From NCBI GenBank assembly GCA_965112735.1, contig OZ218953.1, forward strand, positions 3,968,001 to 4,032,000: DNA of 64,000 bases, written 5' to 3'. The notes under the pieces are model-generated. The model did not search any database. It saw nothing but the letters and a program-made list of their open reading frames with translations, and was not told the DNA's origin. Source of the DNA: Phaeosaccion multiseriatum. Lineage: Eukaryota > Protista > Ochrophyta, other classes. Positions 1 through 64,000 of the stretch are shown one piece after another. The position numbers and the translations under genes were made by a program. Numbering within the stretch: the first letter of the stretch is position 1; every line of letters begins with the position of its first letter.

Positions 1-765
<765 letters not shown>

Positions 766-1089
766 CAAGAGAGTTGGGGGAATCCTGGCTGGCACTCTTG
801 TTGCTTGGCCCTGAAGGTGCCACTGGCTGCCTGGGCCAGGTTGAGGGAATCTACAGCGAGATCAGCGGCCATGTCTTCGAGAAAGGAATGCTGCGAAACG
901 GAGTATCGTATCTGGATCGACTCCTTCGTGAAAGGTGCCTCGCAGTCATGGTGGCCGCTGCTGCCCCCCCCGGGGATGGAATATCTCTCTTTAACTTACA
1001 TCATTACGAGTAGGTCGGCAATAGAAATAACCTTACTCAACAGACTGGGTGTAGCTAGCAAATATCCAGACATTGAAGGAAGAAGCTAG

Positions 1090-2509
1090 CTAATGGGGGC
1101 AGGAATGAGGAGAGTGAAAGCCGCTGGGTGCTGCCGCCGCCTGCCTGTGCAGCGGTATCACCAGCTGCCGCTGCTGCCCTTCCCGCTCAGCAACACCCAG
1201 AAGCCTCTCTCCCGTTTTGGCGAGCAGTGCGAAGAATAGCACTCCACCCACCACGATGGCCGCACTCGTTACGGTCAGGTGCGCGGGTGTATCGGTGCTG
1301 CGGCTGCTCCAGGGCCGGACAACAATCAAGGCCCCCACCAGCTGGGCCAGATCGGTCACGTAGATGGCCGAGGCGAGGGTCAGGCGGTGGAAGTGACTGC
1401 CCACGAGGGCTCCCAGCGGGGCGCCCAGGACCACCACGGGCACGCAAACGACAAAGAAGCTCCAGGCGTCGCTGGCCACGCCCTCCATGCCAAACTCGCG
1501 GTAGGCGAAGCCAATCATGGTGTTTCCGGCCATGAGTAGCACGCTGGTCGGGGTGGCAATCTTCTCGGACACACGGAAGAGCAGCGTGAGGCAGGCGAAG
1601 GAGCAAATGTCCAGACCGCTGCCGCTCATGGCGCTGAAAATGCCACCCAAGAAGCCGAAGGCGAGCAGCACGAGCCCCCTCCACCAGTTGGCGGGGAGAT
1701 TGTAGGCGCGGCCTTGCCAGCAGGGGATGCCATCGAAGACTGCCCTGCCGTGCAGCTTGTTGAGCCAGTACAGGCTGGCGGCAAAGGCGGCCCAGATGCA
1801 CACAAAGTACATTTTGGAGTACGGGGCCGTGAGCTGGGGGGCCACATGCTCCAGACCGAACACGATGCCCGCAGCGCCCCCGAGGGTGCCGTACAGCAAG
1901 GCGCGGCTCTCGATGCGCACGCCCATGATGAGGATGGTGACGGACGCCGCCGTCATGCCGGCACTCTGCGGGCAGCGAGCGAGGGAGGGAGGGACGGAGG
2001 GAGAAGACCGCTGACATTAGCAACTGCACTGTTTGAGGGAACGAGCCCAGTAGCAGCGAGCAACACCGACGCTGGCTGTACCTGGATCATGTAGCTGAAG
2101 TCTCTTGCCGTGCCTGGCGCGATGCCAAAGAGCAGTGTCATGACGGGAAACGCCACCGCGGCCCCACCCTCGCTCGTGGCCCCCGCCACCATGGAGCCGA
2201 ACACCATGGTCACGGTCAGGTACCAATTGGGGATGTCCTTCTCGCCGGAGGTGTCCGAGAAGACGCTCCACACGCCGCCGTCGTCACGCTGGGTGGTGAA
2301 AATGTAGGCCCACCAACAGGCGTGGGCGATCACCGCAGGTAGGGACATGGCCAGGAGGCGCCGGTGTCGCGCTAACCACGATGCGTTTGGGTCGGCCTTC
2401 GCGTTCTTAACGTTCGTCTGCAGGCTTTGCCCCTCCCAGAAATACTTCACGCACCACGCCGCCACGGCCTCGTGGAGCCCACCCCCCCCCTCGGTCCAGC
2501 TGCTGCATC

Positions 2510-2560
<51 letters not shown>

Positions 2561-2582
2561 CAGCGCTGCCCTCTCTGTCCAT
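1090..2582 (-). CDS. TauE/SafE (sulfite exporter family) multi-pass membrane protein, 2 exons
   Basis: Exon 1 is 2582-2082 and exon 2 is 1965-1090, joined by GT-AG intron 2081-1966 to give MIQ|SAGMTAAS. Family-like motifs: TMVFGSMVAGATSEGGAAVAFPVMT, GGIFSAMSGSGLD, EKIATPTSVLLMAGNT, PVVVLGAPLG. Many hydrophobic helices. Confidence 0.85.
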
Positions 2583-3644
2583 ACTCGCTCTCGCTCGCAC
2601 TCCTCTTGGGTTGTTGAATCTTCCTCCACGGAAGCACTCGGCTTCATTCTTTCTGCCGGCACCTCATCACCGCCACCGTGCGATAGAAAGAAGAAGTCCT
2701 TAGCAATCCGCGCTTCGCCGCTCCGAGCCACACTCTTTCCCAGGTTGGTGTATTGTTGGGTTTCCCCTCCTCCCTCCTAAACAAGCAACCTTCTTGCTTG
2801 AAGAAGGACTGGCCCCCCTCGCCGCCCCTGTTGGTGGGCTAGTGCTAGCTAGTGTGCGAGGTTCGCGATTTCCCCCTGACCCCTCTGCCCCCCACCTCTC
2901 CTGCCTCTCCTCGCCTTCCTCTCTTCCCCAAGTTGCCCACGTCGCACGGAAGAAAGCCTGAGAAATCCTCCAACTCGGCTCCTAGCACACTCTGCTTGCG
3001 CGGGGGTGGGCACGCAAGCGTTGTCTCCGCCTTGTTTGCTTGTGGACGCCTCCCTGGTCCTTCTCTTGTCTCTATTGATTGCTGAGCACACGTTCCAAGC
3101 CAGTGCGTTGCAGAGCTTCCCTCTCTCTCCAAGCCTGAGAAATCCACTCAGCTCCTCCCGCACATTTTCGTACTGTTTTTTTATTCATTTTTAAATTTTT
3201 ATTCTTCTTTACATGCCTGCCAAGCCATTCGGGGCTCCGAAAAAGTTTCTTTACCTGCCTCCTGCCAAGCCATTTGTCTGCCACGGGTTTAATCCTCGAA
3301 CACGTCAGTTCGAAGCAAAGCAAGGGACGCAGTGAATGCCTGTATGCCTGAATGCCTGCGAATGCCTGATCTCCCGCGCGTGGATTGACCGCTGAAGACC
3401 CACAGCCAACCGGCGTCTGATTCCCCCCATAGCATGCGTGCAGAGACTGCCAATTTCAGGTGTCCGGGCTCCCCAACAACAATGTGGGTGGGCGAGTGGT
3501 TTATTAATTTTAATAAACACCTTAGCTGACGGCCCTGATGCACCGTACTGTTCCATGGCGAAGGATACCAAAAGTGCTACCGCGCCGGGTCATAATTGAT
3601 GACCCCTTTTTCCCCTACTTCGTCACCCGGCACCCCGTAGGTAC

Positions 3645-3803
3645 GATATGCTGCTGCTGCTGCTGTCCCAGCAACTGTTGAGGCTCCTGCTGTATCACCA
3701 ATTCATGCGGATGAGACCGGGATCGGTGGCCGAGGGGCTGGTTGTGCCGTTAGCTATAGCCGCTGCCTAGGGGACGGACGGGGTAGGGACGACAGTTGGT
3801 GAC

Positions 3804-3868
<65 letters not shown>

Positions 3869-4152
3869 TAGCAGCTAGCAGCAACAGTTGGTCATACAGC
3901 AGCAGTTGGTGATACAGCAGCGGCATTGGTTGCTGATATTAGTTACTTCTAGGCCTCACAGATGGCACCAAGGGGGCCTCTCTCTCTGCAGCAGCTGTTG
4001 GTGATGCAGGGGTAGAAGTTAATGATACAGCAGCGGAAGGAGCGACAACCACTGACGAAGTAAAGTAGTGTCCACCCCTCGGAACCCGTATGGCGTGGCG
4101 AGCAGCGGCAAGGTTCCATCACAGCCGCACTAGCTATCCGTAAGGTTCCATC
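3645..4152 (+). pseudogene. Degenerate inverted partial copy of the large low-complexity exon of the RAD18-like gene
   Basis: 3650-3785 aligns by eye to the reverse complement of ~17100-17240. 4076-4125 (ccctcggaacccgtatggcgtggcgagcagcggcaagg) matches the reverse complement of ~16650-16690. Confidence 0.85.
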
Positions 4153-8520
<4,368 letters not shown>

Positions 8521-8935
8521 GCCCAGCACTAAGATTCGTCGCTCATGCACGCACGCACAGCACCGATTTTGGCGGGAGGAAGGGGGTCAGGAGATTTTGG
8601 GTGAAAAGAGGAAGGTATACAGAGGAAGCGGGGGTCGGGGCGGCCAGGAGTGTATATGTGTAGAGCAGAGGCTTGAGAACATTCTAAGGAGGCGACAAAC
8701 CTTGCTACAGCACCTCCTCTGCAGTCCAATATAACTGAGCTTGCTAAGACACATGCACTTAAGAAAGAGGGGGCTGAAACGACACGTTTATTTATTTGTT
8801 CACATAGTACAGTAAATGTGATCACGGCACAAGGCACAAGAACAGAAAAAGTATAATGACCTGGTCGGCAGTCAGGGACGTCTCGCTTGGTGTGCGGACG
8901 GCACGCACAGCATTGGCTCCGCTCCGTGGCTGGTC

Positions 8936-9462
8936 TCAGAAGTTGAGGTCAGAGAAGGGCACCGCCACAAGCCTCCCCAGCCTCGTGAAGCGCAGCAACC
9001 ACAGGAGTGGCAGAGAGGTCCAGAAGCGGAAGAGGGCGCCCAGAAGGAGCTCGGCGACTTGCTGTAGCATGTATTCGATGGGCCACACGACCCCCGGATC
9101 GGCCTGAAACACAGACTGTACACAGCACCGACGAGAGGCAGGGTTTGTTGCTTAGGTCAAGGGGCGGGTCGCGCGTGCAGGCAGCGAATCACAAAGCGGG
9201 ACCAATAGACTTACAAGGGCTAGGGAGGGGCATGCACCGGGTCCGCGGAGCCTGTAGGCAGCAGACTGGAAGGGGCCAAACATCATGTAGTACCACGCGA
9301 CGGGGTGTGTGAAGAACAGCCTCAGCATGTTGGGCTGGCAGCCGATCTCTTCTCGGGCGATGGCGTTGGCGAAGACCATGGTGATCTGCGAGAGTATGAG
9401 CAGCACGCAAGTCGAATGAATGTATCGGCGCAGTCAGGGCGGGGAAGCAAGGCAAAGGGAGC

Positions 9463-9496
<34 letters not shown>

Positions 9497-12400
9497 GCCA
9501 GGTCAAAGAGGGTGTAGAAGCAAGTGTGGAAAGTATCGCGCTCGGTCTGGCTGCCCTCTCGAAGTCAGTCGTAGCTACACCCCCAGACCGACCTTGGTGG
9601 GCCACTTGCCGACCATCTGCCCCTTGTGCTGCGAAACAAGGCGCTTCATTTCCTGCTTCTCGGGCAGACGGCGCTTGCCACTCGCCACAAGCGCAACCCA
9701 ACGAGCCTGCATCTCAATGCCGAACATGATGGAGCCCACCGCCTGGACGGGTGAACAACAAACGCGAGCAGGCAGGATGGAAGAAGGAACAAGAAGCAAG
9801 CATGTGGTGGGTGTGAGGAATTATTGGCGCGGCTCGCGGTCGGCCCGGCCGGGCCAGTCCAGTCCAGCAGCGACGGCTCACACGCACCCCTCTTGCGAAG
9901 CCAACGAAGGCCATGTCGGGCAGGTCGGGGTGAAAGGTGAGCCGGTAGCGGTCGCAGTTGTCGTGCGACTGGATCATGACATTGCTTCCGCAGCTGCGAG
10001 CGCTTGCTGGGCCTTTCGAAGGGCAAGAGACGAGAGGTGTCTCCTCCTTAAGCTCTTCTTGCTGGTAGTAGCACGGTTGCACACGAGGCAGGAGGTCAGG
10101 GGGCGCAGCCAGGCAGGGGTTGCAGATATTGAGTTGCTACGTCAAGAAGAGCTACCACACTAATGCAGGACTGTACGCAGGCAGTGGTAAAGAAGCAGAA
10201 CACCCCGTGCTTACGTGCTCGACGGTCTCGACGGTGGGAGGGCAGAGGAAAGGCCACACAGTCGTGTATCCTGTGGCGTTGACGATATGCTCCACCTGCT
10301 CACAGAGTAGAGGGGACAGCGCAGTGGGACGAGACTGTTTGTTAGTAGCGAGCGCGCAACACCTGGGGCGCCGCGCTCGGGCCTGGGGCACACGCACCTC
10401 GTCGATGAAAGTGCCATCACTTAGCACGACCACCTTGTTCCTGTCTTGCGTTCTGTAGATGCGGCTGACGTCCGTGGAGTGGAGCTTCACCTTGCCTTGG
10501 CTCCACGCGTCCACGATGGGCGCCGTCTTGGTGACCTGCCCCCGAGTGATGCCCCAGGCCGCCTTGGGGTGCAGCAGGCTCACCTGTACGTAGTAATCAT
10601 GGCAGCAGAGAGTGTCCTTGCTTGTTGGCTGGACTGTGCAAGCAGTTCTCTTCGGCACATGCTCTTTTGCTTGGACTGGCTGGGCGCCGGACTCACCTTG
10701 ATAAACAACTGCCACCACTCCTGGGTCCAGTTGTCAGTGTAGGGGACGCCCTCCGAGAGCGTCTGGTCCGATGAAACAGGAGATCAGATTAGAGTAAGGA
10801 CAAGGAGAGGAAGCAAATAAGGGGGGAATAGTAAGGCGACATCGCGGAGAAGCTCACCTTGCCGAAGCACGAGTCCAGGCCGAGGAGGCGCCGCCCAAAC
10901 CACTCGAGCGGTCCGTATGGCACTACCTGGCTCATGAGCTTCAGTGTGCGCATGAGCTGGGGGCAGGAGAGAATTGCCATGGAGAGCTTGTGGTCTGGAG
11001 CGATATCCGTACCAAAGGTGTTGCGTGGAATGATGACCAAAGGAGAGCGAACCACGATATGCACCTCCTTGGCGCTCTTGGCAATGGTGGCCGCTGCGTA
11101 AAAGACGCGGTGGAGAGAGAGGGGAAGACCAAGGACGGGGGGGCGGGGGCGGGGCAGGCAGGGTTAGCTATGGGGAGGAATTGAGAACAAGCAAGAAAGA
11201 CACGACAACCAAGCAAAGGCCTGAGAGAGCGCAAGGAAGAAGTCGCTCAAGGCGGGCGGTCCGGCCCCGCCTCGCCCCTTCTACCTCCTGGAGCACACAC
11301 CTGAATCGCTTGCGCTCTCTCCCAATCCGATGACCACCACCTTCTTCCCCGTGTACAGGTCTTGGTCGACAGATGAGAAGCAGGAGCTCGTGTGGGAGGT
11401 AGATTCCGCACGCAATAGGGGGGGAACGCCTGTGTCGCAGGCGCCCGGAAGGTCGCTCTCACCCATGACCTTGTACTGTGCACATTCAGCATTCGTTACG
11501 GAGCGAGCGAGGAGCAAGCGAGAGAGAATATTGAGTGAGGACGAGATTTTGCTTGGCTGCCACAGGAATGCGCCCCCCCGCCGCCCAGGAAACAAGTACG
11601 TACCGTGTCGTCGACTGCCTTGGAGGTCTGATTGAGGCCGGTACACACGACGACAAAGTCAAAGAACTCGCTCTCTTCTCCGTCCGACACGCTGTGCGCA
11701 GGAGGTCGGGGACTCGTCTCCGTGTAGTACGACACCCGCCACGAGGAGGGCGTGCTGCTGCTACTGCTGCCAATGGCACCGCTGGGCTTGGCGCTTCTTT
11801 CGACGTTCGTGACAGTGGCTCCGTGCTTGAACACCTGGTCCACCTTGAAGTGCTTGGCGTAGCCGAGGAGATACTTTCGGTACTCCTCTTCCGTAAAGTG
11901 GGTTGGATAGTCTTTGTTTTTCGGCGTTCTCTTACATGCCCCTCCCTGCGAAACAAGGAAGTGAAAGAAGACCAGTGGGAGGGGCGGGAACAGGTTTGTG
12001 AGCACCACACGGCGAAAAACACCCAGGTAGCCTTGCTTGTACTAGTACACGTCATGTCATACCTCCATGGGAAAGTCCCCGAAAGCGCTGTTGGAGCGGC
12101 TCGACGAGGAGAGGGTTGCCCCGGTTGTGCGCTTGCTGGCCGCGTCGCCCTCGTTCCACGCCCCGCCCAGCACGGACGAAGTCTCAAAGCCGACGACGTC
12201 GTGACCCTCCGCGAGCATCTCTTTAGCGGCCAAAATTCCCGCGGTGCCGCCCCCGAGCACCGCGACTCTGCACTTCCTCAGAGGGTGGGCGACCACCGCC
12301 TTGTCAGACGCGTGCATGTCCGACCAGTTGCGCATCACCAGCACCATCGTAACGCAGGCCACGCTCCCGGCTGCGGCGACTAGGTGTGCTGTTCCTCCAT

Positions 12401-12719
12401 ACGTATCGCCGGCCCAAAAAGAGAGGAGAGCAAATGGTCCTAGGCAAATGGCGAGCGCGAAGAAGAGGGTGCACAAGTAGTTGATGCGGTAGAGGCAGAG
12501 CCACAGGAAGCGGTTGAATCCGAGCGCGATGTTGTTGAGATAAGGGAACACGCGAAGAAGCTGGACTGCGCCAAAGGAGGCAGCAGTGGCGAATGCGAGA
12601 AAAGCGGGCGAGAGGCCAGTTAACAGCACCGTTTTTGCGGCCACAAGGTAGATCAAGCTACCAGCGAGGGCCCAGCTGGTCACCAAGTAGCCGACGAAGA
12701 GAGCGAGACCGTAGTGCAT
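8936..12719 (-). CDS. Flavin-containing monooxygenase (class B FMO) with N-terminal transmembrane extension, ~11 exons
   Basis: FAD motif VAVLGGGTAG; VVVCTG; NADPH motif KKVVVIGLGESASD; NATGY; FVGFARG; EMQARW; YRLRGPGA. GT-AG introns traced in frame, e.g. 12062-11946, 11603-11476, 11300-11094, 10857-10763. Stop TGA at 8938-8936. Confidence 0.88.
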
Positions 12720-12929
12720 CCTTCCCTCTGCTTTATGAGCAAGCTCTTGTTGTGGGGGGGGGGGGAGCTCGCGTCGGCTTTTTTCTCTCTCTCTCTCCCA
12801 CGCGCAATAGGTTGAATTCTTGGCAAAAATTGTGGAGGGCTCCCGGCCTTGTGTGCGTAAGGCAAACGAAAGACGCTAAGCCCTGTTCCTTGAGGAGGGG
12901 AAGTGCTTTGCGCTTCAAAAGAAATTAAA

Positions 12930-14090
12930 AGATGACGCCAAAGTGCGGAGATTGCGGCAAATCGTGCAATAATGGCTTGGCAGACCGGTAAAGAAGAATT
13001 GAAGATCTATTGAAGGGACCGGCAAGCAGGTTAAAGAAGGATAAAAAAATTTACAAGAGTTGTTGAAAAGGTTTAGAAGGCGAAAACTTGAAAAAAAAGT
13101 GATGAAGAGTCGGTCCCTCAACCCCGCAACAAGACCACAGCAACTTGCTTCAATAATGGCAGGTAAAGAAGGAAGCAAGGAAGTTAGGGATATCATCACA
13201 GCGTGCCTGACGCAGTTGCTGTGAAAACCTCTCTATCACCCAGTTGCTTTAGCTCTCTCTTGTGAAAGGGAATTAGTTTTCGTGATGGCGGGTGCGTGCG
13301 AGGCCGTGGTGGAAACCATGGTGCAGCACGCAGGGGACAGAGATGTCCAAGCGTCGGCGTGCGCGACTGTTTGGATTCTGAGCGATAAAAACGAGGCCAA
13401 CAGGAGGAGACTTGCCGAAGCGGGTGCGTGCGAGGCGGTGGTGGCAGCCATGGTGCAGCACGCAGGGGACAGAGGTGTCCAAGGGTCGGCATGCGCGGCT
13501 GTTGGAAGTCTGAGCAATGAGAACGAGGCCAACAGGAAGAGATTTGCCGAAGCGGGTGCGTGCGAAGCCGTGGTTGCAGCCATGGTGCACCACGCGAAGG
13601 ACAGAAGTGTCCAAGGTTCGGCATGTGCGGCTGTTGGGAGTCTGAGCAATGAGAACGAGGCCAACAGGAGGAGGTTTTCCGAAGCGGGTGCGTGCGAGGC
13701 CGTAGTGGCAGCCATGATGCAGCACGCAGGGGACAGACGTGTCCAAGAGTCGGCATGCGAGGCTGTTCGGAACCTGAGCGATGAAAACGAGGCCAACAGA
13801 AGAAGATTTGCCGAAGCGGGTGCGCGCGAGGCCGTGGTGGCAGCCATGATGCAGCACGTAGGGGACGGTAAAGCCCAAAGGGCGCATGCCATGCTCGTGG
13901 GAAACTGAGATAGGAAAACGAGGCCAACAGCCATGGCTGAGGAGATTTGCCGAAGCGGGTGCGTGCGAGTGCGAAGCTTGGTGGCAGCCATGGCTGGTGC
14001 ACCATGCACGGGGCAGAGGTGTCAAGAAGGGTCGACGACATGCAGCAGATGGGCATGCAATGCTGGGCACTGCTCGGAATGTGGGCGACG
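12930..14090 (+). pseudogene. Armadillo-repeat protein pseudogene (42-aa / 126-bp tandem repeats)
   Basis: About 5 near-identical repeats AGACEAVVAAMxQHAGDRxVQxSACxAVxxLSxENEANRRRFAE at 13288-13900. Frameshifted, decayed repeats follow at 13870-14060, and in-frame stops lie upstream at 12970-13225. Confidence 0.75.
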
Positions 14091-14649
14091 AAAGCGGGTC
14101 ATGAAAACGGGGCCAGCCAGCCAGAGCGTGCAGCTCTTCAGCACTTGGAGCAGGTCTTCGCTCGCTCCGTAAGCAACTAACCTCGCCGTGCTGGTGGGCT
14201 GGGTTCTCGGAGGAACATCGGTGGTTCGTCTCAACAATCGCCTTACCTCGGCGAGGAGGGTGAGCAAATGTGGCGGTAGCATAGCCTCGAAGGGATTGAG
14301 AGGGTTTGGGTCTGGCTGTGTGAGACAAATTGTATATAATACCGTGTGTGTGTGTGTGGCTGTGTGTTGAGAGTCATATACGGTGTGTGTGTGTGTGTGG
14401 CTGGTTGCCCGCACACAGATTGTCTCGGCAAGGGGGGATCTGTGGCGGAGCTGGGAAGGGCTCAATTACGTAATCATGATGTAGGCAGTGTCCATAAGTC
14501 AATGGGCGGGGGTCGACAGCGCCCTTCCTCCTTAATACCATTGGTTTTATCACCTCTCGCAGCCAACTCTCCACTTTGACGAAAACTCGATAGTTCTCAG
14601 CTTTTTGCCTTGTCAGTCACGGAGTAGTGCTCCTGCTACACGCACCCGC

Positions 14650-14651
<2 letters not shown>

Positions 14652-14687
<36 letters not shown>

Positions 14688-14701
14688 ACACACACACACA
14701 C
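14652..14701. repeat. (CA)n microsatellite
   Basis: Directly visible. Confidence 0.95.
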
Positions 14702-15954
14702 TCAACATGGACATCATTCTCCAATAGCATAGCCAGTACACTAAGTTACGACGGCAGCCACTACCGATTGCGCTTGCCCTCCCATTGTGCGCTCAATCGA
14801 CACACACAGCCACGAACGCGCACACGAGCTGTCCAGTTCCAGTTGGAGGGGAGTAGTAGTAAGAAGGGGCGCTGTGACAGGAGGAAGAAGAGGTAAAGCC
14901 ATGATGGCGATGCGGATGTTAGGGGAGGGCGGGGCGGCTGCCTGCCTGTGCCTTAACAACAGACCGCAGAACCCCAGCAGTACTGTGTCTGATGCAGTGC
15001 CAGGGCACCCCCCCTCGGTCAGTACCCCAAGAAGCAGCCTGAGGAAAGGAGGCTTTTAAAACACCTCTCTTGAGTGCCGTAACTTCAAACTTACAAGCGT
15101 GCTTTCTACGGAATCTCTCCCCCTACGTTAGAGAGAGTCAATGCTTTGAAGAGAGTATCAGCAAGGCTTGCTTTCATTTCATCAGTTACCGTAATTGCCC
15201 AAGGACCACTCTACCCGCGATCGAAGAAACGAAGAACGAAGCACAAACTGTGAGTCTCATCGGATCGACAAGTCAAGGGGGGCTAATAACGTACAGCATT
15301 AGCCCCCCTTGGACAAGTGCTCCTTTGAAGGAGCCAAGACTGTCACGAACGCGTTGCTCCCGTCTCCCTCCTACTCCCATGCATCTTGCAAAGCCGATGG
15401 ATGACCATCCCTGGGCCTTAGAGGGTTCCGAGTGTTGCCAGTGTTGCCAGTGTTGCTTTTCTCTCTCCTCTCCTCCCGAAGTCTCTACTTTGGAGTCAGG
15501 GCCGTACTCTGTCGCTAACTAGGGCCCCCTGCTCATCTCTACCTCAGCGCTGGCGCTCGGCGGGAGGGCAGGAGGGGGGAGGCAGCCGCTGGGCAGAGGC
15601 AAATGCGAAGGCGCGAGTGGAGAAGGAGAAGAGGAAGAGGAGGAAGAAGAAGAAGAGGAAGAAGAACAAGAAGAAGCAGAAGATGTGGGAGGCGTGGCCG
15701 CCGTCGCCTGGGGGGACGAGAAGCTGAGATGCTTTTGGGCACCCACGCCTCCACCCACACCCACACCCCCACCCGCACCCGCACCCGCACCCACACTCTT
15801 GAGTTTGAGCTTTGATGCCTTGCCAGTGGACTTGGGTTTCCTTCTCGGCGTGCCACAGATTTCGCAGTTTTTGCTTGTCAGGGGGTTGTGGAGGGTGCAG
15901 GTGGTACAATCCCAGTGGAGGACTGCTTCGATTGTTTGCGATAAGAGTCAAGAA

Positions 15955-16220
15955 AGGAAGAGAGGGAGAGGGAAGGGGAGGGAGAGGGAAGGGGAGGGAG
16001 AGGGAAGGGGAGGGAGAGGGAGGGAGAGAGCGAGAGGGAGGGAGAGGGAAGGGGAGGGAGAGGGAAGGGAAGGGAGAGGGAGGGGGAGGGAGGAGAGGGA
16101 GAGAGAGGGCGAGAGAGAGAGCGAGGGACGGAGAGAAAAGGGTTCGAGTGTGAGGTACAGGCGAGAAGAAGGGCAGGAGAAGGAGGAAGGGCAGGGGCAG
16201 TAGGAGGAGAAGGGAGGAGG
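15955..16220. repeat. Polypurine (GA/GGGA) low-complexity tract in the last intron of the RAD18-like gene
   Basis: Almost exclusively A/G on the + strand. Confidence 0.9.
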
Positions 16221-17909
16221 GCCTTTCGACCACACGGCGGGCACACGATACACAACACACTCAACACGTACACCCAACACGCGCACCTACGCCTACCTAC
16301 CTGGACGCGGAGACGGGTCCACTGAAGAATCTGCCGCATCCCTGCTGCTCGAGGCATCTCCCAACGTCATGTCAATCACTTCCGCCACACACCCTCCCCC
16401 CCCCCCTCCTCCTCCCTCCTCTCTTCCGGCTGCTGTACCACCACCAGCTGCGGCTGCTGTTGCTGCACTTGCCAAAATGGCCTCTTTCTGGGCAAGAAGA
16501 CGCTGCAGAATCGGCGGATGCTTGTCGCAGGGCATGGCAGTGGATGGCGGCAGTGGATGAGGAACAATCGCTTCATGCTTGCGCTCTCTGCCGGGCTGCT
16601 GTATCACCAACTGCCCCTCTTGCTGGTACGGATTGTGCGGCTGCCGTGGAGCCTTGCCGCTGCTCGTCACGCCATACGGGTTCCGAGGGTTGGTCGTGGC
16701 TTCCTCAGTGGTGGTTGTCGCTCCTTCCTCTGCCTTATCACCAACTGCTATCCCTGCATCACCAACAGCTACTACTGTTTCAGCCAATGCCGCTGCTGTA
16801 TCACCAACTTTTGCTGTTCTTTCACCACCTGCTGCTGTTTCACCAACTGTTGCTGCTACTGCTGCTGTATCACCAACTGCTACTACTGTTGCTGGTGCTG
16901 CTGTATCACCAACTGCCGCCCTATGAGCCTTATGAGGTTGTGAGCCGTGCAAATGCGAGTTCCCTGCGCTGTGCAAGTCAAGCCTGGGAGAGCGCTCATC
17001 TCCTTCGCCAGACACAGGCATAGCAGTTCGTGATACAGAGCTAGAGCTGCCCACGCCTGCCTCATCTACAGCAAGCTGGTGATACAGAGCTGGGCGCCCC
17101 TACCCCGTCCGTCCCCTGGGCAGCGGCCCTAAAGGCACAACTAGCCCCCTGGCCACCGAGCCCGATCTCATCGGCAGAAGTTGGTGATACAGCAGGAGCA
17201 TCAGCAGTAGTTGGTGGTGCAGCAGCAGCAGCAGCACTCGCAAGGCGTCGCTTCTTTCCCTCTGCGATGAGTCTGCTGACCCTCCGAGCATCTCCTGGGG
17301 AATGCTCGGCAGAGCCTCACCTGTAGGCACACTGGGGAGTGGAAGGAGGGAGGGAGGGGGGTGGGGATGGCAGTAGACAGACGGGCCAAGATAAGGGCCA
17401 AGATAAGGAGCAACAGGCGGACGGCAGGAGATGGAGGGGAGAGACAAGAGCAAAGAGGGTATGAGAGAGGAGCCCATAGAACCGAACAAGAGGGCATGGC
17501 AAGACGCAGTGATGAAAGACGGCAGAAGCCCCCCCCACTCTCTCCCTCCTTCCCTCCTTCCCCCCCTCCCTCCCCTCCCCCCCCCACCCACCTGCGTTTG
17601 AAGGCTGCCTCACTCCTGCGGCTCCTGTCATCCATCTCCTCCTGCTGGGCAACTCTGCGCAGCACCTCCTTGCGAGTGCAGCGGTCGGACTCCACCTGAG
17701 CGAGCGAGAGAAGACACAGCAGAGCACGAGGAGGAAGACAAGGAGGAGAGGTCAGGACAAGAGTGTTCACGAGAAGTGACCGAACCGACACAAATGACAG
17801 AGCAGAAGGAGGGAAGGAGGAGAGGACACGACGAGAGAGAGAGAAAGACACAGCAGCGGGAGGAAGGAAGGGGGACGACGAGTGGGAGCGGCGCAAGACA
17901 CACAGCCCA

Positions 17910-18315
17910 CTCCCCTCCCTTCCACTCCTCCTCCCCTCCCTTCCACTCCTTGTCCCCTCCCTTCCACTCCTCCTCCACTCCCTTCCACTCCTCCTCCCCT
18001 CCCTTCCACTCCTTGTCCCCTCCCTTCCACTCCTCCTCCCCTCCCTTCCACTCCTCCTCCCCTCCCTTCCACTCCTTGTCCACTCCTTTCCACTCCTTGT
18101 CCCCTCCCTTCCACTCCTTGTCCACTCCCTTCCACTCCTTGTCCCCTCCCTTCCACTCCTTGTCCACTCCCTTCCACTCCTTGTCCCCTCCCTTCCACTC
18201 CTTGTCCCCTCCCTTCCACTCCTCCTCTCCTCCTTTCCACTCCTTGTCCCCTCCCTTCCACTCCTTGTCCACTCCCTTCCACTCCTCCTCCCCTCCTTTC
18301 CACTCCTTGTCCCCT
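17910..18315. repeat. 21-bp minisatellite (CCCTTCCACTCCTTGTCCCCT variants), ~19 copies, intronic
   Basis: Visible 21-bp period. It yields the spurious KEWKGGD ORFs. Confidence 0.92.
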
Positions 18316-19355
18316 CCCTCCCTCCCTCCCTCCCTCCCTCCCTTCCCCCCCCCCTCTTACCTTGTCGAGCTCCACGTCCACCACGGTTTTATAGTTGGTC
18401 AGCCTGCGCTTGAGCTCGACATCGGATCCTCTGCTGTTGAGTTGGAGGCGATCGCACTCCTTCTGAAGCCGCTTCTTGTCCAAGCCTGATGGGTTGCCTC
18501 GCACCTTCACAATGTTGTGTCACCAGGTTGGGTCATCAGGTTGGGGGGGAGGGGGGGACGGGGGAGGGTGGTTTGAGTGTGGGTTTAGATGTTAGGGAGG
18601 GGGAGGGGGGGGCAGTGGTCCTTCTGTCTCCCAAGTAGATAGAGCAGGGCCGCACTCCCCCTCCCCCCCCCTCACGGACGGACCAAAGCCCTACAGATAA
18701 GACATGGGCGAAACATGGCAAAAGAGACAGAGGATGAGCTAAATTGCAACCCATTACTTCACACCTAAGATTACCTTGTCTTGCGCTGTCACACGTCTTC
18801 CCTGGTGCTGCTGCTGCTGCTGCCCCCACACACTGGCGCCTCCGCCTCCTCCTCCTCCTCCGCCTCCGCCTCCGCCTCCTCCTCTGCGAGTGGTGTATCC
18901 CTGACGTTGTTGTTCGTCCTCGAAGTCGTCATCCTCCTCGCCGCCCTCCTGCCCCTCTTCATATGCATCGCTACTGTCCCCCCCCCCCCCCTCCTCCTCC
19001 GCCTCCTCCGCCTCCTCCGCCTCGCTCCCTGCGTGGTCATTCCTATCCCACTGGCCACAGTTGCCGCCCGGTCTTGCCCTCTTTCGAGACAAAGGAAGAT
19101 TAGGAGCAAGGCTGGCGCCGGACTCCTCGGTTTGTTGGTCGCTGCCGCCCGTCTTCTTTCTCTTCTCAGCCCCGTTGCCCTTCCCCCTTTCTTCTTCTTC
19201 TTCCTGAGCAGCTTCTCCCGAGCCTCAACCAACATGTGTCACTTGAGCTCAATGAAGTTGGCCGTGAAGAACTCCAGCACCCTATTGTTCAATCGAAAGA
19301 GGACAAAGCCAAGCACAAAGGCGTCTGGAGGGGAGAGAGGAGAGAGGAACACACA

Positions 19356-19395
<40 letters not shown>

Positions 19396-19763
19396 TTGAC
19401 GAAAGAGGCCCATCAGATCTCTGAGAGCCTGCCTGCCTGCCTGGCTCACACCTTCAGCCCTCCCCCCTCCCCTGCCTAGCTCACACCTTCAGACCCTGAC
19501 CGCCCACGGGGTTTTTGCACGCGGGGCACTTGGCATTCGAGAGGGACTTGTCCTTCAGGTACGTGCGGATGCACTTGGCGCAGAAGGAGTGCTCGCAGGC
19601 CAGCACCATGGGCGTCTTGTACTCTTCCGTGCAAATGGCTCTGTTCAGTTGTGTCGGTGTGTGCGTGTGTGAGAAGAGAGAAAAAAGAAGGAAAGGAGAG
19701 CAGAGAAGATTTTCCCCACGCACCAAGTGAGCTCACTCTGCCACTCCTGCATGGCTCGGCGGA

Positions 19764-19823
19764 TGGGCTCCAAGGGTACTTAAAGTAAACAACCTTGTTT
19801 ACTTTAAGTACCCTTGTGGGCTC
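19764..19823. mobile_element. 46-bp TIR-only miniature DNA-transposon relic with 7-bp TSD
   Basis: tgggctc (19764-19770) + caagggtacttaaagtaaacaa + cc + ttgtttactttaagtacccttg (19771-19816, perfect 22-bp inverted repeat) + tgggctc (19817-19823). Confidence 0.8.
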
Positions 19824-19953
19824 AATGGAGAGAACGAGAAGGGTGCGATTGACAGCGATTTGAGGAAGTTGTTGACTTAATTACTCGGATGCCATTAACC
19901 CCCCCCCCCCTCTCATCTCCTCTCTCTCTCTTTCTCTACCCTCCAGGCCCTCC

Positions 19954-21213
19954 ATGTCTTGTATACGGGCTTTGTCCCGAAGACGGAGTAGTAGTTGCAG
20001 CAGCAGGTTTGTCGGACCTGTCCAAAAGAAGCACACAGATGCCCCACAGTGGCAGCCGCAGAGTTTTTACGCTGCGAAGAGGTGGAGGGTGCTCGGCAGT
20101 ATGCGCAGCATCAGTAGTAGCAACAGTAGCGGCAGCAGCAGCAGTAGTAGTAGCAACAGCAGCGGCGGTAGTACCAATATCAGGAGAAGCAGGCTTGAGG
20201 ACATGAAGAAGCAACAGGAAGAGGAGGACGCTCCCATGCCGGAGGGGGCGTGGGATAGGGTCAAATGGCTACGAACCAAGACGAAGACCATGTGGAAGCG
20301 ATACGGATTAGTATCAATCGGTGTGTACTGGACTATGTACGTGGGCGAAGCGGGCGCGTGCTTCTTTCTCTTCGACACTGGGTAAGTTTTTGGGGAGTAG
20401 CCAAGCTGGGAGAGGCAGAGGAAGAAAAGTAGGGCGCGCGGGGAGCGGGGAGGGGGTCAAGAGGGGGTGTGAAAGGGGTGGCAAGCCAGCATCAGCATTG
20501 TGTGATTCGCCCTCACGCTCGCTTCCTCACCACCTCCGTTGCTCCCGCGCTTTTCCCCTCTCGATGCGCTGCCCAGTCTGGTGGAACTACCAGCCTTCGA
20601 CCCAATACCGTACATTGATACCACCATCACGGGCATGTCCAACATCATGGGCCCTCTCATGGGAGCGGGGGAGGGGCAGGCGGAGCAGATGGCGGCCGAG
20701 TATTCGGGTCGTCTTCGTCAGGTGGTGCAGGACAATCCACAGGCGAAGAACGCCATGTACGCCTTCGGTACGTGGATCAATCGAATTCCTCGTCCCGAAG
20801 TATTCACGCACACGTTCGGCCGGAAGAAGGCTGCCAACCCCTCTTCCCCCGTCCCAACCCCTCGCCCCGAAGGATGAAGATGGGGCTTTTCCCGGGCCTT
20901 CTATACTACTTGGATGTGCTGATGTCCGTGCTGCTGCTTCTCCTCCCCCCCATTCACCCCCCCCCCCATCTCAGGTATAACCGAGCTGTCTGAGCTGGTC
21001 CGGTACCCACTGGTGATTCTACTCACCCCGGCAGTAGCTCGTGCCTTGGGAAGAGCGCCTCCCAAGGGCGGCTCCACCAGCACAGGCAGGCCCGTGGCGC
21101 TGGAGAATCCCAGGGAGGTGGCTCAGAGGAAGAAGGAGGAACAGCGGGTATTGAAGGCTGAGGCGGCCGCCGCAGCCGCAGTAGGAGGAGAGCAGGGGGG
21201 AGCAAAAACATGA
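19954..21213 (+). CDS. FAM210/DUF1279-like protein, probably mitochondrial, 3 exons
   Basis: WKRYGLVSIGVYWTMY and ITELSELVRYPLVILLTPAVAR fit the DUF1279 pattern; Arg/Ser-rich N-terminus. Introns 20382-20576 and 20768-20974 are GT-AG and in frame. Confidence 0.72.
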
Positions 21214-21447
21214 GAAGGAGGAGCAGACAAGTCAGCAGAGAGGAGATAGCGAAGGGGGCGCCTCCCTTCCCGTCTTGCTCAAACAAACTAGAGTCTTTTT
21301 TTTTTTTAAATGGGTTTTTGCTATTCCCGTTGCAACCAAGTATTCTATTGTGCCTCGCGCCGTGCTTTCCTCCAACTACATACGAGACGCTATTCCCAGC
21401 GCCAGCTTTCTACACTTTACCCCCCCCCCCCCCCCCTCCTCCTCTCT

Positions 21448-22714
21448 TCACCGGTCCCCCCCTTTCAAAGGTTCCACGGTATCCACCAAAACCAGGCTCT
21501 GGTGCCCATCCTCGCTCTGCTCCTCCAACTCCCTTCTCCCCCGCAGGTGATACTCCTTCCCCTCCTCCTCGTTGAACATCCCCCCTGCGCCCCTCCCTCC
21601 CCTTGCTCCTCCTTTTCTCCGCGGTGGGGTGCCTTTGTTGGGGCCATTCTTGGTCCCACCCCTGCGTGTGGACTGATGGCCGTTACCTCCTGTTATGCCG
21701 CCGTTCCCAAGACCATCCCTCTGCATTCCCTCCATAGTGTTGCTGTAGTACCCACTGCCGGGACTGCCGCTGCCCTGAAGGTATCCATTCGACCCCGCTG
21801 CGTCACCGGAGTCTAACCCGGCACTCCACAGCATCTCCCGGATGTCTTCATGCCAGCACACTGCGCGGAGAGAGAGAGAGAGAGAGACGATAAATGGATT
21901 GAGGGTTCAGTTGCCTTGCTGCTACAACACTACAGTCCCCAATACTTCCCCTGGCCGCACTACTCTTGCCCTCTCCGCCATCCACTACTCAATGCTCACA
22001 CACCTTCTGCTGGGGTGTGGTGGCCGTTGTTCCTGGCCAGCGGGTCTGCGCCGCGCATGAGGAGTGCTTTCATGGTGTCTCTTTGACCCCACCTGTTGGA
22101 AAAGCCGACCGAGCAACACAGCAGGGAAAGAGATCAATCCACTGCCTCGAAGACGCCTGAACAACAGAAGCGCTGCTGTACACACAGACAAGCATCCTCG
22201 TCACCGCGTCCACCATCATTTCAAATGTCCCTCTGCTCAGCGACTGCCCACCTGGCGGCATGATGACAAGCCGTATCCCCGTCATCATCTTTGTTCTCGA
22301 TGTCTACTTCGCCTGTGTCTAAAAGGGCCAGCAGGCAGGACACGCGCCCTCTCTGTGCGTGGAGGTAGAGCAAGGTAGAAGAGAGAGGTGAGGAGAAAAT
22401 AGAGGGAGATGAGAAGTAGGGGAAAGAAGACACAGAGGTTCCTCTCCAGACATTTGCGCTGCACAGGTTACTAAACATCTTCGCACCTGAGCTGCAAAGT
22501 GAACTCCGCTGGGATGCGGGCTTCGGGGGCTCCGGCTATGGACCAAGGAGGGCTGCTGAGAGAGACCCTGCCTCAAGAGCTCTGTTTCTCCGTCAGCTAT
22601 AAGCCTCAGAATCTTCTCACCGCTGGTGGACAGGGGGTTATGGTATTGGCCACCATAGCTTAGAAAGTCACCAGGCTGCTGTTGCTGATGCTGCTCCTCG
22701 TGCGCGCGGAACAT
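21448..22714 (-). CDS. Ankyrin-repeat protein, 4 exons
   Basis: Spliced product contains VHFAAQ|RGRVSCLLALLDTGEVDIENKDDDGDTACHHAAR|WGQRDTMKALLMRGADPLARNNGHHTPAE, joined through GT-AG introns. Confidence 0.8.
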
Positions 22715-22989
22715 GATCCGCCGTTGCTATCGTCGCTACCTTGTTGCTGTTGCTGCTGTGGCACTACTGCTGCCCCTCCTCCTGTCGTACTGCTTTCTTG
22801 TCGTTGAGGATTCCATGAAGAAGTCAACGGCGTCCCTCTTCTTTCTGTTCCATGACGAAGATGAGTGGCACCATGGCAAGGAAGGGAGAAGTCGGAGTTA
22901 CGGTGGAATGTTCCGTTCAAAAAAAGGGGGACAACGCTCACGATCCACCGTTGCACAACAAGTCTCTCGCCCTCTCTATCTACATCTAT

Positions 22990-22994
<5 letters not shown>

Positions 22995-23054
<60 letters not shown>

Positions 23055-23063
23055 CTCGCTCTC

Positions 23064-23099
<36 letters not shown>

Positions 23100-23185
23100 G
23101 CTCTCTCTCGTCTCTTCTCCCCCCCCACCTCTCTCTCTCCTTCTCTCACCTCTCCTCTCTCCCTCTCTCTCTATCTCGCTCTCTC
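22995..23185. repeat. (CT)n microsatellite / polypyrimidine tract
   Basis: Directly visible. Confidence 0.95.
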
Positions 23186-23904
23186 TACTTCCCACGCAGC
23201 AAATAAAAGAGTTGAGGGGTAGTCGAGGGGGTAGGGAGGGGAGTCGGCGGACGGGAATTTGTTGACTTTTACAACCCTTACGTATGCTCTTGGGGGGGTA
23301 GAGAGGTGCAAACGTCCGCTGCCATCTGTCTACTCATTTTTTTTTGTTTTTTGTGCATTTGCCCATTTTTTCATTCAGCCCTCCGATCACCCCTTCCCTC
23401 CCGTGCATGGTTTCTCTGGCCCCTGATAGCCAGAAGCCAGCGCGACAGTAGCGAGAAGCGTCCATTTGACGTGGTGCATCACCCCTTGACTTGGTGCATC
23501 ACCCCTCCCCACCTGGCTGGTTGCTGCACTATTGCACAAGGTAGCACAGGGGGAAGCAGTACTCTGGAGCTGTTCATCTGAGGGTGTGGGGAGAACTAGC
23601 ATACATCGATATGTACCAGGCGGACTCGCGAGAGTTAGCCGTGTGTGTGTGTCTGTGTGTCTCCATGCGTGTGTGTGGGTGCGTGCGTGACAGCTGGTGA
23701 AGTGAGCCCGAGAAGCCACAAGCCACAAGCCAGAGGTGGCCTACGGCCAGCCAGAGAAACCATACACAGGGCGAAATTCATCGAGCGCCAGCGGGGTGGC
23801 TCACGTATCCCCTCTCAGGGGGGTTGCTAATGTTGGCGTCAGCCGGCTTGTACCGGGCCCTGGAATAAGCGCAAGTGAATGAGATGAGTTGAAAGTTGAG
23901 TACG

Positions 23905-24207
23905 TGAGTGAGTGAGCGAGTGGGTGAGTGAGTGAGTGAGTGAGTGAGTGAGTGAGGGAGTGAGTGAGTGAGGGAGTTAGGGAATGAGGGAGGGAGGGAG
24001 GGAGGGAGGGAGGGAGGGAGGGAGGGAGGGAGGGAGGGAGGGAGGGAGGGAGGGAGGGAGGGAGGGAGGGAGGGAGGGAGGGAGGGAGGGAGGGAGGGAG
24101 GGAGGGAGGGAGGGAGGGAGGGAGGGAGGGAGGGAGGGAGGGAGGGAGGGAGGGAGGGAGGGAGGGAGGGAGGGAGGGAGGGAGGGAGGGAGGGAGGGAG
24201 GGAGGGA
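23905..24207. repeat. Compound (GAGT)n + (GGGA)n microsatellite
   Basis: GAGT units at 23905-23970, then ~55 perfect GGGA units. Confidence 0.97.
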
Positions 24208-24331
24208 GATTGGGGCAGGGAGTGGTCCAAAGTCTGGTCTGGGACCGAAGCTCTGACCGTGTGGCCTTTAACACAGAAGTCAAGAGTGTAGTCTGGGGTC
24301 GAAGCTCTGACCGAGTGGGTGGCCTTCGTGT

Positions 24332-25432
24332 TCAAATATTCTTTACGTCCAGGCCCGCGTCGGCTCTCGATTGGACATCGCCCACTAGCACGTTCCAGGG
24401 GGGAAGACCCGAGCTGCGAGTGCTGATCCTGCCGTTCTTCTTGATGACCAAAGACAAGCCTTTGTCAAAGGGGTCGTCAATACCCTGCTTGATGGCGGCC
24501 TTAAACTCCAGGTCCACCCACTTTTGCCACCCATTGAGCACCACAGGAAGAGCAACGTGCGGCTGTCCAAGGACCATATTGTCCTCCTCAAAGGAGCTCT
24601 CTTCCCCAGTGGCCACTACCCCCTCCTCCCCCACTTTCTTGACCACCACGGGCACACACACAATATCACAGCTGGACAGTTCCTTCGAGAGTTGGCTTGC
24701 TTTCACAAGCGATTCCTGGACCCTCTCCTTAACACCAACCACGAGAACAACCCGCTTATCTCTTCCTCTGTCTCGCCGAAGGGCAGAGAGTGGAACGGTT
24801 GCTGCATCCCCGTCTAACTGGAGCCTCACATTCAATGACGCCAGCATTGCCCCTACCTCCATCCTCTCTAAGCGATTAGCTTTTGCGTCCATGTCTCTCT
24901 TCAAAAGCAAGCCGCTTCCAACAAACGCCCCCAAATCGATTGCAAGGTTCGTCAGCAGCTCACTCTCTGTCTGACCTTGACTCACACCTCCGTAGAGCGC
25001 AATGAGGCGCGTGAAAGACACAAGGAAGCCAATCAGGGAAGAGGCGGCGGCCGAGGCGCAGAAAAAGACGCGCACCGATCTGAAGGGCGACTCAGCTTCG
25101 GCCCGGAGCCTTCTCGCCCTTTCCTTCTCAAAATCGCTGTCCCGAGCCGCCATCCCCAGCGGCCTCAGACCGAAGCCTCTGCATCTGCTGTCACTGACGC
25201 CAATTCCCCTGCACCTGCTGCCACTACTTCTGCCCGCCTCTAAAGCTGCACCAAATCTAGTCAAGGAAAAGTCGCCAGAAGCCGTCGCCGAGCCTGCCAA
25301 TGATGCTGATGGCACGCCAAGCGCGAAGGGCTGTGTGTGCGGCGTAAAGGCAAAGGCATCCGTGAGAGAGAAGAGAACGGAGAGGACAAGCACGCAGACT
25401 TGTGCTCTTGCCGCGATTCCATCAGCCCCCAT
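24332..25432 (-). CDS. LPA1: LOW PSII ACCUMULATION 1-like (DUF3493) thylakoid protein, intronless
   Basis: ARRLRAEAESPFRSVRVFF, NLAIDLGA, KKNGRI..R..GLPPW. Signal peptide ending TDA-FAF suggests bipartite plastid targeting. Confidence 0.85.
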   Translation of the reverse strand: MGADGIAARAQVCVLVLSVLFSLTDAFAFTPHTQPFALGVPSASLAGSATASGDFSLTRFGAALEAGRSSGSRCRGIGVSDSRCRGFGLRPLGMAARDSDFEKERARRLRAEAESPFRSVRVFFCASAAASSLIGFLVSFTRLIALYGGVSQGQTESELLTNLAIDLGAFVGSGLLLKRDMDAKANRLERMEVGAMLASLNVRLQLDGDAATVPLSALRRDRGRDKRVVLVVGVKERVQESLVKASQLSKELSSCDIVCVPVVVKKVGEEGVVATGEESSFEEDNMVLGQPHVALPVVLNGWQKWVDLEFKAAIKQGIDDPFDKGLSLVIKKNGRISTRSSGLPPWNVLVGDVQSRADAGLDVKNI

Positions 25433-25824
25433 GATTCCTCCCTGGCTCTGCTGCAAGTTTGCACACTTGGTCCTTCGCAATGAGAGTTGCCTGGACGCAA
25501 AAGCCGGCCCTTTTGCGCCTTTTGGAGACAGAAAAGAGAAGACACAGGGGGCAATTAAAGCCGCAAGTCGCCCAGAAAGAGAGAGCTGGAACCGGAGAAC
25601 TCAACCCCTGGGCCCGTACTCAGCTCTCCTCAGTGTGCAATACGATAGGAAGGGAAAGAGGTGAAGACTGAAAAAAAACACGTAGGTAGGCTTCCGCCAA
25701 CACGTGACCTTCGTTGGGCTTCCCTTGGGGTATCCCAACCACGCCCACCTGAGGCTGCTTTCACCCCCTCTGCCCCAATAAAGACCCCCCTCTGCCCCAT
25801 TTCTTTCTTCTCTCTCAGCCCGCC

Positions 25825-28800
25825 ATGGACTGGAAGCTGAAGATCTTGTCGGGCGTAGTAGTTCTTGACGTCCTGTTGTCTGTCGTTTTCCTCTCTGCGA
25901 GCAATCAGTCATGGGACAACGTGAACATCAAAGACCACTTCGACCATGATGTTGGGGATGTTGCCTTGCTGACCGTGTGTCGGGGCTTGCTGGTGCTTCT
26001 CGTGACATCTTTGGCGGCTGGGCCTGGTCTTCTCGCGGGAGTGCTGGTTAGTGTAGGTGCATTTGCCTACAGTTGCGCTAAGGCCGCCGAGCTCGACGAT
26101 TGGAGTGGCCTTCAGAGCGGGGTGGTTATATCCGCAATCGGTACGCAAAACCATACCTTTTAGCCTCCATCCCCCCCCTCGCACTATGCCTGAACCCCCC
26201 TGTTGTCTGCATCAGAAGGACGGACAAACTACGCGAGAGTCACTCACTCCCCGCCCCCCTCCCCCACTCACTCACTCACTCACTCACTGCCTCCATACCT
26301 CCGGTCACGGTCGTCTATCCCTCCCGTGTGTGTGTGACAGTGGCAAGTTCGAGTCAATCACACGACCCGTGGCCTCTGTCTTTCTCTCTGCCTTGCGTTG
26401 CGGCCATTAACGGGCTGGACTCCTCCCCTCCCCCTCTACCCACCCCACCCGCACCCCCAAACCCCCCATCCCCAACTTGCAGTGGGGTCAGCCATTGAAG
26501 CGTCGCTATTGGCCACAACGTATTACCTGCACGAGGAGGAGGAGAGGGTCGAGGCGAGCAAGGTTGCTATGGCAGACGCGGAAGGAGGCCCCGCCTCACT
26601 CAACGCACCTCTTCTCGAGCAGGATGAGGAAGGAGGGAAGGAAGGAAAAGACACAAACCAGCAAAAAAGCGGGGCAAATGGGTCCAAATCTGTGACTTTC
26701 TCAAGGTGGGTGGAAATAGAGCCGAGGCTGAGGCAAGCATTGAATGCTCTGCATGTGCGTGTGTGTCGTACGTGTCCTCCCTCTTTCCCCCCTCAAGACA
26801 CGTATGGAAGTGGTTCCAAGGCCTCGCGTCTTGACCGACTCTGTTTTGAGGCTGTACCATATGTCCCAAACCCCCCACCCCACCCCCCCCCCCTGCCTCC
26901 ACAGGCTGATGGGCTTAGCCAAACCAGAGCGTAAGATCCTTTTGGTCGCCACCATGGCTCTGCTGTTCAGCACCCTCTCAAACTTGGGTAAGGCACACTA
27001 CAGGCAGAGGGAGTGGAGTTGGACGTGTATGCTCAACTCCGTCGGGTGGAGTCTCTGATACTGATGCGGTCAAGGGAGTGGGCCTCATTCGCCCCATTCA
27101 CCTGCCCACCCCCCTCGCCGCCACCCGTCCTCCCACCTACCCCACCGACCCATCTCACCCACCCATGCCCACCAACCCCTTCCTACTTGCCTCTAAGCGT
27201 CTTTGTGACCTTTGCGCAATCTTACAGAGGCAGAGCCATGCCATTGAGAGGCACGATGGTCACAAGTCAGCAAACCCTTTTGTCCTTCGTGGCTGTTGCC
27301 TCTGCTGTGGCAATCGTTGTCTACTGACTGTTTTCCACCCCCACCTCCCTTGTCGCCCTCTGTCCCCCCTACCCCCCCTTCCCCAGCCATCCCGTCCTTC
27401 ATCGGTCAGCTCATTGACGGCGTGGTGGAGTCTGACGACCGCGGTCGCCTCGACCGCAGCTGCCTCATCCTTCTCCTTGTTTTCGTCGTGGGCAGCATCT
27501 TCACCTCCGTCCGAGGGGTGCTGTTCAACTACAGCGGAGAGCGCCTCGTCAAGCGCCTCCGCGTGCAGCTGTTTCAGTCCATCTCGTGCATGGATATGGC
27601 TTGGTTTGACGAGCAAAAGACAGGGGAACTTATGAACAGACTCAGCTCGGACACCACGGTGGTTCAGAACGCCGCGACAGTCAACATTAGCATGGGGCTT
27701 CGGAGCTTGGCATCGGTGTTGTTGAGTATGATCCTGCTCTTCTTCACCTCATGGCGCCTATCGCTGGTCATGATGGCCGTGGTGCCGCTCATCGTTGGGG
27801 CCACTCGCGTGTACGGCGCCTTTGCCAAGGGCATTTCGAAGAACTATCAAAACGCGCTGGCGGGTTCTGCAGAGGTTGCTTCGGAGGCCCTGGGTAGTGT
27901 CAGGACTGTGCGCTCCTTCGGCGCCGAGCCTCGAGAGATGAGAAGATATGCCAACAAGGTGGAGCAGTCGTATGCTCTCGGAGTCAAGAAGGCCTGCGCT
28001 TACGGTGTCTTCATGGGCGGCGTGGGGCTGCTTGCCTACCTGGTAAGCAGATTCCTCCTCCGTCCTTTCCCCTTCTCTCACCCCCAGTGCTCGGTATACA
28101 TCCCTAAACCCTTACCTCGTTGCTGCTACTCGTGGTACTGCAATGATCACGACCCCGTCTTCTTTGCCATTCCCTGCTTTCACTCTGGCCCACACCCATG
28201 TCTACTTTGTTCACCTTCTCCACCCACGCTTGCTGCCACCCTTGCTGCTTTGTCCTTGTCGACACACCACCACTGCCTCTTCCACTGTTGTTCTTAACTC
28301 TGCCAGTTGTTGCAACCACACCTCCTCGCTGTTATGTGCCCCTATCGTTCACAATCCCTCCTCCCCCTCGCCACTGCCAAAGGCCATGTTATGCGTGCTC
28401 TGGTACGGCGGGCGGCTGGTGCTCAAGGACCAGCTGTCTGCAGGCAGCCTCACCGCCTTCTTGCTGTACACCGTGTACATCGCCACGGGCCTGGGCACGC
28501 TGTCGGGGCTCTTCAGCGAGTTCATGACTGCGCTCGGAGCGTCGGAGAGGGTGAGTGAGTGAGTGAGTGAGTGCGTGCGTGGATGGGTGCGTGGGTTGGG
28601 CGGCCGTCGTCGGGTGGCAAGGGGCGAACTCCCCCCCCTTCCTCACACTGTGCCTCTGCTTCTTCCACCCTCTTGTTCGCTCTCAGGTTTTCGAATTGAT
28701 AGACCGCAGACCTGCGGTGCCCATCAGCGGTGGCCTCACGCCCGCCACTCCTCCCATCGGGCACCTTGTCTTTGAGAATGTGAGCTTCTCTTACCCCGCC

Positions 28801-30068
28801 CGGCCGGACGTGGAGGTCCTCAAAGACTTCTCCCTCAACATACGGCCCAGAGAAACTGTGGCCTTGGTGGGGCACAGCGGGGCGGGCAAGTCCACAGTGC
28901 TGTCTCTGTTAGAGCGCTTCTACGACGTGTCGGGCGGCAGGTGAGTGGACAAGAGAAGGAAAGAACCGCCTCCCGTCCTTTTCTTTACCTTACTCCGTCC
29001 CTTCCTCCCTCCCTCCCTCCCTCGCCTCAGGATCCTTATGGACGGCTACGATGTTTCAGAGCTGGACCCCGTGTGGCTGCGGTCCACCATCTCCCTGGTG
29101 CAGCAGGAGCCAGTGCTGTTCAGTGGTTCGGTTTTGGACAACATTTGCTATGGGTGCTTTAGTAGAGAGACAGGTCTTCCTCGGCAGATTTCTCGAGAAG
29201 CAGTGGAAGGTACGACGACAGAACAGATGTGTCGACATTTGGCACTGGCCCTTTCTTGACTTGTCCTCTCTTCTCCTTCTTTTGCTTCCTGTCTGGCAGA
29301 GGCGGCGGCACTGGCACATTGTCACGACTTCATCATGGACTTCCCTGACGGTTACGACACCATGATTGGAGAAAGAGGGGTGCGTCTAAGCGGGGGCCAA
29401 AAGCAAAGGTACGCTCGAGGGCTAGGTACATGCTGCATTCATTTGCTCCGCATCTCACGCCACCTCTCCACGCGTCTGGTGGCCCCTCGACATCAACAGG
29501 GTGGCAATAGCCCGCGCGCTGCTCGTGAACCCTCGCTTCCTGCTATTGGACGAGGCGACGAGCGCGCTTGATGCAGAGTCGGAACACTTGGTGCAGCAGG
29601 CGATTGAAACAATCATGCGCGACCGAACGACCATCGTCATCGCTCACAGGCTCAGCACTATTAGGGTGAGGTGCACCCACTCCCGCACTCGCACTCACTC
29701 ATTCACTCACTCACGAAGGCACACACACATCCACACACAAAAATACTCTTTCAGAACGCAGACAAGATCGTCGTCTTCTCGCAAGGGCGCATCAAGGCAA
29801 TTGGCAGACACGCCGAGCTCTTGGAGACAAGCAAGGTAAAAACAACGCGCCCAGTATGAATTATTTAGCCTGCTTTCAGTCTCCTGGCTTCTTGCTGATG
29901 CATTGCTCCCCGCCGCTGTCGCCACTGCTCTGCTGCCTCTCCCAACAGGTGTACAAGAAGCTCGTGCAGAGACAGTTGCAAGTGGAGGCAGTGGAGGAGG
30001 AGGGGGGGGGGGAGGAGAAGGAGCAGGACTCGATTGTCAAAGGCTCCCCAGACTCAACGGGTGATTAA
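25825..30068 (+). CDS. ABCB half-transporter (TAP-like / ABCB9-type) with extra N-terminal TM domain, 11 exons
   Basis: [18 protein letters not shown]; Walker [10 protein letters not shown]; Q-loop VQQEPVLF; signature LSGGQKQR; Walker [12 protein letters not shown]; IAHRLST. All 10 introns are GT-AG and in frame. Confidence 0.93.
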
Positions 30069-30826
30069 TCCCTTCTAGGAGGTGCATAATGTAAATACGA
30101 TAAAGTACAAAAAAACCTTGCACACCATTGGTTTCGTCCATGGGAAGGACGAAACCCGACAAAATAGAGAATAGTGCTCTCTCCGTCTCCTGAAAATCGC
30201 CGCTGCTCCGCTTCCGACGGCGAAGGGCAGGTGGCATCATTGTCTTGCCCGAAGGCTTTTCTGCCGGCGACAACCCCCCCAAAGGTGCTGCATCTCGGTC
30301 TTCCACATGGCCAAGGCGCTCAGTGGCCCACCAATTGCTGCGAGGGAGCTTCCTTGCGTAGGATAAATCGCCTGGCGGCAACAGGGCTGCCTTCGCTTGT
30401 CTGTTCTGTAGGCGTGTCGACACACCGAGCACACCAGCGCCTGTGTGTCACTAGCCTGGGCAAAGAGTCCCAATACCCTGCCACTGGCAAACGGCTGCTG
30501 GATCTGACGAACGAACGGCATGTGGCGCTGGTTTGGGTCCAAAAGTTCCGCCCCCTCCTTCTCCCTTCGAAATCTCGGTAGGCAGGTGCACGTTGCCTCC
30601 ATGGGCCCGGTCATGCGGGAGCTCCCTCGAGAGAAAACCACAAATGAAGGGAATTCTGCCTGTGGCCCTTTTGCTTCCCGGCCCTCGACGCAGAGCGAGG
30701 CGGACCAGACCACGCCACTAACAGCGCCGTGCAGGAAAGCCTTACCCCCCCCCCCCCCCGCAGTGCCGATATAAGCAAAGACGCCACCACGCTATGATGA
30801 CGGGTCTTGCCGCAAAGGACTATTGA

Positions 30827-32083
30827 TCAATCGCAGCCTTGACCTCCTGCCAAGGCCCTGTAATATCGATCGAGGCAGTAGGTTGGCTGCCCCGTCCTTT
30901 GAAGTTGCTGAGGGGAGTAAGTGGGAGAAGCGAAAAAATTGGGAATGGGAATGTAGGGAAAAAGTGTGTGAGTGGGTGAGTGGGTGAGTGGCTGTAGGGA
31001 AAGGTGCGCGGAGATAATAAGTGGGCAACCGAGGGGATGGCAGTGGTGTCACAGACTGGTTGGTTTCCGTTCCAAATATCCCAATCTCGGTTTCGAAGTA
31101 CCTGTGCTGCCTCCAGGTTCGCAGCGTCCGTGTCTCCCCTCAGCCCAAAAAGATACTCGTCCGTTATGTTCTGGTACGGGTCGACTGGCACGGCAAATTT
31201 GTAGGCGACGAAGGTGAGCGCAAAGCCAAAAAGAGCCACGAGCAGGACCGTCTTGAGCGCCTTCAAGGCGGGCTCCACCTCCGCTTCGAACACCGTAAGG
31301 TCGCGCTCCATGACAAAGTCCGGCTTTTTGAAGTTTGCTCCGTCAAACCAGCCCGTCTTCTCGAAACCAACGACAGGCTGAGTGAGTCTCTCCCCTATGT
31401 AGGACCAGCCGGCGTACAGTCTTAAGGCCGTGGGCAAGGGAGTGAGTGAGGGGGTGAGGGGGTGAGTAAGTGAGCAAGTGATTGAAAAAGTGAGTAAATG
31501 AGTGAGTGGGTGGGGGGGTGCATTAAGTGAGAGAGTGGATGAGGGAGTGAGGGAGTGAGTGAGTAAGTGAACCAGTTAATGAGCGTGCCTCTCTCTGTCA
31601 CCCGTACCGAGCTGTGAGCAGGACCAGCACGCCCAGTCCACCCACGTTAGAGGCCAGCAGCCACTCGAGGGGCAAATCTTGGGGAGAGAAGGTGGTCGCA
31701 GAGATGGGGAAAGACACGAGAAGGGCAATTCCGTAGGCGGTCGCCAGATTGGTGATCAACACCCTCTTTTGCTGAGCCCAATTGAAAAACGGCGCTTCCA
31801 TGAGAGCAACAAACTCCTGATACGGCCGCTGCTCCTCCGGCACCTCCTGCATATCCTCTGTCACGCTCTTGTCCTTCTTCTTCGGCTTTCCCGTGTTCAG
31901 ATAGACCTTGTAGGGGTCGCTGATGTCGTCGTCGTAGGACATCGCCAGCCGCATTCTTCCCATTTCTCTTCCTCCACCGAACCTGCTCAATCCCGCCTTC
32001 GGCAGCGGTAGGCACTGGAACCCGAGAGCCTCCCCCACTGAGAGAAGCAGGAGCAGCAGCAGCGATCGCCCCAAAGCCCGCAT
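30827..32083 (-). CDS. CGLD27: CGLD27/Ycf36 (DUF1230) plastid membrane protein, 3 exons
   Basis: VPEEQRPYQEF; GWSYIGERL..FEKTGWFDG..KP; C-terminal YCLDRYYRALAGGQGCD; signal peptide. Introns 31607-31421 and 31101 to ~30908. Confidence 0.88.
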
Positions 32084-32312
32084 CTCTCTCCTCCTCCCTC
32101 TCCTTTTGTAAAGAGAGAGTGGGTGTGAGGCGACGAATGGAAGTGAGCCCGATTTGAAAAGTCGAGGAGTTCTCTTTTTCACCTTTCTCGCAACACTCAA
32201 CTCGAAAGATTTCCCCAAGGGGGTGCGGTCAGTGATCACCACACCATCACGATCCCACCAGACACCGCCAAATCCCTTCACCCATCTCTTTCGTACCACC
32301 TTCTTTCTCACC

Positions 32313-33961
32313 ATGAAGACCTGTGCGCTGATCACCCTCGCGGCCCTTGCCTCCACTGAGGCCTTCGTGGGCACGCCCCTCGTCACCTCCACCGGCTCTG
32401 CCGTCACAAGCCGAGCATCAAGCGCCAGTGGGGTACGTAGACGCGTACGTGAGCAAAGAGGCCGGATGTACGCGCTGAGCTGCCTCTATCTCTAGCTGCT
32501 TGTCTATTCGTCTCCTTCTACTCTGCCTCTCCTCTGTCTACTCTCTCTCGTGATGTCTCGTGATGATTGGAGCGGCAGCGTCAGCAGCAGTGGGCCCCAG
32601 ACTTTGGTCCGCTACCAGTGTGTGGAGTGGCAATAGTCTCTTCTGACGTCCTCTCTCCCCACTACTCACTCCGCTCCGGCTTGTATTGCAGATGACCATG
32701 GAGGTAGAGATGTCAAAATCGCTTCCCTTCATCAAGAAGCCTAAGAACCTCGACGGCATGGTCGGAGATGTTGGCTTCGGTGAGTAAGTGGGGCCACTCG
32801 CGAGCTCTGATGCGAGGCTGAGGGGTTTGACCCATGCTGAGGGAAAAATCAATTGCGTGCGTGTCGGCTTCCCTCCCTGTCTTGGTCTAACATATCGTCC
32901 TCTCTCTTGTCTTGCCCTCTCCCTCAATGGCGGTTATCATGGATCTCATGGAGCAGACCCCTTCGGATTCGCCACCTTGTTCCCCGTCAAGTTCCTGCGA
33001 GAGGCCGAGATTAAGCACGGTAGGTGCTGGTGTTGACTTCTCTTCGGGCAGGAACGACGAGAAAGAGAGAGTACTCGGCGGGTGGGGCCGAGGAGGGAAG
33101 GGGACTGCTGTGTGTCCCGGGAGACAGGCGACAAAGGACCGGCGGCACTAAATGCAAAGAGGCCACGGCGTTTACACTTGGGGTGTCGTGAGGGGTCGCC
33201 AGTGTGAATCTTACTCGCAGAGGGGGCTGGACGTAACTCCTTTCCCGTCTCGCTCACCGTGCGGCTGGTGCTGCCCCCCCCTCTCTCTCTTCCGCACAGG
33301 CCGCGTTTGCATGCTCGCAATGACAGGATGGGTGGTGCAGGAGCTTGTGCACATCCCGGGTGCCGCATACCAGGCACACAACCCCATGGATGCCGTGGAG
33401 AGCGTGGGCGCGGGCCCCATGATTCAGATTGTCCTCGGAATGGGAGTGCTAGAGTTCATCTGGAACAAGGGAAAGGTGAGGCAATTTGCAGTGGCACATT
33501 CTTTTGATACCTGTGGTGTTGGTGCCGTCCACACATGTGTGTGTGGGAGAGGGCTGTTTTTTGCGCGGTGATAACTCCTATGTATCTCGACTTACCTAAC
33601 GCCGTTGCTCTCCCCACCTCACAGATGACCATGTTCGACATGTTCGAGGACCCCGACCGAGTGCCCGGAGACTACGGCTTCGACCCACTCAAGGTCTCCG
33701 CCAACCCCGACAAGCTGGCGAAGGCTCAACTGCAGGAGCTCAAGAACGGACGCTTAGCAATGATGGCCATTTCGGGCGTCATCCACCAATCCATCGTCGA
33801 GGGACACGCCGTTCCGTAAGTGTGCAGTACACGATTGCTTGGATATGCATTATTTCGCTGAGAAGCACAAAGCGATTACTAACTCACTGCTTCTCCCCGC
33901 CCGCCCCCCACCCCTATCCGGCCCCCTTTGCTTCTCTCTCTTGCTGTACAGTTTCCCTTAA
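32313..33961 (+). CDS. LHCR: Red-lineage light-harvesting chlorophyll a/c-binding protein (Lhcr type), 6 exons
   Basis: Signal peptide ending STEA-FVG; SKSLPF; GDVGFDPFGF; LREAEIKHGRVCMLA; PGDYGFDPL; QELKNGRLAMMA. Confidence 0.93.
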
Positions 33962-34921
33962 TTGTAATGTCATAATGTGATGGGATGCGGACAGAATGTA
34001 GAACTGGAGGCAGTCATTTTTACAAGGAGCAGGAGGGGAGGTTGACAGCAGCAGCCGAGTCGGGGCGACACACTCATATACCTAAGTTGTTTACGATGTG
34101 CGAGGGGTTTAGATACACAAAAAACTATTATATATATACATATACGGTATCGAGCCTGACAAACAAATGCTAGTCCGCTCCAGCCTTCATAGCCTTCCTT
34201 TGATTGAGCATGCTTTACTGCACCTTGGCAGAAAACAGCACCTGACTCACTCTCAAGTCAACATCGCCTCCAGGGCGGCCGTCATCAAAAGGCCCTCAGG
34301 CCTAGAGACGACCGCGTCATGACCGGGTCGAGCCACCGCCTCGTCTGCTGGACGAGCCCCTCACGCGAGCCGGAGAGGAGTAGCGGCAGCACCATCAGGT
34401 GCAGCAGCCCGACGAGGGCCAAAAGCGCCAACAAATGTCTTGCGCTTCTGGCCTGCGCAATGGCACTTTGAAGTAGTCGAAGCAGCCCACTTTCGCTGCC
34501 TTCGGACTCTCCGGCCACCCCCCGCCCCCAACTGCGCAGCACCTGGAACCTTCTCCGTCCATTCCTCCACTACCCTCCCTCGCGCAGATCTCACGTCCTT
34601 CAAGACGCCAGGGCAGACTTCCCGCCCGTGTTGTCCTGAGGCTTTCCCCCATTTCCTGTGCTTACTCGACTCTCTCCGTCGTGTCCATCTACTGACTGGT
34701 CGCCAATGCACACCAGAACCATGAGTCCCTGCTCAGGTCCGGATACCCCCTCATCGCAAGGAGTGCGGCAGTCCATCCATCCCCTCGCCCGGTATCCGCA
34801 GAGGTAGAGAAGTCCCTGGAAGAACACTATTCTTCCCCACTAGCCCCTTCCTCTCTCTCTCTTCCACTTTCCCAGTCCCCACTCTCCTGTCGCTTCCCTC
34901 TCCCTGCCAGCAAGAGCAGCT

Positions 34922-35164
34922 TCAGGGAGCAGCAGCAGCAGTAGGAGCTTCCACCTCCGAGGCTCCCGGAGCTGAAGATGCTGCATCCCTCGCCGCCTGC
35001 CGCGCCTCTGCTCGGAGGGCGGCCCTCGCGTCTCTTTCCCGAATCATTTCTGCCTTTAAATCATTATTGTGCTTCATGCGGTCGTACGCCACGTATGCCA
35101 TGTACGCAAACGTCACAGCTGGGACTGCTTTGCGCTGAAACTGCTTCGTTTGCCACCACTGCAT
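34922..35164 (-). CDS. Small (80 aa) single-TM hypothetical protein
   Basis: MQWWQTKQFQRKAVPAVTFAYMAYVAYDRMK... followed by a charged helix. Plausible ATG context, but no family recognised. Confidence 0.5.
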   Translation of the reverse strand: MQWWQTKQFQRKAVPAVTFAYMAYVAYDRMKHNNDLKAEMIRERDARAALRAEARQAARDAASSAPGASEVEAPTAAAAP

Positions 35165-35312
35165 GGTTTTTTTTTCTAGTTCGTGCGCGGCTCTCTCGCT
35201 CCTGCCTCTCATGTTGGTGATCAATATTCACTCACAGTTGGTTTCCTTCTCTTTTTTTTTTTTTTTTTTTTTTTCCTCTTTCTCTCTCTTTTTGGAATCA
35301 ACTACTACGATG

Positions 35313-35334
35313 TTGATTACTTGAAGTACCCTTG
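35313..35334. mobile_element. Solo TIR copy of the 19771-19816 element
   Basis: ttgattacttgaagtacccttg is 20/22 identical to ttgtttactttaagtacccttg. Confidence 0.6.
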
Positions 35335-35768
35335 CGTCTCTCCCGCACTCGCAAGTCTCCTTGAAGCGTTCCGAGAGGCACACTTTCCCACCTTCCTCCT
35401 ACCACCTGTCCTCAGAAATCGGGCAGTGGCACGCACACCTTGTTCTCTTGTGCGGGGTCGCGGAAGACTTGCAGCAGGTGCGCAAGGTGTTCACACGCGT
35501 GCAACAGGGGGAGGTGCCACTTCCACGCACACTTCGACCCTCATGGCCTCGAGCTGCAAAGGCGCACATCCTTCCTTCCAGCCGCCGGCACCAGGCTACC
35601 AGACCATACCACCGCGGCCACTTGCCTTAGGTCATTCCCACCGTCTTTCGAAGGGGTGCCTGTCATTCTCCCTGGGAACACATTGCACACCATACCACAC
35701 TTATCTCATCAACAACCATACGGTGGCATACTGCAGGGGTGAAAAGGCAGGTCGTGCTGGTGCTGGTC

Positions 35769-36592
35769 TCATCCATCCTCGTCTCCACCAAAGCTGAGTA
35801 GCTTGGCGTTGAGCTCCGCCTTGCCCTTGTTCTTCTTCCTCCTCTTCTTGGGCTGAACGTCTGTGGAGGTGGTATCTGCAGCCGCAGCAGCTCCTACCCT
35901 CTCCATCATGTCCGGGCGATTGAACTTGATCTTGCCTGCAGGCCCCCGCATAGCAAGCGAACACAGAGAAAAGAGGGAGACGGAGGGTGGGAGACAGAAA
36001 GGAAGACAGGGGTCCGTCATGATGTAAAACCTTTCCCTGTCCCGAACAGTACCACCCCGCTTCTCACCATCGTTCACATACACCAACTCCTCTTCCGGCT
36101 CAGGCTCCTTCCCCTTCCCTCCCTCCGTCATGGCCTTGGATAGCTCGGCAACCCGTCGTCGAATGTCCTCTTTGTCCATCTCTTTCGTGGGGTGAGACTT
36201 TTTGTACTCCTCCATAGCCGCCACTTCGTCGTCGTCATAGTCTTCAAATGCGTCTCCTCCTCCCCTTCCTCCTCCCCCCCCCCCCCTCCTCCTCCTCCTC
36301 TTGCTGCGGGGTTCGCTGTGGCGGGATTAACAGTCGTCGGACCGTCTTCGTCCTGGTATGCGGGACGTTGCGGCGCTTCCAGCATGTGTTTATACTGCCT
36401 GCGGCGGGAGGCAGGTCGGCAGAGCCAAGGCGATTAGAAGGAGACAGGTAAGAGAGACGGCTCCTGCACTTACTGCAAGAACTTGGGCACAACGCGTGTG
36501 TAGGTGGGCTTGGGGGCCTTTCCCTTCCCACCCTTTCCGCCCCTCCCGCCCCTCCCGCCCTTCCCGCCCCCACGATTTCCCGCAGAAGACAT
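35769..36592 (-). CDS. KIAA1143/DUF4604-like protein, 3 exons, with an apparent homopolymer frameshift
   Basis: N-terminal YTRVVPKFLQ; GKIKF; C-terminal LLSFGGDEDG. The frame changes inside a 13-C run at 36274-36286. Confidence 0.7.
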
Positions 36593-36894
36593 TGGAAAAG
36601 GGGAGAGAGGAGGGGGGCGTGAGAAAGACAGAGAGAGGAGAGTGCGGAGAGAAGAAGGTATTTGTGCAGACAGAAGAGGGATAGATCAAGAGAGGTAGGG
36701 AGAGAAAGAGAGAGAAAGAGAAAGGGAGAGAGAGAGAGGGAGGAGAGACAAAGGGATCAAAGACGAGAAAGGGAAAAGTATTTATTGACTTAATCGTGTA
36801 GGGGAGTTTGCTTGAGCAGCTAGTACTCCAACTTAACTCACAGCTGGGTTTTTTGTAACCTTCAAAAATCTTGCCCCATAGCTCACAGGCTAGG

Positions 36895-39800
36895 ATGGAG
36901 ACGGGGGGGAAGGGCGCTCTTGAGCCAGCGGGGGAGTGCGCAGAACTTCAAGGCGATGGTGACATGCCCAGCCCAAAAGCGCCACCGCGCCTTGAGGAAA
37001 CTGCGCCAGAGGCCGTGCAAGAAGAGGACCGTACCAGGCCCCTCAACAGCCGACGGGGGTCTTCGCAGCGCATCAGGCAGCGGTCCACTTCGAGGAGAGG
37101 CTCGATTCGCTCACGGAGAGGTACGTCCTCGACGCCAACGATGGGTTTTAATAGCGCAGCACCAACGCCTATGAGGCAAAGACGAGCTTCACTTGGAGGA
37201 AGGCAGCGAAGGGGAAGTATGAGTAATGCAGGCGAGCAGGCTTCGGCGTCTTTGGCTCTGAATCAGGCGACACTACGAGACGTACGAGGTCAGAACGCCA
37301 ATCTCGAGGCCAGATTGCGGGAGGCCACGGAGAACAGGACAGAGGCAGACGATTGCATCCGCCAGCTCCGGGCAGCGATTAAGGACAAGGACCAAAACTT
37401 TGCAAAATACCGAGAGAGTACCCTGGAGGCCCATCAGCGGAGTAATGCTGTGATCAAGGCGGGGATGATGCTGAACGACATTTGCATCGGCCTTCAGACC
37501 GCTCTGGGCCGATGCGAGGGCGCTCGCATCAACACGAACAAGAGCTCGCTCATGCCAGAGGCCTATAAGAACCCACTTCAGCTTGTCGAGCACTGCAAAG
37601 ATGTCATTGAGCTGCAGGTAAGCAGAAGTATCGACCCCACATGAGCAGCCAAGATCCTGGTTGGTTAGGGGGGGGGACCCTTCGTCTGTCACGCTGACCC
37701 AACTTCTCCACCTGTTTGCCTCTCCCTCTCCTCGCTACCGTGCGACTCGTCTGCTGCTGTATTTCCCTCTGTGGGCCGCAGTTGGACAAGTGGGACAAGG
37801 ACAAGAAGGAAATGAAGGACCAAGTGAAAACCGCTGAAGCAGGCCGGGATGCCAGGGCAAAAGCGTTCGACGAGGAGGAGGAGGCCTTCAATGCGGAGGT
37901 ATTGCAAGCGCCCCCCAATTTATGACTGCAGCGCTCGTGTGCAGCCCCCGCCTTCGCTCGATGGGTCGGCAGACACCCACCCATCCACCCACCCACCACC
38001 CCCCTTTCCCTCTGCCTTCCCTTTTGGTGTGCGTGGTTGCTGCAGAGAGACGAGCTGAACGAACAAGTCCGTGCCCTCGAAGCAGAGATTGAGATAATCG
38101 AGCACAGCCACGAGCAAGAGAAGGCCCTGGCGCGCGAGGTATGCGAAGCAAATCATCCTTCACCCTTTCTTCTCGCGCTCTCGATCTTTCCACCACCGTC
38201 GCTCTCTCCCCTATGTCTGCCTATCCCCTACCTCCTGCCCCCCCCATCGTGACCCCCCTCCCGTGCGCTCTCTTGATATTTAAGTTTCCTTGACGTTATG
38301 CTCCCCCCTTTCGCTTGTTGTGCCTTTATCGTTTTTCCTCAGAAATACAACGAAGGGGAGGCAGCGTGGCGCGAGACAGAGCAGGGCAAGCAAGCGGCAG
38401 AGACGGAGCGGGATGAGTTGCGGGAACAGCTCAAGAGGAAAGACAGGGACCTCGCAGAGCAGGTTAGTGACACCGCCCGTGTCGTGTCGCGAGGATCCGC
38501 GGCAGCCACGGGAAGAGCCGCTCACTTCCGGCAGGTCGGCACAGCAGCACCAGCAGCCCGACTCGACGCCTTCTCTCTTTCCTTCGCGGCACTGCTCTAC
38601 GGAATAGGTGCCCACGTACTCCTTCCCCTCCCCCGCTCTCCCATGGCTTCCCGCAGCAGCAGGCCTACCTCGCCAGAGGTTTCCAGAGTTACGTCACACT
38701 TCCCCCCGCCCCCCCTCCTCTCCCCTCCCCTCCGCTCCGCTCCTCTGTTTGTGCGGGTACGAACAGTTCGAGAAGCTGGTGGAATATCCTCGCCAGTCAG
38801 AGGAGATGGCCCAGAGAATGGATCGCACCGTCAAGGCTTGCAGAAGGTGGGCAGTGTTTTGATTTTCTCTTGCGTTGGCAGAAGGCCATCGGAGAGGAGC
38901 GCGCTTTGGCTGCACGCTTTGGGCTCAAGGGCCGCGAGAAGCGGAACGAGGACGCTTTTATTCACGCCCCGTTACATTTTGCTGTCTTGGAGTTGTATGA
39001 ACATTGACTAGGTCAATCGCCAACCTTGCCCTACGTGACGCGCTTTGGGGTTGCTACCCAATCATCCGTTGCTTTGCTCTAAGGGCCGACACCGCCTTGT
39101 GTTTTGCTTTCGCAGAGAGAAGAACCTCGTGGAGTTGGAGCGGAAGGAGTTCAAGCGCCAGTATGCCCTCTTTCTGCGAGTGTACTCGTCCAACAAAGAG
39201 CTCAACAATGTGGTGCAGCAAGTAAGTGCACCAACGAAAGGCACTCCATCCCACCAATGCTTCTGTTCTATTGCCCTCCCCGTCATCATATCTACTCTCT
39301 GCGTTGTCTCACACCAACTCTCCCGTGGCTGCATCATCTTCCACCACCTCACCTCCTCCCCTCTCCTCCCCTCTCCTCTCCTCCCCTCCCCTCCCCTCCC
39401 CTCCCCTCCCGTCCCCTCCTCTCTCAGCTCCAATCGGAGAAGGTGGTACTAAAACACCGCCTGGCTGCCGTAGCGGCGCAGCACGGGGCTACTGAGCGCG
39501 TCAAAGTAATGAAGGCCGTAGACAAGGTGCAGCAGGAGAAGGCCGTTGTCGCGCAGGAGGTGTCGCGGCTGAAAGTGGCCAGCAAGGAGAAGGGACACGC
39601 TCTGGCTAAGCTGGAGAAGGAGGTGCAGAGCTTGCGCCAAGCACTCAGGGTCGCCTCGGAGAAACACCGGGGCCTCGTGGAGAAGCAGGTGGGTGGGTGG
39701 GTGGGTGGGTGGGTGCGCGCGTGGGTGGGGGGGTGCGTGCGTGGGTGGGTGGGTGTGTGCCTGGGTGCGTTAACCCGCCTACTGCGGAGGAGAGAGGGGT

Positions 39801-41469
39801 CAGTGTTGGCTGTTCAGAACGGACAAGGGGCTAGCTACGGACTAGCTTCTTGCTTGCTTTGCTTTTACGTATCTTGCTTCCCCACGCACTGAGCTCCTCT
39901 CTCTCTCTCTCGTGCGCGCACACACACCCGACTCTGGGACTTCCACGTGGTGGGGCAGGGGGGTCAGCCGAAGGAGATGGAAATGCTCGTGGAGAACTGT
40001 CCAGAGCTGCGGGAGTACTTGGACAAGATGGAGAAGGCAGGCCTGGGAAAGGAGGAGTTCCACAAACAGAAGGTAAGGAGAAAGGGGGGCAAGGCCAAGG
40101 AGGGGGAGGGGAGGTCCGCGTGTCGACTTATTGGTCCAATCGTATGGCGATATCGCTCGCGCAGCTATGGAGAGGGATAGAAGCAGCACCCGCCTGCTCT
40201 TGTAGAACGTGCTTACCGCACAGGCGCTTCTACTGACGGTCCTCCCCTCTCTCCTCTAAACAACAAGTTGCAACCCCACCCCCCCCGATTCCCTATGCGC
40301 CTGTGTACACGCCAACCTGCCGTCCTTGTGAAGACGAGACTGCTCAAGATGTTGGACCGTGACGAGGAGGCAGACGTCACTCGCGATTTGGTGCGCGAGG
40401 TGTCTCAGCTTCGCAAGAGCAACGCAGAGCTACAGGGCAGAGTCAAGTGGCTCGAGAAGGTCGAAGCCGCCACGAGAGAGAGCGCCAGGACGGCTGCGGC
40501 GGCGAGGGAGCAGGGGGTCGGGGGCGGCGGGGGGGGGCGGCGCAGGACGTCGGCGTTGTTGTACACGAAGACGGACTGTCGGGCATTCGCCAAAGCTCGA
40601 ACCGAAAGGTGGACTTCTTGCTCAGCCAAGACGGGTCAGGAACGACGGATAGGGTAAGCGTCGAGCAAAGAGGCCTCCACAGGCCACGCAGTCAGCAAAT
40701 CTCGCAGCGTCCGGCCCCGCAGAGGCAAAGGCCAGCGTCGGCCAGCGCATATCGCAGCTCGCCGCTGGCGGGGGGCGGAGGAGGAGGCAGCAGGAGGGAG
40801 GTCGTTCCCGGAACGAGGAAACGAGGGAGGAAGCCGAGCACACAGGGGCGGTTCCGCAGTCGCTTCCAGCAGCTGCAGGGGAGGAGGGGGAGGCAGGGCA
40901 GAGAGGAGGGGGAGGAGGAGGAGGAGGTGGACCAGGAGGAGGAGGAGGATGCCCAGCACTTTAGCTTGGACGACTCGCACCTGCCTTCAGGCCTGAAGAT
41001 GTTCCAAGAGGAGTACCGGCCGTTGAAGCTACCCACAGAGGAGCACGAGGGAAGCGAAGCCACAGAGGAGCTGTCAGACTCAGACTCATTCCACAGGGTC
41101 ATGAGCGGAGCCGTTGTGGAGGATGGAGGCGGCATCGGCCTCGACTTGGCGAGAGTAGGGGGGTGCGGCAAGGTCTCTGGGGCGGTGGACAGGGCGGTGG
41201 ACAGGGCGGTCATGGGGTCGGCTGCAACCCAACACCAAGGGGCCTCCTTTTCTCAGGGCATTACCGTCACTCCGGGTGTCGTCCGCCCCCAGAGTGCCAA
41301 GTCCACAGCAGGGTCAGCAGCAGCAGCAGCAGCAGCAGCGTCGAAAAGCGGCAGGGCCAGTGGGGGCAAGAGGGGCAGCGGCAGTACCGGCGGGAGGAAA
41401 GGCCTTCCCACTCGGCCGCAGAGTGCCAACGCGTCCACACGGGCTTGGGGCGACACGCTCCACGCGTAG
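36895..41469 (+). CDS. Large multi-exon coiled-coil protein of unknown function
   Basis: Successive charged heptad-rich exons bounded by GT/AG (e.g. 37618, 38139, 38535, 39689, 40073). Low-complexity C-terminus with repeated RPxSA motifs. Confidence 0.65.
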
Positions 41470-42406
41470 ATAGAGCGACACACATTTTGATGGAAAGAAA
41501 TATAATACATTGTTTCCTACAGATTCTCTCCCCGCCGCATGCCTCTGGGCCCTATTTTCGACTATTTTGGGACCCAGGGAGGCCTAGCGGCCTACGCCCT
41601 AGGCCCTAGGTAGGTCACTTTCCCAAATGGGCCTAAGCCGAGGGCCTGAGGCCCTTCCTAAGCCAGTCAATTCTCCGAAAATCCCCCGGATGATGCACCA
41701 ACTGATGGCAGTGCTGCTCCCATCCCTGATCCCACATCTCTGTTCGCTCTGCGACGCAACGAAGCCAACCCTTCCACCCACAAAGAGTGAGCAGCGGAGT
41801 ATGAGACCAGGGCTCCCCCATGCTCCGCCCAAAGATAAGTGAAAGATACCCGTGGGCGTTCATGGCACATCCTTCCACAGAATGTTCCAAACCCGCCTCG
41901 TGCTGGGGGTTTGCTACACCTCCACTTCTTTGCCTTCTTTCGACTCCCTCTCATTCTCTGCCGGTTCTTCGCTGTCACGTAGAGGTTATTGACTTGGCAC
42001 ACCTGCGTCCTCCCGCAACTCCCTCTCCAACGCCTCAACGGCCTCAATCGTCTGCTGCAACCCCCCCGGCGCCGCCATGTAGATGCCGCTCCTTCTTTTC
42101 ATCAAAGTCTCCTCACGATGACTCTCGGCCGCGTCTCCTCCTGCTACTGCTAAGCCTGGTTCATCACGCTTCATGGTCGAGAGACAATGGGGATGGGGTG
42201 TTTCAGAGCACAGACAAGAGGCGTGGTTGGTCCGGAAGATAATAAAGAAATCGCGCCGGTCCGCGAAAGAGCGAAATGAGAATGTGAACGGACTCCACAT
42301 CCAAGACACACACTCACAGAAATGGCCCGGCCTCTTCCGGTAGTACAGCATCAAAAGTGAGAATAATAAAGAGAGGGGCATCACATTTGAAGTTCGGGCA
42401 GTCTCT

Positions 42407-45400
42407 ATGGAAGGGCAATCGGGGGGAGCAGAGGGCCTGCTGCGGCTACCCTCTCTTTTGGCACAGGAGGAGAAGCTGGCCACTCTCCGGGAAGCGGAGG
42501 ACCTCTTGCGCGTGCGTGAGACTGTCAGGGCACAGGAGGGGAAGCGGGCCACCCTCCGCTCCCTCTACCCAGAGGACTCCACCTTACTGCTGTTTAACCA
42601 CGCGACACTGATCAGACACGAGGGACAGCCATACGGCCTGCGGCTTGAGCAATATGACCAGCGCATATTGATGGTCGTGTGGGATGAACGTATGGAGAAC
42701 GTTCTCCAGTCGGTGCCGTCCCTCAGCGAAGCGGGATTCATCGTGGTGGACACTCTGGAGATGTCTCTCCTCGCAGTGGAGCAGATAACGACGGAAGCCA
42801 TGGAGAGGAGCACAGGAAGAGGGATGCGAGGAGTCATTGCGGTTGATATTGAGATTGGGGATAAGGGTGGGACGGGAGGTGCGCAGCGGGGCATTATCTC
42901 GCTCATTCAGATTTCTGCGGGGCAAGGAGTAGCATTTCTCTTCGATGTGCTAGCAGGGGGGGCTGCAATGATGGGTGCGCTGAAGCCTCTGCTGGAGAGT
43001 GATGACGTTGTAAAGGTTCTTCACGACTGCAGGCAAGACTGCGCTGCTCTGTCCTCACAGTTCCAAGTTGAGCTCGTTCGGGTCTTCGATTCCCAAGTGG
43101 CCGATATGGTCATAGGCGCAAGAGGAGGAGGAGGAGGAGGAGGAGGAGGAGGACGTTGGAGCAACAAAAGAGGACTGAATGCAGTTCTAGAAGACTACAC
43201 CGGCTGCATCAACCCCTACAAGGACCTTGTCGAGCACAGGTGCGTCGCTGTCGAATCTCACTCCTTCTTGACTACCCACACCCGCTCACATGTGCCTTCT
43301 TTTTGTCTTTTCCCACTCTCCCATTCCTCTTCAGACCTTTTTTCTGGAATCGCAGACCACTGAGCAAATCCATGATCTTGTATGCGGGAGGCGATGTGGC
43401 CTTTCTGGTCCAGTGCTATCACGTGATGCTCGAGAAGCTGGAAGACCAGCGCCAGCAGCAGCTGCAGCAGCAGCAGCAGGCGGAGGAGGAGGAGCCACCG
43501 GCGCAGCAGGGACGTGTGAAAGAGCCTTTGGAGGAGGTCTGGGACTACTCTATAGAGAATGTGCACCAGCATCGTCGGAAGATCCTCACCAGTGCTGCGG
43601 CCAAAGCCTTCGCTCTCGAGCTTCCCCTGAACCCCGAGCTCCTTGCAGAGTGCGGCTCGAAGAAGGGGTTTTACGCCTGCTTCACACGGTGGAGAGACGG
43701 CCTAGTGGCCCAGTCCACACAGGAGGGGGGAGGGGCTTTGCCTGCTGGGGAAGGCGAGGAAGACAGAGAGACTGTGCGGTGGTGGTGCGTTGTTCAGCCT
43801 GCGAGGGCATTGCAGATCCTCTTCAAGCGCAAATACGTGATTTCCAGGGGCAAATTGAACAATACGCTCGAGTGGAGACTAGCAGAAAGTGGTGCAGCGG
43901 GCGGAGGAGGAGCGCCTTCGCTCACTTCGACCTGGCGCGGGCAGCAGCAGCAGGAGGAGGAGCACCACCACCAGGGTGGGACTGATGGCCCCGGTGGAGC
44001 CAGGGCGAAGAATCGCCTAGGGCAGGAGGTGGGAAGGCAAGGGCCGAAATCTGAGCTCGAGGCCAACAAGGGGTCGGTCATCGTTGGTTCGGTGGGAGAC
44101 TGGGGCGATGTGAACTGGCAAAACCAGGTCATATTTGAGCCGGGCGTCAGGCATTTTCAAGACGTGACTGTGACGAATACGGGGAGCCCTTGCAGCTGGA
44201 ACAAGTGCCTCCCCACCCGTCCAGGTTCCTTGAAACTGTCCATCCGGAGCGGTGATGGCGTGGCGGAGGGTGAGGATGTTCAGTTGCCGGTCGTGCTGGG
44301 GCAGGGGCAGAGCATGACAGTACGGATGGAGTACGACGCCCGAGAAGACACTGCCCAAGGCATGTTTCGGTGCATGTTGCTTTTTCTCTTCTCACCCTCT
44401 GCCTCCTCCTCAGCCGTAGACGGTGAAGTAGCAGCAGCAGCGGGGGTGGGCTTTATGATCGGGCGCAGCATCTGCTTGAATGTCATCGACGAGGATGCGC
44501 ATTCCTTACTCAAGGGCGACGGAGGGGGCAAGGCCGGGCGAAAGAAGGCTCTCTTCCACCAACAGGGGGCTATTATCCCGGCAGGGAGTCGCAGGGAAGG
44601 GCGCGTCAAGCCCAAGTTCGTCCATAAGCTGTTGAAGTACCTGCCCGACGCTCAATGGCAAGATCAGATGCAGCTCGGAGGCAACGCCGCGGAGATGATG
44701 GCAGACATGGAGCTCAAAGCCTCCAACCACCCCGTCTTCTTCGAGCGGCTTCTCTGGCTGGAGGAGAGGCAGATGCAGTTCGATATGGCGGTGAGCACAG
44801 CAACAGAAAGAGCCGTCCGGTATCTGTCGAATCGATCCACCCATGGACCTACCCCTTTCTATTTCCCACTCCTCTCCGATCCCAAGCGGGTCTGCTCAAG
44901 TCTTACCCCCTATGGACCTCCCCCCCCTCCTTCCCTTCTCCTCGCGTGCCCCATGCCCTGTTCGCAATAGACTTTCGACGAGGTGGGTGTTACCCTGGCC
45001 CCGACCCCTAGCGGCAGGCTCTTCCGCCTCACGGTACCGGGCCTTGCAGAGGGGTGAGTGCCTACTCACGATCGTAGGGGAGGGTTGGAGGACGCACAGA
45101 GGCCTACACGAACATAGCAGGCTTGTTTGTTCTCTTGGTCGCTCGACTCATCATAAAGTGACCTTCTACTTCCCTTTCTTACTCCCTTTTACTGCCTTGA
45201 ACTACCCATCTACCTACCTACCTTTCCACGAACCCACGCCTCCTCTTTCGTGCCGAATGAATCTTCAGGCGCCCTTCTGTACTGCAAGATGACGTAGTCC
45301 TCGTCACCAAGGGCAGCGCCACCTTCGAGGGCATTGCCATCAACCTCCAGCGAGACTCCGTAGATCTCAAGTTCAACCGCAAGTTCCGTTACAGCCCCGG

Positions 45401-48400
45401 CGAGAAGGTGGACGTTCGCTTCCTCCTGCGACGCACAGAGTTTCGCCTGTGCCACCAGGGGCTGGCCAATGCGAGGAAGCTGCCCAGGTCCTGGCTCTTT
45501 CCTGAGCCTGGGGATGATGAGGTCACAGATGGCTCCGGAGGAATAGCAGCGGCAGACGGCCCCGTCGTAAGGCTTGAGGTGGACAGCGAGGGAGAGCTGC
45601 CAACGCTGGGCAGGCAGAGACTCAATCGTGAGCAGCAGAGAGCCGTGCGAGCCATCGCGGAGCGACGGCAAGTCCAAGTGCCCTACATACTGGTAAGTGA
45701 GGGGTATGTAGACGTTTCACTCTTGAACCCTGAGCCATCAAACTGCATCAAGATGGCAGCAACTCAGAGGCCCAGTCCCGTGCACTGCATGTATAACCAC
45801 CGCCCCCCTCCCCTCCCCTCCTCTCTTCTCCTGGACTGCCCGCGCCCCATGCCGCTTCAGTTCGGTCCCCCCGGCACCGGCAAGACAGTCACCCTCGTTG
45901 AAGCTGTGCTGCATGTGCTACAGAAGCGCCCCTCGGACAAGATCCTGCTATTGTGCCCCACCAATGCCGCTTGCGACCTCCTTGTGGAGCGGCTCAGCTC
46001 CAGCGATGCCGCCTTGGTGTCGCCCAAGACAGACCTGCTGAGGGTGATGGCCTTCTCGAGAGGCGTCAGAACGGTGTCTTCAGTAGTGCACAACTTCTGC
46101 AAGACGTCTGTCGATGGGGAGCAGTTCATATCTCCTTCGCTGGCCGACATTAAGAGTTTCCAGGTTGTCGTTTCTACGCTCACCTCAGCGGGCAAGCTCT
46201 TCAATCTGGGACTGCCTAGGTAAGGCATGTGTATGTGTGCGTGCATGTCCATGCGCGTGTGTTCATGCGTGCGTGTCGATGCGTACGCATGTGTCGTATA
46301 CCATTCCTTATCGTAGAGCATCATCTTTCGTTCCCCCTTCTCCTGCGTCCCTCACCCCCTCCCTTCTCCTCCCTCCCTGACACCCTCCAAAACCACTTGG
46401 GCAGGGGCTACTTTGGCCTGATTGCAGTGGACGAGGCGGGCCAAGCGACGGAGCCGCAGATTTTGGCCGCCGTCGGGGCCATGGGGGGCAAGGCAACACA
46501 GCTCGTTCTGGCCGGCGATCACAAACAACTTTCACCCATCGTGTTCTCTGCCCTTGCGCAGGAGTACGGCCTCGCCAACTCCTATCTCGAGCGACTCATG
46601 GGAAGGGCGGTGTACGCCAAGGGGGAGGGGGAGGAGGAGGAGGGCAGTGAGGGCGAGCGAGGCGAGCGAGTCGAGCGAGTCGAGCGAGCAGGAGGCTACA
46701 ACCCTACGATGGTGACGAAGCTTCTCCACAACTACCGCTCACACCCGGCCATCCTCGAGGTGCCCAATGAACTGTTTTATGAGAGCGAGCTCGTGCCCAG
46801 CGCGCAGCACCAAGTCAGCCACTGCCTTGACCAGTGGGAGGCCCTTCCGCAGCCGGGTGTGCCGCTCTTGTTCCACGGCATCAATGGGCTGGATCAGAAG
46901 GACAGTAGCTCGCCCTCCTGGTTCAACCCGGACGAGGTGTGTGCGGTGGCGGAGCACGTTGTGCAAATGATACAGTGCGAGGGCGTCAAGGAAGGCGACA
47001 TCGGGGTCATAACGTGAGTGCGTGAGTGAGTGAATGTGTGAAGTGCGTGAGTCACTGGGTGAGTAAGTGAGTGAGTGAGTGGGTGAGTAAGTGAGTGAGT
47101 GAGTGGGTGAGTGGGTGAGTGGGTGAGTGGAGCGTCACGGGGGTGCTACTGGAGGCTTGTCAAGGGATGGAGAATATTCGGAATCAAGAAAGGGGGTAGG
47201 GGAGGGCACTTTGTTCGATGGGTGTGTTTCGTTTGCCGTTCAACAAGACTGCTCTCGCTCACCTCTGTCTTACTGCTTGTGGTTGATCTCTCTGAACACT
47301 CCCCCGCCTGCCCCGCTTCTTTCATTCACGACTGCACTCTTTGCCGATGATACCATACATGTCGCGCGTCTTTCTCCATCATCTCTCTTCCCCTCTCTCA
47401 CCCGACCGGACTTGTGTGCGTGTTGTCGCCTTTCCGCCTCTGTGCACCCTCTCTGACTGCCTCGCCTTGCCTTGCCTGGCAGCCCCTACGGGAAGCAGAG
47501 GCAGAAGATCAAGACTCTGCTGCGGGCCAAGGGCATTGCAGAGGGACACAGTAGCCGCGACTCAGACGAAGGGGAAGGCTCAGGTGTTAAGGTGGGCAGC
47601 GTGGAGGAATTCCAAGGACAAGAGAGGAAGGTGAGACAGAACGGGAGGAAGTGGCAGAGGGGACAGGAGGGGAAAGGAAGGGAGAGGCGATGACCTGAAA
47701 GGAGAGAAGAGGAGGGAAGGGAGAGGAGGGAAAGGAGACGAGAGGAGAGGAGAGGAGACGAAGTTGGAGAGGACGGGGCAGCGGCGAGTGGGAGGCCTCC
47801 AAGGGCAAGCCGAGGAGGAACGGACCTCAGACCCCTGTTCGCTCCGCTGCTCCCTGCTTGGCTCGTCATCAATACCCTGCCCTCGCTCACCTCGTCCTGG
47901 GTCTTCTCTCCCTCCCTCCCTCCCTCCCTCCCCTTTTGTGCGTGTCTCAGGTGATTATCATCTCCACCGTCCGCTCTACGCACTCAGTGGTGGACTTCGA
48001 CACGGAACACAGTCTGGGCTTTGTGTCCAACCCCAAGAGGTGAGAAGAGGCGAGTTGAGTTGAGCCGCTGATGGGAGGGAGGGAGGGTGGGAGAGAGAGC
48101 GAGGCGGTAGCGTCTAATACGAGCATGTGCAGTGCTTTGACGGGACTTGTTTTAGAGTGACATACGCGCACTAGGTGGACAGAGGGTCGGCACATAGACA
48201 CAGAGAAGGAACAGTCACCCAACGCCGTTAGCTCAGTGTACCCCTTCCCGTCGATCTCTTGTCGATCTCTTGCTTTGCTGTGCAATGACAATGACGATTG
48301 CAATGGAATAATCGCAGGTTCAATGTCGCCATCACCAGAGCTCAGGCCCTCCTCATCGTCGTGGGGTCGCCGGAGGTCCTCGCTGTGGACCCTTGCTGGG

Positions 48401-48825
48401 GGAAGCTGCTTTCCTTCTGTGTGCAGCGGGGCTGCTATAAGGGAGTTGAGCTACCCCCAACCGTTGTAGTGCAAGCGGGAATCCAGGGGGGGGAAGCAGG
48501 TGTGGTATCATCAGAAGCTGCAGGGGAGCAGGGTAGGGAAGGAGGGAGCGAGGAGCTATCGAGGGTGGAGAGTTCGACGCTGTTGATAGCGAGGTTGCTG
48601 GGAGGGCTGATGGGCGAGCCGTCTTCGATAGAGGGGCTTTTTGCTGAGATGAGTGGAGGAGGAGGAGGAGGAGGAGGAGGAGGAGGAGGAGGAGGAGGAG
48701 GAGGAGGAGAAGGAGGAGGAGGAGTAGACGAAACAGAAGGGGAGGATGACGATGATGATGAGGAGGGGGAGAAAGGGGATGAGGAGGTGGGAGAGGAGGA
48801 ATGGGAAGTCGTCCAAGTGCCGTAG
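42407..48825 (+). CDS. MOV10: DEDDy 3'-5' exonuclease (EXD1/Egalitarian-like) fused to MOV10/SDE3/Armitage-type SF1 RNA helicase, 9 exons
   Basis: Exonuclease: IAVDIE, LLESDDVVKVLHDCRQD, VFDSQVA, WNRRPL...YAGGDV. Helicase: LLWLEE, VPGLAEGRPSV, FGPPGTGKTVTLVEA, DEAGQATEP, LAGDHKQL, NYRSHPAIL, SPSWFN, ITPYGKQ, VGSVEEFQGQE, STVRS, LGFVSNPKRFNVAITRA. The start codon is uncertain. Confidence 0.9.
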
Positions 48826-49029
48826 GGAGTAGTGAAGGATGAAAGGATGGAAGACTGAGTGGAAGGGGAAGTGTGTAGATTATAGCTTGACATATATAGG
48901 GGGAGGGAGGGAAGCAGGAAGGAAGAAGGAGAGTAGTCACCGGGACGACTGAGTAAGGGGCGAGAAATGGCCACTCTTTAGGCCGCTCCGCGCCAGGGGG
49001 GCGTACCACGCGACTCACTCGAGACGCCC

Positions 49030-49197
49030 ATGTAAACACAAATGTACACACAAAGCTGACTTCGTGCTCAGAAAATGACTTCGTAAAAACAAAAAAAAAC
49101 AAAAAAAAAAACTCAAAGTTGACATCGTGCTCAGGAAAAAAAGGTGACAACGTGCTCACGTAAACATAAATGTACACACAAAGCTGACTTCGTGCCG
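49030..49197. repeat. 36-bp direct repeat with internal degenerate GACNNCGTGCTCA units
   Basis: gtaaacaYaaatgtacacacaaagctgacttcgtgc at ~49032 and ~49160. Confidence 0.8.
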
Positions 49198-49402
49198 TTT
49201 CCCTCCTCCTAATCACCGAGCAGCCTGCCTTTGAATGAATCAGACAGGCGTGGCGTCCCAAAGTGGAGGAATCTGCCATCGTGTCGGAAAACAGCGGCCC
49301 GAGAGGAGCAATCAATGCCGTAACCCAGTAGCGGGGTCCCGCAGCAGATACGAGAATGACGCATCCGCGTTGCATATTCATATTCACAGCTGTGGCAGGG
49401 CA

Positions 49403-52400
49403 TCACGCTTCTGGAGGGAGGGCTGCATCGGGCACTCCATCCTGGGGGCCCTCCTCTTCCCCCTCTTCCCCCTCTTCCCCCTCTTCCCCCTCTTCCCCCT
49501 CTTCCCCCTCTTCCCCCCCGTCGACGCTGAGACTGGCGCTCTCCCCGGCACCCTCGGTGACAGCAGAGAACCCCGCCTCCCCCTTCTCTTCCTCATCCTC
49601 CACCCCAGCCTCAGCTGCTGCAGGTGCCTCAGGAGGCCCGTCAGGCTCAAGCCCTGCAGCCGCAGCCTCAGCAGAGGTGTCGCAAGCAGCGGCACCACCA
49701 GTCTCCGCACCACCAGTCTCCGCAGCAGCAGTCTCAGCAGCAGCAGCCTCAGCAGCACTAGCCTCAGCAGCACTAGCCTCAGCACCAGCCTCAGCAGCAG
49801 CAGCATCAGTCTCCTCAGCAGCAGCAGCAGCCTCCGCAGCAGCAGCAGCGTCAGCAGCAGCAGCAGCAGCCTTAGCCTGTGTCGCAGCTTCGGCCGACGC
49901 CCTTCTCCTCTCTGTCGCGGCCGCCACCGCCGCCGCTCGCTTTGCCGCTGCCGCCTCCGCCGCCAGCCTCACCTTCTCCTTGTCCTCATAAATGCCCAGT
50001 CCGATCATCTCCCTCTGCAACAGTGAGCTCATCTGTAGCCACAAGGCATCCGCTCCCGCCCCTCCCCCAGCCTCACGCTGCCCCCCCTCTGCTTGGCCCT
50101 GCTGCTGCGCCATCCCCCCCGGGTCCATTCCAAACATGCTGGCGAAGCCCTTGCAAATGTACGGAATGACCTTCTCCGCCATCTGCTCGCACACAAGCTT
50201 GGCCACCTCAGAAGGGTTCGGACGGCTCCCTTCTCTCCCGCTGCTCGGCCTTCGGCCCGTAGAGCCCACACCTCCGACATGGGCTTCATTGCTACCACTA
50301 CTACTACTGCTACTACTGCTACCCCCGGCAGAAAACAGCCGCATTGCTACTTTCTTGTACTCAGCCAAGGCCTTGAGAACATCCCGAAAGCACTGCTCCA
50401 ATGCCTTTCGTAATCGAAACTCCAGTGAGAGAAGGGCGCACTCTCGCAGGTGATTGAATGACGTCAGCAGCAAGTTCACAAAGCGGCTCAGAAGCGGGTA
50501 CGCCAGGAGAGACGAAGGCGGATGCATCCCCCTCTCACTCCCACTTCCGCTGCCTCCTTCGTCATCCTTGCTCTTGTCCTTTGCCCCTGTGCCACCGTGG
50601 TCGCTGCTGCTGCTGTTGCTGCCTTGATTCTGGTAAAGCGGCAGCACCAACCCTCCCGATTGGGTGGTGACGACACCTCCTGCCCCCACCTCCTCCCCTC
50701 CGCCGTCCCCTCCCCTCGAGGTAGGGTTCATCAAACCCCCTCGCAAGTACACCAACGCCTCCACGACTTCACTGGAGGCCAGCCCCCACTGCCCGGCGGC
50801 CAGGTTCCACACGGCCCCCTCAAAAATGGGCGTCAAGAGCCCCCTGAAATCGCACGACAGACGTCCCATGCTGGCCCCAAAGAACATGCTTTGATCCATA
50901 ACGCTCATGAGGGAGGCCCCATCTGCCAGCAGGGGAAGATGGACGCGCAGCATGTGTAAGAAGCCTTCGATGCGCCTTGCCAGCCAGCTCGATAAGACCG
51001 CTGCGCTACGGCGATTGCTCGCCTCGATAGCTGCCGCGGCTTCCAGGCCTCCCTTGCTGCCCCCCCCCACTCCTTCTCCAACTTTTCCCTTCTCCCGTGC
51101 CCCTTTCCTCAGGCCCTGGCCCGATGAGGTCACCGTGGGAGATGAATAGTCCATGAAGATTGCCTTGAACTGCGTGGCAATGTCGAACCAATGGGTCCTG
51201 CTCTTCTCGATGAGGTCCATGAGGACAAGCTTGGTGGCGCTACTGCTCCTCGACCCTGCTGCTGTCTTGGCAGAGTACAAGTCTGCTTCAATAGATGGGG
51301 AGAGAGAGGGAGTGAGGGGGAAATCCTGGGAAAAACGGTCCCCATCCACACACAATTGGATGCATGTACCGCTCTGTCACACCGCAATATCATCATCTCG
51401 TGTACACACGCACAGCGCGCACTTACGCACGCCCGTACAAAAGAGAAAGGAGAAGGACAACTTTCCACCTCTGTCTGTACCTGCAGATTGCGAGCCTCCC
51501 AACACCTGCTCTAACCAGACATCTCTCGCCTCCAGAAACTCCACCTGGAGCATTGTTTCCAGCATAGGGGCGTACGCCTGTCGCGTATCCCTCGTAGTAG
51601 TCGAGACCCCTCCTTCTCCATCTCCTGTCGGAGCTGCCAGCGTCTTCTTCTTCCCCCCCCCCCGGCTGGCGATAGCCTGTTGCTGGCGTTCCAGCTCCAC
51701 CAATTGAAGTCGCCGCAGACAGGATACCAGCTGCAGACAAGCAGCGAGTTGGATGGGGTCTGTGCGCAGCTGGGCAAGCATCTTCTCCCGCATGCCCGCC
51801 GCACATGCCCAGACCTCCTTCGCGATCATTCGCACCACCTCGGGCACCTCCCCGTTTCTCTCCTCCGCCCCCCCACCTCTTCGTCCTCCGACCCCTCTAT
51901 GCCCGACCGCGGACCCCGCTATATCTTCTGCTCCTCCCCCTTCTCCTCCTCCTGCCGCCGCCGCTACTGCTTCCGCTGCTGCCGCCGCAGAAGCTGCTGC
52001 TTTGGCTCTCGTTGACATGACTTGGTGGCGCCGGACGAGAGCATTGCAGAACTGCGCGATGCTCAGCGCCTCCTCGTACATGGCGTTTCGGACACAGGCA
52101 TCCATAAGCTGGGGCACCTCCAGCAGCTCCACGAGCTGTGCGTGGTGGGCAAGGGTCCGTTGGTTGCGCTTATGGCTCGCCAATAGCTCCCCTGCCTCCA
52201 CTTGGAACTTCCCCAGAGACCCTTCAAGGGGACAGAAAGAAGAGAGCAGGGTTATCAAAGGTCCTTACGTCCTCCTCGGCAAACCCTTTCATTCTCCGTA
52301 AGAGCCGAAGCCTTCCATCTTCTCCTGTCCCTGCTCTCTCACCTGAGATGTTCTCGACCCCTGCCACAAGCCCGTCGATGCAGCCGTCCATTCTCGCGCC

Positions 52401-52658
52401 CTCGGCCTTGACATGCCTCACACAGTCGTGGTTCTCGATAAAGACATCGTAGTGATCTAGGGAGAGTGTTTGGAGGGCCTTGTCGACCTTCTGAGCCTCC
52501 TCCTGCAGCCGCGCCGGCTCGTGCTTCAGGCGGTCCAGCCCCAGGGAGGCAAGGTTATGATAATCGGTTGCTCGATCACTGGTGCTTCTTTGCGCAGAGG
52601 AGAACTCCGCTCCTCCGACTCTTCCTATAGCCTCCTCGGTGGGCGGAGGAGACATCAT
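49403..52658 (-). CDS. COG8: Conserved oligomeric Golgi complex subunit 8 (Dor1 family), 3 exons
   Basis: LDRLKHEPARL...YDVFIENHDC; LVELLEVPQLMDACVRNAMYEEAL; FLEARDVW; IEKSRTHWFDIATQFKAIF; YPLLSRFVN..LTSFNHLREC. Ala/Glu-rich C-terminal extension. Confidence 0.9.
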
Positions 52659-52791
52659 TGGTTTTGTTGTTTGTTTTGTCTTGTTGCTCCACTTCGACCT
52701 CTCCATTATGTCAATGGCCCGGTCCCATGCAATACAGTTTCGTTCCACACAACAAAAAACAAAAAACAAGAAGCTACTCAGTAATATAGTG

Positions 52792-57669
<4,878 letters not shown>

Positions 57670-57705
57670 GCTGCTTTCCTACTCATCGACAAACACCTAT
57701 GCTCT

Positions 57706-57840
57706 CAAGAGATACTACTCGCTGGCTGATCAACACAAAGAGATGCTATGCTACTTGCTGATTATAGAGAGATACCCCTTGCTGATCATCACAGAGAGAT
57801 ACTACTTGCTGATAAAAAAAAAGGATGCTACTTGTTGATC
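57706..57840. repeat. Degenerate tandem repeat (GAGATRCTACTTGCTGAT core) in the convergent 3' region
   Basis: About 5 copies of the core visible. Confidence 0.7.
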
Positions 57841-57915
57841 AAATACGCGGGACCCATGTAAAGTATAGTAGAAGTAGTATTTTTTCTTAAGACAAGCATG
57901 TCGAGTCGAGTGGCG

Positions 57916-58907
57916 TCAAACAAAGAGGTCCGTGGCCAGCTTGGCCGTCAGACGGCTTGTTGCGCCACCGGGGCTGTCCAAAGGCACACCAAGATCAATA
58001 TTACTGGCCATTGCGGTGGAATTGTCGTCGCCGTTGTTGCTGGTGCTGTTGTGGTTGCTGCTCGCGTCCTCGTACTTGACCCGCATATCGCTTTGGTCCA
58101 CAGTATTGGGCTGTAACGTCAGACCGAGCACACGCTCCCACGTCCGCCCCTTGACATTGAGGCTGCGAGGGGAGCTCGCCACTAGCTCCAAGATGGGGAT
58201 ATACACCTTGAGCGACAAGCAGAGAGATGTGTATATAGCGTGGCAGTGAACGGGAGGGGTGGAGGGAGGGTGGGGGGTGAGGCGTGAGGGGTGAGGCGAC
58301 TGACGCGCTTCCTTCATGCGTGCTTCATGCGTGCTTCATGCTTCATGCTTGCTTCATGCTTGCTTCATGCTTGCTTCATGCTTGCTTCATGCTTGCTTCA
58401 TGCTTGCTTCATGCTTGCTTTATGCTTGCTTCATGCTTGCTTCATGCTTGCTTCATGCTTGCTTTATGCTTGCTTCATGCTTGCTTTATGCTTGCTTCAT
58501 GCTTGCTTCATGCTTGCTTCATGCTTGCTTCATGCTTGCTTCATGCTTGCTTCATGCTTGCTTCATGCTTCATGCTTGCTTCATGCTTGCTCACGCGGGA
58601 GAGGTTGGCGGTTGGAGGGTGTGGGAGGGGTCGTGAAGCAGTGACAACGAACGCAAAGGGGGACTGACTGAGCAAGGACAAATGGGCCTCTGACTGAGCG
58701 ATGGCACAACAACACTTCACTCTGCCAATCACCGTCATTGCATCGTACCGTTCGATTGTTGATTACTCCTGCCGAGAAGGCCGTATAGCCTGCCATGGCG
58801 CCATGCACGGCGTTGCTGGCGATCTGCATGCAGTAGATCTGGTCGAAGGATGTGGCCTCCACGGAACGGATCATGTAGGAAGGGTCAATGTACCTAAAGG
58901 GCGCAGC

Positions 58908-58954
<47 letters not shown>

Positions 58955-61900
58955 GACAGAGAGAGTGTAAGAGAGGGAGTGAGAGGGTCAACAAGAGACG
59001 CAGAGAGACACACACAAACACACACACACAGAGAGAGAGAGCGCGCCACTGACGATGAGGGGTGGTGTGCAAGGAAAGTAGAAAGAAGAGATGGGAGAAG
59101 GGATGGCAAGACGGTCGCGGTGATTCTTGACTCTGAAACAACAGGGCGAGGGTGGTGAGAGCCACTGGTACCCTCCTTGGGAGCAAAGATGGTACTTAGT
59201 ATCCAGCAACAGCAGGAGGGAGATGCAATGCACAAAATATGACACATGGCCGCCGCTCGCTCTGTTCGAGCATTGAGGCCTCCATTCGAGAGGTCGAGAG
59301 AGGTCCTCCGCCGCACTCACTCACTCACTCATTCACTCACTCACTTGACTGTGGCGATCTTGCCGGCCTTCGTGAAGTGCGATTCGATCTGCTCCTTCAT
59401 GAACTGTCCGATGGCGGGGAGCTTCTTGTTGCTGAACAGAACACACAAGCGATAACACACACACACACACACAAATACACACACGCACACAGGCACTTGA
59501 GAGGGGCACTCATTGACAGCGACACCTAACTGCGACGTGCGCAGGAGGAAGAACGCTATCCATTCCACCCCCCCCGCTTCCTCCCTCCTTCTTCCCTACC
59601 CTGCCGTACCCGCTCATGTCCGTCTCTGTGGATTCGCCGAGCAGCTCCTCGCCTGCCCCCTCCGCCACCACCACCACAGCGTAGCCCTTGTCCGCCACTC
59701 GCTTCTCCAGGTGGGGAAGGCATCCCCGGTCTCCTCCCAGCACGATGGGTACTGCGGTATTTGGTTCGTTTTGTTTGGGGGGGGGGTGAGGCAAATGAAA
59801 TGGAACAAGTAAAGGTGCGGACGAGATGAGGCGAGTAATTGCATCGCTGGGCAGGAAGGAAGGAAGGAAGGAAGGAAGGAAGGAAGGTAGAGGCGGACTC
59901 ACGAAAAAGACACGAGAGAGACAGGCTCAGGTGCGAAGGAAAGGGGAAGGAGTTGAAACAAGGGCAGAACCAGCGCTGAACAGCAAGAACAAGGCTCGTG
60001 CGAGGAGAGGAGGGGAGATGGGTAGTGAGTTGTAGGTGTCAGCTTCCGCCGGGACTCTTACCTTCCGGAATAAGGCAGAGATCAATCTCTCCGCTGGCCA
60101 GCGTGGCGTAGGCTGCAATGTATCCTGCCGATCGCCCCATGAGCTTCACCACTCCGATCCCGTTGGGGAGGTTGCACTTCGCCTCCGTCACAGCAGACTT
60201 TTTGAGGGGAAGAGGGACAGGCATGTTTCGCTCGGTTAGGGGCCGCATGGTGTCCGGACTCGAGAAACCTACGAGCTTCCCCTTCCTACTCCCCCGTCCT
60301 CCCTCTCTCTCTCTCTCTTCTCCTCCTTTCGCCCTGTCCCTCTCCCCACCTCTCACCCTCTCCCTCCCCCCCCCCCCCTCTCCCCTGTCCCGCTGACCTT
60401 GATGGCCTGCTGTGCGGCCTCAACGGCGGTCAAGAAGCCGAAGGAGCGGTCGATGAGGTCGATGTCGTTGTCGATCGTCTTGGGGATGCCGGCCACGGAA
60501 ATGTTGAGTTTCTGCGAGCAAGAGAAGGACGGACAGACGGGCGAGACGCAGGCGGGCCGTCAAAAACAAGGCCCAAGCAAGCAGGCCCAACAAGGCCCAA
60601 TAAGGTAGGGCAGCTATCGGCGGTCAGTTCAGACGATGAGCTGGACCGACGCACAAAGGCACACAGGCAAATCCTTCGGGTGGTCCTAGTGAAATGTGTG
60701 GCCAACACTAGCACAACCCATGGGACAGCTCGTAAGTTTGGCTGCTGTGGTGTTGAGGCCTCCTTCCTACCTGTTTGATACACTCCTGGGCAATCAGATT
60801 GGCACCTCTGTGGGTCCCGTCCCCCCCAATCACGTACAGCTGGTTGATCTGGAGGAGGAGGAGGAGGAGGAGGAGACGGAGGAGGAGCAGGAGGAGGAGG
60901 AGCAGGAGCAGGAGGAGCAGCAGCAGCAGGAGGAGGAGGAACAGGAGGAGGAGGAGTAGGAGGAGCAGGACAGGGAGGAGGAGTAAGTGGTGGTGGTGGT
61001 GGGCGAGGAGGAGGAGGAGGAGGAGGAGGAGGAGGAGGAGGAGGAGGAGGAGGAGGAGGAGAAGTGAGCATGGTGGGGTGAGAGGAGCAAAAGACAGAAT
61101 AAAAGAACACTGAACGACACCGTACATAAAACACAAAAGGAGGAGCAGAGCGGAGGAGAAGGGAAGATTCATGGACCTTCGTCAACGACAAAGACCACAC
61201 CCCACACACCACACACGAGCAAAGCGCACACACACGACCAGTACACACACACTCGGTGTCGCCCTCTCTTTCTCTCTCTCTCCCTCACCTTGTACTTTTG
61301 CAGGAAGGCCATGATTTTGTCGAGCTCGAACCCTCCGCGTGACGACGACAGCACAGAGCCTGGCTCGTGCTGCAGCGATCTCACAGACTCCAGACTGAGC
61401 TCCATTGGCTCCAGATTAGGGTCGTAAAAGCCTTGCACACACACGAATGAAGACATCAAGGGGGGAGGTGAGGGGGGAGAAGGTGGACGGATGAAAGGTG
61501 AGGGCAAGAGGTGAAACAGCGATAGTGAGTGGTTTCAGTGGGTGGTGGGTGGGGGGTGAGGTGAGAGAAAGGGCTGAGTTAAAGGCGGGCTAGCACCAAC
61601 AAGGAGCGGGGTTGTGAGGTGGGCAGAGGGGCGAGAGAGCGAGACATGAAAATGAGATGACGTGTATGTTAGTGTTGTGTGTGTGCGTATGGAGAGAGAG
61701 AGATGAGACCATTCGTCCGTCAAGCCGGAGCCTAGCCGCCGTACTACCCCAGCTTATGCACCCACCTGAGAAGCCGCCCCTTGAAGAAGAAGAAGAAGAA
61801 GGAGGAGGAGGAGGAGGAGGAGGAGGAGGAGGAGGAGGAGAGGAGGGGGGTGAGGAGGAGGGGAGAAGGAGGGGAGAAGGAGGGAGATCAGACGAGTAGG

Positions 61901-63783
61901 GACGGGGCAGAGCGACGGGGAAAGGGGACGGACACCGGTGGTGGCAGGCGCAAGAACGTATGTCAGGTACCAAGTGAGAGCATCGCGCTCCTTTGGTGCT
62001 CAAGATGAGTGAGGAAGTGCTTACCTGATGCCCCACACTTGGTTGCACTTGTAGACCGCCTTGAGGCTCACCACGAGATGGTGGATTACGCTGTTGAGCC
62101 CCGGGCAAAGACCTCCACTGTCGAGCGAGACAACGATAGAGGGGGGGATTGGGGGGTCGATTAAGGGGGCGCGGAGAGCAGGCAAAGGACACCAAGGAGA
62201 CGCATCATATGGTCAACTGATGCAGGCCGCCCATGTGCCAACACAACACGTACCACGTAACGATGGCGGCATTCACCTGGAGGCGTGTCCAAGGAGGGGA
62301 AGGAAGGAGAGGTGGTGACAAGTGAGGCGGCGACGGTATCAAGGAGACTGCCTCCAATCGGTGGAGGTACACTGTGTCTTCAACTGGTGCGCGATCAGCC
62401 ACATGTGGCTCTCACTGCCACTGATTGGCAGCAGCCACGCGCGGCTCACTGATTGACTGACTGACGGACTGACTGAATGACTGACTGACTGACTCACTGA
62501 ATGACTGACTGACTGACTGACTGACTGACTGACTGAGCCACTGACTGACTGACTGACTGACTGAATGACTGAATGACTGACTGACGGACTGACGCACTGA
62601 CTGACTGACCCACTGACTGACTGATCCACTGACTGACTGACCCACTGACTGACTGACCCACTGACTGACTGACTGACTGACTGACTGACTGACTGACTGA
62701 CTGACTGACTGACTGAATGACTGACTGACTGACTGACTGGTTGACTGACTGACTGACTGAGTGAGTGAGTGAGTGAGTGAGTGAGTGAGTGAGTGACTGA
62801 CCCACTGACTGACTGACTGACTGACTGACTGACTGGTTGACTGACTGACTGGCCACTAGGACCTACGCGGCGAGAGTGTGCAGCGCGGTCGGTCAACCCT
62901 TCGATTTCAGCGTGAAAGGCGGTGGCGTGGAGAATGGCATGTCCTTTGACGTTGACGGCTCCCCCCCAGCTGCTTCCGCCCAAGTGGTTCGATTTACGAT
63001 CGTGTTTCCTTCACCTCATATCCTTACCTCGGACGGCTTGAAGTGCAGCGCTGGCCTGGGCCCGGCTCGCAGAAAGGCCTTCGCCTCGGGGGCCTTACTC
63101 ATGTCTCGCACTGCAGAGACAGAGGCAACAGGGAAAGGCAGGGAATGATGAGCGCCCATCCACTCGAAGGCCTGAATTCAAGGGACAGGAGACCAGGCTT
63201 TGTTCCCAGTAACAAGACAGATGTGGCGCCTGCTTTACTCCCTCCCCTCCTTGCGTCGCTTTCTCTCTGCAGCCAGAGGAGTTGCCCTCACCGTGCTCAT
63301 AGATGATGCAGTCATTCCTGTGGATCAGCTGTGGGTGAGAATATAAGCAGAGTGTGGGGAGAGAGCGTGGGGGGGGGCGGGTTGAGGTCGTGTTCTTCGT
63401 TTCTCCCTCCTCTATCCTTTCTTGTCTCATCTCCTTCGGTACTTGCTGCGCACCTTGTTGTAGAATGTGGGCTTGCCCATAGTGTTCTCGGTGATGACGT
63501 GGTTGGGAGTCATGCTGGACGGGAAGAACTCGCTAAGGTGCTGCGTGTCGCAGAGGAAGATCTTCTCCAGCTTGAAGCTAAAGCGAGGGCAGGCGCAGGC
63601 ACGCAAAGCAGAAAGAATGAACACCACGTCTCCAAACCTCTCCCCCAATAGCGCCGGCACTCACCCTGTGTCTGATCTTCCCTCGACTGGCCCGGCATCT
63701 TCATCGTGAAGCACGCCATCTGCGCCCACAATAAAGCTCTTTCGCTTAATGGAGTCAGCACTGGGCGTCGGGTTTTCCTCCAT
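57916..63783 (-). CDS. PFK: ATP-dependent 6-phosphofructokinase (plant/protist group X type), multi-exon, probably cytosolic
   Basis: VNAAIVT|[12 protein letters not shown]; SSRGG; [11 protein letters not shown]; [10 protein letters not shown]; [12 protein letters not shown]; VVVVAEGAG; [10 protein letters not shown]; [10 protein letters not shown]. Start MEENPTPS at 63783 is phase-matched to the next exon; no signal peptide. Confidence 0.93.
58313..58590. repeat. 11-bp minisatellite (CATGCTTGCTT)n in a PFK intron
   Basis: About 25 copies visible. Confidence 0.95.
62447..62850. repeat. (GACT)n/(GAGT)n microsatellite in a PFK intron
   Basis: Directly visible. Confidence 0.95.
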
Positions 63784-64000
63784 CTTCCTTTCTGCTTTCT
63801 CGACCCTTCTTCTCTTTTCTGCTCCCTTTTCACGTCAGTAGGCCTTCGACTGCAGCTCTACCAATTGACCTAAGAGAAAGAAGAGAGGAGGGAAAAAAAA
63901 AAGAGTTGGAAGTTTCAGCTCGGTTGACCGGCGCCCGCTGCACAATCCGATCCCCCTCCAAAACCGGTTCTCCCCCTTATGGCAGATTTCTGGGGGCCTG

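Follow-up and report, generated by a model that had tools for sequence, protein, structure and literature searches.

One gene of Phaeosaccion multiseriatum joins a predicted Egalitarian/EXD1-type exonuclease domain to a MOV10-type helicase

What does the locus encode? The window, by which we mean the whole analysed stretch of 64,000 nucleotides from Phaeosaccion multiseriatum (contig OZ218953.1, positions 3,968,001 to 4,032,000), carries at its positions 42407–48825 (plus strand) a gene of nine exons, with GT-AG borders at every intron. The first ATG is preceded by an in-frame stop, and the product, about 1,500 codons long, leads from a DEDDy-type exonuclease domain into a MOV10-type helicase. 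Three relatives, P0008, P0118 and P0151, are used for comparison throughout and are described further below. Along the strand, the features are as follows:

42407–43239, plus strand: exon 1, opening with the start codon ATG and ~125 lineage-specific N-terminal residues, then the exonuclease domain through ExoI and ExoII
42845–42853, plus strand: ExoI (D-I-E), two predicted catalytic acidic residues, which align to D-x-E in P0118, P0151 and P0008
43022–43039, plus strand: ExoII (H-D-C-R-Q-D), matching the H-D-C-R-x-D block that is invariant in the relatives and Egalitarian
43240–43334, plus strand: intron 1, 95 nt, GT..AG, inside the exonuclease domain
43335–44790, plus strand: exon 2, a single open exon of 1,456 nt, donor at 44791
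43381–43395, plus strand: ExoIII (Y-A-G-G-D), in exon 2, the Tyr and last Asp of DEDDy
44068–44484, plus strand: a stretch rich in beta structure that probably represents the MOV10 Ig-like domain; the model, of low confidence (pLDDT 50–67), has nine strands here
44704–44784, plus strand: putative MOV10 helical segment with the L-L-W-L-E-E-R-Q block (Mov-10_helical positions 38–64, E 0.058, under the cutoff)
44971–45053, plus strand: exon 3, where the MOV10 beta-barrel (1B) domain begins, including V-P-G-L-A-E
45269–45692, plus strand: exon 4, remainder of the beta-barrel and linker to the helicase core
45861–46219, plus strand: exon 5, RecA1 with motifs I and Ia
45864–45887, plus strand: motif I (G-P-P-G-T-G-K-T; Walker/RecA1) in exon 5, an exon that matches AAA_11 at 2.3e-13
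46405–47013, plus strand: exon 6, motifs II, III and IV and the start of RecA2
46430–46444, plus strand: motif II (D-E-A-G-Q) in exon 6
47483–47630, plus strand: exon 7, RecA2 with the first half of motif V
47951–48039, plus strand: exon 8, RecA2 with the second half of motif V (V-I-I-I-S-T-V-R-S)
48318–48825, plus strand: exon 9, motif VI (F-N-V-A-I-T-R-A), a low-complexity tail rich in Gly and acidic residues, and the stop codon TAG (48823–48825)

Positions 42407–48825 are confirmed as one protein-coding gene that fuses an exonuclease to a MOV10-type helicase. The two parts meet within exon 2, which passes without a stop from ExoIII through a helical post-exonuclease segment, low-complexity linkers and the beta-rich, probably Ig-like region to the putative MOV10 helical segment, has Pfam matches at both of its ends and sits in a frame that is open over 43072–44967. 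Because ExoIII and the MOV10 N-terminal region share this open exon, the fusion is independent of the gene model. Removal of intron 1 links Pfam profile positions 129 and 141, and likewise residues 170 and 180 of Egalitarian; when the intron is retained, the frame stops at 43361–43363. Pfam was run exon by exon on the individual translations, and the profile positions continue unbroken across all splice sites. Chance is far too weak an explanation for this continuity, since it spans eight junctions. In addition, the uninterrupted ORFs of the three relatives are collinear with all nine exons, their residues being consecutive at every junction. Together, the shared exon, the profile continuity and the three collinear ORFs bear out the single-gene fusion proposed in a preliminary description of this DNA, whose positions for ExoI, ExoII, the 95-nt intron, ExoIII and exon 2 up to L-L-W-L-E-E also all proved correct on the sequence.

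Across four runs of one sample, independent DNA contigs match the sequence with no discrepancy and are interrupted only at coding trinucleotide arrays. One such array, (GGA)n, occupies 48655–48800 in exon 9. Another, (CAG)n, lies at about 43442–43503; a misassembly across it was considered and rejected, as homology to P0008 crosses the array in the same order. The same four runs are the public runs that contain the locus; all are DNA with the introns present, and they show no splice joints, those reported falling within purine-rich repeats. As to the surroundings, a candidate divergent ORF without a Pfam match begins ~330 bp upstream and a COG8 gene lies downstream in convergent orientation; with neighbours on both sides, the unit is therefore compact.

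Exons 1 and 2 encode, as judged from sequence, an Egalitarian/EXD1-type DEDDy exonuclease domain with predicted 3′-5′ activity. Exon 1 matches Pfam DNA_pol_A_exo1 (PF01612) at 7.9e-16 and 58.8 bits (cutoff 23.6; residues 143–266, profile positions 22–129), and the start of exon 2 carries the profile onward (positions 141–173, 18.4 bits). The best solved relatives are, in this order, Drosophila Egalitarian (5.7e-16), a CCHC RNase D-like protein and EXD1, with Rrp6 also among the RNA-associated relatives; along Egalitarian (PDB 9uju), exon 1 matches residues 53–170 and exon 2 residues 180–203. ExoIII aligns with Y-A-A-G-D of Egalitarian and Y-A-A-Q-D of the three fusion relatives, and the five DEDDy residues (D, E, D, Y, D) are all present in the window protein and invariant in P0008, P0118 and P0151. 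An Egalitarian orthologue would carry winged-helix domains ahead of its exonuclease-homology domain, an arrangement that the window protein lacks: no exon matches Pfam WH_Egal at E up to 1, a domain present in the animal hits P0007, P0119 and P0087.

From exon 2 to exon 9 the protein is, on the same kind of evidence, a MOV10-type Upf1-like SF1 helicase for which unwinding is predicted. Exons 3 and 4 match MOV-10_beta-barrel one after the other (profile positions 3–27, then 29–88), exon 4 alone scoring 26.4 bits against a cutoff of 23.6, compared with 60–63 bits in the relatives. Upstream of the barrel, the L-L-W-L-E-E-R-Q block is conserved in P0008, P0118 and P0151. The structure of exon 2, predicted from a four-row alignment, has a mean pLDDT of 41, which does not allow a firm assignment of fold, and we used only its secondary-structure pattern and the weak Atlas rows. 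That 44068–44484 is probably the MOV10 Ig-like domain is suggested by this pattern, by weak MOV-10_Ig-like matches in the aligned parts of P0008 (E 0.001) and P0118 (0.033), and by MOV10-family clusters as the top Atlas fold rows, at a TM of only ~0.3. The core itself matches AAA_11 over exons 5 and 6 and AAA_12 over exons 6–9 (profile positions 10–115, 117–152, 154–174 and 177–194). Exon 6, which further contains motifs III (G-D-H-K-Q-L) and IV (N-Y-R-S-H-P), matches UPF1 structures (1.2e-15) with its motifs in register, and motifs I–VI are all intact in alignment with UPF1. Similarity to UPF1 is limited to this core: its N-terminal CH zinc-knuckle domain has no Pfam match in any exon. The nearest Atlas clusters of the helicase part are named MOV-10 and armi. 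Thus the earlier assignments hold: the exonuclease is of Egalitarian/EXD1 type by its best solved relatives, the helicase is of MOV10 type by its beta-barrel domain, SF1 motifs and neighbouring clusters, and the DEDDy residues and helicase motifs are intact by alignment to the relatives and UPF1.

Is this architecture confined to one genome? It is rare and unstudied, yet not unique, being found in at least three other protist proteins: P0008, a JGI protein of 1,600 aa from sample 3300045300 annotated as "hypothetical protein"; P0118, of 1,235 aa, from JGI 3300017128 (contig Ga0186112_100298, 4,520 nt, with non-coding flanks at both ends); and P0151, a EukProt Trinity transcript marked complete, of 1,221 aa. 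All three unite DNA_pol_A_exo1, MOV-10_beta-barrel, AAA_11 and AAA_12 in one chain. They share with the window protein the order DNA_pol_A_exo1, putative Ig-like/helical region, MOV-10 beta-barrel, AAA_11 and AAA_12, which makes it a member of a small unstudied group of eukaryotic proteins of identical layout. P0008 differs by an additional N-terminal DCD domain. Nothing in any of the three corresponds to the first ~125 residues of the window protein or to its repeat-rich linkers. Identity to the relatives is 36–47% in the larger exons (44–46% in exon 6) and 52–66% in exon 8. Exon 2 is collinear with residues 580–688 and 952–966 of P0008, exon 3 is collinear with the relatives at an exact spacing to exon 2, exon 4 is 49% identical to residues 994–1077 of P0008, and exon 7 is again collinear. 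In a quick tree of the exonuclease domain, the four fusions all lie in one 13-row subtree (SH-aLRT 87), compatible with one origin of the fusion. The preliminary description had raised the possibility that the architecture is novel; uniqueness is gone, but none of the three relatives bears a functional name and a literature search found no description of an exonuclease-MOV10 helicase architecture.

Searches for further copies added little. A word search and an Atlas feature search with exon 2 gave no match, the length window of the former leaving out full-length fusions. When P0118 or the three-protein alignment served as the query, word searches returned P0151 as the sole further fusion; their blanks carry little weight because P0008, itself a known fusion, was missed. 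Pattern scans were run with an alignment reaching from the exonuclease to the barrel. The MOV10 part was absent from the 80 best loci in JGI metagenomes, a scan that misses P0118's own contig and by which protist transcriptomes are therefore poorly covered; IMG/VR gave no relative; and in prokaryotic genomes all 80 loci were RNase D-like only, with no locus combining such an exonuclease with a MOV10-like part.

How might the two halves work together? MOV10 and UPF1 are 5′-3′ RNA helicases. We favour, with moderate confidence, a single-gene product that acts as a self-contained RNA enzyme, unwinding its substrate and degrading or trimming it; for the fusion protein, we infer substrate (RNA or DNA), polarity and the coupling of both activities. 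The chain would comprise an N-terminal DEDDy exonuclease with its helical segment, then a putative Ig-like region, a helical segment and the 1B beta-barrel, then the Upf1-like SF1 core. Like MOV10 and UPF1, the helicase would bind single-stranded RNA and translocate 5′-3′ with ATP, opening duplexes or stripping proteins. On a duplex, the displaced strand would be freed 3′ end first at the fork, and the tethered exonuclease could therefore digest or trim it 3′-5′. In the cell, such an enzyme may serve RNA silencing, keep retroelement or viral RNA in check, or take part in RNA decay, and the sequence cannot discriminate among these; the part in small-RNA biogenesis or transposon silencing that was suggested earlier is purely a guess.

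An unlikely, though by no means negligible, alternative accepts the fusion and sees in the exonuclease domain a non-catalytic RNA-binding or recruiting module that passes RNAs or partners to the helicase. Its best solved relatives are, after all, Egalitarian and EXD1, neither of which is known to be an active nuclease. Conserved catalytic residues would not in themselves prove nuclease activity, because Egalitarian keeps residues that are dispensable to it and EXD1 is an inactive adaptor. In Egalitarian, an RNA-binding adaptor, the retained putative catalytic residues lie ~15 Å from the bound RNA, which is contacted through basic patches elsewhere (PMC13186709). Animal Egalitarian-like hits also keep H-D-C-R-x-D and Y-A-A-G-D, which leaves conservation alone indecisive. 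Against this stands the retention of all five DEDDy residues in four fusions that are only 35–47% identical, and none of the four has the winged-helix RNA-binding domains of Egalitarian.

Less probable still is a DNA enzyme of repair, replication or recombination in the manner of WRN, a DEDDy exonuclease with a RecQ helicase, or Dna2, a nuclease with an SF1B helicase. PF01612 takes in DNA exonucleases too, SF1B Upf1-like helicases can unwind DNA in vitro, and PADLOC aligns the exonuclease domain of P0118 to the C-terminal portion of a BREX helicase model. The neighbours of both halves are nevertheless RNA-associated, namely Egalitarian, EXD1, the RNase D-like protein and Rrp6 for the exonuclease domain and MOV10, Armitage and UPF1 for the helicase. 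Two separate products, an exonuclease and a helicase made from an internal promoter, by internal polyadenylation or by a splice variant not yet seen, are highly improbable: the long low-complexity linkers of exon 2 could hide such signals and the public runs at the locus are DNA only, but a complete exonuclease domain requires ExoIII, which shares its exon with the MOV10 N-terminal region, the same order occurs in one uninterrupted ORF from three other sources (one a Trinity transcript), and the unit is compact.

Returning to a single-chain enzyme that unwinds and trims RNA, why would it matter? In siRNA and piRNA pathways, helicases of the MOV10/Armitage/SDE3 group act alongside DEDD exonucleases; to our knowledge, their physical cooperation is poorly understood. 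The animal relatives closest to the fused exonuclease domain, Egalitarian and EXD1, seem no longer to be catalytic. A covalent fusion with intact catalytic residues in several distant protists offers a compact test protein for the coupling of unwinding and trimming, and a guilt-by-association link between the MOV10-type helicase and Egalitarian/EXD1-type exonuclease families. A bolder and rather doubtful extension would make these proteins a conserved family of protist enzymes that unwind and trim within one chain and serve small-RNA silencing, with an Egalitarian/EXD1-type exonuclease-MOV10/Armitage partnership across eukaryotes and the fused form as the ancestral active state. If true, the fusion would be Rosetta-stone evidence for that partnership, and animals would have kept the once catalytically intact module as an adaptor alone. 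Parallels are EXD1 with the helicase-like TDRD12 and the trimmers acting beside Armitage/MOV10L1. In worms, the MOV10 homologue ERI-6/7 acts in the same siRNA pathway as the 3′-5′ exonuclease ERI-1 (PMC3213143). Were the protein merely a general RNA-decay factor, it would still lengthen the list of helicase-nuclease fusions, if modestly.

Compared to the known proteins that each half resembles, the fusion is set apart by what it joins. Egalitarian (PDB 9uju, 9rvy) and EXD1 (PDB 5fiq) have the H-D-C-R-x-D and Y-A-x-G-D blocks in common with the exonuclease part, but neither is known to be fused to a helicase: EXD1 is small and works as an adaptor, and Egalitarian possesses winged-helix/LOTUS-like domains and interacts with BicD and with dynein light chain. 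Similarly, MOV10, MOV10L1, Armitage, SDE3 and ERI-6/7 share the MOV-10 beta-barrel ahead of an Upf1-like SF1 core with all motifs, whereas members of this group are not known to carry a nuclease domain and their nuclease partners are separate proteins (e.g. ERI-1 with ERI-6/7). The window protein further departs from them in that MOV-10_N was not detected by Pfam in any exon, and its Ig-like and helical matches are below cutoff.

Closest in logic among fused proteins is HELZ2, whose helicase domains are Upf1-like and which likewise holds helicase and 3′-5′ exoribonuclease in a single chain. Its helicase domains flank an RNB exoribonuclease domain, and the proposal is that it first unwinds structured RNA and then degrades it (bioRxiv 10.1101/2022.03.26.485892). 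In contrast to this RNB (RNase II/R) nuclease between two helicase cores, which has no homology to the nuclease described here, Pfam over all exons of the window protein found no RNB match and one helicase core only. WRN, the Werner syndrome protein, does fuse an N-terminal DEDDy exonuclease of PF01612 type to a helicase; the latter, however, is a RecQ SF2 DNA helicase of 3′-5′ polarity, and WRN acts on DNA. Bacterial Mokosh defence systems pair or fuse a helicase of the present kind with a nuclease, and in PADLOC the best matches of the helicase exons are Mokosh MkoA (5.1e-16; the best for exon 5) and MkoC (2.2e-09), but their nuclease is of PLD type and the systems are prokaryotic. We regard the window protein as a variant beside HELZ2, WRN, Mokosh and other known fusions of helicase and nuclease, one that couples an Egalitarian/EXD1-type exonuclease domain to a MOV10-type helicase.

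The segment at 42407-48825 (+) reads, by three-frame translation, as one eukaryotic gene of nine exons, and our analysis confirms that it encodes a real, intact fusion of a DEDDy exonuclease to a MOV10-type helicase, of the families proposed in the preliminary description.

Exons, first intron and exonuclease motifs of the fusion gene
42407-43239, + strand: exon 1
42845-42853, + strand: ExoI, D-I-E, exon 1
43022-43039, + strand: ExoII, H-D-C-R-Q-D, exon 1
43240-43334, + strand: intron 1, 95 nt
43335-44790, + strand: exon 2, 1,456 nt, open as far as the L-L-W-L-E-E-R-Q block
43381-43395, + strand: ExoIII, Y-A-G-G-D, exon 2
44068-44484 (approximate), + strand: beta-rich region of exon 2, low-confidence structure model
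44971-45053, + strand: exon 3
45269-45692, + strand: exon 4
45861-46219, + strand: exon 5
46405-47013, + strand: exon 6
47483-47630, + strand: exon 7
47951-48039, + strand: exon 8
48318-48825, + strand: exon 9

Could the fusion be an artefact of gene modelling? A single stop-free exon (exon 2) contains both ExoIII and the MOV10 N-terminal region, and the fusion is therefore independent of splice prediction, as had been argued from sequence alone; the positions then given for ExoI, ExoII, the 95-nt intron, ExoIII and the extent of exon 2 to L-L-W-L-E-E-R-Q were all right. All eight introns have GT...AG ends, and in a Pfam search run exon by exon the expected domains were matched, with profiles resuming where the preceding exon left off at 8/8 junctions: DNA_pol_A_exo1 in exon 1 (7.9e-16, positions 22-129) and at the start of exon 2 (141-173), Mov-10_helical at the end of exon 2 (38-64), MOV-10_beta-barrel in exons 3 (3-27) and 4 (29-88), AAA_11 in exons 5 and 6, and AAA_12 in exons 6 (10-115), 7 (117-152), 8 (154-174) and 9 (177-194). 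Likewise, exon 1 aligns to residues 53-170 of the solved structure of Drosophila Egalitarian (5.7e-16), and exon 2, with its opening residues, takes up the alignment at 180-203.

The assignment to families is borne out on both sides. The closest solved relatives of the exonuclease are Egalitarian, then a CCHC RNase D-like protein, EXD1 and Rrp6. Unlike Egalitarian, the protein is without winged-helix domains, which rules it out as an Egalitarian orthologue. In the helicase part, the MOV-10 beta-barrel scores above the Pfam cutoff, and the best defence-model matches of these exons are Mokosh MkoA and MkoC.

Relatives sharing the layout were sought with phmmer, with exon 1 as query and 1.84 billion representative proteins as target (733 matches; the protein itself was absent among those listed). 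A Pfam scan of the 20 longest matches listed, comprising every listed match >660 residues, recovered the architecture in two, and a word search seeded with one of these added a third.

Proteins with the same architecture
P0008 (JGI protein): 1,600 aa; DCD, DNA_pol_A_exo1, MOV-10_beta-barrel, AAA_11, AAA_12 (Pfam)
P0118 (ORF on a JGI contig): 1,235 aa; DNA_pol_A_exo1, MOV-10_beta-barrel, AAA_11, AAA_12 (Pfam)
P0151 (EukProt Trinity transcript flagged complete): 1,221 aa; third fusion, from the word search seeded with P0118

P0118 is a single ORF (379-4086) of a 4,520-nt contig that, with non-coding flanks at either end, looks like a transcript; in the Atlas, the clusters closest to it bear the names MOV-10, mov-10-B.1 and armi. 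Exon BLASTP and reciprocal TBLASTN against the window showed strict collinearity with all three proteins, and residues run on consecutively across the junctions (P0008 gives, for instance, 577/580, 992/994, 1236/1239, 1427/1429, 1468/1469 and 1497/1499). TBLASTN with the three found neither a second copy nor an upstream homologous exon within the window.

Are both enzymatic halves intact? When the exonuclease domains of the fusions and other relatives are aligned, with each of the two window pieces on its own row, the full DEDDy set is seen in the window: ExoI supplies D and E, ExoII supplies D, and ExoIII supplies Y and D. These residues are invariant across P0008, P0118 and P0151. The helicase motifs can be aligned to UPF1 structures.

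Helicase motifs in the helicase exons
Motif I: G-P-P-G-T-G-K-T
Motif II: D-E-A-G-Q
Motif III: G-D-H-K-Q-L
Motif IV: N-Y-R-S-H-P
Motif V: divided between exons 7 and 8
Motif VI: N-V-A-I-T-R-A

Neither motif reading nor alignment revealed decay of exonuclease or helicase motifs in the gene, upholding the original impression of intact active sites.

The part of exon 2 that separates ExoIII from the MOV10 helical block holds predicted helices, two low-complexity stretches, including a (CAG)n array, and the beta-rich region. Because confidence in the structure model was low (mean pLDDT 41), its secondary-structure pattern was used alone. Weak MOV-10_Ig-like matches come from the corresponding segments of P0008 (0.001) and P0118 (0.033), and in a fold search with the weak model MOV10-family clusters filled the first three rows (TM about 0.3), which is consistent with, though not proof of, a MOV10 Ig-like domain. 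A short conserved helical block after the exonuclease domain, common to some short relatives, may correspond to the helical domain described as adjoining the exonuclease domain in Egalitarian (PMC13186709).

Within what was searchable, the architecture is rare. It occurred in 2/150 best exonuclease-domain representatives, plus the one case from word searches; pattern scans, which cover protist transcriptomes poorly, found no further fusion among 80 metagenome loci (where even P0118's contig was missed), among 80 prokaryotic genome loci or in IMG/VR. The preliminary description had left novelty open: the architecture is not unique, being shared by three other proteins, but we found no description of it in the literature. 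A quick tree places the four fusions, by their exonuclease domains, within a single 13-row subtree (SH-aLRT 87), together with nine short proteins that may be fragments; this is compatible with, though not proof of, a single origin. Elsewhere in public proteins (P0120, P0142, P0046, P0086, P0055, P0001, P0008), the Egalitarian-type domain is joined to an MTPAP-like nucleotidyltransferase, a SpoIIIAA-like AAA ATPase or a tandem second exonuclease domain (Corallochytrium Clim_evm50s25), and a DCD domain precedes one exonuclease-MOV10 fusion. P0118 residues 132-320 (exonuclease domain) match the PADLOC BrxHI/BrxHII helicase model over its C-terminal part (6e-10), which hints that bacterial BREX systems might also contain helicase-DEDDy fusions.

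A candidate divergent ORF, without Pfam match, begins ~330 bp upstream, and a convergent COG8/Dor1 Golgi-complex gene lies downstream (49403-52258, -); the fusion gene is therefore a compact unit. The next + strand ORF, 52582-55386, matches TSNAXIP1_N (translin-associated factor X-interacting; 6.8e-07). Contigs from the four public sequencing runs containing the locus (all DNA, one sample) show zero differences from the gene, and short-read contigs are interrupted solely at two coding arrays: 43122-43153, a Gly run between ExoII and ExoIII, and about 43442-43503, a (CAG)n Gln/Glu run directly after ExoIII. A third (48655-48800) encodes a long Gly/acidic C-terminal tail. Intron 6 starts inside a (GTGA)n array (47014-47130) with GT donors in series, where alternative 5′ splice sites, mostly frame-breaking, are conceivable. 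Farther off, a 4.4-kb (ACAG)n microsatellite (4153-8520; 99% pure, 1,092 copies) creates a spurious 1,533-aa minus-strand ORF.

How might the two halves cooperate? MOV10 and UPF1 are 5′-3′ RNA helicases. Acting on one strand of a duplex, such an enzyme would free the other strand with its 3′ end leading, and a tethered 3′-5′ exonuclease would be well positioned to digest or trim it; we infer that the protein may couple unwinding to 3′-5′ digestion or trimming. The main alternative is that the exonuclease domain serves as a non-catalytic RNA-binding module; Egalitarian retains its putative catalytic residues, yet these are dispensable (PMC13186709). The gene belongs to a known kind, the helicase-nuclease fusions, and HELZ2, with helicase domains and a 3′-5′ exoribonuclease in a single chain (bioRxiv 10.1101/2022.03.26.485892), sets a one-chain example. 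The preliminary interpretation is thus partly supported: a role in silencing is a hypothesis, which would have a parallel in ERI-6/7, a MOV10 homologue, and ERI-1, a 3′-5′ exonuclease, which share the same siRNA pathway (PMC3213143).
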